Shown piece after piece: positions 1-64,000 of a DNA stretch of 64,000 nt. This DNA comes from an uncultured Candidatus Rokubacteria bacterium (GTDB lineage: Bacteria; Methylomirabilota; Methylomirabilia; Rokubacteriales; CSP1-6): positions 320,001 to 384,000 of the forward strand of contig CAVWWD010000006.1 of assembly GCA_963758635.1 (NCBI GenBank). Direction: 5' to 3'. The notes under the pieces were generated by a model. That model was not told the origin of the DNA. It ran no database searches and saw only the letters and a program-made list of their open reading frames with translations. Numbering within the stretch: the first letter of the stretch is position 1; every line of letters begins with the position of its first letter. Both the position numbers and the translations under genes were made by a program.

Positions 1-129
1 CCCGCCGATCCGCTTGAACTCCTCCCGCATGAGCGGCAGGTACTCGGCCCAGTGGCCGTCGGCATCGACGATGGGATGGCTCAGGCGTGCACGGAGCTTC
101 CGCGCCTCGGTGTGACCGTTGGTGGACAT
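1..129 (-). CDS. Amidohydrolase family protein, N-terminal part (runs off the window)
   Basis: Manual translation MSTNGHTEARKLRARLSHPIVDADGHWAEY; DADxH metal motif; GGAGG RBS upstream. Confidence 0.7.
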   Translation of the reverse strand, partial: MSTNGHTEARKLRARLSHPIVDADGHWAEYLPLMREEFKRIGG

Positions 130-313
130 GGCGGATCCTCCCTGATGACGCGTGGTTATGGGGCGATGATACTCGATGCGCGGCGCGCGCGTTGCGCGGC
201 TAGTGCCGATCCAATTTGATCGGGCGAATAGAGCGGATACGCATCACGGGGTGGGCCTCTTGGCCCGGGAAGACAAACCTGAAGCGCCTCACATGGTGAG
301 AGCAGGAGCAACA

Positions 314-553
314 ATGATTGACGATGGAGGGCTAGCTGCGCTGACGTCCCAGCCGCTGGTCTGGCAGGACCTTTCGGAGTTTGACAAGCAGAAGGACCTC
401 TTCTTTGCGTATCAGACGCACGCGCAGGGCCACGAGCTGAGGCTGACGATCAATGACTTCCCTGCCGAACCGTACTATACGCTCTTCGTCGACGGCGAAG
501 CGGTGGCTAGCTTTGATGACTTCCCCGCTCATTGGACGAAGCCAGGTGCGTAG
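314..553 (+). CDS. Small hypothetical protein (79 aa), lower GC than flanks
   Basis: GGAG RBS then ATG; protein-like [26 protein letters not shown]. Confidence 0.65.
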
Positions 554-557
554 CTCA

Positions 558-635
558 TGATCCTCGCAAAATACGGTAACCGCCACGGGCCTCTACAATC
601 CCACCGCTCGGCATTAGTCTGATGCGCGGGGCTCA
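558..635 (+). repeat. Interspersed repeat family A, copy 1 (about 78 bp, MITE-like)
   Basis: TGATCCTCGCA..ATACGGT.ACCGCCACGGGCCTCTACAATCCCACCGCTCGGCATTAGTCTGATGCGCGGGGCTCA recurs at 36841, 36922 and 44988. Confidence 0.9.
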
Positions 636-1850
636 TTAGTCGGACGCGTCCCGGAGCGCGCGGCCCAGGTTCCCGCGGCGTCCGACCTCCACACCGTCGA
701 GGCCGAGCCATTCCGCCATCGTGGCGAGCTCCCGGGCGAGGGGCCGCGCCACGCGCGCGGCGGCCACGCCGGGCTCGACGTGCGACGGCGGGCACGCGGA
801 GGACGCGGGCCGCGCGGTCGGCCTTCAGGTCCACGCGCGCCACGAGCCGATCGCCGAGCAGGAACGGCAGCACGTAGTAGCCGTGCGTCCGCATCGCCGC
901 CGGCGTGTAGATCGAGATCCGGTAGTGGAACCCGAAGATGCGCTCGGTGCGCTGGCGCTCCCACACCAGCGGGTCGAACGGCGCGAGCAGGGCGCGCGCC
1001 TGCACGCGGCGCGGGCTGGGCGCCTGCGGGTGGAGGTAGGCCGCCTCGCGCCAGCCCTCGACGCGCGCGGGCACGAGGTCGCCCGCCTCGACCAGCTCGG
1101 CCAGCCGCGGCCGCGCCTCCGTGATGTTCAGGCGGAAGTAGTCGGCGAGGTCGCGCGCGGTCGCCACGCCGAGCGCGCGCGACGGCCGTGCGCAGGAGCG
1201 CGCGCTGCGCCTCGTCCTCGGCGGGCACGGGCGCGCCGAGGACGGCCGCGGGCAGGACGCGCTCGGGCAGGTCGTAGACGCGCTGGAAGCTCCGGCGGGT
1301 CGCGGTGGTCACCAGCCCGGCCCAGAAGAGCCACTCGAGCGCCTTCTTGCCCACGCTGCGGCCCCACCACGGGCCGCGCGCGCGGCCGCCCCGCGACAGC
1401 TCGGAGGCGGCGAGCGGCCCCCGCTCCGTCACCTCGGCGAGCACCTCCTCGCACGAAGGCGCGCCGCCGGCGCCCGAACCGCGCGATCTGGCCGTAGATG
1501 CCGAGCCCGCGCGCCGCGCGCTCCATGCGCCAGCGGAGCAGCGGGTACGCGCTCACGGGCAGGAGCGAGGCCTCGTGCCCCCAGTACTCGAACAGCGCGC
1601 GGTCCCGGCCCTCGTAGGCGAGCCGGTCGAGCAGCGCGGGATCGTAGGCGCCGAGCCGGGAGAAGAGCGGCAGGTAGTGCGCGCGCACGAGCACGTTCAC
1701 GGAGTCGATCTGGAGGAGCCCGAGGCGCTCGACGGCCCCGAGGATGTCGGCGGCCTCGGCCCGCGCCGGCGGGCGCGCGTCGCCGAACCCCTGCGAGGCC
1801 AGCGCGATGCGCCGCGCCTCCGCGGCGGACAGCGTCTCGACGGAGGTCAG
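636..1850 (-). CDS. YcaQ/AlkZ-like winged-helix DNA glycosylase family protein (frameshifted; start approximate)
   Basis: Motifs [55 protein letters not shown] spread over three frames. Confidence 0.8.
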
Positions 1851-1909
1851 CTCAGGCCCGCGGGCGCCGCATCAGCGTTCCCGGCCGCATCGGCGTTGCG
1901 CCCGCCACG

Positions 1910-2765
1910 TCAGCGCTGCGCCTGGCGCATCAGCGCCGCGCAGCGGTCGAGCAGCGGCAGCACCTCGTCGGCCTTGGCCGGCGGCAGGTTGAAGACGATG
2001 CGGGCCGCGCCCGCGTCGCCGTAGCGCTTGATGAGGTCCAGGTCCTCGGCCACGCCGAACACGGTGATGGGCAGCGTGGCGGGGTCGCGCCCGGCCGCCG
2101 GCGCACATCGCGCGGAACTCGGGCAGCTTGCCGAGCACGTCGCCGTAGGCGGGGCGCCGGGCGTGGGGCACCCAGCCGTCGCCGTAGGCGATGGCCCGGC
2201 GCGCGCCGTACGGGAACGCGCCGCCCACGAGCACGGGCGGGTGCGGCTTCTGCACGGGCTTCGGCCACGTCATCATCGGCGGGAACTCGACGAACTTCCC
2301 GTGGTACTCGGGCTTGGACTTCGTCCAGATGAGGCGCATCGCCTCCACGCGCTCGCGCATCACCTCGAAGCGCGACGTGAAGTCGGTGCCGTGGTCGGCC
2401 ATCTCCTCCGCGTTCCACCCCGCGCCGATGCCCAGGAGGAAGCGCCCGCCCGAGACCTGGTCGAGGCTCGCGACCTGCTTGGCCGTCTGGATGGGGTCGC
2501 GCTGGACGACCAGGCACACGCCGGTGGCCACGCGCAGGCGCGTGGTGGCGGCGGCCGCCGCGGCGAGCGTGACGAACGGGTCCATCACGTCGTAGTACTT
2601 CTTGGGCAGGTCGCCGCCCTGCGGGAACGGCGAGGTCCGGGACAGCGGGATGTGCGAGTGCTCGGGCGCCCACACGGACTCGAACCCGCGCTCCTCCAGC
2701 GCGCGGCCGAGCTCGGCCGGGCCCATCGAGTAGTCGGTGAAGAAGATCGCCGCTCCGAAGTCCAT
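1910..2765 (-). CDS. LLM-class (F420-dependent-like) oxidoreductase, frameshift near 2100
   Basis: MDFGAAIFFTDY..AEHSHIP-type motif (WAPEHSHIP)..DPFVTL..GAGWNAEEM..KPVQKPHPP. Confidence 0.85.
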
Positions 2766-2837
2766 GGTCTCTCTCCTGAGCCGGTTGCGCCGGTTGCGCC
2801 GGGTGTCGCCGGCCGCGCCGACGGTCTCCGCTGAGAC

Positions 2838-2864
2838 TCTGCTCGAGCCTGTTGCTTCGGGCAG
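2838..2864 (-). other. Possible degenerate left half of an attC closing the vapBC cassette
   Basis: Minus strand CTGCCCGAAGCAACAGGCTCGAGCAGA resembles R''-AACAGGCTGGAGC of the attC at 63599; no right arm. Confidence 0.35.
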
Positions 2865-2879
2865 CCCAAGGCCGCTCAG

Positions 2880-3285
2880 CAGCCAGTTTTCGGTACCTGA
2901 GTCCTGGCACGCGCGGCGGAATGCTGCGCTGTTGTTCGTCACGAACGTCAGGCCGCAACGAGAGGGCCGTGCGCCGGCCATGAGCAGTGTCGAACGTCCC
3001 GATTGGCGTGCCGCGTCGGGCCAGTGACGCCGCGACAGTAGCGAAGCGGTCCGCGGCCCTCTGATCGAAGGCAGCGACCTCCATCGGCTCGCCGAAGGTT
3101 GCGCTACGAGGCGGTGCCAGCCGGCGTGAGCGTCTCGTCTCGGCGCCGAACCGTGAGCTCGGCGAGAGTGATCGAACTGATGCAGAGTTGCGAGGGCCGG
3201 TGTTCGAGCAGTCGGGTACCGAGCACGTCCCGTGGCCACGGAGGGCAAAGCTCACCGTGTCCGTGTCGAGCATATACTCGGGCAT
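2880..3285 (-). pseudogene. vapC: VapC PIN-domain toxin, multiple frameshifts
   Basis: MPEYMLDTDTVSFALRG, CISSITLAEL, GTPIGTFD, LTFVTNN and ENW found in shifting frames. Confidence 0.8.
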
Positions 3286-3523
3286 CAGGCGAAGGGATCG
3301 CGAAGGTCACGCAGGCGCTTCTGCTTTGGACGGGGGATTTTTCCGCGCCAAGCGCCCAGGCAGGTCCGGAATTCGTCTGACCACTCGTCGGCCGCTTCGA
3401 GGATGACACGGCGGCCTTCACGGCGCACTAGAACCTCGCCCGGCGGTGCAAATCGGCACTCCTTGGGAGGCGGACGGCTTGGCTCCCCGCGTTCTGGAAA
3501 ATCTTGGCGCGGGTTGCTTTCAT
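3285..3523 (-). CDS. vapB: VapB AbrB/MazE-type antitoxin (one indel near 3465)
   Basis: MKATRAKIFQNAGSQAVRLPKECRF..EVLVRREGRRVILE; TGATG coupling to vapC. Confidence 0.8.
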
Positions 3524-3586
3524 GTTGAGAGTCTGAGACTCGCGTATATACGTGCGTCAAGCCTGCCGCGCTCGGTGCCCTTGTCC

Positions 3587-3657
3587 GCCCAACGCCGGCG
3601 CTCAGCGGCCGGAGCGAGCAGACGCGAGCACCGGCCCGCTGAAGCGGCCTGTTCAGG
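3587..3657 (-). other. Integron attC site (solo, far from intI)
   Basis: Minus strand CCTGAAC..GCTTCAGCGG..CCGCTGAGC..GTTGGGC; nearly identical to the attC at 62680-62749. Confidence 0.85.
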
Positions 3658-3674
3658 ACGTGCGTGTAGATCTG
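3651..3674 (-). repeat. 24-bp exact copy of intI 3' sequence (QIYTHVLN)
   Basis: CAGATCTACACGCACGTCCTGAAC is identical to 60413-60436. Confidence 0.9.
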
Positions 3675-3693
3675 TGCGATGCTGGCTAGCGAG

Positions 3694-5560
3694 TTAGGCT
3701 GGCCGCGCCGGCGTCTCGACGAGGGACGGGTCGCGCACGGCGCCGTGCGAGGCGCTCCGCGCCAGCGCGGCGTAGGCGCGGAGCGCGCGGGACACCTGCC
3801 GCTTGCGCTCGCGCGGCGTCCACGCCGCCGCGCCCCGCGTGAGCATGGCCGCGCGGCGGCGCGCGAGCTCGTCGTCGGCCACGGCCAGCGTGATCGTCCG
3901 CTGCGGGATGTCGATCACGATCTCGTCGCCCTCCTCGACGAGGCCGATCTCCCCGCCCTCCGCCGCCTCGGGCGAGACGTGCCCCACCGAGAGGCCGGAG
4001 GACGCGCCGGAGAAGCGGCCGTCGGTGACGAGCGCGCACGAGGTGGCGAGGCCCATCGCCTTGATGAGGCTCGTGGGCATCAGCATCTCCTGCATGCCGG
4101 GGCCGCCGCGCGGGCCCTCGTAGCGGACCACCACGACGTCGCCCGGCTTGACCGCGCCGCCCTTGATGCCGTCGGCGGCGTCGTTCTCGCTCTCGAAGAC
4201 CCGCGCGCGGCCCCGGAAGGTGAGGAGCGACGGGTCCACGCCCGCCGTCTTCACGATGCAGCCCTCGCGGGCCAGGTTGCCGCGGAGCACGGCGAGGCCG
4301 CCGTCCTGGCTGTAGGCGTGCGCCACGTCGCGGATGCACCCGGCCGCGCGGTCGAGGTCGAGCGTGTCGTAGTGCGAGTTCTGGCTGAACGCGCGCAGGC
4401 TGATCACGCGCGCGGGCGCGGCGCGGTAGAAGTCCCGCACCTCGTCGCCGGCGCGCCCGGCCACGTCCCACCGGGCCAGGGTCTCGGCGAGCGTCTCGCC
4501 GAGCACGTTCCGGACCGACGTGTCGAGGAGGCCGGCGCGGTCCAGCTCGCCCAGGATGCCCATCACGCCGCCCGCCCGGTGCACGTCCTCCATGTGGTAG
4601 CGGTTGGTGGACGGCGAGACCTTGCAGAGGTGCGGCACGCGCCGCGACAGCCGGTCGATGTCGCCGATGGTGAAGGGCACGTCGCCCTCGAAGGCCGCGG
4701 CGAGGAGATGCAGGATCGTGTTGGTCGAGCCGCCCATGGCGATGTCCATGCTACATGGCGTTCTCGAAGGCGGCGCGATTCGCGATGGCCCGCGGCAGCA
4801 CGTCCGCGGCGCCCTCGACGTAGTGCCGGCGCGTCAGATCCACGATGCGCCGGCCCGCCTCGCGGAAGAGCGCCTCGCGCCGGGCGTGGGTGGCGAGCAG
4901 GCTGCCGTTGCCGGGCAGGGCCAGGCCGAGGGCCTCGGTCAGGCAGTTCATCGAGTTGGCGGTGAACATGCCCGCGCAGGAGCCGCACGTCGGGCAGGCC
5001 GCGCGCTCCACGGCCAGCAGCTCCTCGTCGCTCGCGTCGCGGCGGCCGCCCGCCACCAGCGCGTCGACGGCGTCGATGATGGCGCCCGAGCCCGCCACCT
5101 TGCCCGCCTCCATGGGCCCGCCGGAGACGAACACCGTGGGCAGGTTGAGGCGGAGCGCGGCCATCAGCATGCCCGGCGTGATCTTGTCGCAGTTCGAGAT
5201 GCACACGAGGGCGTCGGCGCAGTGCCCGTTGACCATGTACTCGACGGCATCGGCGATCAGCTCGCGCGAGGGCAGGCTGTAGAGCATGCCCTCGTGGCCC
5301 ATGGCGATGCCGTCGTCCACCGCGATGGTGTGGAACTCCTTGGCCACCGCCCCCGCGCGCCGGATCTCCTCGGCCACGAGGTCCCCGAGCGGCTTGAGAT
5401 GCACGTGCCCGGGAACGAACTGCGTGTAGGAGTTGGCGATGGCGACGATGGGCTTGGCGAGGTCCGCCTCGGCGGTGCCGGTGGCGCGCCACAGGGCGCG
5501 CGCCGCCGCCTGGTTTCGACCCTGGGTGGTGCGGTGCGATCGGTAGCGGGGCATGGGCAT
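3694..5560 (-). CDS. ilvD: Dihydroxy-acid dehydratase (indel near 4750)
   Basis: [50 protein letters not shown]. Confidence 0.95.
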
Positions 5561-5639
5561 GCGCGATCCTCCCTCGCCCGGCGCGGCCTCCCGCCGGACA
5601 GCGGGCAGGATATCACGCCGAAGCGAGGGGCCCTTCGCC

Positions 5640-5669
5640 TTGACAAACTGCGTCAGCCACGTCTAGCAT
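5640..5669 (+). promoter_or_regulatory. Sigma70-like promoter
   Basis: TTGACA-N18-TAGCAT. Confidence 0.5.
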
Positions 5670-5707
5670 CCGGCATGCCGCCCGCCGACGTGAGCATTCG
5701 TCTGTCC

Positions 5708-6043
5708 ATGCGCACCGCTCTCCTCGTCCTCGTCGCGCTCCTCGCGCTCGCCGGCGCGCCCGGCGCCGAGGCGGTCACCGTCGTCACCCAGGTCCAGGCC
5801 ACGATGTCGTTCTCGAGCCAGGGGATCACCGGGTCTGGCCCGATCACCGGCACGGTGATGCCCACGGGCCAGATCACCGGATCCGGACAGATCACGACGA
5901 CCAACGGGCAGAACACCGGCGTCGCCAGCATCAGCCTGGTAGGCTCCGTGTCGGGCGACCACATCTCGATGAACACCACGGGGGCGCAAGTGAGCCCGCC
6001 GGGCAGTTGCACGTCCCAGGGACACATGGAGGGAGACCGGTAA
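5708..6043 (+). CDS. Small secreted Gly/Thr/Ser-rich hypothetical protein
   Basis: Signal peptide MRTALLVLVALLALAGAPGAEA followed by a beta-rich mature part. Confidence 0.6.
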   Translation: MRTALLVLVALLALAGAPGAEAVTVVTQVQATMSFSSQGITGSGPITGTVMPTGQITGSGQITTTNGQNTGVASISLVGSVSGDHISMNTTGAQVSPPGSCTSQGHMEGDR

Positions 6044-6088
6044 CGCCACCGCGCCCTGAATCGGGCGACGTTGGCAGGGAGGGAACCC

Positions 6089-7639
6089 ATGCTTCCATTC
6101 CGCGGACTCTCGTGGCAGTCGATCGCGCTCTCGCTGCTCGTTGTCGCCACCGGGCTCGCCGGCGCGGCGCCGGCGGCGGCCCAGCAGCCCGCCGGCCAGG
6201 CGGTGATCGCGTTCCACGTGACCATCGCGCCGAGCTGGTTCGACCCGTCGGCGGCCCCACCGCAGATCACGCCGTTCGGCGTCCTCTACGCGATCCACGA
6301 CGCGCTCGTGCGCCCCTACCCAGGCCAGAAGATGGGGCCGAGCCTGGCCGAGTCGTGGAAGGAGAGCGCGGACGGGCGCAGCTACGAGTTCAAGCTCCGG
6401 CGCGGCCTCAAGTTCCACAACGGTGACCCCCTCACCAGCGAGGACGTGAAGTTCAGCTTCGAGCGCTACAAGGGGGCGGGCGCGTCGGAGATGAAGGCGC
6501 GGGTCCGGCAGGTGGAGGCCGCCGATCCGCTGACCGTGCGCTTCCACCTGCACGAGCCGTGGCCGGACTTCATGACGTTCTACGGCACCACCGCGACGGC
6601 GGCGGGGATCGTCGTGCCGAAGAAGTACGTCGAGCAGGTGGGCCCGGACGGCTTCCTCAAGCATCCCATCGGGGCGGGGCCCTACAAGTTCGTCTCCCAT
6701 AAGCCGGGGGTCGAGGTGGTGGTGGAGGCCAACACCTCCTACTGGCGGCGCGTGCCCGCGATCAAGACCTGGGTCATGAAGAGCGTGCCGGACGGCTCCA
6801 CCCGGCTGGCCATGCTGCAGAACAACGAGGCGGACATCGGCGCGGCCTACGACGGGCAGGAAGGCATCGTGATCGCCAAGGACAGCCGGCTCCAGCTCGT
6901 CGCGTCCAAGCACGCCTCGATCTTCTGGATCGAGTTCGCCGAGCAGTGGGACCCGAAGTCGCCCTGGCACGACAAGCGGCTGCGGCAGGCCGTGAACCTG
7001 TCGCTCGACCGCAAGCGGATGAACGAGGCCGCGTGCCTCGGGCACTGCCCCCCGGCCGGCGTGATCGTCCCGCGGGTCATGGAGTTCGCGCTCCAGGTCG
7101 AGCCGCCCGCCTATGACCCGCAGAAGGCCAAGCAGCTCCTCGCCGAGGCCGGATACCCGAACGGCCTGGACGCCGGAGAGTTCGTGCCCATCCCCGGCTT
7201 CCCGACGGTGGCGGAGTCGGCGCTGACGTACATGAACGCGGCGGGGATCCGGCTCAAGATGCGTCCGATGGAGCGCGCCGCGTTCTACGCGTCCTGGCGC
7301 GAGAAGAAGGTCCGCGGCGTGTTCATGACCGCGGTGGGGAACTCCGGCAACGCGGCCAGCCGCGTCGAGCAGTTCATCCAGTCCAAGGGGGCCTACGCCT
7401 ACGGCGGCTACCCGGACATCGACGACCTCTTCCTGCAGCAGGCGCGCGAGCGCGACCCGAAGAAGCGCGAGGCGATCCTTCACAAGATCCAGCAGCTCAC
7501 CATCGACCGCGTGATGTTCGCGCCGGTCATGGACCTGCGCGCGCTCATGGGCGTCGGCGCGCGCGTGGCCAAGCACACGATCACGGACGTGTGGATGAGC
7601 CCGTGGCCGTCCTACGAGGACGTGACGCTCAAGAACTGA
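6089..7639 (+). CDS. ABC transporter substrate-binding protein, family 5 (DppA/OppA-like)
   Basis: Signal peptide; LAESW, FKLRRGLKFHNGDPLTSEDVKFS, PIGAGPYKF; no permease genes adjacent. Confidence 0.9.
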   Translation: MLPFRGLSWQSIALSLLVVATGLAGAAPAAAQQPAGQAVIAFHVTIAPSWFDPSAAPPQITPFGVLYAIHDALVRPYPGQKMGPSLAESWKESADGRSYEFKLRRGLKFHNGDPLTSEDVKFSFERYKGAGASEMKARVRQVEAADPLTVRFHLHEPWPDFMTFYGTTATAAGIVVPKKYVEQVGPDGFLKHPIGAGPYKFVSHKPGVEVVVEANTSYWRRVPAIKTWVMKSVPDGSTRLAMLQNNEADIGAAYDGQEGIVIAKDSRLQLVASKHASIFWIEFAEQWDPKSPWHDKRLRQAVNLSLDRKRMNEAACLGHCPPAGVIVPRVMEFALQVEPPAYDPQKAKQLLAEAGYPNGLDAGEFVPIPGFPTVAESALTYMNAAGIRLKMRPMERAAFYASWREKKVRGVFMTAVGNSGNAASRVEQFIQSKGAYAYGGYPDIDDLFLQQARERDPKKREAILHKIQQLTIDRVMFAPVMDLRALMGVGARVAKHTITDVWMSPWPSYEDVTLKN

Positions 7640-7700
7640 GCGGGCGCGCGGGCCGCAGGGACGCGCCGGCGCGTTCGGCGGCGGGCGGCGATCCGCGCGG

Positions 7701-8159
7701 TCAGTCGGGCAGGCCGGGCAGGAAGCCGAAGCGGCGGGCGAGGGGCCGTCCCACGAGGGCGGCGCGCGCCCGGACCTTGAGGGGCTCCGGCATGGCGCCG
7801 TGCCAGGCGTAGTCGTCGGCGTCGCGCTCGCTCGTGGGCTCGTGCCAGCGCCGGCGATCGCTCTCGGCGAGCGTCCGCTGCTGCCAGAGGTGCCGCGCCT
7901 CGTGCGCCGCGACGAGCGCGGCGAGCGCGGGGCGCAGGGACGCGCGCAGCCAGATCACGGGCGGCTCGCTCGGTACCGCCGCGCCTTTGAGGCCGGAGTG
8001 GAGGCGCGCTCCGAGGGCGGAGAGCGCGGCGTCACCCTCGCCCCGATGGGCGCGCGCGCCCCTGAACCAGCGGACGGCGAGACGCGGGAGCGAGAGGTCG
8101 CGCACCACCGCGCCCAGGGCCTCGCCGACTGCGGCCCGCGTGGATCGCGGCACCGACAT
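7701..8159 (-). CDS. Hypothetical protein with HExxH zinc-peptidase-like motif
   Basis: GGAGG RBS; AAHEARH..ERDADDYA. Confidence 0.55.
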   Translation of the reverse strand: MSVPRSTRAAVGEALGAVVRDLSLPRLAVRWFRGARAHRGEGDAALSALGARLHSGLKGAAVPSEPPVIWLRASLRPALAALVAAHEARHLWQQRTLAESDRRRWHEPTSERDADDYAWHGAMPEPLKVRARAALVGRPLARRFGFLPGLPD

Positions 8160-8197
8160 CGCCGGCACCTCCGGGCTCCGGAGGGGCGCGGCCCGAC

Positions 8198-8917
8198 TCA
8201 CCCCACCACCAGTTTCTCGTGGAGCGCGCTCAGGATCTCGTCCACCGCCGCGCACGCCCACAGGTCGAAGAACGGCGAGGCCTGGAGGGCGGCGAACTCC
8301 TTTCGCGACCGCTCGGCGGCCTGCTCCGCGCTCTCGCCGGGACGCGCCGCCTGCTGGTGGCCGCGGATCCGGTCCTTGTGGTAGATGGCCGGGTACTCGA
8401 TGTAGCGGTGCAGCTCGCGAAGATCGGCGGTGTAGAACACGGCCACGGGCAGCGAGGCCCACGCGCCGCCGTTCTTGTCGTTCAGGAACTCGAGCATCAG
8501 GTCGTGGTTGCCGTCCGGGTACGCGGCGGGATCGGGGCGCCGGGCGCCGAGGATCTTCTTGCCGTCGCGGTTGAAGATGCGCATCTCGATGCCGCCGGCC
8601 TCGGCGAGCCGGGCCAGCACCGGCACGTCGCGGCGGCAGTCGGACGACCAGTCCTCGGAGATGACCAGGAGCTTGGCGGGGCCGCCGGGCCGCGCGGCGA
8701 GCCAGTGGATGGCCGCGGTCTGCTCGTCGCTGAGCCGCGCCCGGGCGTAGCGCTCGCGCAGCAACGCGCTCTGGTCCGCGCGCGGTCCGCCCACCGATCC
8801 GGCGTCGGGCAGGTAGCGCCCGCCGAAGCCCTCGCGGGCCAGATTCTCCGGACTGCCGGCGTACGTCACGTACTCCGCGAACGTCATGCCGCGGGCGAAG
8901 CGTTCCTGGGTGATCAT
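8198..8917 (-). CDS. Thioredoxin-fold protein (Thioredoxin_9-like), SxxC variant
   Basis: LVISEDWSSDCRRDVPVL..SLPVAVF. Confidence 0.75.
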   Translation of the reverse strand: MITQERFARGMTFAEYVTYAGSPENLAREGFGGRYLPDAGSVGGPRADQSALLRERYARARLSDEQTAAIHWLAARPGGPAKLLVISEDWSSDCRRDVPVLARLAEAGGIEMRIFNRDGKKILGARRPDPAAYPDGNHDLMLEFLNDKNGGAWASLPVAVFYTADLRELHRYIEYPAIYHKDRIRGHQQAARPGESAEQAAERSRKEFAALQASPFFDLWACAAVDEILSALHEKLVVG

Positions 8918-8984
8918 TGGATTGTCCTCGGGGCGCCTGCGCAGGGCTCCGGCGCCCGAGGTTCGGGCAGGTCAACCCGCCTGA

Positions 8985-10220
8985 TCACAGGCTCAGCCGC
9001 GTGCGGATACGCTCGACGGCGTCCTGCGTCTGCGCGCGGCCGCCGAAGCCGGTGAGGCGGAAGTAGCCCTCGCCGCTCGGGCCGAAGCCGGCGCCCGGCG
9101 TGCCCACCACGTGGGCCTGGTTCAGGAGCTTGTCGAAGAACTCCCACGACGTGACGCCCTTCGGCGTCTGGAGCCAGACGTACGGCGCGTTCCGCCCGCC
9201 GTGGACGGTGAGGCCGGCGGCGGCAAGCCCCTCGCGGATGATCCGCGCATTCTCCATGTAGAAGTCGACCGACTCGCGGACCTGGCGCTGGCCCTCCGGC
9301 GTGTACACGGCGGCCGCCGCCTTCTGGACGATGTAGGGCGCGGCGTTGTACTTGGTCGACATGCGCCGGCACCAGAGGGCGTGCAGGCTCACCTCGCTGC
9401 CGTCGGCGGCGCGGCCCTTCACTTCCTTCGGCACCACCGTGAAGGCGCAGCGCACCCCGGTGAAGCCGGCCATCTTCGAGTAGCTCCGGAACTCGATCGC
9501 CACCTCGCGCGCGCCCTGCACCTCGTAGATCGAGTGCGGGATATCGGGATCGCGGATGTACGCCTCGTAGGCGGCGTCGAACAGGATGACCGCGTTGTGC
9601 TGGTGCGCGTACTCCACCCACGCCTGGAGCTGGGCCTTCGTCACGGTGGCGCCGGTGGGATTGTTCGGGTAGCAGAGGTAGATGATGTCGACCGGCCGCG
9701 AGGGCAGCGCGGGCACGAAGCCGTTGTCCGCGGTGCACGGCAGGTACACCATGCCCTCGTAGCGGCCCTGGGCGTCGGCCGGCCCCGTGCGTCCCGCCAT
9801 CACGTTGGTGTCGGCGTACACGGGGTAGACGGGGTCGGTGAGCGCCACCACGCAGTCGGTGGCGAAGATCTCCTGGATGTTGCCGCTGTCCTGCTTGGTG
9901 CCGTCGGACACGATGATCTCGTCGGGCGCCACCTTCACCCCGCGCGCGCCGTACTCGTGCTCGACGATCTTCTCCACGAGGAAGTCGTAGCCGAAGTCCG
10001 GCCCGTAGCCCTTGAAGGTCTCGGGGCGGGACAGGTCGTCCACCGCGTCGTGCAGCGCGCGGACCACGGTGGGGGCGAGCGGCCGCGTCACGTCGCCGAT
10101 GCCGAGGCGGATGATCTGCGCCTGCGGGTTCGCGTCGGTGAAGGCGCGGATCCGCTTGGCGATGTCGTTGAAGAGGTAGCTGGCCTTCAGCTTGAGGTAG
10201 TTGTCGTTCACTCGCGCCAC
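8985..10220 (-). CDS. dapL: LL-diaminopimelate aminotransferase
   Basis: [55 protein letters not shown]. Confidence 0.92.
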
Positions 10221-10256
10221 AGTGGACTCTCCTGTTCGCTCAGAATGTTCCCGATT

Positions 10257-11243
10257 CTACCCCAGGGGGCGCGGGGCCACGGCGCGGAGGGCGGCGAGGT
10301 ACTCGGCCTTGCCCGGCTCGTTGAAGACCAGCCGCACCTCCTGCACGCCGGCGTCGAAGTAGCGCTGGATCTGCGCGCGGCACGCCGCGGGCGGGCCGAT
10401 GACGGTCATGGCGTCCACCATCTCGTCGGTCACCAGGCGCGCCGCCTCGTCGCGCTGCTTGGCCTGGAACGCCTGGCGCACGCGGTCGGCCTCGGCCCCG
10501 AAGCCGATCCGGTGCATGTACTGGTGGTAGAAGACGCCCATGCCACCGATGTAGAACGCGATGTGCGGCCGCTCGCGGTCGCGCGCGCCGGGCACGTCGT
10601 CGGTCACGTAGATCGACACCTGCGGCGAGATCGCGACGTCCGTCAGCGAGCGCCCCGCCACCTCCGCGCCCGCGCGAAGCTCGGCCACCGCCGCGGCCAT
10701 CCGCGACGGGGCGAGGAAGATGGGCAGCCAGCCGTCGGCGAGCTCGCCGGTGAGCCGGAGGCTCGGCGGCGACAGCGCGGCGATGTAGATGGGCAGCGTC
10801 GGGCGGTACGGCGCCACGCGCAGCTTGAACCGCTTGGTGCGGAAGACCGGCCCGTCGTGGTCGAGGGCCTCGCCCCGCGCCGCCTTGCGCACGATATCGA
10901 TGTACTCGCGCATGCGCGTGAGCGGCTTGTCGAAGCGCTCCCCGTGGAGGTCCTGGACGACGAGCTGCCCGCTGGTGCCGAGGCCCAGGAAGAAGCGGCC
11001 CTCGGACATGCGGTCCAGGTTGAGCGCGGTCATCGCCACGTTGGCGGGTGAGCGGGCGAAGACGGGCACGATGCTGGTGCCGATGCGAATCTTCGACGTG
11101 ACGGCGGCGAGCTGGGCGAGCGAGGTGAACGCGTCCTCGCCCCAGGACTCGCCCATGGTGAGGCAGCTGTAGCCGAGCGACTCGGCGAGCACGGCGCTGT
11201 CACGGATCTCGCGCCAGCTCATGCCGGGGACGTGGAGGCCCAT
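10257..11243 (-). CDS. LLM-class flavin-dependent oxidoreductase (true start may be near 11269)
   Basis: GESWGEDAF, RSPA..AMTA, GRFFLGLG, GELADGW. Confidence 0.85.
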   Translation of the reverse strand: MGLHVPGMSWREIRDSAVLAESLGYSCLTMGESWGEDAFTSLAQLAAVTSKIRIGTSIVPVFARSPANVAMTALNLDRMSEGRFFLGLGTSGQLVVQDLHGERFDKPLTRMREYIDIVRKAARGEALDHDGPVFRTKRFKLRVAPYRPTLPIYIAALSPPSLRLTGELADGWLPIFLAPSRMAAAVAELRAGAEVAGRSLTDVAISPQVSIYVTDDVPGARDRERPHIAFYIGGMGVFYHQYMHRIGFGAEADRVRQAFQAKQRDEAARLVTDEMVDAMTVIGPPAACRAQIQRYFDAGVQEVRLVFNEPGKAEYLAALRAVAPRPLG

Positions 11244-11295
11244 GATGCCGACGCTAGCGTGTGGTCATGCAGGCCGAGCTATCATAGTCGACCGG

Positions 11296-12405
11296 ATGAC
11301 GTTCGCCGCGTGCCGCTTCCCGGCACCCTCGACGAGATCACGCCCGAGTGGCTCACCGGCGCGCTCCGCGCACGCCGGCCACCTGTCCGGCGGGCGGGTC
11401 GGGGCCGTGCGCGCGCGCCCGGTCGGCGAAGGCAGCGGCTTCATCGGCGTCGTCGCGCGGCTCGAGATCGCCTACGACGGCGACCCCGGCGCGGCGCCCC
11501 GCACGTGCATCGTCAAGCTGCCCTCGGCCGATCCCGGCTCGCGGCAGGTCGGCCAGCTCTACGGCCTCTACGAGCGCGAGGTCCGCTTCTACGCCGACCT
11601 CGGGCGGGACGCCGGCATCGACACGCCCGGCTGCTACTTGACGGCCTACGACCCCGACGCCGGCGTGTCGCTCATCCTCCTCGAGGATCTTCGCGCTGGC
11701 GCGTTCGGCGACCAGATCGGCGGGTGCAGTCCGTCCCAGGCCCGGCTCGCCGTCGAGCGGCTCGCGCGCCTGCACGCGCGCTGGTGGCAATCGCCCCGGC
11801 TCGGCGACCTCCCGTGGCTCGGCCAGGGGCCGGACCTCGTCCGCGGGGCGATGGCGATGGCGTACGACGCGTGCTGGGAGCCCTGCCTGGCCCGCGCGGG
11901 CAGCCTCGCCCCGCCCTCGCTCGTGGCTGCCGGACCCACGCTCGGCCGGCGGATCCTCGCCGCGCTCGACGAGCTGCCCGACCGGCCGCTCACGCTGGTC
12001 CACGGCGACTACCGGCTCGACAACCTGTTCTTCGGCGCCGCGGCCGATCGCCCCCTCACGGTGTGCGACTGGCAGAGCCCGAACCAGGGCTGGGCGAGCT
12101 ACGACCTGACGTACTTCGTGACGACCTCGCTGCCCACGCCCGAGCGCCGCGCCCTCGAGGGCGAGCTTCAGCGCGCCTACCACCAGGAGCTTCTCGCCGG
12201 CGGAGCGCGGGGCTACTCGCTCGAGGATCTCGAGCTCGACTACCGGCGGAACCTGGCCACCATGCTGGGCATCTTCGTCATCAACGTGGCCATGCTGCCC
12301 GCGGTGAACGACCGGGCGGTGGCGATGTGGGAGGCGGTCATGGCGCGCGTCATCACGGCGGTCGAGGACCTCGACGCGCTGTCGACCCTGCCGGCCGCTC
12401 CGTGA
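11296..12405 (+). CDS. APH/choline-kinase-like (EcKinase) phosphotransferase, N-terminal indels
   Basis: YEREVRFY, LVHGDYRLDNLFF, DWQ. Confidence 0.8.
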   Translation: MTFAACRFPAPSTRSRPSGSPARSAHAGHLSGGRVGAVRARPVGEGSGFIGVVARLEIAYDGDPGAAPRTCIVKLPSADPGSRQVGQLYGLYEREVRFYADLGRDAGIDTPGCYLTAYDPDAGVSLILLEDLRAGAFGDQIGGCSPSQARLAVERLARLHARWWQSPRLGDLPWLGQGPDLVRGAMAMAYDACWEPCLARAGSLAPPSLVAAGPTLGRRILAALDELPDRPLTLVHGDYRLDNLFFGAAADRPLTVCDWQSPNQGWASYDLTYFVTTSLPTPERRALEGELQRAYHQELLAGGARGYSLEDLELDYRRNLATMLGIFVINVAMLPAVNDRAVAMWEAVMARVITAVEDLDALSTLPAAP

Positions 12406-12430
12406 CCGCGGCCGGCGGCGGGGGCGCGGC

Positions 12431-13666
12431 TCAGCCGAGCCGGTTCTTGTGGAAGCGGCCGCCCTTCATGATGGCGGCGAGGTGCGCGCCCTGGTCCTGG
12501 AAGAGCCCGAGGTCGCCGAGGGGGTTGCCGTCCACCACGAGCAGGTCGGCGGCGGCGCCCGGCGCGATCGTCCCCAGGCGCCCCTCCTGCCGCAGCACGC
12601 GCGCGGCCACGGTGGTGGCGGCCTGGATCACCTCGATGGGCTTCATGACCTCGCCGCGGATCAGGAACTCGCGGCTCTGCTCGTCCTGGAGCGCGCCGAG
12701 CAGATCGCTGCCGTAGGCCACGGGCACCCCGGCCCGCTTGCAGATCTCCAGCGAGCGGTAGCCGTGCTCGAGCACGAGATCGTTCTTGGCGAGCATCTCC
12801 GGCGTCATCCCGAACTGCGCGGCGCGCTCCTTCATCACGTAGTAGGTGACGAGGTTGGCGACCAGGAACGCGCCCTTCTCGGCCATGAGGCGCGCCGCGG
12901 GCTCGTCGATGAGGTTGCCGTGCTCGATCGTCCGCACCCCGGCGTGCATCGCGCGGGTGATGGCGTCCGGCGTGTAGGCGTGCGCGCACACGTAGCGGCC
13001 GAAGGCCCGCGCCTCCTCGACGGCGGCCCCCGCCTCGGCCGGGGTGTACTGGAGGCTGTCGAGCGGGTCGAAGGGCGACGCCACGCCGCCCGACATCATG
13101 ATCTTGATCTGGTCGGCGCCCTGTCGCATCTGCTCGCGCGTGGCCCGGCGGACCTCGTCGGGCCCGTCGGCCAGCTCGAGCGTGAAGGCCATGGCGTTGC
13201 AGCAGCGGCACGGCGCGTCGCCGTCGGTGCGCCGGCGCGGGTCGCTGTGGCCGCCCGTCGGCCCGATGGCGCGGCCGGAGATGAAGAGCCGCGGCCCGGG
13301 CAGGAGGCCCTGCTCCACCGCCGCCTTGATCCCCCAGTCCGCGCCGCCGGTGTCGCGGACGGTCGTGAAGCCGCGGTCGATCATGCCGCGCATGAGCACG
13401 GCGGCGCGCGCGGTCATCAGCGTGAGGGGCACGTTCTCGAGGTTCCGGATGTTCACCTCGCTCAGGTACACGTGCACGTGGCAGTCGATGAGCCCGGGCA
13501 TCAGCGTGCGCCCACCGCCGTCGATCACCGTCGCCCCCGCCACGGGGAGCGGACGGCTCGAGACCTCACGGATGGTGTCGTCCTCGACGAGGACCTCGTG
13601 GCCGCCGAGGAGCCGGTCGTGGCCGGGGTCGAGGAGCTGCACGTTCCTGAACACGTAGCGGGTCAT
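12431..13666 (-). CDS. Amidohydrolase (prolidase-like metal-dependent hydrolase)
   Basis: PGLIDCHVH, GFTTVRD, QIKIM, AHAY, IEHG, GSD. Confidence 0.88.
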   Translation of the reverse strand: MTRYVFRNVQLLDPGHDRLLGGHEVLVEDDTIREVSSRPLPVAGATVIDGGGRTLMPGLIDCHVHVYLSEVNIRNLENVPLTLMTARAAVLMRGMIDRGFTTVRDTGGADWGIKAAVEQGLLPGPRLFISGRAIGPTGGHSDPRRRTDGDAPCRCCNAMAFTLELADGPDEVRRATREQMRQGADQIKIMMSGGVASPFDPLDSLQYTPAEAGAAVEEARAFGRYVCAHAYTPDAITRAMHAGVRTIEHGNLIDEPAARLMAEKGAFLVANLVTYYVMKERAAQFGMTPEMLAKNDLVLEHGYRSLEICKRAGVPVAYGSDLLGALQDEQSREFLIRGEVMKPIEVIQAATTVAARVLRQEGRLGTIAPGAAADLLVVDGNPLGDLGLFQDQGAHLAAIMKGGRFHKNRLG

Positions 13667-13689
13667 CGCGGCCTCCTTGGGGCGTTCCG

Positions 13690-14883
13690 TCAGATCACGC
13701 CGTCGGCAGCGAGGCCGTCGATCGCGGCGTCGTCGTAGCCCAGCTCGCGCAGGACCTCGCGCCGATGCTGCCCGAGGAGCGGCGCCGGGGTGATCCGGGT
13801 CGGCGAGGCCGAGAGCTTGATGGGGTTGCCGACGGTCGTGAAGCGCCCGCGCACCGGATGCTCCACCTCGACGATCATGTCACGGGCGCGGAGATGCGGG
13901 TCCTCGAGCACCTCGCCGGTGTCGAGCACGGCGCCGCAGGGCACGCCAGCGCCGCCCAGGGCCTTCATGGCGTCGTGCTTGGTGCGCTGCAGGGTCCACG
14001 CCTCCACGAGCGCGTCGACCTCGGCCTTCCGCTGCGAACGCGCCTCGGCCACCTCGTAGCGCGGGTCGCCGATGAGGTCCTCGCGGCCCATGGCGCGGAG
14101 CAGCGGGTGCCACATCTGCTGCTGGGCGAACACGAACACGTAGTCGTTCGGCCCGCCGGGATGGCAGCGGTAGATCGTGCCCGGCACGCCGGCGCCGAGC
14201 TGGTTGCCGGTGCGGCCCATGGGCCGGCCGAAGCGCTGGTGATCCCGCAGGCTCACGCGGATCAGGTTCACCACCGCGTCCTGCATCGACACCTCGACCT
14301 GCTGGCCCACGCCGGTGGCGTGACGCTGCATCAGCGCGGCGAGGATGCCGATCACGCAGTGCATGCCCGTGCCGGAGTCCCCGATGGACGGCCACACGTA
14401 GGTGGGCGGGCCGTCGGCGAAGCCGGTGACGCTCATCGCCCCGCCCATGGCCTGGGCGATCGGCTCGTAGCTCTTGTAGTCGCTGTACGGGCCGTAGGAG
14501 CCGAACCCCTTGATCGACGCGTAGACCAGGCGCGGGTTGAGCTCGCGGAGCGCCGGGTACGCGAAGCCGAGGCGCTCGAGCACGCCGGGGCCGAAGTTCT
14601 CGAGGAGCACGTCGGCGGTCGCGAGGAGCGCGCGGAAGACCTCCTTGCCGCGCGGGTGCTTCAGGTCCAGGGTGAGGCTCCGCTTGTTCGAGTTGAACGT
14701 GAGGTAGAAGAGGCTGTCCTCGTTCGGCCGGTCGCGGAGCACGGTGCGGGCCGCGTCGCCCTTGCCCGGCTCCTCGACCTTGACCACCTCGGCGCCGAGC
14801 CACGCGAGCATCTGCCCGCACGACGGCCCCGCCTGGTTGTTGGTGACGTCGACGACCTTGATGCCGGCGAGCGCGCCGCTCAT
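13690..14883 (-). CDS. CaiB/BaiF family III CoA-transferase (formyl-CoA transferase-like)
   Basis: QAGPSC, NSNKRSLTLDLK, ENFGPG, GDSGTGMH. Confidence 0.9.
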   Translation of the reverse strand: MSGALAGIKVVDVTNNQAGPSCGQMLAWLGAEVVKVEEPGKGDAARTVLRDRPNEDSLFYLTFNSNKRSLTLDLKHPRGKEVFRALLATADVLLENFGPGVLERLGFAYPALRELNPRLVYASIKGFGSYGPYSDYKSYEPIAQAMGGAMSVTGFADGPPTYVWPSIGDSGTGMHCVIGILAALMQRHATGVGQQVEVSMQDAVVNLIRVSLRDHQRFGRPMGRTGNQLGAGVPGTIYRCHPGGPNDYVFVFAQQQMWHPLLRAMGREDLIGDPRYEVAEARSQRKAEVDALVEAWTLQRTKHDAMKALGGAGVPCGAVLDTGEVLEDPHLRARDMIVEVEHPVRGRFTTVGNPIKLSASPTRITPAPLLGQHRREVLRELGYDDAAIDGLAADGVI

Positions 14884-15809
14884 CGGACGAGCGCTCCCGG
14901 CGCGACGCCGCCCGCGGCGAGGGCGTCCTTGACGAAGGCGGGGTCGAAGACGCGGTCGGCCATCACCTGGCAGCGTTTCATCAGTCGATGCTCCTCCGGC
15001 CGGTAGTCGGCGACGGCGTTGTGCAGCGTGCCGATGTGGTCCCACATGAGCACGTCGCCGACGGTCCAGCGGTGCGTGTACAGGTACTTCGGCTGGAGCT
15101 GGTGCGCGAACAGCTCGTCGAGGACGCGCTCGCTCTCCGCCTCGGGCAGCTCGTTGATGCGGATCGCGTAGCCGGGGTTGCAGTAGAGCACCGTCTCGCC
15201 GCTGATCGGATGCGTGAGGAACACCGGGTGCACGGACGGCGGCCGGCGCCGGCGCTGCTCCTCCGTCATCGGCGCGCGGTAGCTGCCCGGGCGCGTGCGC
15301 ATCTTCTCCCAGAACTTGTTGAAGTCGTGCGTGGCGGTGGCGCCGGAGAGCCGCGCCTTGAGCGCGGGTGAGAGATCCGCGTAGGCGGCGCGCGTGTTGG
15401 CGAACAGGGTGGCGCCCAGCACTTGCCCGTCCCGCTCGGGCACCATCACGGCGTAGAGCACGTTCAGGAAGCCGATGGTGGGGTTGTAGGACATGTCGGT
15501 GTGCCAGTCCTGGCCCGCGTCGGTGATGCCGATCGGCTCGCCGTTCTCGATCACGTTCGACAGGATGCCCACCTCGGCCAGCCCCGGCTCGTGATGGCGC
15601 CCGGTGAGCGTGGCCTGGATGCGTCCGAAGCGCCGCGAGAAGTCGCGCAGCTCCACCGCCTCCAGGCGCTGCGCCGGGAAGTGCAGCACGCCGTGCTCGC
15701 CGAGGGCGAGGAGGATCGTCGCGAAGTCCCGGTCGCCGAGCGGCCGCGACAGGTCGATGCCCCTGACGCGCGCCCCCAGGATCTGTCCGGTCGGTTCGAT
15801 CGTCACCAT
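14880..15809 (-). CDS. TauD/TfdA Fe(II)/2-oxoglutarate dioxygenase
   Basis: WHTD, HRWTVGDVLMWD..TLH. Confidence 0.9.
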   Translation of the reverse strand: MVTIEPTGQILGARVRGIDLSRPLGDRDFATILLALGEHGVLHFPAQRLEAVELRDFSRRFGRIQATLTGRHHEPGLAEVGILSNVIENGEPIGITDAGQDWHTDMSYNPTIGFLNVLYAVMVPERDGQVLGATLFANTRAAYADLSPALKARLSGATATHDFNKFWEKMRTRPGSYRAPMTEEQRRRRPPSVHPVFLTHPISGETVLYCNPGYAIRINELPEAESERVLDELFAHQLQPKYLYTHRWTVGDVLMWDHIGTLHNAVADYRPEEHRLMKRCQVMADRVFDPAFVKDALAAGGVAPGALVR

Positions 15810-15828
15810 GTGGGCCTCCTGGCTCCTC

Positions 15829-15922
15829 TTCGAAGGAATGCAGATTTCGACTCCAGCGAGCGCCCCAACACCGTGACTCTGCGAACACGCGGCGTGCTGT
15901 CTCGCCATTCCTTCACGATCCC
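15829..15922 (+). repeat. Interspersed repeat family B, copy 1 (about 90 bp, MITE-like)
   Basis: Inverted ends GAAGGAATG/CATTCCTTC; core CAACACCG.GA.TCTGCG.ACACGC shared with 40051 and 46573. Confidence 0.85.
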
Positions 15923-15948
15923 TGAAGGGATGATGCCACGGCTCGCGG

Positions 15949-16500
15949 TCACTCGACCATGTGCTGTCCGGCCACGTCGAAGCCGCCGACGGCCCGCCGC
16001 AGCACGACGAACGCGCCCATCGGCACGCCCAGGCCCGTGAGGTCGCTGACCACGCTGCCGTGCGTGACGAGCACGAGCGGAGGTCCGGTCTTGTGGGCGT
16101 CGAGCGTCGCGCGGATCTCGGCGAGCTGACGGGTGCGGAGGGCCGGGTCGCGAAGCGAGCCGCCGAGCGGGGCCCACGCCTCCGCGCGGCCGAAGGCCAG
16201 GCGCGCGGTGTCGATGCAGCGGCAGCGCGGGCTCGACAGCACCCGGCCCACCGCGATGCCCTGGCGACGGAACGCGTCGCCGACCCGCCGGGCCTGCGCC
16301 TGGCCGTTCGCGTCGAGGTTGCGCTGGGTCGTGCAGTCGTCGAGCCGGGCGTCCGGGGGATCGAACGTGCCGGGCGCGTAGCTGTGCCGCAGCACAACCA
16401 CGCTGCCCGGCGCGCGCAGCGCCTCCCAGACCGAGTCGCTCGCCGCCGCGGGGATCGGGATCAGAAAGGCTGATACGAAAACCATCCACACTCGAATCAT
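15949..16500 (-). CDS. Histidine phosphatase family protein, probably exported
   Basis: VVLRHS..QRNL..SSPRCRC.DTA..VTH; hydrophobic N-terminus. Confidence 0.8.
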   Translation of the reverse strand: MIRVWMVFVSAFLIPIPAAASDSVWEALRAPGSVVVLRHSYAPGTFDPPDARLDDCTTQRNLDANGQAQARRVGDAFRRQGIAVGRVLSSPRCRCIDTARLAFGRAEAWAPLGGSLRDPALRTRQLAEIRATLDAHKTGPPLVLVTHGSVVSDLTGLGVPMGAFVVLRRAVGGFDVAGQHMVE

Positions 16501-16589
16501 CGGCGTGACGACCACAATCGGTGGTCGATGCTGGCGGCCGTGCGTATGGTGGCCGACAGTCGTGGCTTGCTTGGCTTCCGCCAACTCGG

Positions 16590-19500
16590 TCATGGTCGCG
16601 CTGTCGGTCGCGCCCGCACGCCCTCCAGCAGCCTTTCGGTCTGAACCTTCGCTGGCTGGGCGCCGATCTCCTCGAACGTCATCAGTGCCCGCCGCAGCCT
16701 GGTCTCGTCGCCCATGCGCCTTCCCGATTCCTGCAGCGTAAGGCCGACTTGATATCGCGCGCCAAGACGTTCGCCGCCGCGAAGGCTCTCCGCCCACCAA
16801 CTCTCGGCTGCATTTTGCTGTCCGAGAAGCCACTCCAGTGTGCCTCGCTGTCGGAAAGCGCCCACGCGACCATCGGGGAAGCGCTGCCCGTGCTCGACGG
16901 CCTGCGCGCACGCCAGTCGCGCACGTTTGCCCTCGGCCTCCCGTCGTGGGGCCGCCGAGGCCTCGAACGTGATCAACGCCCACTGCGCTGCGCCGAGGAC
17001 CAGTGGCGTCAGCCACGACCCGTGCACACTGTGCGCGTCTGCAAGTCGGCGTCCCTCGTCCAGCGCATCACGTGCCTGCTCCATCTCACCACGCTCCACA
17101 TGACTCTGACCGAGAAGGCCGGCGGCGAACACCAACGAGTAGAAGTCGGGTACTTGCCGAAGCATGCGCCGAGCCTGCTTCAGATGATCGACCACTTCGT
17201 CCGTTGGGCCTTCGCTGCACATCGCCACCATCCCGAGGTCCGCCAAACCCCACCCGAGAATCTGCTTCTCCCCGGCGTCCCGGCCGGTCGCTATCAGTTC
17301 GTGGATGAGCTTCAGACTCTGACTAAACTCTCCACGCATGAACAGAACGAGATCCGTCGTCAGAGTCGCCTGCGCCCAACCCTTCAGGTGACCTAACACC
17401 TTGAAAGCGTCAGCGGCACGGTCGAGCAGTCCGAGAGCTTCATCCCAATTGCCCCGGTAGTGGCCATGAGTTCCCGCAGCGAGGTATGCGTACCCTAGCG
17501 CCAACGGGTGGTCCGACGCCGTCGCCAGCTTCATCGCCCGCCGATTGAGACTCCCCGCGATGCGATACAGTGCGAGCTGATCGCAGAGGCATCCGATACC
17601 CGCCAGCGCCTGGGACGTCGTGCCCGTGAGCCCCCCAGACGCGCTGGCCTGTAAGTGATACACCGCCGCGAGCAGGGTACGAGGCTGGTTCGAATAGAAA
17701 TGGATCCAACCCATCATCTCGTAGATGCGGCAAAGCTCTCCGGCAGTTTCGGCATCCCGCCTGGAGGTTGTCGGGTTTAGCCGCCTCCAAAGCCACTGCG
17801 CTGCTCCTTGTGCGGCGGCTTTGACGATGGCGAGCGTCACCGCGCTTCGGCCAGCAGGAAGGCGCCCCGCCCCGAGGTTCTCAAGGGCCCGTTGGAGATA
17901 CCCCTCGGCCTGCTCATGATCGCCGCGACGAAACAGCGCCTCTCCCATCCGCCCCTCGAGGAGCGCGCGTTCGCGGGGTGCCCATGTCTGGTCGGATGCG
18001 CGTTCGTAGGCATCGAACGCTCGTCGGTAGTAGCCGAGCGCCTCGGAATCGCCGGCGAGACGCCCAGCCTGATCCCCGGCCAAAATGAGATACTCCTTCG
18101 CCTTGGACCACACCTCGGCGCGGGTGAAGTGGTACGCAAGCAACCCGTAGAATTCCTCAAGCCGCTCCGAGAAGAGCGTTTCTATGCTGTCGCCGACTGC
18201 CTTGTGCAGCCGCCGTCGCTGCTCGAGAAGCAGCGACTCATAAGCGACCTCCTGAACAAGAGCGTGTCGAAATAGATACTCTACTTCGAAGAGCCGCTCG
18301 TCCCGGCGCAGGAGCTCGGCGTCGACGAGTCGCGCAAGCTGGCGGTCCAGGTCCTGCCGCGCCTGAGTCACCTCGCGCGCAACCCGATAGAGGAACCGCC
18401 GGCCGATCACCGCCGCGGTCTTCAGAACCTCCTTGGCCTCCTCGTCGAGGCGATCCACGCGCGCCATCACCAGGCCCTGGAGATTGTCTGGGATGCTGAT
18501 ACTTTCAACGGCGCGCGTCACGACGAACTGGCCGGTCCTGGCGTGTCGGACCAGCACTCCGGTCTCGATGAGGGTGGCCACCACCTCCTCGACGAAGAAG
18601 GGGTTCCCCTCCGCCTTCTGCTGTAGCGCGTCGAGCAGCTTCGCCGGCACCTCCGCGCCATCCACGAGGCTGCTCACGAGCTGGACGGTATGCTCGTCCG
18701 TCAGCGGAGCCAGGGGGATCTCGCAGAACCGATCCGCGTGCCGCTCTCGGGCCAGCGCCACGAGCCGGGACGGGGGCCCCCCCGGATCGGGTCGACTCGT
18801 GATGCAGACCAGGATGGAATGGGTGGCGACGAGCGGGAACAGGTGCTCGATCAACTCAGTGGAGGATTGATCGGCCCACTGCAGATCCTCCACCAACAGC
18901 AACAGCGGGCGCTCCTCCGAGAGCTTCTGGAACAGCCTCCGAAGGCTAAGGAACACCTGCTGTCCCATCGCCTCGGCGTCCAGAAAGCGCACCTTCGCCT
19001 GGAAGGGCTCGGGGACTTCCAGTGCCAGAAACGTGGCGAGGTACGGCAGTACTCCTCCGGCCTCGTCACCAAAGAGGCTCCCCACCCGCCGCTGCAGCTT
19101 CACCCATGCTTCGTGCGGGCTGTCGTGCTCGGCGATCTGCGCTGACGCCTTGACCATCTCGATGAATGGCCAGTGGCTGATCTGCTGTCCGTACGACAGG
19201 GCCCGGCCCTCGAGCACTCGGACCTCGACGCGAGAAAGATGGGCCAGCCCCTCGATGACCAAGCGCGACTTGCCGACACCGGCGTCGCCCGTCACGAACA
19301 AGATCCCGCCATGGCCGGCTTGCAGCCTCATCATGGCCATGACCGTCGCGCCCATCTCACGCTCCCGCCCTACCAGCGGAGCCATTCGGCGCGGAAGCCT
19401 TGCTTCCAACGGCCGCTGCCGAACCGCCACATACGTCCGCACCGGACGCGAAAGACCCCTCACACGCTTGGGGCCGAGCGGTTCACACTCCACCGCGGCG

Positions 19501-20117
19501 GAGGCGAGCCGATGCGTCTCCTCGGTGAGGTAAATGGTTCCCGGCTCGGCGATCTGCTCCATGCGCGCGGCAAGATGGGTCGTCTCCCCTACCACGGTAT
19601 ACTCCTGATGTACGTCGCTATCCATCGCTCTCGTCACGACTTCGCCCGTGTTCAAACCGACGCGTATCTGTACCTCGATATCGAGCCGTGCTTTGAGCTC
19701 TGCCGCATAACGTTTGATGGAGTCTTGCATGCGGAGAGCTGACAGGCATCCTCGGGCCGCGTGGTCCTCGAGAGCGAGTGGCGCTCCGAACAACGCCATG
19801 ATGCCGTCACCCATCACCTGATTCACTGTGCCGCCGAAGTGCCGCACCGCCTCGATCATCCGTTCGAGCACTGGATCGAGGAGCAAACGTGCGTGCTCAG
19901 GATCACGGCCGGCAAGTTGCTCGAAGGAGCCCTTGATGTCCGCGAACAGTACTGTCACCTGTTTTCGCTCGCCTTCGAGAGCGGTCTTGCCCAGATGGAT
20001 CTTTGCAACACTTGGATTGGGCGGCGAGCCCGTAGAGCGGTCGCCCAAACCCCGTCCGCAGTTTGGGCAAAAGTTGACGGTTTCCTGCACATCCTTCGCA
20101 CACCTCGGGCAGCGCAT
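16590..20117 (-). CDS. Zinc ribbon + class III adenylate/guanylate cyclase + AAA (STAND-type) ATPase + TPR protein
   Basis: CPRC..CPNC; VLFADIKGS, MGDGIMALFG, LAARME; GDAGVGKS; LVEDLQWAD; GNPFF; helical C-terminus. Confidence 0.9.
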   Translation of the reverse strand: MRCPRCAKDVQETVNFCPNCGRGLGDRSTGSPPNPSVAKIHLGKTALEGERKQVTVLFADIKGSFEQLAGRDPEHARLLLDPVLERMIEAVRHFGGTVNQVMGDGIMALFGAPLALEDHAARGCLSALRMQDSIKRYAAELKARLDIEVQIRVGLNTGEVVTRAMDSDVHQEYTVVGETTHLAARMEQIAEPGTIYLTEETHRLASAAVECEPLGPKRVRGLSRPVRTYVAVRQRPLEARLPRRMAPLVGREREMGATVMAMMRLQAGHGGILFVTGDAGVGKSRLVIEGLAHLSRVEVRVLEGRALSYGQQISHWPFIEMVKASAQIAEHDSPHEAWVKLQRRVGSLFGDEAGGVLPYLATFLALEVPEPFQAKVRFLDAEAMGQQVFLSLRRLFQKLSEERPLLLLVEDLQWADQSSTELIEHLFPLVATHSILVCITSRPDPGGPPSRLVALARERHADRFCEIPLAPLTDEHTVQLVSSLVDGAEVPAKLLDALQQKAEGNPFFVEEVVATLIETGVLVRHARTGQFVVTRAVESISIPDNLQGLVMARVDRLDEEAKEVLKTAAVIGRRFLYRVAREVTQARQDLDRQLARLVDAELLRRDERLFEVEYLFRHALVQEVAYESLLLEQRRRLHKAVGDSIETLFSERLEEFYGLLAYHFTRAEVWSKAKEYLILAGDQAGRLAGDSEALGYYRRAFDAYERASDQTWAPRERALLEGRMGEALFRRGDHEQAEGYLQRALENLGAGRLPAGRSAVTLAIVKAAAQGAAQWLWRRLNPTTSRRDAETAGELCRIYEMMGWIHFYSNQPRTLLAAVYHLQASASGGLTGTTSQALAGIGCLCDQLALYRIAGSLNRRAMKLATASDHPLALGYAYLAAGTHGHYRGNWDEALGLLDRAADAFKVLGHLKGWAQATLTTDLVLFMRGEFSQSLKLIHELIATGRDAGEKQILGWGLADLGMVAMCSEGPTDEVVDHLKQARRMLRQVPDFYSLVFAAGLLGQSHVERGEMEQARDALDEGRRLADAHSVHGSWLTPLVLGAAQWALITFEASAAPRREAEGKRARLACAQAVEHGQRFPDGRVGAFRQRGTLEWLLGQQNAAESWWAESLRGGERLGARYQVGLTLQESGRRMGDETRLRRALMTFEEIGAQPAKVQTERLLEGVRARPTARP

Positions 20118-20429
20118 GCTCTCCCCAAGCAGGCCGCGAGCCGCTAGCCGCTAGCACGACTGAAGGACGGCGGCCCGACAATTGCGGGGATGATAGCAGT
20201 CCACCGTTTAGTCGGCCTCGGTTTCTATCCGATCAAGACCGGCACTGCGTACTCAGCGTCCGAGGCCGAGCGGGTTCGGGCGTACGCCTGTCACGCCGGT
20301 GCCCGGAGGCCACGACCGGAAGGTTCGCTCAGTCGCGCGCCGAGGCGCGTGGCTGCACGGCCAGGCGAGCTCGGTCGCCCGAAGGTCGTTCGCCTCGGGC
20401 AGCGCCAGGCCGGGTCGCGATGCGTGCCG

Positions 20430-20626
20430 ACACGAGGGTCGAAGATGAGCGCGTGCACCAGGCCCATCGGGTCGAGCGGCCGCGCCGCCGGTGTGGTGAG
20501 CGCGTCCGGGAAGAGCAGGCAGAGGACGCCGCCGTAGGCGAGGCCGGCCAGCATCACCGAGAGGACGCCGCTGATCCAGCCGGAGCCGAAGGCCCGGCCC
20601 CTGCCGGCGCCGAGCCGCGTGCTCAC
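20430..20626 (-). pseudogene. N-terminal fragment resembling sterol desaturase/fatty acid hydroxylase family proteins
   Basis: FGSGWISGVLS..GVLCLLFPDALTTP; similarity lost after about 60 aa and no His boxes present. Confidence 0.45.
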
Positions 20627-20639
20627 GCGGGCGTGCTCC

Positions 20640-21332
20640 TCAGCGCGCGCGCGTCAGCGGCAGCCCGCACGCGGAGCCGAAGCGCTCGAGCGCGCGGAAG
20701 ACCCCGGCCGCGTCCGTGAAGCGGTTCACCCATCCGCTGGTCACGCAGTACCCGATGAGGTGCGGCGGCGCGTGATGGGTGGCGTGGTGGTCCGGCGCCA
20801 GGATGACGCCCCACGCCTGCAGGCGCGCCACGAGGGCGGGCACGTTCGGCGCGGCGTGCGCCCAGCGATGGAAGAGGTTGGTCAGCAGCGCCGCGCTCGC
20901 GAAGGTGACGAGGGCCGAGCCTACGAGCACGCCCGGCCACCCTGCCCCGCCCGGGCGCCACCACCACGCCGCCGCGAGCACCGGGGACAGGACGAGCGCG
21001 CTGTTGCCCATCAGCTCGAGCAGCCCGTGATGGGTCATGGCGAGCGGATCACGGTGATGCTCGCGGAACGGCTGGATGAGGACGGGCCCGATGACCGGCG
21101 ACTCCTCCTCGAAGAACGAGTCGCCGAACCAGTGGGCGAAGCCGGTGAAGAAGTCGGACACGAGGTAGCCGATGCCGATCCCGGCCACGAGCGCCGCGAA
21201 CTCCGCGGCGCCGGCGAGGTTCCGGCCGACGCGCACGGCGAGCGCGACGATCAGCCCGCTGGCGATGACGAGCGCCACCGCCTCTATCGCGACCTGGCCC
21301 CGCGGGCGTGCTCTCGAGACTCCCTGCGCCAT
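20640..21332 (-). CDS. CarF/TMEM189 (PEDS1)/FAD4 family lipid desaturase
   Basis: DFFTGFAHWFGD, FREHHRDP, HRWAH, LAPDHHATHH, YCVTSGW.N. Confidence 0.85.
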   Translation of the reverse strand: MAQGVSRARPRGQVAIEAVALVIASGLIVALAVRVGRNLAGAAEFAALVAGIGIGYLVSDFFTGFAHWFGDSFFEEESPVIGPVLIQPFREHHRDPLAMTHHGLLELMGNSALVLSPVLAAAWWWRPGGAGWPGVLVGSALVTFASAALLTNLFHRWAHAAPNVPALVARLQAWGVILAPDHHATHHAPPHLIGYCVTSGWVNRFTDAAGVFRALERFGSACGLPLTRAR

Positions 21333-21439
21333 GGCGACGGCAAGCGTCGGACAGACCCCTGGTCGCTGTCAATGGGCCCGACGCGACGACGACGACCCCG
21401 CGGGGGGGCCCTTCGACAACGGCTGAGCGGCGCCCCGTT

Positions 21440-22003
21440 TCATCGGCTCGCCCGCGTCATCAGCTCATTCGACGGCAGGCCGGGGTCGAGCACCTTGCGT
21501 GCGGTCTCGACGCCGGCCACGGGCAGGCGGCTCGCGTCGAGCAGGCCGAGCTGCACCAGCACCGAGGCCTGATCCCAGTAGATGTGCTCGTGGGCGAGCT
21601 TGCCGTCACGGAAGTGGACGATGGCGACCAGCGGGATCTCGACGCGCCTGCCCGTCGGGGGCACGCCGGGGAGCATCCAGTCCATCGGGATCGTGTGCGT
21701 GAACTTGAACACCATCTCGTCGACCACCCGGTCGGTGCCGATGGTGCGGGAGACCGGCGTCATCTCCGTGTCCGGCGGCATCTGGGGGATGAACCGGCTC
21801 GAGTAGAACTCCCGCAGCCGGTCGCGCCCGACGCCGCCGGTCAGGACCGGCACGTGGTTCACGTAGGCGTCCTCGACCATCGTGGCGAGCGTGGTCTCGG
21901 TGTCGCGCGTGGCGAACTCACAGCGCACATGCTCTTCCCAGAGATCGCGGAGCGTCGCCTGCGCGCGCGTCAGCTCCGCATCGGGGCCTCGTGGCTCGCT
22001 CAT
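21440..22003 (-). CDS. SnoaL/ester-cyclase (NTF2-like) family protein
   Basis: YVNHVPVLTGG, VVDEM, HEHIYWDQASVL. Confidence 0.85.
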   Translation of the reverse strand: MSEPRGPDAELTRAQATLRDLWEEHVRCEFATRDTETTLATMVEDAYVNHVPVLTGGVGRDRLREFYSSRFIPQMPPDTEMTPVSRTIGTDRVVDEMVFKFTHTIPMDWMLPGVPPTGRRVEIPLVAIVHFRDGKLAHEHIYWDQASVLVQLGLLDASRLPVAGVETARKVLDPGLPSNELMTRASR

Positions 22004-22138
22004 GGCTTCCTCCTCCCTGGACGGGCAGACGACGCCACGGTATCATTCCGAGGGGCGGCGGGCCATTGACGGCGGCCCGCCGTGGTTGCTAGTGTCCGCC
22101 CCGGCGACCGTCGCTGGCCCCGGCGCGCGCCCCCTTCG

Positions 22139-24291
22139 ATGAACTGCTCCCTCGGCATCGACATCGGCGGCACCTTCACCGACCTCGTCGTCTACGACCA
22201 CGACGCGGGCCGGCAGTGGAGCCGGAAGGTGCTCACCACCCACGACGACCCCGCCCGCGCGGTGGCCGCCGGCGTGGCGGCGATCCTCGCCGCCGAGCGC
22301 CTGCCCGCCTCGCGCTTCACGCGCGTCGTGCACGCCACCACGCTCTTCACCAACGCGCTGATCGAGCGCAAGGGCGCGCCCACCGGGCTCATCACCACCG
22401 CGGGCTTCCGCGACACGCTCGAGATCGGCCGCGAGCGGAAGTTCGAGCTCTACGACGTCAACATCGCGCGACCCGAGCCGCTGGTCCCCCGTCACCTGCG
22501 CCTCGAGGTGACCGAACGCGATCAAGGCGGACGGGAGCGTCAGAGATCCGCTCGACGTGGCGGAGGTGCTGGCGCGGGCCGGCGAGCTCGTCCGCGCCGG
22601 CGTCGCGTCCATCGCGGTGGTGTTCCTCCACGCCTACGCGAACCCCGCGCACGAGGCGGAGGCCGCGCGCGTGATCACCGCGGCGCATCCCGGCGTGGCG
22701 GTCACCGCGTCGCACGAGGTGGCGGCGGAGATCCGCGAGTACGAGCGCACCTCCACCGCGGTGGCCAACGCGTTCATCCAGCCGCTGGCCCATCGCTATC
22801 TGGAGCTGATGGCCGCTCAGGTGGCCGCGCAGGGCATCGCCGCGCCGCTCCTGCTCATGCTGTCGAGCGGCGGGCTCACCCACGTGGCCGAGGCCCGGCG
22901 CGCGCCGGTGCGCATGCTCGAGTCGGGGCCGGCGGCGGGCGCGCTCGCCGCCGCCTTCTTCGGCCGCGAGGACGCGGGCGGGGACCTCCTCGCCTTCGAC
23001 ATGGGAGGCACCACCGCCAAGCTCTCGCTGGTGGAGGGCGGCGAGCCGCTCGTCGCCCAGAGCTTCGAGGCGGCGCGGCAGAAGCGGTTCGTGGAGGGCA
23101 GCGGCTTCCCGATCCGCGATCTCCACCGTCGAGCTGATCGAGATCGGCGCGGGCGGCGGCAGCATCGCGCGGATCGACGAGATCGGTCTCCTCAAGGTGG
23201 GGCCGCAGAGCGCGGGCTCGCAGCCGGGGCCGGTGAGCTACGGCCTGGGCGGCGCCGAGCCCACCGTGACCGACGCGGACTTCGTGCTCGGCTACCTCGA
23301 TCCCGGCTACTTCGCGGGCGGCACGATGACGATCGACATGGACGGGGCAAGGGCCGCGCTGGACCGCGTGGCGCGCCAGGCCGACCTCACGCGCGACCAG
23401 CTCGCCTGGGGCATCCACGACGTGGTCAACGAGAGCATGGCGAGCGCGGCGCGCGTGCACATCGCCGAGCGCGGGCGCGACCCGCGCGGCTACGCGCTCC
23501 TCTGCACGGGCGGCGCGGGGCCGGTGCACGCCCACGGCGTGGCCCGGAAGCTCGGCCTCTCCCGCGTGATCTGCCCGCCCTCGGCGGGCGTCGCCTCCGC
23601 GCTCGGGCTCCTCGTCGCGCCCGCGCGCGTCGATCGCGTGGCCACCGTGGGCATCCGGCTCGACCGCGACGATCCCGCCGTCCTCGAGGCCGCGTTCCGC
23701 CGGCTGGAGGACGAGGCGCGCGCCGTGCTCGCGGACTCCGGGCTCAAGCTCGAGACGGCCACCTGGCAGCGGCTGGCCGACGGCCGGTTCCTCGGCCAGG
23801 GCTTCGACCTGGTGGTGCCGCTCCCCGACGGCCCGTACGAGGGCGCGGGGGCGCGGCGCGCGCTCACCGCCGCCTTCGAGGCGGCGTATCGCGAGAAGTT
23901 CGAGCTGACGCCGCCCGACGTGCCGGTGGAATTCATCAACATCCGCGTGGCCGGGCGGGCCCCGGTGTCGGGCAGCGAGGTGGCGCAGCGGGCGGGCGGC
24001 GCGCGGGAGCCCGGCGACGCCGTGAAGGGGCGACGGCGCGCGTACTTCCCCGAGGCGGGCGGCTTCGTCGAGGCGACGGTGTACGACCGCTCGCGGCTCG
24101 GGGTGGGGCAGTCGTTCACGGGGCCCGCGGTGGTCGAGGAGGAAGGCTCGACGCTGGTCGTGGGCCCGGGCGCGCGCGCGACGGTGGCGCCGAGCGGCAA
24201 CCTGATCGTGGACCTGAGTGGAGCAGCGTCGCGTGAGGACGTGCGACGCCCCTCACCCCGCCCTCCGGGAGGGGACGCTCGGGACGCGTGA
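22139..24291 (+). CDS. Hydantoinase A / 5-oxoprolinase alpha family (indels near 22520 and 23118)
   Basis: GIDIGGTFTD, ESGPAAG, DMGGTTAK, GAGGGSIA, PTVTDAD. Confidence 0.88.
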
Positions 24292-25895
24292 ACCTCGACG
24301 CGGTAACGCTGGAGGTGCTCTGGACCCGGCTCATCTCGATCGTCGACGAGGCGGCGAAGGCCATCGTGCGCACGTCCTTCTCCACGCTCAGCAACGAGGC
24401 CAACGACTTCGCGTGCGTGCTCACCGACGCGCGGGGCGCCGCGCTCGCGCAGAACACCGGCAGCATCCCGTCGTTCATCGCCACGCTGCCCGCCACCGTC
24501 CGCCACTTCCTCGCCGGGATGGGCGCCGGCGGGATGCGGCCGGGCGACGTGCTCATCACCAACAACCCGTGGATGGGCACCGGGCACCTCTCCGACGTCT
24601 GCGTGCTCAAGCCGATCTTCCACGCCGGGCGCCTCGTCGCCTTCTCCGCCACCACCTCGCACATGCCCGACATCGGCGGGCGCGTGCGGGCCATCGAGGC
24701 GCGCGAGGTGTTCGAGGAAGGCTTCCACATCCCGCTGTCGAAGCTGGTGCGCGAGGGACGGACCGACGACACGCTCGTGTCGCTCCTGCGCGCCAACGTG
24801 CGGACGCCCGATCAGACCCTGGGCGACATCTGGGCGCAGGTGGGCGCCAACGGCCTGATGGAGCGGCGCGTGCTCGGGCTGCTGGACGACTACCGCCTCG
24901 ACGGGCTCGCCGACCTGGCCGGCGAGCTGTTCGGCCGCACGGAGCGCGCGATGCGCGCGGCCATCCGCGCCGTGCCCGACGGCACGTACCGCTACGCGCT
25001 CCGCACCGACGGGGTCGACGAGCCGTACGAGTTCCGGTTCGCTCTCACCGTGGCGGGCGACGAGATCGTGGCCGACTACGCGGGGACGTCCCCCGCCCAG
25101 CCGCGCGCCATCAACTGCGTGCTCGCGTACACCTACGCGATGACGGCCTACGCCGTGCGCTGCGCGCTCTTGCCCACCTTGCCGAACAACGAGGGCATGT
25201 ACCGGCCGGTGCGGGTCGAGGCGCCGGAGGGCTGCCTCCTGAACCCGCGGTTCCCCGCCGCGGTGGTGAGCCGCTCGAACACCGGGCACTACGTGCCGGT
25301 GGTCGTGTTCGGCGCGCTCCATCAGGTGATCCCCGAGCGCGTGATGGCGGGGGCGGGCTCGCCGCTCTGGGCCGTCACCCAGTCCGGCGTGCGCGCGGAT
25401 CATCGGCCGTACACCAACGTGCTCTTCTTCAACGGCGGCATGGGCGCCACCCCGGTGAAGGACGGCGAGAGCGCGACGTCGTGGCCGAGCAACATCTCGT
25501 CCACGCCGGTGGAGGTGGCGGAGCGGAACAGCCCGCTCTTCTTCCACGCCAAGCGCCTGCGCGCCGGCTCGGGCGGAGCGGGACGGTTTCGCGGCGGCCT
25601 CGGCCAGGACATCCTGATGGAGTCGGAATCCGACACGCCGATCCTGCTGAGCTTCATGGCCGAGCGCACGAAGTTCGCCGCGCCGGGGTTCGCGGGCGGC
25701 GACGACGGCGGCCTCGGCGACGTGCGCATCAACGACGTGCCGATCAACCATCGCGCGCAGCACCTGATCAAGAAGGGCGACCGCGTCCTCATCAGCACGC
25801 CCGGCGGCGGCGGCTACGGCCCGCCCTCGGAGCGCCCGGCGCCGCAGGTCGACCTCGACCACGCGCTCGGCTACACGCCCCGCCCCACGCAGTAG
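24288..25895 (+). CDS. Hydantoinase B / oxoprolinase beta family
   Basis: NNPWMGTGHLSD, HMPDIGG, GSGGAGRFRGG, TPGGGGYG. Confidence 0.9.
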   Translation: MNLDAVTLEVLWTRLISIVDEAAKAIVRTSFSTLSNEANDFACVLTDARGAALAQNTGSIPSFIATLPATVRHFLAGMGAGGMRPGDVLITNNPWMGTGHLSDVCVLKPIFHAGRLVAFSATTSHMPDIGGRVRAIEAREVFEEGFHIPLSKLVREGRTDDTLVSLLRANVRTPDQTLGDIWAQVGANGLMERRVLGLLDDYRLDGLADLAGELFGRTERAMRAAIRAVPDGTYRYALRTDGVDEPYEFRFALTVAGDEIVADYAGTSPAQPRAINCVLAYTYAMTAYAVRCALLPTLPNNEGMYRPVRVEAPEGCLLNPRFPAAVVSRSNTGHYVPVVVFGALHQVIPERVMAGAGSPLWAVTQSGVRADHRPYTNVLFFNGGMGATPVKDGESATSWPSNISSTPVEVAERNSPLFFHAKRLRAGSGGAGRFRGGLGQDILMESESDTPILLSFMAERTKFAAPGFAGGDDGGLGDVRINDVPINHRAQHLIKKGDRVLISTPGGGGYGPPSERPAPQVDLDHALGYTPRPTQ

Positions 25896-25979
25896 CCGTC
25901 CACTTCGAGACCGCCGAACCGGGCCACCCGGCCGAGCAGGCGGACCGGCCGGGGCAGGCTCATGCCGCGGGCGGCCGCG

Positions 25980-26978
25980 CTACAGGCCGAGCAGCTTCTC
26001 GACGTTCCGCCAGAGGATGCGCTCCTTCTCGTCCGCGCTGAGGCTCCGGAGGCCCTTGATCCATCCCGACGGCGAGGGATCCCATCCGACGAACGGCCAG
26101 TCGCTGCCGAGCACGATGCGGTCGATGCCCACGGCGTCGATCAGGAAGCGGAGCGCAGGCTCGCTGCCCACCACGGTGTCGTACCAGAGCTGCGACTGGT
26201 ACGAGCTGGGCGGACGGCTGATGTGCTCCCGCGCCTCGGCGCGGACCTGCCAGCCATGGTCGAGACGGCCCATGCCGAAGCACGCGGGGCCGCCGCCGTG
26301 CGCCACGCACACCTTGAGGTCCGGGCAGGCCTCGAGGATGCCGCCGTGGATGAGGATGGCGACGACGATCGCGTCCTCCACGATGACGCCGATGCTGTTG
26401 TTCAGCCCGTACTTCTCGGTGCGCGAGAGCATGAAGTTGTGCTGCGGCTGCGGGTGGAAGAAGAGGACGGCGCCCATCGCCTCGGCGGCCTTGAACAGCG
26501 GGAGGAACCGCGGCTCGTCCCAGTTGTCGCCGTTGACGAGCGTGTCCAGCTCGGCGCCCTTGAGGCCGAGCACGTGGACGGCGCGGTCGAGCTCGTCGAT
26601 GGCCGCGCCAACGTCCTGCACGGGCAGCGTGGCGAGCCCCGCGAAGCGCTCGGGCCACTGCCGCGTCATGGCCGCGATCTCGTCGTTCACGTCGCGCGCG
26701 AGCTGGCGGCCCTGCGCCGCGTCCAGGTGATAGCCCACGAGCGGCATGTGGATCGACACGACCTGCACGTCGGTCCCTTGCGCGTCCATGTCGCGCAGGC
26801 GCTCCTCGGGCGTGAAGCGGACCTTGGGCGAGGTGAGCCGGCTCCGCTTGCCGCCCGCGACGATCGTGCCGCCGCCGTCGCCGGGCTCGAGGCGCACGCC
26901 GTACCAGTCGCGGCCGGCATCGACGGCGCGCCACAGGCACTGCGGCATCAGGTGAGCGTGGATGTCGATGCTCCGCAT
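25980..26978 (-). CDS. Amidohydrolase_2 (ACMSD-like decarboxylase)
   Basis: IDIHAH, FFHP, AHGGG, GSDWPF. Confidence 0.85.
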   Translation of the reverse strand: MRSIDIHAHLMPQCLWRAVDAGRDWYGVRLEPGDGGGTIVAGGKRSRLTSPKVRFTPEERLRDMDAQGTDVQVVSIHMPLVGYHLDAAQGRQLARDVNDEIAAMTRQWPERFAGLATLPVQDVGAAIDELDRAVHVLGLKGAELDTLVNGDNWDEPRFLPLFKAAEAMGAVLFFHPQPQHNFMLSRTEKYGLNNSIGVIVEDAIVVAILIHGGILEACPDLKVCVAHGGGPACFGMGRLDHGWQVRAEAREHISRPPSSYQSQLWYDTVVGSEPALRFLIDAVGIDRIVLGSDWPFVGWDPSPSGWIKGLRSLSADEKERILWRNVEKLLGL

Positions 26979-27159
26979 GGGCGTTCTCCGTTCCATGAGC
27001 CGTCGGGGCGCCTGCGCCGAGCCTCCGGCGCCCGACGGGCGGGCAGGTCAACCCGGCGACGTGCTGGGTTCCCGCCCAGCATCGCCGAAATCCGCGGCGA
27101 TCACCAGCGTACAATCGCCGCGTGGCGCACCGGCTCTCCCGCCTCGCCGCCGTCCGCCG

Positions 27160-28200
27160 GTGACCGACGCGCTGGCCGCGCGCTTCCGGCGGTTCGCGGA
27201 CTCGGAGTGCCGCGGCTCGTCGCCGCTCTACGAGCGCCTCGCGCGGTCCGTCGCCGGCGACGCGGAGATGCTCGCGCTCGCCGCCGAGGCGCCGCCCGGG
27301 CAGCCCACGCCGAACCTGTTCTTCGCCGCCGTCCACTTCCTCCTGCTCGGCGCGGCCGGCGCGCCGCTCGCGCTCTTCTACCCGAGCCTCACGGAGACGG
27401 CGGCGGCGCCCGACGGCGCGTATCCCGCGTTCCGGGAGTTCTGCCGCGACCACGCCGCCGCCGTGCGACGCCTCCTCGCCACGCGCCGCGTGCAAACCAA
27501 CGAGGTCGGGCGCTGCGCGTACCTCTTCCCCGCGTTCGTCACGGTGGCGCGGGAGGCGGGCGACGCGCCGCTCGCCCTCCTCGAGATCGGGACCAGCGCC
27601 GGGCTGAACCTGATGTGGGATCGCTACGGCTACCGCTACGGCGATGGCGTGAGCTACGGCGATCCTCGCTCCCCGGTGCAGCTCGCGTGCGAGCTCCGCG
27701 GCGCGGATCGGCCGCCGCTCCCCCGCGTGATGCCGCGGGTGGGCCTGGCGGTGGGCGTGGACCTCGCGGTGCCGGACCTCGACGATCCGGACGACGCGGG
27801 ATGGCTCGTCGCGCTCGTGTGGCCCGAGCACCACGAGCGCCGGGCCGCGCTCCGCGGCGCCATCGAGATCGCGCGCGCGGCGCGCCCGCGCCTCGTCGCC
27901 GGCGACGGCCTCGCGCGGCTTCCAGACCTGCTCGACGCGGTGCCCGCGGGCATGACGGCATGCGTCTTCCACACGCACACCATCAACCAGTTCACCGCCG
28001 AGGCCCGCGAGCGCCTGTCCGCGTTGCTCGCCGCGCACGGGGCCCGGCGAGACCTCCACCGTGTCTCCGCGGAGTGGCTCGCCGGGCCCGACCCGCGCCT
28101 CGAGCTCGTCTCGTGGCGAGCCGGACGCGCGTCGCACCGCGTGCTCGGCTCGTGCCATCCCCACGGCCGCTGGCTGCGCTGGGAGGATCGGCCCTCGTAG
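27160..28200 (+). CDS. DUF2332 family protein
   Basis: SPLY, QTNEVGR, EIGTSAGLNL, VWPE, HPHGRW. Confidence 0.8.
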   Translation: MTDALAARFRRFADSECRGSSPLYERLARSVAGDAEMLALAAEAPPGQPTPNLFFAAVHFLLLGAAGAPLALFYPSLTETAAAPDGAYPAFREFCRDHAAAVRRLLATRRVQTNEVGRCAYLFPAFVTVAREAGDAPLALLEIGTSAGLNLMWDRYGYRYGDGVSYGDPRSPVQLACELRGADRPPLPRVMPRVGLAVGVDLAVPDLDDPDDAGWLVALVWPEHHERRAALRGAIEIARAARPRLVAGDGLARLPDLLDAVPAGMTACVFHTHTINQFTAEARERLSALLAAHGARRDLHRVSAEWLAGPDPRLELVSWRAGRASHRVLGSCHPHGRWLRWEDRPS

Positions 28201-28411
28201 CCTGCGGCGTCCGTCCGTCCGAGCGTCACTGCGCGGACGGAACCGAGAGCCGCGCCGGACAGCCCCTGGAACCGTTGCACGGCAAGAATTTCATTCGCGT
28301 GTCCTTCTAGGAGGATCTCCGATGCCCACCCGCGGCGGCCCGGCGGAGCCAGGGCGGCGCAACTCTCCGTGGCGCGTGCCTTCGGAGACCGCCACGGTCT
28401 CGCGCGCCCCC

Positions 28412-28427
28412 CGGCATCGGCCTTGCA
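28412..28427 (+). promoter_or_regulatory. Candidate sigma54 (-24/-12) promoter
   Basis: CGGCATC-GGCC-TTGCA with exact GG-N10-GC spacing. Confidence 0.45.
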
Positions 28428-28481
28428 GCCCCACCAGCGCAGGGCCACCTGCGGCCTCCCGTTGAACACTGGAGGCATCAC

Positions 28482-29837
<1,356 letters not shown>

Positions 29838-30025
29838 CACGCCTGATACGCCGCGGCCGCGGTGACGCCTGAGCGGGGCGACCGCGGTCGCGTGCAGGGC
29901 GACCGATTTGACCCGGTCGGCCTGACGCGACCGGGCCGCCGCACCCCATCCCCTCGTCGCCCGGCCCGCGCCCCGAACCGCCCGATCGCGCGGGCGTTTC
30001 CGCGCGGCACGCGCCGCCTCCGGCC

Positions 30026-30041
30026 TGGCACGGTCGATGCG
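30026..30041 (+). promoter_or_regulatory. Candidate sigma54 promoter
   Basis: TGGCACG-GTCG-ATGC. Confidence 0.55.
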
Positions 30042-30145
30042 GTCGACAGTCCTGAGCGAGCCGGGGCGCGCTCGGCGCCCCCGGATGCGCGAATTCGAAC
30101 CCAGGAGGTATCGATGCGCTACGACATCGTCGGGGAGACGCGATC

Positions 30146-30472
30146 ATGAGCGCCTTGTCCGGGCTCGCCACCGGCGTCGCCCATGCGATCAGTGAGGGCG
30201 CCACGCCGCTGGCCAAGCCACGCGAGCGCGAGGCGCCCCGTACGCTGGAACACCGGTGCGACGTGTGCGGCAACCACTACGACTCGCCCCTCGAGATCCG
30301 CGTGCGGGGCATATCGGGAACCTACGACTGCTTCGAGTGCGCGATCCAGGCCCTGGCGCCGACGTGCGCGCACTGCGGCTGTCGAGTCATCGGGCACGGC
30401 GTGGAGGACGGCAGCGCGATCTTCTGCTGCGCGCACTGCGCGCGGGCAACCAACGGTCACGCCGCGAAGTGA
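30146..30472 (+). CDS. Small Cys-rich metallothionein-like protein
   Basis: CDVC..CFECAI..CAHCGC..CCAHC. Confidence 0.75.
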   Translation: MSALSGLATGVAHAISEGATPLAKPREREAPRTLEHRCDVCGNHYDSPLEIRVRGISGTYDCFECAIQALAPTCAHCGCRVIGHGVEDGSAIFCCAHCARATNGHAAK

Positions 30473-30535
30473 CGGAACGCGCGGGCGGTCGCGCAGGCCG
30501 GGGCCAGCTCGACCGCCCGCGTCGCCCCCGGTCGG

Positions 30536-31753
30536 TCAGGTGCCGCCCGCCGCCTTCCGGGCCGCCACCGCGGCGTCGGCCTTGACGAAATGGGCGTCGG
30601 TCAGGCCGTAGAGGTGCGCCCCGCCCATGAAGATGTGCGCGGCGATCTCGCGCGGCACGTTCTTGAGCAGGTTCTCCGACACGTGGGGGAAGTTCGAGTC
30701 GAAGTGCGGGTAGTCGGTCGACACGCACATGCGGTCGGCGCCGATGAGCCCGGCCGTGGCCTCGATCTCCGGCTCGCTCCCCTCCACCGCCGCCCAGCAG
30801 TTGCGCCGGAAGTACTCGCGCGGGGTCAACGACAGGTAGGGCGCGTGCGAGTCGCGGTACTGGGGATAGTCCCACTCGATCCGCGACAGGAGCCCGGGCA
30901 CCCACGAGTTCTGCGCCTCGAGGAAGCCGACGCGGAGCTTCGGGTGGAACTCGAACACGCCGCCGATGATCATGGCGATCATCGCCTGCTGCATCTCGAT
31001 CCAGTGGCTGGCCACGTGACGGTAGAAGCGGTTCTCGCCGTACAGCTCGATCATGCGCGAGTACGGCGCGCTCACCCCTTCGTGGAATCCCCACGTCACG
31101 TTCAGGTCCTCGTGGACGGTGTAGAGCGGGTCCCAGTAGTTGGAGTGCCAGTACCGGCCGTTCACGAGGTTGGGTCGGATGAACGAGCCGACGGCGCCCA
31201 GCTCCCGCACGCACCGCACCAGCTCGCGGCAGGCGAGGTGCACGTCGTGCACGGGCAGCATGGCCACCCACTTCAGCTGATCCGGGCTGTGGCTGCAGAA
31301 CTCGTGGATCCAGTTGTTGTAGGCCTGGCAGATGGCGAGGGACAGGCGCGGGTCCATGTTGTTGCGGGCGAGGAGCGCGAGGCCGGCGGTGGGATAGTTG
31401 ACCGCGATGTCCACGCCCTCCATCGCCATGCCCATCACCTGGGCCTCGGCGTCGTAGTCGCGCGTGATCGCGAAGTCCAGCCGCCCGGTGTCGAAGATCC
31501 GCGAGCCGGACAGGAGCTGGGTGCTCTGGCTCGAGGCGGGACGCACGCGCTTCCGGTACTGCTGGAGATCCATGTCGGAGGTGGGCTCGTCGTCGATGAC
31601 GATCAGCCCCGACGGCCCCCGGTTGGGCTTGCCGTCCGCCCCCACCGGCACGATCACGCGGTGCTTGAAGGCCGGATCCAGGTAGCGATCGAAGAGATCG
31701 GGCGGCTCCATGATGTGCATGTCGGAGTCGACGAACCGGAGCCCATCCTTCAT
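30536..31753 (-). CDS. Amidohydrolase_2 family protein
   Basis: DSDMH, YPT, YNNW, FHE, STDYPH. Confidence 0.88.
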   Translation of the reverse strand: MKDGLRFVDSDMHIMEPPDLFDRYLDPAFKHRVIVPVGADGKPNRGPSGLIVIDDEPTSDMDLQQYRKRVRPASSQSTQLLSGSRIFDTGRLDFAITRDYDAEAQVMGMAMEGVDIAVNYPTAGLALLARNNMDPRLSLAICQAYNNWIHEFCSHSPDQLKWVAMLPVHDVHLACRELVRCVRELGAVGSFIRPNLVNGRYWHSNYWDPLYTVHEDLNVTWGFHEGVSAPYSRMIELYGENRFYRHVASHWIEMQQAMIAMIIGGVFEFHPKLRVGFLEAQNSWVPGLLSRIEWDYPQYRDSHAPYLSLTPREYFRRNCWAAVEGSEPEIEATAGLIGADRMCVSTDYPHFDSNFPHVSENLLKNVPREIAAHIFMGGAHLYGLTDAHFVKADAAVAARKAAGGT

Positions 31754-31805
31754 GACGTCCTCCTCGAGCTGACTCGGTCGGTGCGCTTCGGGGCCCCCGC
31801 GCGGC

Positions 31806-32189
31806 TCAACTGGGAATACCGGCGGTGACCGTGATCTCCACCAGGAGCTCGGGCGAGTTGAGCATGGCCGACACGGTGGTCCGCGCCGGCTTCGACGTGG
31901 GGAAGTAGCGCGCGTACTCCTCGTTGTAGGCGGCGAGGTCCTCGCGCTTGGTCAGGTGCGTGGTCACCGTGAGCACGTTGTCGAGCGACGTGCCCGCCGC
32001 CTCGAGCACGAGCTTGATGCGCTCGAGCACGTTGCGCGTCTGCTCGCGGATGTCGTGGCCGACCTCCCCGGTGACGGGATGCCGGCCCGTCTGCCCGGCC
32101 ACGAACACCAGGTTGCCGAAGCGCGTGGCCGCGGAGAGGTTCGGGTTCGACGCCGCCATCTGGACCTGGATGATCTCCTTCTTCGGCAT
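31806..32189 (-). CDS. RidA/YjgF family protein
   Basis: VFVAGQ, NEEYARYF..PARTT..VEI. Confidence 0.88.
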   Translation of the reverse strand: MPKKEIIQVQMAASNPNLSAATRFGNLVFVAGQTGRHPVTGEVGHDIREQTRNVLERIKLVLEAAGTSLDNVLTVTTHLTKREDLAAYNEEYARYFPTSKPARTTVSAMLNSPELLVEITVTAGIPS

Positions 32190-32206
32190 CGCCGTCCCCT
32201 CCCGCC

Positions 32207-32998
32207 TCAGCGGCCCTCGAAATTCGGCAGCCGGCGCTCGCCCCAGGCCTTCACGCCTTCCTTGAAGTCCAACGTCTTGCGCGTCCACTCCTGCTCGGTC
32301 AGCTCGCGCTCGGTGGCCCGCTCGGCGCCGTCGGCGAACCCGCGCCGCACGCTCTCGCGCGTGGCCTGCACGGCGAGCGGGGCGGACTGCGCGATCTCCG
32401 TGGCGAGCGCGGTGGCGGCGGCGCGCACCTCGGCGAGCGGCACGAGCACGTCGGCCATGCCCATGGCCACCGCCTCGTCACCGGTCACGCGGCGGCCGGT
32501 ATAGAAGAGGAGGTTGGCCTTCTGCTGCCCGACCAGCCGCGGCAGCGTGTAGGTCAGGCTGAAGCCGGGGTGGAAGCCGAGGCGGTTGAAGTTGGCGGAG
32601 AAGCGCGCCTCGCTGCACGTCACGCGGAAGTCGGTGGCCAGCGCGAGGCCGAGGCCGCCGCCGATGGCCGCCCCCTGCACCGCCGCCACGATCGGCTTCT
32701 TCGTCCGGAAGATGCGCGTGGCCTCCTTGTAGAGGTGCTTGGACGCGCCGCCCTCGTTGTTCGCGCCGGTCGCCGGCCGGTTCGCGAAGTCGGCGCCGGC
32801 GCAGAAGGACTTGCCCTGGGCGCACAGCACCACCGCCCGGCACGTGGGGTCGCGATCGAAGGCCTCCAGGGCGTCGGCGATCTGGTTGATGAGGGCGTTG
32901 TCGAAGTAGTTGTGGGGCGGCCGCTGGATCTCGATCTGGCCGACGTGCCCCTCGATGGTCACGCCAACGTCCTTGTAGGTGGCGGCTGTCACGGTCAT
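32207..32998 (-). CDS. Enoyl-CoA hydratase/isomerase family protein
   Basis: FCAGAD, AIGGGLGLAL.TDFR, FKEGV. Confidence 0.9.
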   Translation of the reverse strand: MTVTAATYKDVGVTIEGHVGQIEIQRPPHNYFDNALINQIADALEAFDRDPTCRAVVLCAQGKSFCAGADFANRPATGANNEGGASKHLYKEATRIFRTKKPIVAAVQGAAIGGGLGLALATDFRVTCSEARFSANFNRLGFHPGFSLTYTLPRLVGQQKANLLFYTGRRVTGDEAVAMGMADVLVPLAEVRAAATALATEIAQSAPLAVQATRESVRRGFADGAERATERELTEQEWTRKTLDFKEGVKAWGERRLPNFEGR

Positions 32999-33449
32999 CT
33001 CGTCCTCCCGTCTTGGAGTGGGCGCGCCGGGTCGGCCCCGACGGCATGGGTCCGCATTGTCCCCGGTGCCGCGGACCCACGTCAACCGACGACGGAGTGC
33101 CCCGTGGACCCCTGACGACTCACGACCACCCGTCGATGTGCGGATCGATACCCAGGGTCCGCGACAACATGATCGTGCCGGCGGCGCCTACAAATGTGCA
33201 TGCCTGGGAGTTTTGGGTATGCCCGGCGGGGTAGGACGAAGCGACCCCATGTCCGTGATGGTTCATCTCGACCGTGTGCGGTCGGGCCGGCTCGTCGGTT
33301 TTCTTTCCAGGTTCGGCTGGCGAAGCGTGTCGACCGTGTCCGGCCTGACCAAAAACGTCACGGTGTCGGGGTGGTATACAAGCTGCTTTCCAAGTCAGGG
33401 TCGGCAGCCTCACGGGCGGCAGTATCCGACGGGGTCGCCACGGCGACAA

Positions 33450-33902
33450 ATGATGCCCTTACGCGGCGTTCGCATCCTGGTGGTCGACGACAGCGGTGAA
33501 ACGCGCGAGCTGACACGGACGCTGCTCGAGCAGCGTGGCGCACAGGTTCGGGTCGCCGAAGACGGGGCGGCGGCCCTGCTGGCCATGGACCAGGCGTGTC
33601 CGGACCTGATCCTGTGCGACCTCATGATGCCCCTGATGGACGGCTGGGAGTTCGCGCTCCGGGTCCGTTCGAGGGCCGACGGCGACCACGCCCGGCTCGT
33701 CGCCTTCAGCGGGCTCACCGACACGACGTCCCTGCTCCGCGCCTGGGCCGTCGGCTTCGACGCGTTCCTGGAAAAGCCGCTCGACCTGGCGAAGCTCGAG
33801 GCGGTCGCCGAGCGCTTCCTGGTCGGGCCCCGGCGCGACCGCCGTCCACGGAAGGCCGATCCGCGCGTCCTCCCGCCGCCCCGTCGCCACTCCACGCGCT
33901 AG
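33450..33902 (+). CDS. Single-domain response regulator (REC)
   Basis: ILVVDD, DLMMPLMDG, KP. Confidence 0.8.
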   Translation: MMPLRGVRILVVDDSGETRELTRTLLEQRGAQVRVAEDGAAALLAMDQACPDLILCDLMMPLMDGWEFALRVRSRADGDHARLVAFSGLTDTTSLLRAWAVGFDAFLEKPLDLAKLEAVAERFLVGPRRDRRPRKADPRVLPPPRRHSTR

Positions 33903-33971
33903 GCAAGCCGTGGAGCGTGGTGGCACACTACCCACCGCGGTCGCACGACCAGCCCCATCCGGAGAGTCCCC

Positions 33972-35681
33972 ATGCCGCTACAGCCACAAGTGACAGGCGC
34001 GCGCCACATGATCGTGTCCGGCCACTGGCTCGCCACCCAGGCCGGGCACGCGATCCTCGAGGCCGGCGGCAACGCGGTGGACGCCGCGGTGGCCGCGGGC
34101 ATCGCGCTGGGCGTGCTGCACTCGGACCAGGTGAACGTCGCCGGCGTCGCGCCGATGATCGTCTACCTCGCCGACCGCGACGAGGCGGTCACCATCGCCG
34201 GGCTCGGCGCGTGGCCGCGCGCCGCGCGCCTCGAGACCTTCACCGGCGAGCACGGCGGCACGATCCCGCTGGGCCTGCTGCGCACCGTGGTGCCCGCCGC
34301 GCCCGACGCGTGGATCCTCGCGCTCGAGCGCTACGGCACGATCGGCTTCGGCGACGCCGCCGCCGCGGCCATCCGCTACGCGCGCGAGGGGTTCACGATG
34401 CATCCGGTGATGGCCGAGTACATCCGGCGCAACGAGGACACGTACCGCCGGTGGCCGCAGAACGCCGCCATCTATCTCCCGCGCGGGCGCCCCCCGCAGG
34501 AGGGCGAGCTGTTCGTGCAGGCCGACCTCGCCGCGTCGCTCCAGCACATGGCCGACGAGGAGCGCGCGGCCGCGCGCCACGGCCGCGCCGCCGGGCTCGC
34601 CGCGGCGCGCGCCGCCTTCTACCGGGGCGACCTCGCGCAGAAGATGATCCGCTACCACCGGGACAACGGCGGCCTCCTCACCGCCGAGGACCTCGCCGGC
34701 CACCGCGCCGAGATCGAGGCGCCGCTGCGCTACACGTTCCGCGGCATCGAGGTCCTCTCGTGCGGGCCGTGGTGCCAGGGCCCGGTGCTGCTCCAGATGC
34801 TCGCGCTCCTCGAGGCCGACGACCTCGCCGCCCTCGGCCACAACACGCCGGCTTACGTCCACCGTGTCGCCGAGGCGATGAAGCTCTGCTTCGCCGACCG
34901 CGACCGGTACTACGGCGACCCGCGGTTCGTTCCGGTGCCGATCGAGACGCTGCTGTCGCCCGCCTACGCGGCGATGCGGCGCGGCCTCATCAGGGACGAC
35001 CGGGCGTTCCCCGGCATGCCGCCGCCCGGCGACGTGGCGGGCGGCGCCCCCGCGCCCGACCTGCCCCGCCCGAGCGCGGCGCCCGCGACGCTGCCCGGCG
35101 ACACGTCCTACGTCTGCGCGGTGGACCGTCACGGCAACGTGTGCTCGGCCACGCCGAGCGACGTGTCGTGGGATAGCCCGGTCATCCCGGGCACGGGCTT
35201 CGTGCCGTCCGCGCGCGGATCGCAGTCGTGGGCCGTCGCGGGCCACGCCGCGGCGCTCGGGCCGGGCAAGCGCCCGCGCCTCACGCCCAACCCCGCGCTC
35301 GCTCTCGTCCGCGGCCGGTTCGTGATGCCGTTCGGCGCGCCCGGCGGCGACCTCCAGGCCCAGGGCATGCTCCAGGTGTTCCTCAATCACGTCGTGTTCG
35401 GGATGCCGATCCAGGACGCGGTCGAGGCGCCGCGCTTCGTCACCCACAGCTTCCCGGGCAGCTTCGAGCCGCACCCGTACTATCCGCGCCGGCTCGACGT
35501 CGAGCGCGGTGTGGGCGCGGCCGCCGGCGAGGCGCTCGCCGCCCTCGGCCACGAGGTGCGGTGGCTGCCCGAGCTGTCGCTCGGGACGGCGGGCGTCTGC
35601 GCCATCGTGGCGGATCGCGCGCGCGGCATCCTGTGGGGCGGCGCGGATCCGCGGCGCGCCGCGCGGGCCATGGGCTGGTAA
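33972..35681 (+). CDS. Gamma-glutamyltransferase family (Ntn-hydrolase)
   Basis: GGNAVDAA, DTSYVCAVDRHGN (catalytic Thr), PGKRPR, GADPR. Confidence 0.9.
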   Translation: MPLQPQVTGARHMIVSGHWLATQAGHAILEAGGNAVDAAVAAGIALGVLHSDQVNVAGVAPMIVYLADRDEAVTIAGLGAWPRAARLETFTGEHGGTIPLGLLRTVVPAAPDAWILALERYGTIGFGDAAAAAIRYAREGFTMHPVMAEYIRRNEDTYRRWPQNAAIYLPRGRPPQEGELFVQADLAASLQHMADEERAAARHGRAAGLAAARAAFYRGDLAQKMIRYHRDNGGLLTAEDLAGHRAEIEAPLRYTFRGIEVLSCGPWCQGPVLLQMLALLEADDLAALGHNTPAYVHRVAEAMKLCFADRDRYYGDPRFVPVPIETLLSPAYAAMRRGLIRDDRAFPGMPPPGDVAGGAPAPDLPRPSAAPATLPGDTSYVCAVDRHGNVCSATPSDVSWDSPVIPGTGFVPSARGSQSWAVAGHAAALGPGKRPRLTPNPALALVRGRFVMPFGAPGGDLQAQGMLQVFLNHVVFGMPIQDAVEAPRFVTHSFPGSFEPHPYYPRRLDVERGVGAAAGEALAALGHEVRWLPELSLGTAGVCAIVADRARGILWGGADPRRAARAMGW

Positions 35682-35690
35682 ACTCGGCCC

Positions 35691-36326
35691 GTGCCCGACC
35701 ACACCACGCTCGTCCTCCTGATCCGCCACGGCCTCACGCCCACCACCGGCGTGAAGCTCCCCGGCCGCTCGCGCGGCCTCCACCTCTCCGACGACGGCAA
35801 GCGCCAGGCCGACGGCCTCGTGAAGCGCCTGGCCGCGGTGACGAAGCTCGGCGCCATCTACGCCTCGCCGCTGGAGCGCGCGCGCGAGACGGCGGCGCCG
35901 CTCGCGCGCGAGCGCGGCCGCGCCGTCCGCGTGGAGCCGGGCCTGGTCGAGCTCGACGTGGGCGACTGGACGGGGCTCTCGCTCAAGCAGGCGAGCCACA
36001 AGCCGGAGTGGGCGGCCGTCCAGCGGCACCCGAGCGGCTTCCGCTTCCCCGGCGGGGAGTCGTTCGTGGAGATGCAGAGCCGCATCACGGGCGCCCTCGG
36101 CCGCCTCGTCGCGCGCCATCGCGGCGAGGTCCTGGTCGCCGTGTCCCACGCCGACCCCATCAAGGCCGCGGTGGCCCACGCCCTCGGCACGCCGCTCGAC
36201 CTGTTCCAGCGGATCTTCATCGCGCCCGCGTCGGTGAGCGCGATCAGCTACCGGCGGGACGGCGTGGGCGTGCTCACCGTGAACTCCGTCGACGGCGACC
36301 TCGCCGGGCTGCTGGGGGGCCGATGA
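35691..36326 (+). CDS. MSMEG_4193-like histidine phosphatase/phosphomutase
   Basis: IRHG, SPLERARETA, VQRHPS..FPGGES, VSHADPIKA. Confidence 0.8.
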   Translation: MPDHTTLVLLIRHGLTPTTGVKLPGRSRGLHLSDDGKRQADGLVKRLAAVTKLGAIYASPLERARETAAPLARERGRAVRVEPGLVELDVGDWTGLSLKQASHKPEWAAVQRHPSGFRFPGGESFVEMQSRITGALGRLVARHRGEVLVAVSHADPIKAAVAHALGTPLDLFQRIFIAPASVSAISYRRDGVGVLTVNSVDGDLAGLLGGR

Positions 36327-36829
36327 GCCCGAGCCGCTCCTTCGAGCTGGACGCCCCCGAGCACTTCACCGCCGGCGCGGTCGGGCCGGCCGGCGAGCGC
36401 GTCTTCTATCTCCAGGCGCGCGAGTCCTCCACGATCGTCACCCTGCGCACGGAGAAGGAGCAGGTGCGGGCCCTCGCCGAGTACCTCGGACGCCTGCTCG
36501 CGCGCACGACGACCGCGCGCGACGATCGCCCCTCCGATCTCGACCTGATCGAGCCGCTCGACGCGGCGTGGGCGGTGGCGTCGATCGGGCTCGGCTACGA
36601 CGAGGCGAGCGACCGCATCGTGGTGGAGGTCAGCGAGTTCGTGGAGGAGGAAGGCGACGAGCCGGCCACCGCCCGCTTCCGCATCACCACCGGCCAGGCC
36701 GCGGCCTTCGTGGACCGCGCCACGCAGCTCATGAAGGCGGGCCGCCCGATCTGTCCCATCTGCAGCCAGCCCATGAACCCGGACGGCCACGTGTGCCCCC
36801 GGTCGAACGGGCACGTCGTCCGGTCCTGA
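36323..36829 (+). CDS. DUF3090 family protein
   Basis: FTAGAVGPAGERVFYLQA, EKEQV, AGRPICPIC..DGHVCPRSNGH. Confidence 0.85.
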   Translation: MSPSRSFELDAPEHFTAGAVGPAGERVFYLQARESSTIVTLRTEKEQVRALAEYLGRLLARTTTARDDRPSDLDLIEPLDAAWAVASIGLGYDEASDRIVVEVSEFVEEEGDEPATARFRITTGQAAAFVDRATQLMKAGRPICPICSQPMNPDGHVCPRSNGHVVRS

Positions 36830-36840
36830 TCCCGGCCCGA

Positions 36841-36999
36841 TGACCCTCGCAGAATACGGTCACCGACACGGGCTCTACAGTCCCACCGCGCGGCATTAGT
36901 CTGATGCGCGAGGCTCACTAATGGTCCTCGCAGAATACGGTCACCGCCACGGGCCTCTACAATCCCACCGCTCGGATTTAGTCTGATGCGCGGGGCTCG
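36841..36999 (+). repeat. Repeat family A, tandem copies 2 (36841-36917) and 3 (36922-36999), separated by CTAA
   Basis: Direct alignment to 558-635 and 44988-45065. Confidence 0.9.
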
Positions 37000-37003
37000 A
37001 TAG

Positions 37004-37726
37004 ATGGAGCCCGGCGAAGCGGCGCCCGCGGGTCCGTCGGTCCACGATCTCCTGACGCGTGGGGAGATCACCGTCAAGGGCCGGATGCCGTGGGCGAGCA
37101 ACGCCACGTTCCTCGTGGAGGTCGCCCTCGACGGCGCCACCGGCCTGGCCGTGTACAAGCCGGGGCGGGGTGAGCGCCCGCTCTGGGACTTTCCGCCCGA
37201 GCTCTTCCGGCGCGAGATCGCCGCGTACCGGTTCTCCGAGGCGCTCGGCTGGGGCGTCGTCCCCCTCACGGTGCCGCGCGAGGGCCCGTACGGGGCGGGC
37301 TCGCTCCAGCGGTTCGTGGACGCGGACTTCGAGCAGCACTACTTCACGATGCTCGAACGCGCGGAGCTGCGGGACCGGCTCCAGCGCATCTGCCTCTTCG
37401 ACCTCGCCTCCAACAACGCGGACCGCAAGAGCGGCCATTGCCTGCTCGGGCCAGACGGCGACGTGTACGCCATCGACAACGGCCTCACCTTCCACGTGGA
37501 GCCCAAGCTCCGCACGGTGATCTGGGACTTCGCCGGCGAGGCCATTCCCGCCGCGCCCATCGAGGATCTCGCGCGGCTCTGCGCGGCCGGCCTGCCCGCC
37601 GACCTCGGCGAGCTGCTCGAGCCCGGCGAGCAGAAGGCGCTGATGCGCCGCATCGGCGGCCTCGTGCGCGAGCGGCGCTTTCCGAAGGACCGGAGCGGCG
37701 CCCGCTATCCCTGGCCGCTGGTGTAG
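37004..37726 (+). CDS. SCO1664 family protein (PI3/4-kinase-like fold)
   Basis: SNATF, YKP..GERPLWDFP, REIAAY, NNADRKSGH, IDNGLTFH, KLRTVIW, PWP. Confidence 0.85.
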   Translation: MEPGEAAPAGPSVHDLLTRGEITVKGRMPWASNATFLVEVALDGATGLAVYKPGRGERPLWDFPPELFRREIAAYRFSEALGWGVVPLTVPREGPYGAGSLQRFVDADFEQHYFTMLERAELRDRLQRICLFDLASNNADRKSGHCLLGPDGDVYAIDNGLTFHVEPKLRTVIWDFAGEAIPAAPIEDLARLCAAGLPADLGELLEPGEQKALMRRIGGLVRERRFPKDRSGARYPWPLV

Positions 37727-37741
37727 GACGCGCGGTCGAGC

Positions 37742-38294
37742 GTGAGCGGCGACGAGCGCGAGTACCCGGGCGCGGACATGGAGGGATTCGTCCGCGAGGC
37801 GATGGAGTTCGTCGGGCTCGACGAGGCCGATCTCGCCCGCATCCGCGAGACCGCGCCGATCGTCCTGGCCCAGGAGACCGCCCTCACGAGCGCCATCTAC
37901 GACCACTTCCTGCGCTTCCCCGCCACCGCGCGCTTCTTCCTCGGCCCCGACGGCGCGCCGGACACCGCACGGCTCGAGCGCCGCAAGCACAGCCTCGGGC
38001 GATGGCTGCGCGAGACGGCGGAGGCCGCCCTGACCCACGACTTCTCGTACTACCTGCTCGCGGTGGCCCTCGCCCACAGCCATCGGGCGCACGGGCCGGG
38101 CGGCCGCGTGCCCGCGCGCTTCATGGTGAGCACGATGAGCCTGACGCAGACGGCGCTGGCGCGCGTGCTCGAGGCGGGGCTCGGCCGATCCGCGCGCGGC
38201 GTTCGAGGCCGCGCTCGCGTGGAACAAGCTGCTGCTCGTCCACCTGAACGTCCTGCTCGTCGGCTACCTGCTCCCGCCCGCGCCGCCGCGATGA
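37742..38294 (+). CDS. Protoglobin-domain protein (indel near 38180)
   Basis: EFVGLDEAD..IYDHFL.FPAT..RW..H..VP.RF; AWNKLL in the shifted frame. Confidence 0.65.
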
Positions 38295-38360
38295 TGCCCT
38301 GGCGCCGAAGTCGCGGTGTCCCCTTGATGGCCGGGAGGGCGAGCGGTACCATCGCGCCAC

Positions 38361-39448
38361 ATGCCCATCGAGATCGTCGGGATGATCGGAGTGAAGCCCG
38401 AGGGGGCGGACGGCGCGGCCGTGCACGTGATCGGCGGCGAGATCGACCTCGCGTGGGTGCGCGACTTCTCGATCGCCCACGAGCGCGCCGACTTCGACAA
38501 GGTGCTGGTCGGCTACACGTCGACCTCCGCCGAGGGCTTCGTGGTGGCCGGCTACGCCGCGTCGCGGACGGAGCGCCTCGGCTACCTCATCGCCCACCGG
38601 CCCGGCTTCGTGGCTCCGACGCTCGCCGCCCGCAGCGCGGCGTCGCTCGATCACGTCACGGGCGGGCGCGTATCGCTCCACATCATCACCGGCGGCAGCG
38701 ACGCGGAGCAGGCGCGCGACGGCGACTGGCTCGATCACGACACGCGCTACCGCCGCACCGACGAGTACCTCGCGGTGCTGCGCCGCATGTGGACGGAGGA
38801 CCGTCCGTTCGACCACGCGGGCGAGTTCTATCGCGTCGCCCGCGCGTTCTCCGAGGTGAAGCCGGCGCAGCGGCCGCACATCCCGCTCTACTTCGGCGGC
38901 GCGTCGGCGGCGGCCCACGCGATCGGCGCGCGGCACGCCGACGTGTACATGCTCTGGGGCGAGCCGCTCGCCGCCATCCGCCAGCGCATCGCGGAGGTGC
39001 GCGCCGTCGCGCGGCCGCTGGGCCGCGAGCCGCGGTTTTCCGTGTCGCTCCGGCCGATCATCGCGGACACGGAGGGCGCGGCGTGGGATCGGGCGCGCGC
39101 CATCCTCGCCGGGGTGCGGGCCCGCCAGGGCGAGCGCGCGGCGCCCGCTCCCGAGGCGGTGGGCGCGCAGCGTCTCGTGGAGTTCGCGCGGCAGGCCGAG
39201 GTGCACGACAAGCGGCTCTGGACCGCCATCGCCGGCGCCGCCGGCGGTCAGGGCAACACCACCGCGCTGGTCGGCACGCCCGAGCAGGTCGCGGAGTCGC
39301 TCCTCGACTACCACGACCTCGGCGTGACCACGCTCCTGATCCGCGGGTTCGACCCGCTGGCCGACGCCGTGGACTACGGGCGCGAGCTGATCCCGCGCGT
39401 GCGCGCCGAGGTCGGCCGCGCCGCGACCGCAACCGTCCCGCGGCCTGA
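38361..39448 (+). CDS. LLM-class flavin monooxygenase (SsuD-like); stop inferred across an indel
   Basis: AHRPGF, HDTRY.RTDEY, YFGGAS, GNTTALVGTPEQVA, LIRGFDP. Confidence 0.85.
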
Positions 39449-39456
39449 GCATCCGC

Positions 39457-40029
39457 ATGGCCGATCTCGTCGCCGTGGTGGGCAGCGTCACGCCGCCGGG
39501 CCGGCTGCGCCAGGCGATGGGCCACCTCGTCGAGGTGGCGGCGGCGCGGCCCGGGGCCACCGCGCGGCTTCTCGACCTGGCCGACCACCGTCTCTCGTTC
39601 GCCGACGGCCGTCCGCTCGAGGCGCTTCACGACGACAGCGCGCTCGTGGTGGAAGCGCTCGCGCGCGCCGACGCGGTAGTCCTGGCGAGCCCGGTGTACC
39701 GAGGCTCCTTCACCGGCGCGCTCAAGAACCTGCTGGACCTGGCGCCGGTGGACGCGCTCCGCGGCAAGCCCGTGGGGATCGTGGCGATGGGCGCCACGCT
39801 CCACCACTACCTCGGCGTGGACGGGCAGCTGCGCCAGGTGCTCGCCTGGTTCGGCGCGCTCGTCGCGCCCACGAGCGTCTACCTCGAGTCCGCCCACTTC
39901 GCGGAGGGCCGGCTCGCCGATCCGTCCGCGCACGCCGCCATCGAGGCCCTCGTCGCCACGCTCTTCGAGCTGACGGGCCACGCGGGGGCGAAGCTGGGGC
40001 CGCCGCCCCTCGCGTCGGGCCGCGGCTGA
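39457..40029 (+). CDS. NAD(P)H-dependent FMN reductase (SsuE-like)
   Basis: GS, SPVYRGSFTGALKNLLD. Confidence 0.88.
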   Translation: MADLVAVVGSVTPPGRLRQAMGHLVEVAAARPGATARLLDLADHRLSFADGRPLEALHDDSALVVEALARADAVVLASPVYRGSFTGALKNLLDLAPVDALRGKPVGIVAMGATLHHYLGVDGQLRQVLAWFGALVAPTSVYLESAHFAEGRLADPSAHAAIEALVATLFELTGHAGAKLGPPPLASGRG

Positions 40030-40050
40030 GCCCGGCCGCTCGCTCCGCAG

Positions 40051-40145
40051 TTGTGAAGGAATGCTGATTTCGACTTCGCCGGGCGGGTCAACACCGCGAT
40101 GCTGCGTACACACGCAGGGCCGTCTCGGCACTCATTCACAATCCC
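40051..40145 (+). repeat. Repeat family B, copy 2
   Basis: TTGTGAAGGAATG...TTCACAA inverted ends; shared core. Confidence 0.85.
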
Positions 40146-40158
40146 GCAGCATCGTCCC

Positions 40159-41364
40159 GTGACCTTCCCGCCCGGCCTCCGGGCGCTGAACCACGCCGAG
40201 TTCCGGCGCTTCTACGCGAGCCAGCTCGTCGCGCAGATCGGGGGCTGGGTGCAGACGGTGGCGCAGTCCTGGCTGGTGCTGTCGCTCACCGGCTCCCCGC
40301 TGCGCCTCGGCCTGATCGGCACGCTCCAGTTCGCGCCGGTGCTGTTCCTGTCCATCCCCGCCGGCGCCATCGTGGACCGGCTGCCGAAGCGGCGCGTGCT
40401 CCTCGTCACCCAGGCCACCTACGCCACCCAGGCCGTCGGCCTCTGCGTGCTGGTGGCGACCGGCGTGGTCGAGTACTGGCACGTGTGCGCCCTCGGCCTC
40501 GTGGTCGGCATCACCAGCGCGTTCGACCAGCCCGCGCGCCAGGCCTTCGTCCTCGACCTGGTCGGCCGCGACGACCTCGGCAACGCCGTGGCCCTCAACT
40601 CCGCCGCCTTCAACGCCGCGCGCATCGTGGGTCCGGCGGCGGCCGGCCTCCTGATCGGCCGCTTCGGCCTCGCGCCCGCGTTCGCGGTGAACGCGGTGGG
40701 CTTCGCCGCCGTCATCGGCGCGCTGCTCGTCCTGCGCGACACGAGCCGCCCCGTGCCGCGCGGGAGCGCGAGCATCGTGGAGGAGATCGCCGAGGGGCTC
40801 GTCTACGCGGCCCGGACGCCGCTCGTGGTGCTGGTGCTGTCCCTCGTCACGGTGGTGAGCCTCTTCGTCTTCAACTTCACCGTGTACGTGCCACTCCTCG
40901 CGCGGACCGTGCTCGGGCTGGGCGCGGAGGGCTTCGGCTTCCTCATGGCGTGGCTCGGCGTGGGCGCGGTGACGGGCGCCTTCACGGTGGGCGCGGCGCG
41001 CCCGCTCCCGCCCGCCGCCCTCTTCACCGCCGCGGCAGTGGCGCTGGGCGCCCTCGTCGGCCTGTCGGCGGCGCGGCACTTCTGGGTGGCCGCGCCGCTC
41101 CTCGCCGTCACCGGGTTCGCCGGCATCATCCTGATGGCGGGGTGCAACACGCGGCTGCAGCTCGAGGCGCCGCCGGCCTTGAGGGCGCGGCTGATGGGCA
41201 TCTACGTCCTGTTCACGGGCGGCGTGTTCCCCATCGGCGCCTTCCTGGTCGGCGCCGTGTCGGAGCGCTGGGGCGTCTCCACCGCCTTCCTCGCGAACGG
41301 CGCCGCCGGCCTCGTGGCCCTCGGCGCCATCCGCCTCTGGTGGCGGCGCCACCGTCGCCCGTGA
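40159..41364 (+). CDS. MFS transporter
   Basis: About 12 hydrophobic segments; GAIVDRLPKRR; NAVALNSAAFNAARIVGP. Confidence 0.9.
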   Translation: MTFPPGLRALNHAEFRRFYASQLVAQIGGWVQTVAQSWLVLSLTGSPLRLGLIGTLQFAPVLFLSIPAGAIVDRLPKRRVLLVTQATYATQAVGLCVLVATGVVEYWHVCALGLVVGITSAFDQPARQAFVLDLVGRDDLGNAVALNSAAFNAARIVGPAAAGLLIGRFGLAPAFAVNAVGFAAVIGALLVLRDTSRPVPRGSASIVEEIAEGLVYAARTPLVVLVLSLVTVVSLFVFNFTVYVPLLARTVLGLGAEGFGFLMAWLGVGAVTGAFTVGAARPLPPAALFTAAAVALGALVGLSAARHFWVAAPLLAVTGFAGIILMAGCNTRLQLEAPPALRARLMGIYVLFTGGVFPIGAFLVGAVSERWGVSTAFLANGAAGLVALGAIRLWWRRHRRP

Positions 41365-41430
41365 ACGTCGTGCCTCGCCGCTGGCCCGCCACGGCTCTCG
41401 GCCGGCGGGCGCTGAACCTCCTTTCGCCGG

Positions 41431-41459
41431 TTGACAGCGGGGGCGCGGGTCCCTAGCAT
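41431..41459 (+). promoter_or_regulatory. Sigma70-like promoter of dctP
   Basis: TTGACA-N17-TAGCAT. Confidence 0.6.
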
Positions 41460-41579
41460 CCCGCTCAGGCCGGCCGGGAGTGGCCGCGCGCGCCGCCGCG
41501 GCTCCTGTGCGCTGGAGGGCGCCGGCTCTCGATCGCGTCGACGTTGGCTATGCCCATCACCATTTGAGGAGGAGCGTTC

Positions 41580-42690
41580 ATGCACATCACCGCGTTCACG
41601 AGAGCCGTTCTGGTCGCGGCGGCCGCCACCGTGGCGTTCGCCGGCCCGGCGCTCGCCCAGCAGCAGCCGCGGGTGCTCAAGATGCAGTCGGCGGTTCCGC
41701 CGTCGTCGACGACGCAGGACGCCTTCAGGTTCTTCGCCGACCGGGTCGACAAGCTGACCGGCGGCCAGCTCAAGATCGACGCCTTGCCGGGTGGGGCGAT
41801 CGTGCCGCCCTTCGAGATCCTCGACGCGACCCACAAGAAGGTGATCGACGGGGCCTATGGCATCTCCTACTGGTGGTTCGGCAAGAACAAGGCGGCGACG
41901 CTGTTCGCCAACACGCCGGCCGGCATCGCCGGCATGGATGCCATCGACTTCATCGGCTGGCTCTACGACGGCGGCGGCATCGAGCTCTGGAACGAGTTCT
42001 ATCAGAAGGAGCTCAAGATGAACCTGGTCGCGATGCCGAGCATCCCGCCGAGCCCGCAGGCGCTCGGCTGGTTCAAGCGTCCGATCAAGGACCTCGCCGA
42101 CTTCCAGGGCATGAAGTGCCGCCAGACCGGCATCGTGGCCGAGCTCTACTCGAAGATGGGCATGGCCGTGGTCAACCTGCCGGGCGGCGAGATCCTGCCC
42201 GCCGCCGAGCGCGGCACCATCGACTGCGCCGAATGGGTCGGCGGCGTCGAGGACCTTCGCCTCGGCCTGCACACGGTGTGGAAGTACCACTACACGCCGG
42301 GCATGCACGAGAGCGCCTCGGTGGCCGAGCTCGCCATCAACAAGGACGTTCTGGGACAGCCTGACGGCCCAGCAGCGGGAGGCGATCCGGTCGGCCTCGG
42401 CGGAGACGTTCCTGCGCTGGTGGGCGACGTGGCAGAAGATGAACGCGGAGGCCATCGCCGAGTTCGTGGAGAAGCACAACGTCAAGCTCCTCACCACGCC
42501 GCCGGAGATCAACCGAGCGTTCCTCAAGACGTGGGACGAGTTCGCCGCGGCGGAATCGGCCAAGAACCCGTTCTTCAAGAAGGTCTACGATTCGCAGCGG
42601 GCCTACGCCAAGAAGGTGGTGCCGGCCAAGCGCTTCATGTTCCCGCCCTACGCCCTCCAGGCGGACCACTACTACCCCCTCCCCAAGTAG
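41580..42690 (+). CDS. dctP: TRAP transporter substrate-binding protein (indel near 42350)
   Basis: Signal peptide; GWFKRPI..GMKCR, ERGTIDCAEW, YTPGMHE. Confidence 0.88.
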
Positions 42691-42726
42691 CCGCGCGGAT
42701 CCGGGCGGGCAGGGTCGGGACGGCGG

Positions 42727-42756
42727 GAAGGGCGGCTTCGGCCGCCCTTCTCTTTT
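42727..42756 (+). terminator. Rho-independent terminator
   Basis: GAAGGGCGGC-TTCG-GCCGCCCTTC followed by TCTTTT. Confidence 0.8.
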
Positions 42757-42776
42757 CGTCGGGGAGGATGCGCCGC

Positions 42777-44312
42777 CTATCGCACGGCGTGCGGCAGCCA
42801 GAGGGCGATCTGCGGGAAGAGCAGCAGCAAGGCGAGGACGATGACCTGGATCACCATGTAGTCGGCCATGCCCTTGAAGATGATGCTCAGGTTCCATTCC
42901 GGCACCACGTTGCGCAGGTAGTAGGCCGACATGGCGACGGGGGGCTCGAAGTAGGCCGTCTGCATGTTGACGGCGGTCAGGGCGCCGACCCAGATCAGCA
43001 GGTCCAGCTTGCTCAGGCCGAACTGGAGCTTCTCGATCACCGGCATGACGATCGGCAGGAAGACCAGGATGATCACGGGCCACTCGAACGGCCATCCCAG
43101 GATGAAGAAGATCGCCATGATGAGGGTCAGCTTCCAGAAGTCTCCCATGGGGAGCCCGAGCAGCGACTGCGTGATCACGTTCGCCGAGCCGAGCTTGGTG
43201 AAGACGGCGCCGAACACGTTGGACGCCATGGCCAGGAACACGACCATCGCCACCGTGACCATCGTGCCCATGGCCGCGTTGGTGGCCGCCTTGAGGTCGA
43301 GCCGGCCGTAGACCAGGGCGAGCAGGGTGGCGCCGAACGCGCCGCACGACGCGGCCTCGGTGGGCGTCGCGAGCCCGCCCACGATGGTCCCGAGCGTGAA
43401 CCCGATCAGCGCGGCCAGCGGCGCGATGCCCAGCACGATGGCGCGGAAGTAGGGGCTGCGGACGTAGGGATACGCCGTGGCCATCGCCGGCACGAGCGCC
43501 GCGCCCGACACGGCCAGCGGACCGACGCCGACGGCGAGCGCCGGCACGCCCAGCCGGCCGAAGGCCGCGTCCGCCACGAAATAGACCATCACCATCAAGC
43601 AGACGAGGCCCAGCCCCACCACGGGAGCGCCGACCCGTTCCGTCGTCATGGCGTCGTAGGCGGCCTTGCGCTCGTCCATGGTCATGGCGGGCCCGAGCGC
43701 CGGGTTGATGAAGCTGCGGACCAGCGTGTAGATGATGTAGCTGCCGGCGAGCAGGAAGCCGGGACCGAACGATGCCGAGTAGAGCAGGTTGACGGGCACG
43801 CCCATGACCGGGCCCATCACGACCAGCATGATGCTGGGCGGAATCAGGATGCCGAGCGTGCCGCCGGCGGCGATCGCGCCCGCCGACAGGCGCGCGTCAT
43901 AGCGGCTCTTGAGCATCATCGGGGCGGCCATGATGCCCAGCACCGTCACCGCCGCGCCGACGATGCCGGTGGCCATGGCGAAGATGGTGGCGGTCAGGAT
44001 CACCGCCAGGTAGAGAGCGCCGCGCACCGGGGCGAGCAGGCTCCGGAGCGCTCCGAACAGCCGCTCCATGAGCCCGGCCTGCTCGGTCATGAAGCCCATG
44101 AAGATGAAGAGCGGCACGGCAGGAAAGATCTCGTCCTTCATCGTGCCCCAGATCTGGAGATAGGCGAGGTTGAACGTCTGCTCCCAGCCCAGTCCGAAGC
44201 CGCCGACGATGAGGGCGAGAAACAGCAGCGTGAAGGAGATCGGGAACCCGATGAAGATGATCCCGACCATGCTGACGAGCATCACGAATCCGAGGGTCTC
44301 GGCGCCGGTCAT
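42777..44312 (-). CDS. dctM: TRAP transporter large permease
   Basis: AVPLFIFMG, GTLGILIPPS, ATPTEA. Confidence 0.9.
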   Translation of the reverse strand: MTGAETLGFVMLVSMVGIIFIGFPISFTLLFLALIVGGFGLGWEQTFNLAYLQIWGTMKDEIFPAVPLFIFMGFMTEQAGLMERLFGALRSLLAPVRGALYLAVILTATIFAMATGIVGAAVTVLGIMAAPMMLKSRYDARLSAGAIAAGGTLGILIPPSIMLVVMGPVMGVPVNLLYSASFGPGFLLAGSYIIYTLVRSFINPALGPAMTMDERKAAYDAMTTERVGAPVVGLGLVCLMVMVYFVADAAFGRLGVPALAVGVGPLAVSGAALVPAMATAYPYVRSPYFRAIVLGIAPLAALIGFTLGTIVGGLATPTEAASCGAFGATLLALVYGRLDLKAATNAAMGTMVTVAMVVFLAMASNVFGAVFTKLGSANVITQSLLGLPMGDFWKLTLIMAIFFILGWPFEWPVIILVFLPIVMPVIEKLQFGLSKLDLLIWVGALTAVNMQTAYFEPPVAMSAYYLRNVVPEWNLSIIFKGMADYMVIQVIVLALLLLFPQIALWLPHAVR

Positions 44313-44317
44313 GTCCC

Positions 44318-44917
44318 TCAGACCTCGATCTTCTCGTGCTTGACCAAGAACTCGCCGACGCGCCACGCCCAGAGGCTCTTCATGAGCTCGGAGATGGCCT
44401 GCAGGAACAGCATGAAGGCGGTCAGCGGAATGACTCCGCGCAGCGGCCACAGGATCGGCGTCCAGGCGCCGGAGCTGGAGCGCTCGTCGATCGAGAACGC
44501 GTGGAAGAAGTCGTCGATCGAGATGAAGAACAGCACCGCCATGGTCGGCAGGAAGCACAGCAGGAGGGCCAGGCTGTCGATCATGCCCTTCGTCCGGTCC
44601 GAGAACTTCTCCCACAGCATGTCGGTGCGCACGTGGGCGCCCTTGAGCAGCGCCAGCGCCGACCCCAGCATGAAGAGGGTCCCGTAGGACATGGTCGTGA
44701 CGTCGAGGGCCCAGATGGTCGGAGACTTGAGCACGTAGCGGGCGAAGACTTCGACGACATTGGCGAAGACCAGCGGAATGATCACGAGCACGAACAGGTA
44801 GCCGGTCACCTCGGTGAACTTGTCGATCGTGCGAATGACGGCCAGGTAGCCGCGGGAGGGCAGGCGCTTGGGGGCGGAGGGGCCGGTCATCGCGGTCGCA
44901 ATGCTCTTTCCGGACAC
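44318..44917 (-). CDS. dctQ: TRAP transporter small permease
   Basis: EVFARYV..PTIWA, HVRTD; four transmembrane segments. Confidence 0.88.
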   Translation of the reverse strand: MSGKSIATAMTGPSAPKRLPSRGYLAVIRTIDKFTEVTGYLFVLVIIPLVFANVVEVFARYVLKSPTIWALDVTTMSYGTLFMLGSALALLKGAHVRTDMLWEKFSDRTKGMIDSLALLLCFLPTMAVLFFISIDDFFHAFSIDERSSSGAWTPILWPLRGVIPLTAFMLFLQAISELMKSLWAWRVGEFLVKHEKIEV

Positions 44918-44987
44918 ATCAGGGGCGATCCATCGAGCCCCCGCGCGTGCCCCGCCAGGAACGGCGGTGAGGCGTGCACAGCCCTAG

Positions 44988-45065
44988 TGACCCTCGCAGA
45001 GTACGGGAACGCCACGGGCCTCTACAGTCCCGCCGCTCGGGCATTGGTCTGATGCGCGAGGCTCA
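44988..45065 (+). repeat. Repeat family A, copy 4 (flanks CTAG / CCAG)
   Basis: TGACCCTCGCA...TGCGCGAGGCTCA. Confidence 0.88.
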
Positions 45066-45144
45066 CCAGTCGGCTGCCGAAGCGTCGCGGCATTCTACGT
45101 GGGGGTCCCCCTCCTTGTCCATCCATGGCGCGCCGCCGTGCCCG

Positions 45145-46554
45145 TCACTCCAGGCGCGGACGCTGGCGCGACCAGGGGCGGGCTTCCTCGAAGGCGGCGG
45201 CGGCCTGGAGGACGGTGAGGTCGGCGAAGCGGCGACCCACGATCTGAAGGCCGACGGGCAAGCCCGCCGCGGTGAAGCCGGCGGGCACCGAGGCCGCGGG
45301 CTGGCCCGTGAAGTTGAACGGGTAGCTGAACGAGGCCCACGGGATCCAGTCCCAGACGTGCTGGGGCCAGTGCTCGGGGTTCAAGCGGCCGACGGGGAAC
45401 GCGGCGACGGAGAGCGACGGCGTGAGCAGCAGCGAGTAGGTCTCGAAGAGCGGGCGCACGGAGTCCCACAGCGCGATCTTCCTGGCCTTCATCTGGATGT
45501 AGCCCTCGAGCGTCACGCGATACCCGTCCTCGATGCAGGCCACGAGGCCGGGGTCCATGCGGTCGCGCCACTGCCCGAGGTACGGGCCGTAGTTGCCGGC
45601 CTCGTGGGCGGACCAGAGGCAGCGGATCATCTCGTGCGTGTCGGCGAAGCCGGGCTTCACCTCCTCCACGACGGCGCCCAGGTCGCCGAAGACGCGCGCG
45701 GCCCGCGCCGCGATCTCCGCCACCTCGGGGTCGACCCGCAGGCCGTCCATGTCGGGGCTCCACGCCACCCGCATGCCCGAGAGCGACGTCCGGAGGCGGC
45801 CCACGTAGTCCGCGGGCGCGCCCTCCAGCGACGTGCGGTCGCGCTCGTCCGGGCCCGCCATCACCGACAGCATCAGCGCCGCGTCCGCCACCGTCCGGGT
45901 CATGGGGCCGTTGTGGGTGGTCTGGTCGTTGTTGGACACCGGCCACTGCGGCACCCGTCCATACGACGGCTTGAGGCCGAACACGCCGCAGAACGCCGAG
46001 GGAATCCGGATGGAGCCCGCGCCGTCCGAGCCCTGGTGCAAGGGCCCGAGCCCGGCGGCGGCCGCCGCCCCCGCGCCCGCGCTCGACCCGCCGGTCGTCA
46101 TCGCCGGGTTCCACGGGTTCCGCGTGACGCCGGTCACCGGGCTGTCGCCGATCCCCTTCCAGCCGAACTCCGGCGTGGTGGTCTTGCCAAGGAAGATCCC
46201 GCCCGCGGCGGCCAGGCGCGGCACGAAGGCGGCGTCCGCGTCGGGCACCCGGTCGGCGAAGATGAGCGAGCCGCCCATCGTGCGCACCCCGCGCGTGAAC
46301 GTGAGGTCCTTGAGGGAGTACGGGATGCCGTGGATCGGCCCGAGCGGACGCCCCGCCATCACGTCGGCCTCCGCCGCGCGCGCCTGGGCCATGGCGGCCT
46401 CCGCGGTGAGCGTGCAGAAGGCGTTCACCCGCGGGTTGAGCCGCTCGATGCGCTCGAGCACCGCGCGCGTCAGCTCGACGGGCGAGAGCGACCGCGCGCG
46501 GATCATGGCGGCGAGCTCGGTGGCCGGCGTGTAGCAGAGATCGGTGGCGTCCAT
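45145..46554 (-). CDS. Amidase signature family protein
   Basis: LKD, GGSSAG, GSDGAGSIRIPS. Confidence 0.92.
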   Translation of the reverse strand: MDATDLCYTPATELAAMIRARSLSPVELTRAVLERIERLNPRVNAFCTLTAEAAMAQARAAEADVMAGRPLGPIHGIPYSLKDLTFTRGVRTMGGSLIFADRVPDADAAFVPRLAAAGGIFLGKTTTPEFGWKGIGDSPVTGVTRNPWNPAMTTGGSSAGAGAAAAAGLGPLHQGSDGAGSIRIPSAFCGVFGLKPSYGRVPQWPVSNNDQTTHNGPMTRTVADAALMLSVMAGPDERDRTSLEGAPADYVGRLRTSLSGMRVAWSPDMDGLRVDPEVAEIAARAARVFGDLGAVVEEVKPGFADTHEMIRCLWSAHEAGNYGPYLGQWRDRMDPGLVACIEDGYRVTLEGYIQMKARKIALWDSVRPLFETYSLLLTPSLSVAAFPVGRLNPEHWPQHVWDWIPWASFSYPFNFTGQPAASVPAGFTAAGLPVGLQIVGRRFADLTVLQAAAAFEEARPWSRQRPRLE

Positions 46555-46572
46555 GTCGTCCCTCCGGTCACG

Positions 46573-46661
46573 TTGTGAAGACATGCGGATCTTGACGTCG
46601 GCGAGCGGGCCAACACCGCGATTCTGCGTACACGCGGAGTGCGTCTCCCATTCATGAATCC
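46573..46661 (+). repeat. Repeat family B, copy 3 (more degenerate)
   Basis: TTGTGAAG..ATGC..GCGAGCGGGCCAACACCGCGATTCTGCGTACACGC. Confidence 0.75.
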
Positions 46662-46669
46662 GGTAGGGG

Positions 46670-47926
46670 TCAGGGGCTCGGGGCCGGAGCGGCGGGCGTC
46701 CGCACGTGCTCGGGGCGGACGCCCATGCCGACCAGCCGGCCCGGGATGCGGCGAAGGATGGCGCAGCGGCCGAGCAGACGCAACGCGCGCGGCGGCGTGA
46801 CGGGCCCGCGGCTCGCCAGCGTGCGGGAGATCACCGCGCGCTGCATGAAGAGCTGCAGGCGCTGGGTCACGCGCGTCGGCCACTCGCGGCGCCGCTGCAC
46901 GCGCTCGAGGTCCTCCGGGGCGAGCCGGCCCTCCCGGAGCGGCCCGGCCAGGAGGTTGGCCGCGGCCACCGCGTCCTGGATGGCGAGGTTGATGCCGACG
47001 CCGCCCACCGGCGACATGGCGTGCGCGGCGTCGCCGATGCAGAGGAGCCCGGGCCGGCTCCATCGCGTCAGCCGGTCCACGCGCACGGTCAGGAGCTTCA
47101 CGTCGTCCCAGCTCGCGATCTCCGCCCCGACGCGGTCGGCGGCGAACGGCGCCAGCTCGACGACGCTGTCGCGGAAGGCGTCGAGGCCGCGGCCGCGGAT
47201 CTCATCGAGCGTGCCCTTGGGGATCACGTAGCCGCACTGCCAGTGCTCGCCGCGGTTCAGGAGGACGAAGATCCGCCCCACGTCGAACCGGCCCATGCTG
47301 GCGACGGGATCGTCGGCGCGCCGCGACAGGCGGAACCACAGCACGTCCATGGGCGCGCCGAACTCCTCCACGGGCAGGCCGGCCCGCGCGCGCAGCACCG
47401 AGGACCGGCCGTCGGCGGCCACCACGAGGTCGGCGCGCACCTCGAGCTCTCCCTCCGGCGTCCGGGCTCGCACCCCGACGACGCGGCCCGACGCCTCGAC
47501 GAGGTCGGTCGCCTCCGCGCGCATGCGCAGGGAGAAGCCGGGGAACCGGCGGGCGCGCTCGGCGAGGAAGTTCAGGAAGTCCCACTGCGGCATGAACGCG
47601 ATGAACCGGGCGCGCGTGGGCAGGCGCGAGAAGTCGGCGATCGGGATCATGAGCGCTCCGACCTGCGCGACGAGCTGCGGCACCTTCTGGTGGGGCAGGG
47701 CGAGGAACTCCTCGAGCAGGCCGAGCTCGTGCATGACCTCGAGCGTGGACGGGTGGATGGTGTCCCCGCGGAAGTCCCGGAGGAAGTCCGCGTGCTTCTC
47801 CAGCACCTCCACGCGGACGCCCGCGCGCGCGAGGAGGAGCCCCAGCATCATCCCCGCGGGGCCGCCGCCAGCGATGCAGCACGCCACGCGCGCGCCGGGC
47901 TCTCGCCCCTCGACGGCGGCCGTCAC
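46670..47926 (-). CDS. FAD-dependent oxidoreductase (aromatic hydroxylase-like)
   Basis: GGGPAG, DFRGDTIHP, ADG, GDAAHAMSPVGGVGINLAIQDA. Confidence 0.88.
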   Translation of the reverse strand: MTAAVEGREPGARVACCIAGGGPAGMMLGLLLARAGVRVEVLEKHADFLRDFRGDTIHPSTLEVMHELGLLEEFLALPHQKVPQLVAQVGALMIPIADFSRLPTRARFIAFMPQWDFLNFLAERARRFPGFSLRMRAEATDLVEASGRVVGVRARTPEGELEVRADLVVAADGRSSVLRARAGLPVEEFGAPMDVLWFRLSRRADDPVASMGRFDVGRIFVLLNRGEHWQCGYVIPKGTLDEIRGRGLDAFRDSVVELAPFAADRVGAEIASWDDVKLLTVRVDRLTRWSRPGLLCIGDAAHAMSPVGGVGINLAIQDAVAAANLLAGPLREGRLAPEDLERVQRRREWPTRVTQRLQLFMQRAVISRTLASRGPVTPPRALRLLGRCAILRRIPGRLVGMGVRPEHVRTPAAPAPSP

Positions 47927-47945
47927 CGGATGCCCGCGGCCGCGG

Positions 47946-48599
47946 TCAGGCGCCGGATCCGAGGCGGCTCGCCACGTAGTCGCCGATCCGGTTGAAGTCC
48001 CGCGGCTGCAGGTTCACGAACATCAGCACCGCGTCGTCGCCGTTCATCTCCCACACCACGCTGGGGACGACGAGCGGCGGCCGCCCGGCCTCGAGGGGCA
48101 GGCGGAAGTCGAGGCGCTCGCCGGGGCCGAGCGGCAGCGACGAACGGATGCGCGCGCCGAACGCCGACAGGTCGCGGGTCTCGGCGGCGACGGGGCCCTC
48201 GCGCGGACGCCGCACCTCCACGGGGAGCGCGATGCGGAGCCGGGGCGCGCGCCGCCGCGCCTCCCCCGTTCGCAGGTGATTCGTCAGCCAGCGGGCGGCC
48301 GACTCGGGCAAGGAGGCGAACGTGAAGGCGACGCCGTCCAGCCCGGCGCGCACGACGGTGCCGTGGATGCGTAGGAGCTCGACGTGTCCGTCCACGTCGG
48401 GGAACGACAGCGTGAGCGTGCCGCCGAGGCCAGGCGTGATCGTCGCGGGCGCGCGCCCCTCGTCGGGACGCAGGCGCGCGCTCACCACCGACAGGTCGAC
48501 GATCCGGCCGTCGAGTGTGACCCCCGGCGTCTCGAAGCGGGCGGACCAGTCGGCCCGGATCCGCTCGCTGCCCCGCCGGTCCTGGCGATCCGCGCTCAT
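47946..48599 (-). CDS. Tandem PilZ-domain protein
   Basis: RRGSER..DLSVVS and RRRAPR..DLSAFG (RxxxR, DxSxxG). Confidence 0.75.
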   Translation of the reverse strand: MSADRQDRRGSERIRADWSARFETPGVTLDGRIVDLSVVSARLRPDEGRAPATITPGLGGTLTLSFPDVDGHVELLRIHGTVVRAGLDGVAFTFASLPESAARWLTNHLRTGEARRRAPRLRIALPVEVRRPREGPVAAETRDLSAFGARIRSSLPLGPGERLDFRLPLEAGRPPLVVPSVVWEMNGDDAVLMFVNLQPRDFNRIGDYVASRLGSGA

Positions 48600-48697
48600 C
48601 CCGCCTCCGTCCTCCGTGGCCCGCCCACCCTTGACCGTCTCCGCCCCGGAGCATACGATCCCCGGAAGCGAATCCGGTCGGATCGGGCCCAGGGAAG

Positions 48698-49510
48698 ATG
48701 GCGGGCCGGTCGAGGAACGCCTTGAGTCTGCCAGAACCCGCTCACCCGACGCCAGTGTCTGCCTCGACGCCTGCGGGCGGCGGCGCTCCCGCTCGCCCGG
48801 ACGCGCCGCTCCGGATCCTCCTCGCCGAGGACTCCGAGGACAACCGTCTCCTCGTCCGGTCGATCCTGCGCGATCACGTCCTGGACGAGGCCGCGGACGG
48901 CGAGAGCGCGGTGGGGAAATTCACGAGCGGGCGCTACGACATCGTCCTGATGGACGTGCAGATGCCAGTGCTCGACGGCTACGCGGCCACCGAGGCGATG
49001 CGGGCGTGGGAGCGCGCGCAGGGGCGGCCACCCACCCCGATCCTCGCCTTCACCGCTCACGCCCTGCCCGACGAGATCCAGCGGAGCTTCGACGCGGGCT
49101 GCAACGACCACCTGACGAAGCCCATCCGCCGGGCCGCGCTCCTCGCCGCGATCGATCGGCACGTGCCTGGCCGCGCCGCGTCCGCCGGCCCGCCCGCGGG
49201 CCGGGCGGTGCGCCTCATCCTGGACGAGGCGCTCCGCGACCTCGCGCCCGGGTACCTGGACAACCGGCGGCGCGATCTCGCGCCCCTGGCCGCGGCGCTC
49301 GCCTCCGGCGACTGGGAGACGCTCCGCGTGCGCGGCCACAACATGAAGGGCACGGGCGCCGGCTACGGCTTCGACGCCATCACCGCGATCGGCGCCGCCC
49401 TCGAGGCCGCGGCCCGGGACCGGGACGGCGCGCGGGCACGCGAGCAGGTGGACGCGCTCGGCCGCTTCCTGGGATCGGTCGTGCTCGAGTTCCGGCCGGG
49501 AGCGGCCTGA
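48698..49510 (+). CDS. Response regulator receiver + Hpt domain protein (start uncertain)
   Basis: LLAED, MDVQMPVLDG, KP; HNMKGTGAGYG. Confidence 0.85.
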   Translation: MAGRSRNALSLPEPAHPTPVSASTPAGGGAPARPDAPLRILLAEDSEDNRLLVRSILRDHVLDEAADGESAVGKFTSGRYDIVLMDVQMPVLDGYAATEAMRAWERAQGRPPTPILAFTAHALPDEIQRSFDAGCNDHLTKPIRRAALLAAIDRHVPGRAASAGPPAGRAVRLILDEALRDLAPGYLDNRRRDLAPLAAALASGDWETLRVRGHNMKGTGAGYGFDAITAIGAALEAAARDRDGARAREQVDALGRFLGSVVLEFRPGAA

Positions 49511-49514
49511 CCCC

Positions 49515-50828
49515 ATGCGCGTGCGCTTCTGGGGCACCCGCGGCTCGATCGCCTCGCCCGGCCCGAACACCGTGCGCTTCGGCGGCAACACCTCGTGCGT
49601 GGAGGTGACGACGAACTCCGGCGTGCGCTTCGTGCTGGACTGCGGGACCGGGGCGCGGCTGCTCGGCAACGAGCTCATGGCGCGCGCGCCCAAGCCGCTC
49701 CGGCTCACGCTCCTGCTGAGTCACACGCACTGGGACCACATCCAGGGCTTCCCGTTCTTCGCGCCCATCTTCTCGCCGGCCACCCGCATCGACATCTACG
49801 GGCCCAAGGGGACGGGCCGCTCGCTGCCCCAGGTGATGGCCGGGCAGATGGAGTACACGTACTTCCCGGTGGAGCTCGGGCAGATCCCCGCCCAGCTCAC
49901 CTACTTCGATCTCGAGGAGGGCAGCCACGGGATCGCCGACGCGCGGGTGGTCACCCAGTACCTGAACCACCCGAGCACCGCGCTCGCGTACCGCATCGAG
50001 GCCGACGGCGTCGCGCTCGTGTACGCGTGCGACCACGAGCCCTACTCGGGCACGCTCTGGCGCGGGGACTCCGCCCCCGGCTCCATCCACTCGATCCTCC
50101 ACGCGGGCGATCGCCGCCATGCCCAGCTCATGGCCGGCGCCGACCTCGTGATCCACGACGCGCAGTACACGTCCGAGGAGTACCCGACCCGGAAGAACTG
50201 GGGGCACAGCACCGTCGAGTACGTGGTGGAGCTGGCCGCGGCCGCGGGATGCCGGCGCGTGGCCCTCACCCATCACGACCCCGCCCGCGACGACACCGCC
50301 GTGGCCGCCCTCGAGCTCGCGGGCCGCGAGGTGGCCGACGCGCGCGGCTCGTCCATCGAGGTGTTCTGCGCCTACGAGGGCTGCGTGCTCGACCTCGCGC
50401 CCAGCGACACGCCCGCCGCGGCGAAGGTGAGCACGGCGACGGCCCGCCACGGCGGCTCGCGCATCCTGATCGTGGACGACGACCCGGACCTGCGCGTGCT
50501 CGCCCGGCGGGCGCTCGACAAGGACGGCCACAGCATCCGCGAGGCCGCCGACGGCCACGAGGCGCTCGCCTCCATGTCGGAGTGGAAGCCCGACCTCCTC
50601 GTTCTCGACCTGGTGATGCCCGGGATGGACGGGCTCGAGGTGCTGCGCCGGCTGCGCGCCGACGCGGACACCGTGGCGCTGCCCGTGCTGGTCCTCACCG
50701 CGCACGGCGACGAGACGAGCACCCGCATCGGCTTCGACGTGGGCGCCACCGACTACCTGACCAAGCCGTTCTCGATGCCGCAGCTCGCCGCGCGCGTGCG
50801 CGCCTGCCTCGCCCGCACCGCGGGCTGA
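49515..50828 (+). CDS. MBL-fold metallo-hydrolase fused to a C-terminal receiver domain
   Basis: WGTRGS, GGNTSC, HTHWDH, GHS, HHDP; REC domain. Confidence 0.9.
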   Translation: MRVRFWGTRGSIASPGPNTVRFGGNTSCVEVTTNSGVRFVLDCGTGARLLGNELMARAPKPLRLTLLLSHTHWDHIQGFPFFAPIFSPATRIDIYGPKGTGRSLPQVMAGQMEYTYFPVELGQIPAQLTYFDLEEGSHGIADARVVTQYLNHPSTALAYRIEADGVALVYACDHEPYSGTLWRGDSAPGSIHSILHAGDRRHAQLMAGADLVIHDAQYTSEEYPTRKNWGHSTVEYVVELAAAAGCRRVALTHHDPARDDTAVAALELAGREVADARGSSIEVFCAYEGCVLDLAPSDTPAAAKVSTATARHGGSRILIVDDDPDLRVLARRALDKDGHSIREAADGHEALASMSEWKPDLLVLDLVMPGMDGLEVLRRLRADADTVALPVLVLTAHGDETSTRIGFDVGATDYLTKPFSMPQLAARVRACLARTAG

Positions 50829-50962
50829 GACGGCGACGCGCTCCGGATGCTCGGGCCCGCCTGAGCCGCGCTCGATGCCCCGGGGCCCGGCGTTCGTCGG
50901 GACCGGAGCCTCGTGCCGTACACTGGTTGCCTGGTCGAACAGCCTGCCCAGGAGGCCATGCC

Positions 50963-51868
50963 ATGACCGTCCGCTTCGATCCCGGCGCGCCCTACGATGT
51001 GGAGGAGACCAACGTCACCTACGCGCGGCCACGAGGCCAGGACCTGCTCGCCCGCGTCTACCGGCCGCGCGGCGAGGCGACCGACCCGCTGGCCGCCATC
51101 GTCGACGTGCACGGCGGGGCGTGGGCCCGCGGGGATCACACGACCGGGGCGGTCCACTGTCGCGCCCTCGCCGCCTCGGGTCTCGTGGTGGTCTCGCTGG
51201 GCTTCCGCCAGGCCCCCGAGCATCAGTACCCCGCGGCCAACGCCGACGTGGCGGCGGGCGTCCGCTGGACCCGCGCCCACGCCGGGCGTCTCGACGTGGA
51301 CGCGCGCCGCATCGCGCTCCTCGGCAGCTCCAGCGGCGGTCAGGTGGCCCTGGCGGTGGGGCTCCGGCCCGGCTCGCCCGAGCATTCCGGCACCCCGCAG
51401 ATCCAGCCCGACGGCGCGCCGGGCCTCGCCCACGGGCAGGACACGGTGGCGTGCATCCTCGCCCTGTATCCCGTGGCCGATCCGCTGGCGCGCTACCGCT
51501 ACGCCCTCGGCCGCGAGCACGAGCCGCCCCCACCCTCGGGATTCGACGCCAAGCGTCTGATCGCCTCGCATCGCGCGTACTTCGCGGACGAGGCGGCGAT
51601 GGCCGCGGCGAGCGCCACGCGCATCGTCGCCGAGGGCCGCGCGGCGGCGATGCCGCCGGTGTGGCTCGCGCAGCCCCAGCTGGACGACAACGTGCCCGCG
51701 GAGATCACCGAGGCCTTCCTCGACACCTATCGGCGCGCGGGCGGACGCATCGAGCGCGCGTGCTTCCCGGGGGCGCGGCACGGGTTCATCCAGCAGGCCG
51801 GGCCCGACGCGGACAAGTGCATCACGCTGATGCGCGACTTCATCGGCCGCCAGCTCTTCGGCCGCTGA
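50963..51868 (+). CDS. Alpha/beta hydrolase (HSL/esterase-like)
   Basis: HGGAW, GSSSGG, D..HGF. Confidence 0.85.
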   Translation: MTVRFDPGAPYDVEETNVTYARPRGQDLLARVYRPRGEATDPLAAIVDVHGGAWARGDHTTGAVHCRALAASGLVVVSLGFRQAPEHQYPAANADVAAGVRWTRAHAGRLDVDARRIALLGSSSGGQVALAVGLRPGSPEHSGTPQIQPDGAPGLAHGQDTVACILALYPVADPLARYRYALGREHEPPPPSGFDAKRLIASHRAYFADEAAMAAASATRIVAEGRAAAMPPVWLAQPQLDDNVPAEITEAFLDTYRRAGGRIERACFPGARHGFIQQAGPDADKCITLMRDFIGRQLFGR

Positions 51869-51869
51869 G

Positions 51870-52165
51870 CCGCCGGGCGGGCAGCCCAGCGCAGGTTGAG
51901 CCGCAGCAGACGGCGCGCGTTGCCCTCGTAGATCTTCGCCTTGTCCTCGGCGCTCGCCCGCATCCGCTCCATCGCGGCGATGGTGTCGCGGATGAACCCG
52001 GGCCCGTGCTCGGGATCGAAGGGGAAGTCGGTGCCGAACAACACGTGGTCGGCGCCAAAGAAGGCGAGCCCCGACTCCATGGCGTGCCACGCCCCGAACA
52101 GCGCGGTGTCGCCGTACGCCCAGGAAGAGGACCAGCGCCACGAGCGCGGCGGCGGCGGCGATCAC
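51870..52165 (-). pseudogene. C-terminal amidohydrolase fragment joined to an unrelated hydrophobic N-terminus
   Basis: YGDTALFG..FGTDFPFD..IYEGNARRLL preceded out of frame by MIAAAAALVALVLFLG. Confidence 0.6.
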
Positions 52166-52178
52166 GGAAGCGCGGGGC

Positions 52179-52556
52179 TCAGTCGCGGACGAGGCGGTTC
52201 AGGAGCCAGCTCACCACGGACACGATGAGCGCGCCCAGCAGGGCGGCGCGGAAGCCGTGCACGCGGAAGTCGAGCTCCATGCCCTCGGCGATCCAGCTCG
52301 TCACGAGCAGCATCAGCGCGTTCAGCACGAAGATGAACAGGCCGAGGGTCAGCACGGTCAGCGGCAGGGTGAGGAAGAACAGCACGGGCCGGATGATGGC
52401 GTTGACGAGGCCGAAGATCAGCGCCACGAGGATGAGCGTGATCCACGCCCGCTGGCTCACCTGCCCGTGCGCGGCCGCCAGCTCGATGCCCGGCACGACC
52501 CACGCCGCGACGAACAGGGCGAGGGCGTTGATCAGGAGCCTCAGCAGGAGCGACAT
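52179..52556 (-). CDS. YvlD/DUF360 (4-TM phage-holin-like) membrane protein
   Basis: NAIIRP..LTLP..LTLGLF..VLNALML. Confidence 0.85.
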   Translation of the reverse strand: MSLLLRLLINALALFVAAWVVPGIELAAAHGQVSQRAWITLILVALIFGLVNAIIRPVLFFLTLPLTVLTLGLFIFVLNALMLLVTSWIAEGMELDFRVHGFRAALLGALIVSVVSWLLNRLVRD

Positions 52557-52587
52557 GGCCGATCCTCGCGCCCGCCGGGCGGGCGTG

Positions 52588-53999
52588 TCAGGACTGGGAA
52601 CGAATCCTGTCGACCGAGGCGGGGCCGCCGGGGACCCTGGGCGCCGCCCGGGCCGACGGCCGCAGGAATCCCTCGACCTTGTGCGCGATGGGCCGGGCGG
52701 GATCGTAGAGCTTGCGCCACGGGTTGTCGCGGCCGGCGATCAGGTCGGCGATCAGGATGCCCGCGATGGTGCCGTGCGTGAGACCCATCCCGGTGTCGCC
52801 GGTCGCCACGTAGACGTTGTCGGCGTCGTCGGGATGGGACCCGATGAAGGCGAGGCCGTCCAGCGAGTTCATCCACGCGACCCGACCATCGGAAGTCCAC
52901 GTCCTCCGCCATGGGGAACCGGTCCCGGACCCATGCCTCGAGCGCCTCGTATCGCCTTCGCCGTCGTCGGCCTGTCCCGCCGGATGATCCTCGCCTCCCA
53001 CGATCAGCAGATCGTGCCCGAGCCGCCGGCGTCCCCCGCGCGCCCCGCGCGCACCCAGGACAGCCGCACGTAATGGTACGGATCATCGGTGTCCCAGTAC
53101 AGCCCCTGCGGGATCGACCGGGTGGGCACGCGGACGCCGATCGCGTAGCTCGTGTACGCGGCCTGCTTCCGGTGGGTCCCGTCGAGGTTGACGATCGGCG
53201 TGTTGGTGGCGAGCACGACCGCGTCGGCCCTCACCGCCCGGCCCGACGAGACGCACACGGAAACCGTCGAGCCGACATCGAGGCCTTCGACGTGGACACG
53301 GCCGAAGATGCGGCCGCCGCCGCGCGAGATGGCGCGGGCGAGCCCGGACACGTACTTGAGAGGATGGAACTGCGCCTGGCCAGGGAAGACCAGGCACCGG
53401 CCGGTGTCGAACGGGAGGGGGGCCCGCGCGCGCCAGTGCACGCCGGTGAGCCCGGCCGCGCGGGCGGCCGTCAGCTCGCGCCCGAGGATATCGGGCGAGT
53501 CGCCGGGGGCCGGGAAGAGGTAGCCGTCCACGGTCTCGAAGTCGCAGGAGATGCGCTCGCGATCCACGGTGGCGGCGATCTCGGCGATGGCGGCGGTGTG
53601 GCTCCCCGCGGCCAGCCGTGCCCCCACCGTCCCGTGCAGCCGGGCGATGGTCTGGTAGTACGCGTCCATCGCGTTCGAGAGGTGCGCGGTGCTGCGGCCG
53701 GTCTCCCCGCCCCCGAGCGGCCCGTCGTCGAGCACGATGACCGAGCGGCCCTCGGCGGTGAGACGGTACGCGGTGGTCAGGCCCGCGATGCCCGCGCCGA
53801 CGACGCAGATCTCGGTGCGAACGTCACGGGTGAGCGCGGGGCGCCCGACGACGTTGTACGTGGCCGACCACACCGAGGCGCTCTGTTGAGGGCCGGCGCT
53901 CGGGCGCTCGCGGACCGGCGCCTGGCGCGTGGTCGTCGGACGGCGCGCGCGTCCGTTCCCCGAGCCGGGCAGCCGGGGACGTCTCGTGCGAAGCGGCAT
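52588..53999 (-). pseudogene. YhfW-like FAD-dependent oxidoreductase, frameshifted and lacking the C-terminal Rieske domain
   Basis: GAGIAG, GETGRSTAHL, QAQFHPLKY, WDTDDPYHY, TGDTGMGLTHG, LYDP.R then ends. Confidence 0.7.
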
Positions 54000-54035
54000 G
54001 CCTTCGCCGCCCGCGCTCAGGACCGCCGCCGGCGC

Positions 54036-54281
54036 TCACAGGAGCGGGACGGCATCCGGGCTGCCCATGGGCTCTTCGGGGATCACGGCCGACTCGCGTA
54101 CCGTCTCTCCGACGCCGTATCTGAGCTGGGTGGGCACGGACGCCTCCACCATCTCCGGACGGCCGTACGCCTCCGGATGCTGGTGACGGAAGCATCGATC
54201 CATCATGTCGGAAGCAGACCGCTTCATCTCGACCGTGATCTCCGGCATCGACCGCGTCATCTCGATCGTCATCTCGGGCAT
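54036..54281 (-). CDS. Small hypothetical protein with an 11-aa tandem duplication
   Basis: GGAGGAG RBS; MPEMTIEMTRS-MPEITVEMKRS. Confidence 0.45.
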   Translation of the reverse strand: MPEMTIEMTRSMPEITVEMKRSASDMMDRCFRHQHPEAYGRPEMVEASVPTQLRYGVGETVRESAVIPEEPMGSPDAVPLL

Positions 54282-54472
54282 CGCCTCGACTCCTCCGCTG
54301 GCCCGGGCCGTCACGGGATGCCATCACCCGGAGCCACCTCCCTTTCGCGAGCAAGATGCGGGCCAGCGGCGATCCCTGTGACGTTCGACACTTGCGGATG
54401 CGGCCGAGGGTGAGCTGCTGCAAGGACAGCGAGACGGCAGGAAGAAACTACCGCGGCGCGCGGAGTCGCTCC

Positions 54473-56200
54473 TCAGCGCCCGCGGCAGGCCGGGCAGTCC
54501 AGGTCGTCCGGGCCCTGGTACACGGAGCGTGCCGCCGCCGCGGTGACGTAGCCATTGATGACGTCGTCCCGGACCTTCTCGGTGTTTCTCCGAGCCGGCG
54601 CGCCGAATCCGCCCGCGCCGGGGGCGCGGAGCACGATCAGCGAGCCGGCGGGCGCGGCGAAGGCCCCCTTCTCCAGCAGCTCGCGCTCGGCCCCGTCGAG
54701 GCCGATCAGCGAGATGCGCCCGGGCGCGCCCGCGCCGCCGCCGGCGAGGCCGAACGGCGCCGACTTGGTGCGCTCGAGGCAGACGCTCGCGTGGCTCGGG
54801 CCGCCCAGGATGCGCCACGCGCGCTCGACCGCGCAGCCGCCACGGTGGAGACCCGGGCCGCCGGAGTCGGGCACGATCTCGTAGCGCTCCACGCGCACGG
54901 GAAAGCTCATCTCGAGGATCTCGATGGGCGTGTTCATGGTGTTCGAGATCGCGCTCGCCACGCCGGTGATGCCGTCCTTGGTCGGGCGCGCCCCGAAGCC
55001 GCCCTTGATCGTCTCGTAGCTCACGTAGCGCGTCCCCGTCCGGTGGTCCACGCCGCCGAGCGTGAGGATGGCCGAGGTGCCCTGCGAGCACGCCATCACG
55101 CGGTCCGGGGCGAGCTGGGCCAGCGCGCCGAAGAGCATGTCGGCGACGCGGTGGGAGATCTCGTGGTTGGCGTACACGACGGGCGCCGGCGACACCGCGT
55201 TCACCACCGTGCCCGGCTCGGCGCGAAGCTCCACGGGCCGCCAGCAGCCTGAGTTCGGCGGCACGAGGTCGCCGGGATCGGCCACCATCTTGATGGCCGC
55301 GTAGATGCCGGAGGCGGTGACGGCGAGCGGCGCGTTCATCGGGCCGGGAACCTGGCCGTCGGTGCCCGTGAAGTCCACGAGGAGCCGGTCGCCCTGCTTG
55401 GTGACGCGCATGCGGATCCAGAACGGCGCGTCGTCCTTCTCTCCCTCCTCGATGATGCCGTCGCCGTCGCAGAAGTCCTCGAAGAACGCGGTGCCGTCGG
55501 GCAGGCCGGCGAGCATGACGCGCATCATGCGCTCGGAGTAGTCCATCACCTCCTGCATGATGGCGAGGAGCCGCGCCGCGCCGTGGCGGCGCGCCAGCTC
55601 GGCGAGCCGGGTGACGCCGCGGAGGTTGGCGGCGATCTGCGCGCGCAGGTCGCCCCGGCGCTCGTCGGGGGTGCGCACGTTGGCGAAGATGATCTGGTCC
55701 ACGTCGTGGTTGAGGACCCCCGCGGCGTAGAGGCGCACCGGGGGCAGGCGCAGGCCCTCGCCGAAGATCTCGGTGGTCGCGCCGTAGCTGCCCGGGGTGG
55801 CGCTGCCGATGTCGGGCCAGTGGGCGCGCACGCACCCCCAGCCCAGCAGCGTCCCCTCGTGGAAGGCCGGCATCACGACGTTCACGTCCGGGAGGTGGCT
55901 CCCGCCGAAGTAGGGATCGTTGTGGATGAAGATGTCGCCCGGCGCCACCGCCGGCCACGCGCGGATGACGGCCTTCACGGCGAGCGGCATCGAGCCCAGG
56001 TGGATGGGCAGGTCCGGCCCCTGCGCCACCATCTCCCCCGCCACGTCGAAGAGGCCGCAGGAGTAGTCGCCCGCCACCTTGAGCAGCGGCGAGTAGGCGG
56101 TCTTGGCGAGCACCACCTTCATCTCCTCGGCCGCGCAGTACAGCGCGTTCTTCACCACCTCGAAGGTGGCGGGATCGATCCCGGACCTTGGCTCAGCCAT
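54473..56200 (-). CDS. Hydantoinase B / oxoprolinase family
   Basis: NDPYFGGSHLPD, HWPDIG, NTP.E, DSGGPG.HRGG. Confidence 0.9.
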   Translation of the reverse strand: MAEPRSGIDPATFEVVKNALYCAAEEMKVVLAKTAYSPLLKVAGDYSCGLFDVAGEMVAQGPDLPIHLGSMPLAVKAVIRAWPAVAPGDIFIHNDPYFGGSHLPDVNVVMPAFHEGTLLGWGCVRAHWPDIGSATPGSYGATTEIFGEGLRLPPVRLYAAGVLNHDVDQIIFANVRTPDERRGDLRAQIAANLRGVTRLAELARRHGAARLLAIMQEVMDYSERMMRVMLAGLPDGTAFFEDFCDGDGIIEEGEKDDAPFWIRMRVTKQGDRLLVDFTGTDGQVPGPMNAPLAVTASGIYAAIKMVADPGDLVPPNSGCWRPVELRAEPGTVVNAVSPAPVVYANHEISHRVADMLFGALAQLAPDRVMACSQGTSAILTLGGVDHRTGTRYVSYETIKGGFGARPTKDGITGVASAISNTMNTPIEILEMSFPVRVERYEIVPDSGGPGLHRGGCAVERAWRILGGPSHASVCLERTKSAPFGLAGGGAGAPGRISLIGLDGAERELLEKGAFAAPAGSLIVLRAPGAGGFGAPARRNTEKVRDDVINGYVTAAAARSVYQGPDDLDCPACRGR

Positions 56201-56211
56201 GCGCGTCTCCC

Positions 56212-58297
56212 TCAGCCATGCGCGTCTCCCTCCAGGATCATGAACCCCTGGTCGTCCGCGCGGGCGCGCCAGCCCGGGGGAACGACGACGGTGCTGTCCA
56301 TGGACTCGACGATCACCGGTCCCGCGTACGAGCGCCCGATCGCGAGCGCGTCGCGGGCGAGCACGTCGACGCGGACCGTCCCGACCTCCGTGAAGTGGGC
56401 GAGCCGCGACCCGGCGGGCGCGCCGCCGGCCGCGCGCCCGTCCCGGAACAGCTCGAGGCCGCCGAGGCGGCCGACCGCGGAGGCGCGGACGTTCACCACC
56501 TGGACGGGCTCGTCCGGGCTCGCGTGGCCGTACGTCATGCGGTGCTTGTCGTGGAAGTCCGCGGCCAGCCGCGCGATCGTCTCCACGGTCACGGGACCCG
56601 GCGCGACCGGCACCGTCAGCTCGTACGCCTGCCGGCCGTAACGGAGGTCCGCGGCGCGGCCGATCTCGCGGCGCTCGGGCGGCACGCCGGCCCGGTCCAG
56701 CATGGCCGCGGCGGCCGCGGTGAGCTCGCCCCACGCGCGCGCCAGGTCGGGCGCGCGCGCGGCGTCCAGCCGCGCGTAGAACGTCTTCACGTAGTCGCGC
56801 CGGAGATCGCTCGCCACGAGGCCGAGCGCGGAGAAGCCGCCGGGGACGGGCGGCACGATGACGCGGGGGATCTCCAGCTCCTGGGCCAGCCGCGCGGCGT
56901 GCACGGGCCCGGCGCCGCCGAAGGCCACCAGGGCGAAGTCGCGCGGATCGTAGCCGCGCTCGACGGAGACGATGCGAAGGGCGGCGGCCATCCCCGCGTC
57001 GACCACGTCCACGATGGCGGCGGCCGCGGCCAGCGCCTCGAGCCCGAGGGGCCGGGCGATGCGCGTCTCGATGGCCTCCCGCGCGCGGTCCAGGTGCACG
57101 GGCAGCGCGCCGCCGAGGAGCGCGACCGGGTTCAGGTAGCCCAGCACCAGGTCGGCGTCGGTCACCGTCGGCCGCTCGCCGCCGTGGCCGTAGCAGACGG
57201 GGCCGGGCTCGGCGCCCGCGCTCTCCGGCCCTACCCGGAGCGCCCCGCCCGGATCGATCCACGCGATGCTGCCGCCGCCCGCGCTCACCTCGGCCAGGTC
57301 GATCACGGGCACGCGGATCGGGTGCCCGGTGCCGTGCAGCCAGCGGCGCACGTTGCCCGCGCCGCCGACCTCGTACTCCGACGTGGTCTTGATCTCGCCG
57401 CGCTCGATCAGGCTCGCCTTCGCGGTGGTCCCGCCCATGTCGAACGAGATGACGTTGTCCACGCCGAGCCGGCGGCCGGCGAGGGCGGCGGCGATGACGC
57501 CGGCGGCCGGGCCCGACTCGACGGCCATGGCGGGCATGGCGAGGCCCTCGGCCACCGAGAAGACGCCGCCGCTCGACCCCATCACGTGCGGCGCGGGAAA
57601 TCCGAGGCCGGTCACGGCGGACTCCAGGCGGCCGAGGTACGAGCCGAGGATCGGGCCCACGTACGCGCACACCGCGGTCGTGCTCGCGCGCTCGAACTCG
57701 CGCACCTCGGGCAGCACCTCCGAGGAGAGGTACACGGGGCGCCCGGGGAGCGCGGCGCGCAGGCGCTCGCCGATGGCGCGCTCGTGCGAGGCGTCGAGGA
57801 ACGAGAACAGCAGGCACACCGCCACCGCCTCCACGTCGTGGCGCCGGATGAACTCGATGGCCGCGGTCCACCTCGTCGAGCCGGAGCGGCTCGACCACGC
57901 GCCCCTCCGCGTCGAGCCGCTCGGTGACCTCGAGGCGCAGGTGCCGCGGCACGAGCACGGCGGGGGCGTCCTGGAACAGGTCGTAGAGCGAGGCGCGCGC
58001 CGAGCGCCGGAGCTCGAGCACGTCGCGGCAGCCGCGGGTCGTCACCAGCGCGGTGCGCGCGCCCTTGCCCTCGAGGAGCGCGTTGGTGACCACGGTGGTC
58101 GCATGCGCGAGCCAGCGGACCTCGCGCGGGGCGATGCCGCGCCGGGCCACCGCGGCGGCGAGGGCGTCGAGCACGCCACGGGCGAAGTCGCGCGGCGTCG
58201 TGGGCACCTTCACCACGTCCATGCTGCCCGCCGTCTCCTCGACGAGGACGACGTTGGTGAAGGTGCCGCCGATGTCCACGCCGACCCGCCAGCTCAC
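56212..58297 (-). CDS. Hydantoinase A / oxoprolinase family (indel near 57868)
   Basis: GVDIGGTFT, ESGPAAG, DMGGTTAK, AGGGSIA, FGGAGPVH. Confidence 0.88.
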
Positions 58298-59331
58298 GCG
58301 TTCGCGCCCGCCGCGGTGGACAGGGTCGGGGCGACGCCCGTGATCCGCGCGAACCGGGCGGCGGCGCGGCGGCCGTAGGACGAGGCGTCGAGCCGGCCGA
58401 CGGCAGGGCCGCCCCGCGCCGCCGCTCGATGCACCTCGGCCACGCGGATCAGCCCGCGCATGCAGGCCACCGCCTCGTAGTACTCGAGGGTCGACGGGTC
58501 GAACGACCGCCGGCGCCGGTAGCCGGCCAGGTACCTCCGGAGGAGGAGCCGCCGCGCCACGTCGATCAGGGGCCGGACGGCAGCGGGCACGCCGAGCACC
58601 TCGACAGGCGTCAGCTCCAGTAGCGCCTTCGTCGCCGCCACGTCGTAGGCGGGATCGCCGACCACGGCGTTCGGCCAGTCGAGCACGCCGGTGATCGCCC
58701 CGGCCGAGACCAGGATGTTGCCGGGGTGGAAGTCGCCGTGGCAGATGACCCGCCGCGCCGGCTCCGCGGGCCGGTGCGCGAGGAGCCAGTCCATCGCGGG
58801 CTCGAGGCCGGCGAACGGCGGACCGGCCACGCGAGCGGCGAAGTCCGCGAGGAGACCGCCGACCGTGATCACGTCACCGGCGCCCGCCGCATCCGTCGCG
58901 CGAACCACCGGGGCGGCGTCGAGGTCGTGGAGGCGGAGCTGCGCCGCGACGAGCGCGGGAGCGACGCCGAAGCGCTTGGCGTCGAGCATCGGACGCCCCG
59001 GCTTGCGCTCCATCACGAGGAAGGCCGCGCCGAGCGCCTCGGGATCGGCGCACGCGGAGAGCACCGCGGGGGCCGGATAGCCGAGCGCGGCCACGGCATC
59101 CTGGACCGCCCGCTCCCTCAGCACGCGCGTGGGCTGCGAGCGCGCGGCGAGGAGCCGGAGGATCAAGGGCCCGCGCGACGCCGGCGGGCCGCCCTCGAGC
59201 CGGAACGAGAAGATCTGGGTGTCGTACCCGCCACGGATGGCGGCGAGCGGCTCGGCGAGACGAAGCGCGGGCGCCTCCAGGTCGATACGCAGGTAGTCGA
59301 GGAGGCGACTCGACAGGTCCGGCAACATCAC
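58294..59331 (-). CDS. APH-family phosphotransferase
   Basis: CHGDFHPGNIL, VLDW, GDP.YD. Confidence 0.85.
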   Translation of the reverse strand: MMLPDLSSRLLDYLRIDLEAPALRLAEPLAAIRGGYDTQIFSFRLEGGPPASRGPLILRLLAARSQPTRVLRERAVQDAVAALGYPAPAVLSACADPEALGAAFLVMERKPGRPMLDAKRFGVAPALVAAQLRLHDLDAAPVVRATDAAGAGDVITVGGLLADFAARVAGPPFAGLEPAMDWLLAHRPAEPARRVICHGDFHPGNILVSAGAITGVLDWPNAVVGDPAYDVAATKALLELTPVEVLGVPAAVRPLIDVARRLLLRRYLAGYRRRRSFDPSTLEYYEAVACMRGLIRVAEVHRAAARGGPAVGRLDASSYGRRAAARFARITGVAPTLSTAAGANA

Positions 59332-59615
59332 GGCGAAACCCGGCCGAGGACAGCCAGCGCGTCCAGGCTCTTCCGGTCGCGGACGGGAGACTTGGGCATG
59401 GGTGGATGGGCTGGCTCGCCTTCGCCTTGATCCGTCTGGTCGCCCAAAGTATAGCCGTAGACCAGCAGATCGAACCCGACGAGCGTTGGCCGCCGCAGCG
59501 CCGTCTCAGCGGGAGTCCATCGTGCCCTCACTTCCCGAACGGCCGGGGCATTAAAGGAACACGCCGCCGCGACTGTATCCGAATCCATTCAGTCATCGGT
59601 CGTCGCCGATTTGCC

Positions 59616-59659
59616 TTGCTCGACCCGAGTCATTCGTCTATGTTCGACACCCACGAACA
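59616..59659 (+). promoter_or_regulatory. Candidate intI promoter with overlapping palindromic operator
   Basis: TTGCTC-N17-TATGTT; TGTTCG-N7-CGAACA at 59641-59659. Confidence 0.5.
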
Positions 59660-59677
59660 CAGGGGGGCCGCGAGCAC

Positions 59678-60487
59678 ATGGCCACTGTCGCCCTTCGATC
59701 GAGCCGCTCGCTGTCATATCCCACGGCGTCGCAATCAGCCGCTCGCCCACTTCGCGTGCGCGAAGTCGACTCGAGCGGCACGCAGAAGCCCGACTGCTCG
59801 ACCGCGACCGGGCGGCCGTCCGCGCGAGACACTACAGTCGCCGCACCGAGAAGGCCTACGTCGCGTGGATCCGCCGCTACATCCTCTTCCACGACAAGCG
59901 CCTGTACGGGGCTGGAGCTCAGGCTGCTGGAGTGCTGCCGCCTACGCGTCCAGGACGTCGATTTCGGGACGAACCAGATCGTCGTGCGGGGCGGCAAGGG
60001 CGACAAGGACCGCGTGACGATGCTGCCGGCTGCGGTGAAACCGCATCTCGCGCGGCATCTGGAGCGTGTCCGCGAGCAACATCGGCGAGATCTCGAGAGC
60101 GACGCCGGCTGGGTAGAGCTTCCGACCGCCCTCGCCCGGAAAAACCCAAATGCCGGCCGGGAGTGGGTGTGGCAGTGGGTCTTCCCGGCGACGCGGACGT
60201 ATGTCGAGCCGCTCACGCGCGAGCGTCGCCGCCATCACCTGCACGAGTCGGTCTTGCAGCGCGCGGTGAAGCACGCGGCCTGGCGCGCCGGGATCGCCAA
60301 GCGTGCGGGCCCTCATACCCTGCGCCATTCGTTCGCCACTCACCTGCTCGAGGACGGCCGGGACATCCGGACCGTCCAGGAGCTCCTGGGTCACCGTGAC
60401 GTGTCCACGACGCAGATCTACACGCACGTCCTGAACCGCGGCCCGTCCGGGGTGCGCAGCCCGCTCGACGGGATGTTGGATGCGTGA
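59678..60487 (+). pseudogene. intI: Integron integrase with an internal deletion and two compensating indels
   Basis: [37 protein letters not shown]; integron-specific [38 protein letters not shown]. Confidence 0.92.
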
Positions 60488-60631
60488 TAATCACGCCGTC
60501 CCGACCGGGATATGCGGCGCGCTACACGACATCCCCGCGTTGGATAGCACGGCCAGGGAGACCCGGCCAAGGATCAGTAAGGAGTGGGAATCACAGGACT
60601 GCAAGAACCCAGCCTGGAGGGTGCGACCGAT

Positions 60632-60706
60632 GCTACCCGGCTCCGCGTTGCAGCCTCTGGGTCGCTACGCGGGTCCGCGTATCGCCGGACCGAATAGTAG
60701 TTGGGC
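60632..60706 (+). other. Candidate attI: core GTTGGGC at 60700 with upstream direct repeats
   Basis: GTTGGGCGG is the exact complement of attC1 R'' CCGCCCAAC; repeats GCTACsCGGsTCCGCGT at 60632 and 60664. Confidence 0.65.
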
Positions 60707-60768
60707 GGATGGGCCCCCGCGTTCCGCGACGAGCCCCCGAAAGATGAGGCCCAGCGTAGAATCCAGGC

Positions 60769-61089
60769 ATGGTCGAGCCCGAGATCTTGTTCGAGGCGCG
60801 CACGCCGCTCGGGTTCGTGGTCCGCATCACGCGGGCCCGGTGGGAGTTGATCGTCACGGTGAAGCATCCCGTGATGGCCGGTCGAGAGTCCAGCGTCAAG
60901 ACGGCGCTGGAGAACCCGGACGAGGTCCGGCAGAGCCGGACAGATCCCAACATGCTTCTCTTCTACAAGGCCGAGGCTTCGCGACGCTGGGTGTGCGCCG
61001 TCACCAGGCAAACCGACGATGACGCTTTCTTGGTGACAGCTTATCCAACCGATGCGATCAAAGAGGGAATGCGCATATGGCCGAAGTAA
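60769..61089 (+). CDS. Cassette 1 gene A: DUF4258-like putative toxin
   Basis: RW..I..KHP, PDEVRQS..D, FLVTAYPT; overlaps the next gene. Confidence 0.65.
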   Translation: MVEPEILFEARTPLGFVVRITRARWELIVTVKHPVMAGRESSVKTALENPDEVRQSRTDPNMLLFYKAEASRRWVCAVTRQTDDDAFLVTAYPTDAIKEGMRIWPK

Positions 61090-61289
61090 GCGTGCTCTAC
61101 GATCGGGAGGGGCGAACGCTCACCGTCTGGTTTAGCGATCGACGACAGGAACACGTCTGCGAGGAGACGGGCGACGAGGTGATCTTGATGAAGGATTCCA
61201 CAGGACGCGTCATCGGTTTTGAGAAGCTCAACTTCTCCATCCCCGAAACCGACCGCCTCCGGGTCGCCCTTGAAACGACGCCCGCGTGA
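61077..61289 (+). CDS. Cassette 1 gene B: DUF2283 putative antitoxin
   Basis: YD.EG.TL.VWF..ETGDEVILMKD..G.VIGFE. Confidence 0.75.
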   Translation: MAEVSVLYDREGRTLTVWFSDRRQEHVCEETGDEVILMKDSTGRVIGFEKLNFSIPETDRLRVALETTPA

Positions 61290-61295
61290 TCGACC

Positions 61296-61355
61296 GCCCA
61301 ACAACACGCTTCAGCAGTCGGCGCTTCGCGCCGCTGCTGAGCGTGCGCGTTCGGC
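61296..61355 (+). other. attC1
   Basis: GCCCAAC..GCTTCAGCAG..CTGCTGAGC..GTTCGGC. Confidence 0.9.
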
Positions 61356-61440
61356 GGACGGGAGATCGGTCACACCCCGAGACGACCGAAACGATTCGCG
61401 TGCTTGCCACGCCGACACCGACTCGCCTACCATCATCTGC

Positions 61441-61668
61441 ATGGACTACCTGAGCCGGATCACGATCGATCCCGAGGTCCGCTTCGGGAAGCCCTGCGTC
61501 CGCGGGACCCGCCTGACGGTCGGGGATGTCCTGTCGTACCTGGCGTCGGGTATGACCGAGGACGACATCCTCGCCGACTTCTCGCAGCTGACGCGGGACG
61601 ATATTCGTGCCTGTCTCGCGTTCGCCGCCGAGCGAGAGCGACGCATCCTGGGCATTCCCGCTGCCTGA
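61441..61668 (+). CDS. Cassette 2 gene A: DUF433 antitoxin
   Basis: ITIDPEVRFGKPCVRGTR..LASG..IL..LT..DI.ACL.FA. Confidence 0.9.
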   Translation: MDYLSRITIDPEVRFGKPCVRGTRLTVGDVLSYLASGMTEDDILADFSQLTRDDIRACLAFAAERERRILGIPAA

Positions 61669-62002
61669 ACCCAAGCTTCTCTTTGACGAGAACCTTGCCG
61701 CAAGCTTGGCCAGCGCTCTCTCGGACCTATACCCGGACTCAGCCCACATCAGCGGCGTTGGACTCGCGGCTGCTCGCGACCGCCAAATCTGGATGTACGC
61801 TGCGGCAAACGGGTTCGTCCTCGTGACCAAGGACGAAGACTTCCATCGGCTGAGCGTTCTTCACGGCGCGCCGCCGAAGGTCGTCTGGATCGGCCTCGGC
61901 AACTGCTCGACGGACGATGTAACGCACCTCCTCCGGGCTCGGCACCGCGAGATCGTCCAATTCGTTGAGCACCCCGAGGCCACCTTTCTGGCGCTCGGGT
62001 GA
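61661..62002 (+). CDS. Cassette 2 gene B: DUF5615 PIN-like toxin (probable CTG start)
   Basis: LLFDENL, D..IW.YA, VTKDEDF, PPKVVW..GN. Confidence 0.85.
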   Translation: MPEPKLLFDENLAASLASALSDLYPDSAHISGVGLAAARDRQIWMYAAANGFVLVTKDEDFHRLSVLHGAPPKVVWIGLGNCSTDDVTHLLRARHREIVQFVEHPEATFLALG

Positions 62003-62013
62003 CGCTATCGACC

Positions 62014-62074
62014 GCCGAACAACCGGCTTGAGCGGACGCGCTACGCGGCCCGCCGCTGAACCGGAGTGTTCGGC
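62014..62074 (+). other. attC2
   Basis: GCCGAAC..GCTTGAGCGG..CCGCTGAAC..GTTCGGC; R'' complements the cassette start GTTCGGCGG. Confidence 0.88.
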
Positions 62075-62126
62075 GACTGACAAGCGGGCAGATGGGGCAA
62101 GTCACGACGTGATCGGGTGAAGCCGG

Positions 62127-62404
62127 GTGCCAAGGATCGCCGAGTTCTACGGAATCGCGATCTACATGTATTTTCGCGATCACGGCGTCCCTCACTTCCA
62201 TGCGATCTACGGCGATCAAGAAGCGGTATTCGCGATTGAAGGTTTGCGGCTGCTCGAGGGGCAGCTCCCGCGACGAGCTCTTGCGCTCGTTCGGTCCTGG
62301 GGGAAAGGTTTCGGGAAATGACACTACACGGCGATGAGCTCCAACGGAACTGGGAGTTGGCGCGGGCCAACCGATCGTTGCAGCAGATTGCGCCTCTGGA
62401 GTGA
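62127..62404 (+). pseudogene. Cassette 3 gene A: DUF4160 toxin-like gene interrupted by an insertion of about 17 nt
   Basis: MPRIAEFYGI.I.MY..DH.PHFHA.Y..LVRSW / LH.DEL..NW..IAPLE. Confidence 0.8.
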
Positions 62405-62416
62405 GGAGCTCGGTCA

Positions 62417-62734
62417 ATGAGATGGCGAGTCACCAAGGCTAAGGCGTGCGGACCCCATTCCGTGGACCTGACCTTCAAAGACGGGAGGCGCAAGCGGGTC
62501 AATCTGCTGCCCCTTCTCCAGGGGCCGGTGTTCCAGCCGCTGCGAGACCCCGCGTTTTTCGCGCGGTTGAAGCTCGATCCGCTGGCGGGAACTGTCGTCT
62601 GGCCGAATGGGGCTGACATAGCGCCCGAGACACTGTACGACCTCTCAGATGAGGCCAAGGGGAGAGCGAGAGGTCCATCGCCGAACAAGCCGCTTCAGCG
62701 GCCCGGTGCTCGCGTTGCTCGCTCCGGCCGCTGA
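62417..62734 (+). CDS. Cassette 3 gene B: DUF2442 antitoxin-like protein (ORF reads into attC3)
   Basis: TFKDG..GPVFQPLRD..F..GTVVWPNGADIAPE.LY. Confidence 0.85.
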   Translation: MRWRVTKAKACGPHSVDLTFKDGRRKRVNLLPLLQGPVFQPLRDPAFFARLKLDPLAGTVVWPNGADIAPETLYDLSDEAKGRARGPSPNKPLQRPGARVARSGR

Positions 62735-62749
62735 GCGTGAGCGTTCGGC
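62680..62749 (+). other. attC3
   Basis: GCCGAAC..GCTTCAGCGG..CCGCTGAGC..GTTCGGC; TCGCCGAAC complements the cassette start GTTCGGCGA. Confidence 0.9.
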
Positions 62750-62818
62750 AGCGCGGGTACCCTCACCGCCCCGTTGAGCGGCTTGTGCTCCTGTATATCG
62801 TAGACGTATACTCGTGGC

Positions 62819-63133
62819 GTGGCGCTCATCCCCGAGTTCTTCCCTGACGTTGAGGGGTTTCAGTGGGATGAAGGTAACTCCTCGAAGAATTGGGCGCGAC
62901 ACGGGATTAGCCAGACAGAGGCCGAGCAGATCTTCGTCAACCGGCCCCTGGTAGTCATTGGCGATGTGGCGCACTCCGGTACCGAGACGCGGTATTTCTC
63001 TTTCGGACGGACTGACGGAGGGCGTCTACTGACCGTTGTCTTTACTGTGCGCGGTCAACTGCTCCGGGTGATCTCCGCGCGCCCGATGAGCCGCAGGGAA
63101 AGAAGAGGATATGCCCAAGCGACGCGACCGTAG
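62819..63133 (+). CDS. brnT: Cassette 4 gene A: BrnT family toxin
   Basis: FQWDEGN..KN..HGI..EAE.IF..HS.E.R..G..VVFT.R..RVISARPM..ER. Confidence 0.9.
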   Translation: MALIPEFFPDVEGFQWDEGNSSKNWARHGISQTEAEQIFVNRPLVVIGDVAHSGTETRYFSFGRTDGGRLLTVVFTVRGQLLRVISARPMSRRERRGYAQATRP

Positions 63134-63449
63134 CACGATCCCGGCATTTCGCTCCGAGGCCGAGGAACGTAGGTTCTGGGAGACTCACGACACCAGCCCG
63201 TTCGTCGATTGGACCAAGGCTCGCGTCGCCGTCTTTCCCAACTTGAAGCCATCCACGGAGACAATCTCCTTGCGGTTACCTGCCGCGCTCCTGGCGGAAC
63301 TGAAAGCGCTGGCCAATAGGCGCGACGTGCCATATCAGTCACTGCTGAAGGTATTTCTCGCGGAACGGATTGCCCGTGAGACGGCAGCGGTCAGCGCGCC
63401 GCCGAACAAGCGCATGCAGCCGACGGCGCGCCCTGCGCGCCGCAGCTAA
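63111..63449 (+). CDS. brnA: Cassette 4 gene B: BrnA/CopG-like antitoxin (ORF reads into attC4)
   Basis: IP.F.SEAEER.FWETHD..NLKPST.TISLRLP..DVPYQSL.K. Confidence 0.85.
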   Translation: MPKRRDRSTIPAFRSEAEERRFWETHDTSPFVDWTKARVAVFPNLKPSTETISLRLPAALLAELKALANRRDVPYQSLLKVFLAERIARETAAVSAPPNKRMQPTARPARRS

Positions 63450-63464
63450 TACGCCGCGTTCGGC
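63401..63464 (+). other. attC4
   Basis: GCCGAAC..GCATGCAGC..GCAGCTAAT..GTTCGGC; right arm somewhat degenerate. Confidence 0.8.
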
Positions 63465-63598
63465 AAGACCCGGAAGGGGAACCGCTGGTTGCGGATGGCG
63501 CTGTCGCGGCGGCTTTTCCTGACGCCGCAACGGTCAACCGAGCACTGCGTGCCCTGCTGAACGCCGTACCATCTCAGCGGGCGCGGCGGCGTAGCGCT

Positions 63599-63643
63599 GA
63601 CTAACAACAGGCTGGAGCGGCCCGGCTCGACGCCGGCCGCTCA
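63599..63643 (+). other. Truncated attC5 (no R')
   Basis: GACTAAC AACAGGCTGGAGCGG..CCGCTCA, then ISL3-like sequence. Confidence 0.6.
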
Positions 63644-63792
63644 ACACGATCCGCGTGCTCAGCGTCGCGCCCACGGGCTCCGCGACGAGGAGTACCTCCG
63701 GCTCAAGATTCTCCCCTGCATGCTGCCCGAGATCTGACCGTGCCATTGTCGCCACACGTCCCCGATTCACCCGCACGACTTCACGAAGAGCC
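63640..63792 (+). mobile_element. ISL3-family remnant: transposase C-terminus and right inverted repeat
   Basis: LNTIRVL/QRRAHGLRDEEYLRLKIL.CMLPEI*; ends CGAAGAGCC, the complement of the GGCTCT end typical of ISL3. Confidence 0.75.
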
Positions 63793-63898
63793 CGTTCGGG
63801 AATGATCCGCGCCAGCGCGCACGGCGCGGGGGGACGGTCGTGACCGGGATGGCCCCGCCTCGTGGCATCATGGCGAGCTGGAGCGGGTCACCGAAGAC

Positions 63899-64000
63899 AT
63901 GCCGAGAGTCCGGGCGAGCGGGACCGACGTGAGCTACGAAGCCGCAGGCGGCGGGGCGCCCGTCGTGTGCCTCGTGCATGGCACCGGCGGCCGCGGCGGC
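63899..64000 (+). CDS. Alpha/beta hydrolase, N-terminal part (runs off the window)
   Basis: MPRVRASGTDVSYEAAGGG.PVVCLVHGTGG. Confidence 0.65.
   Translation, partial: MPRVRASGTDVSYEAAGGGAPVVCLVHGTGGRGG

Follow-up and report, generated by a model that had tools for sequence, protein, structure and literature searches.

Integrons with a pseudogenised intI and arrays termed CALINs were described by Cury et al. (2016, PMC4889954), as were integrons of small size and the presence of several integrons per genome. An "inverted integron-integrase" orientation is described in the same source and, for Treponema, in PMC3607928. Arrays rich in toxin-antitoxin (TA) cassettes have also been published. The integrase-less CALIN of Halorhodospira halochloris carries five to six TA systems (Sonbol and Siam 2021, PMC7923331). 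The sedentary chromosomal integron of Vibrio cholerae has two-gene TA cassettes between attC sites, 19 among a total of 179 cassettes, which stabilise a large array (PMC13108822; 10.1101/2024.07.02.601686).

We analysed a window of 64,000 nucleotides from an uncultured Candidatus Rokubacteria bacterium, whose genome (87% complete) is called G000 below; coordinates are those of the window. Positions 60700..63464 belong to a genuine integron, small and unremarkable, whose integrase gene is broken and whose four cassettes are all TA-type pairs. As in the integrons and CALINs of PMC4889954, an intI remnant is joined to attI and an attC array, the integron is small and the genome holds several; its orientation is the inverted type of PMC4889954 and PMC3607928. 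The array shares with the H. halochloris CALIN of PMC7923331 a content of mostly type II TA open reading frames, a frameshifted toxin and an adjoining IS. However, that CALIN contains three BrnT/A systems and inserted group II introns, whereas each of the four G000 cassettes belongs to a family of its own, and attI and a remnant of intI are still present. Like the V. cholerae integron, the array has two-gene TA-type cassettes between attC sites, but it has no other cargo to stabilise, and its TA activity is putative. A literature search combining Rokubacteria and integron returned no paper on the topic, as judged by titles and the beginnings of abstracts. The locus extends co-oriented-integrase integrons and a TA-rich cassette pool to the Methylomirabilota (Rokubacteria), which is of modest significance and opens no new kind of system.

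The integrase remnant and recombination sites

The intI pseudogene (59791..60487, + strand) was identified as an integron integrase using TIGR02249, tblastn and blastn. Approximately 265 nt are missing near position 59901, equivalent to amino acids 40-127 of a 321-aa relative, and the frame is broken as well. Two pieces were recovered by tblastn (aa 3-39 and 130-321), and blastn against three intact alleles places the gap at nt 116 to 382. The C-terminal piece retains the catalytic motifs and scores 276 bits against TIGR02249 (cut-off 265), assigning this pseudogene to the integron-integrase subfamily. Given the deletion, the integrase is neither intact nor functional, as the earlier note had recognised, and no full-length intI was found in G000. 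The intI pseudogene and the cassettes lie on the same strand (+) and are therefore co-oriented; GC skew on contig C6 was too weak to give the orientation relative to the replication strand. Because a recognisable intI pseudogene and attI adjoin the array, it falls outside the strict definition of a CALIN (no integrase nearby).

Downstream of intI, the spacer and attI occupy 60488..60706 (+), with the crossover at G60700|T60701. Two further copies of this platform in G000 (G000:C8:944.6k and C8:161.6k; 95% and 93% identity) support this position, since similarity stops at the first cassette, within a few bases of the crossover. That all three copies part ways at the GTT core indicates that attI adjoins intI and that the cassettes begin there. 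The first cassettes of both sister copies are non-TA. A promoter scan detected no consensus promoter in the intI-attI region.

Four attC sites frame the four cassettes, and for each the predicted bottom-strand fold is more stable than that of shuffled sequences: attC1 (61296..61355, +; z = -5.2), attC2 (62014..62074, +; z = -4.6), attC3 (62680..62749, +; z = -3.3) and attC4 (63401..63464, +; z = -3.0). The R''-L''-L'-R' boxes, the bottom-strand hairpin and the extrahelical bases are all present. The first bases of cassettes 1-4 match their own R'' over 9, 9, 9 and 7 nt, which bears out the boundaries proposed earlier, though only as partly independent evidence per cassette because cassettes 2-4 have the same 7-mer in common. 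Sites were searched for with a covariance model; model R1, trained on the attC sites of G000 itself, gave hits in 36 of 40 relatives. A search with filters off for hidden attC sites at 14 further loci of G000 (TA and ABC_sub_bind) yielded E=0.09 at best. The R boxes of the array are mostly GTTCGGC, while the consensus R box is GTTRRRY. In this respect, and in its host lineage, the integron is unlike those of PMC4889954.

The four cassettes and the end of the array

Cassettes 2-4 were assigned to TA families by Pfam and NCBIfam, with the NCBIfam scores for DhiT, DhiA and BrnA below cut-off. Together with cassette 1, the Pfam assignments uphold the earlier claim of four different families: DUF4258-like/DUF2283, DUF433/DUF5615, DUF4160/DUF2442 and BrnT/CopG_antitoxin. 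The earlier count of four two-gene modules is correct; the toxin looks full length in cassettes 1, 2 and 4 and is truncated in cassette 3.

Cassette 2 encodes an antitoxin-like DUF433 protein (61441..61668, +; Pfam, PDB 2ga1) followed by a PIN-like DUF5615 toxin (61661..62002, +; Pfam), which is full length if read from a CTG start at 61661. The toxin is 79% identical to a homologue in locus L153 over 113/113 aa, and a PDB sequence search for DUF5615 returned no match. The domain pair and gene order are those of DUF433 with PIN_10/COG4634, described as a potential TA (PMC5499597, PMC4963859). Just 5' of the DUF433 gene lies a sigma70-like site (61404-61433), the single site found by the promoter scan where 0.6 were expected.

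Cassette 4 consists of a BrnT toxin gene (62819..63133, +; above the Pfam cut-off, matching the toxin in PDB 7vd7), 85% identical to a homologue in locus L225, and a CopG/BrnA-type antitoxin gene (63111..63449, +; Pfam CopG_antitoxin) that reads into attC4. Its domain pair and gene order are those of BrnTA.

Cassette 3 has the domain pair and gene order of DhiTA (PMC8198452), but its dhiT (DUF4160; 62127..62404, +) is broken. A 17-nt insertion at approximately 62306-62323 shifts the frame, and a stop follows after 64 aa, leaving 64 of 86 aa. One environmental contig spans the insertion with 18 gaps. No second copy of the insert (up to 3 mismatches) was found in G000 or the fetched loci; an origin from an IS end would be a guess. 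The DUF2442 (DhiA-type) antitoxin gene (62417..62734, +; Pfam/NCBIfam) reads into attC3. This insertion and the intI deletion are as given in the assembly; a search for reads of the source sample found none (best share 0.16).

Cassette 1 is the least-known pair of the array. The call of a TA pair comes from a weak Pfam match and a predicted fold: the putative toxin (60769..61089, +) is DUF4258-like at E=2e-4 and 22.1 bits, short of the cut-off of 25, and its putative antitoxin (61077..61289, +) is a DUF2283 protein by Pfam. The structure model of the toxin (pLDDT 92.8) had as its top VIA matches a CdiA-CT complex (Z 7.8) and BrnT-type proteins (Z 6.9 and 6.5), all below 8, in the range that the tool calls common; Foldseek returned nothing at E<=0.001. 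The model predicts a BECR-fold (BrnT/RelE/CdiA-like) ribonuclease, and H33, R73, Y92 and K98 are invariant residues. Modelled with DUF2283, the toxin gave a predicted complex scoring 0.88 against 0.00 for the best control, with 100% contact agreement between runs and a partner pLDDT of 90. In a benchmark, the mark for this score was reached by 116 of 157 solved pairs and 2 of 215 mismatched pairs. Thus, DUF2283 is predicted to bind the toxin. Our literature search found no paper naming both DUF4258 and DUF2283, and the pair is a testable TA candidate with a predicted fold and interface.

The array ends in a scrambled fifth remnant (63458..63737, +) composed of an IS110-like transposase scrap, an antitoxin tail of the BrnT-partner type, a degenerate attC (63599-63663) and a final scrap that is probably ISL3, although no tool matched it; a match in the remnant region reached E=0.005. 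The vapBC described earlier as a stray fifth cassette does exist behind an attC, but it lies outside the array, 57 kb away. This separate locus (2870..3680, - strand) carries vapB and vapC at approximately 2870-3521 (-), with indels, and an attC (3587-3657) joined to the last 25 nt of an intI 3' tail. Recurrence of such fusions was not borne out: the short joints seen had sides of 20-30 nt with unknown middles, and of two pattern scans of metagenomes one had no match and the other had 1, which was not an attC. The earlier note had mentioned neither the distance of vapBC, nor the 17-nt insertion in dhiT, nor the co-orientation of intI.

Frequency of TA cassettes in relatives

By Pfam, 68 of 334 cassettes (20%) at 105 loci of relatives are TA, and in one genome 15 of 38 are. 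The view that TA cassettes are a small minority is therefore a poor fit to this lineage, and 20% is the measured base rate for judging "TA-only" arrays. TA cassettes stand next to one another 10 times where 9 would be expected, which suggests that they were placed independently; none of 126 three-cassette or 72 four-cassette windows in relatives is all TA. Arrays with 3/4 or 3/5 TA cassettes do occur (L164, L155, L037 and L046), and L037 adjoins an intact intI. A TA cassette stands first in just 2 of 28 relatives' arrays, as it does here.

Four of four TA cassettes differs from the relatives' 68/334 (Fisher p=0.0019) and from the rest of G000 (4/20 or 6/20 TA; p=0.007 or 0.02), these being uncorrected single-array values for an array picked from a very large scan. 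Under independent draws, four TA cassettes have a chance of 0.2^4 = 0.0017, and an antitoxin-like fifth remnant makes an all-TA run even less likely. The content is thus genuinely exceptional (p about 0.002), yet a special mechanism is not needed.

Matches to the array were found in 32 of 250 other genomes of the phylum (2 candidates scored per genome), each over at most about one cassette. Each of its cassettes was found singly in other arrays and contigs, as expected of mobile cassettes, and pieces of the array occur at 96-99% identity in soil and bog contigs. G000 is TA-rich overall, with 38 PIN matches, 6 BrnT loci and 6 ParE matches.

Origin of the all-TA content

The array, a small chromosomal integron, was probably filled cassette by cassette from a pool with a TA share of one in five; it would then have become frozen and now be in decay. 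IntI, either its own before the deletion or that of a lost sister copy, would have inserted each cassette at attI. The all-TA content would be the high tail of this pool, singled out in the course of a large scan, and would need no host-selected function. The 20% pool, independent placement, the 3/4 and 3/5 arrays and single occurrences elsewhere argue for such loading, as do the non-TA sister attI copies, the broken dhiT, the IS scraps at the end and the TA-rich genome. Against it stand the rarity of 4/4, the TA cassette in first position and three of four toxins that look full length. Judging from other systems, TA cassettes may be common because each brings its own promoter and its loss is costly: they are described as having promoters of their own and killing on cassette loss (PMC13108822), and as selfish elements that are not easily lost (PMC10661359). 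In the array itself, such promoters would be putative, the scan having given 1 site against 0.6 expected.

Possible, if doubtful, is a winnowed residue: IntI would have excised the non-TA cassettes of a once longer, mixed array, the addictive TA pairs would have stayed, and intI would have been deleted later. Excision leaves no scar, and the sequence is therefore compatible with winnowing. Killing on cassette loss in V. cholerae (PMC13108822), the 4/4 outlier and the mixed arrays beside intact intI in relatives (10/40 TA cassettes, 13 arrays) agree with this account, and loci with at least 6 cassettes are poorer in TA than shorter ones (6/50 vs 46/210), a difference that is not significant (p=0.17). 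However, the enrichment expected of a residue did not appear: broken-intI arrays in relatives hold 8/52 TA cassettes against the 10/40 beside intact intI (p=0.29), TA runs are not in excess, and in one genome (G168, 4 contigs) the intact, deleted and tail-only integrons hold 2/9, 1/8 and 1/4. A broader proposal, which we consider unlikely, would make such arrays the end-state of cassette-loss killing: co-oriented integrons of Methylomirabilota would multiply round the chromosome as units of intI tail, attI and cassettes, winnowing would lead to pure TA arrays, and cassette 1 would be an uncharacterised TA family in which the toxin is a BECR ribonuclease and DUF2283 blocks its active site.

A host-selected anti-phage or dormancy bank of TA systems, fixed by integrase loss, is improbable. 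The earlier note had offered such a bank beside the residue and named mixed arrays next to intact intI as the discriminator; those found in relatives argue against the bank. The four different families and three toxins that look full length fit it, and in sedentary integrons TA systems are described as more frequent than any other recognised defence system (10.1101/2024.07.02.601686). Yet dhiT is broken, the array was not found as a unit in the 250 genomes (2 candidates scored per genome), the sister platforms are not TA-only, and G000 has dozens of other TA toxin genes elsewhere. PADLOC-DB 2.0.0 recognised 0 of 8 array proteins, with a 2023 library from which most TA families are absent.

Finally, it is very improbable that cassettes of several strains were joined in a long-read consensus by assembly or binning. 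The assembly does contain many small indels (broken host-gene frames), the array is spanned by no public contig, and at most 16% of the words sampled from it were present in any one run. Against such joining, the array is embedded in a contig of 424 kb, its junctions are all correct joins of an attC to the next cassette, and G000 has two more, diverged copies of the attI platform.

Integrase remnant, attI and attC sites

The array (60700-63464) is real, and toxin-antitoxin (TA)-dominated arrays of this sort are already known. A CALIN, or attC cluster without integrase, is described from Halorhodospira halochloris in which TA genes make up most cassette ORFs and one toxin is frameshifted (PMC7923331). 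Our literature search, which took in few subscription journals, found nothing on Rokubacteria integrons. Since frame breaks are scattered through the host genes of the window, single-base indels in this assembly (source genome G000; 6.17 Mb, 12 contigs, 87% complete) were not relied on.

Upstream of the array lies an intI remnant on the + strand (59791-60487), which aligns with a 321-aa relative over amino acids 3-39 and 130-321 and has lost ~265 nt by comparison with relatives. Its C-terminal piece passes the TIGR02249 cut-off, and the nearest integrases are from Rokubacteria or Methylomirabilota, which points to a host of that phylum. When G000 was searched with this piece no full-length intI was found, the matches being tails and Xer-like genes only. 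IntI inserts cassettes at attI. The 220 nt 3' of intI occur in two further G000 copies (95% and 93%) whose similarity stops at the GTT core, placing the attI crossover at 60700/60701. intI and the cassettes run in the same direction, as they do in 28 of 28 intI-bearing arrays tallied in relatives; co-oriented intI has been described for Treponema and for the 'inverted integrase' group (PMC3607928, PMC4889954).

All four attC sites give good bottom-strand folds, with z values between -5.2 and -3.0, and each R'' matches its own cassette start over 7-9 nt. No stop occurs in the R'' box, GCCGAAC, and the antitoxin ORFs 62417-62734 and 63111-63449 therefore run on into the attC hairpin; homologous cassettes are alike. 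GC content is 62-65% in the cassettes vs 74% in the flank, and two further stretches of the window are low in GC (17001-20000 and 42001-45000; 63-69%).

Contents of the four cassettes

Cassette 1 encodes a DUF4258-like protein, with a Pfam score under the cut-off, and a DUF2283 protein, each with >1,500 homologues. The predicted structure of the former (pLDDT 92.8) best matched a CdiA toxin-immunity entry, BrnT-type toxins, colicin D and RelE (Z 7.8-5.4), middling values with all top matches in one fold class. The predicted complex of the pair scored 0.88 vs 0.00 for the best control, against a mark reached by 116 of 157 solved pairs and 2 of 215 mismatched pairs. Runs showed 100% contact agreement and a partner pLDDT of 90, and the invariant residues H33, R73, Y92 and K98 fall within the predicted interface. 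This modelling supports binding of DUF2283 to the DUF4258-like protein, a pair that we did not find in the literature searched (most subscription journals lay outside it).

Cassette 2 carries DUF433 and PIN-like DUF5615, full length by comparison with a homologous cassette, a pairing called a potential TA (PMC5499597, PMC4963859). Cassette 3 pairs DUF4160 with DUF2442, as does the validated DhiTA system (PMC8198452). Compared with an allele of 85% identity in a relative (G160), its dhiT carries an insertion of 17 nt, and the product ends at 64 of 86 aa; an environmental contig spans the insertion site with 18 gaps. Cassette 4 encodes full-length BrnT and a CopG/BrnA-type antitoxin. Beyond attC4 the sequence runs through an IS110-like scrap, the tail of an antitoxin and a degenerate attC to a last scrap that we take to be probably ISL3. 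A promoter scan of the array gave one site, in cassette 2, vs 0.6 expected. By eye, -10-like hexamers lie 6-8 nt 5' of the start codons in cassettes 1, 2 and 4, suggesting that these three may have their own leaderless promoters.

The vapBC genes, which the earlier note took for a stray fifth cassette, form a distinct locus 57 kb upstream. At 3587-3680 (-), a 25-nt piece from the 3' end of intI runs straight into an attC R'' box at its AAC. A top-strand attC x secondary-site event would leave such a joint, as would a microhomology deletion; the joint did not recur in two metagenome scans.

TA base rate and origin of the array

A covariance model built on 14 attC sites of G000 detected 25 distinct sites there at E<0.1 in 16 loci, not counting a weaker site and two duplicates on the reverse strand. 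In the rest of the genome, 20 cassettes remain once the four of the window and the fused site, which has no gene, are set aside; a TA-family Pfam match lay upstream of attC in 4 of these 20, or in 6 if two likely cases are counted, and two had no clear ORF. Several more TA pairs after a last attC, their own site undetected, were left out of the count. The non-TA cassettes contain genes for ABC_sub_bind, glyoxalase and hydrolase-cyclase proteins, besides unknown ones. Across the genome PIN gave 38 matches and ParE 6, and BrnT was present at 6 loci; re-scanning 14 TA and ABC_sub_bind loci revealed no clear attC.

The model found attC sites in 36 of 40 relatives, and 15 of the 40 had an intI match. 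We compiled 334 cassettes from 105 loci in ~28 Methylomirabilota genomes, selecting loci for intI or several attC sites (many arrays stop at contig edges) and the last four genomes for long contigs or a window-like cassette. Five loci of other phyla, duplicate loci and, in the second set, cassettes <260 nt were left out. Pfam input was 98 ORFs in the first set (without intI pieces and overlapping frames), 150 of 186 small ORFs in the second (none > ~200 aa) and 68 in the third. A cassette was called TA if one gene matched a TA-associated family. By this rule 68 of 334 were TA, a rate (20%) that is a lower bound because unnamed pairs escape a one-family match; it varied across genomes from 2/28 to 15/38.

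We consider it fairly probable that the four cassettes came from a TA-rich pool, were frozen by the intI deletion and have begun to decay. TA cassettes have been found to abound in environmental pools and are characterised as selfish (PMC10661359, PMC7370490, PMC8618304, PMC9668308). Frozen arrays with widespread inactivation of intI have been described in Xanthomonas (10.1101/2025.06.18.660453).

The earlier note proposed instead an addictive residue or a selected defence/dormancy bank. The former, a longer array pared down, is less probable but keeps some weight because excision is scarless; TA cassettes have promoters and kill cells when excised (PMC13108822). The comparative predictions of this reading were not borne out in relatives. 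Arrays with broken intI were not richer in TA (8/52 cassettes, 15 arrays) than those with intact intI (10/40, 13 arrays; Fisher p=0.29, a rough value because related genomes are not independent; four arrays of uncertain intI status were set aside). All-TA adjacent pairs numbered 10 of 216 (9.0 expected), and we saw no all-TA triples in 126 (1.1 expected) or quadruples in 72 (0.12 expected). The highest TA fractions among 33 loci with >=4 cassettes were 3/4 and 3/5.

A selected bank has little support and is improbable: PADLOC-DB 2.0.0, a 2023 library that covers a minority of TA families, matched 0 of 8 proteins, one toxin is broken and the array is not conserved as a unit. Searching the DNA of 251 phylum genomes, with 2 candidates scored in each, found single window cassettes in 32 others and never two in window order. 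That the array is an assembly artefact is very unlikely.

Platforms and other cassettes of the lineage

Several genomes have more than one integron platform: G000 (C8:161.5-161.9k, C8:550.5k, C8:944.6-944.8k) and the relatives G168 (C1, C2), G199 (C2) and G243 (C26). These are intact, internally deleted, reduced to a 3' tail or a 5' stub adjoining attC, and such differing states within one genome suggest that the platform was copied repeatedly round the chromosome.

ABC_sub_bind (PF04392) is among the commonest cassettes of the lineage (relatives' loci L003, L052, L060, L037, L048, L086, L099, L140 and others). G000 has 52 matches, including a tandem run at C3:399-408k without clear attC, and integrons may have fed the expansion of this family. 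Ribose-phosphate pyrophosphokinase is an attC-bounded cassette in two genomes (L035:11056-12027, by Pfam; L215:1983-2954, by sequence likeness). A recurring two-gene cassette of TA-like layout (L043:4253-4803 and L188:2084-2566; ~77 aa + 81-99 aa) had no Pfam match and is a possible unnamed TA family. Lastly, a fragment of a group II intron maturase lies within an integron array of G199 (L221:6837-7479).
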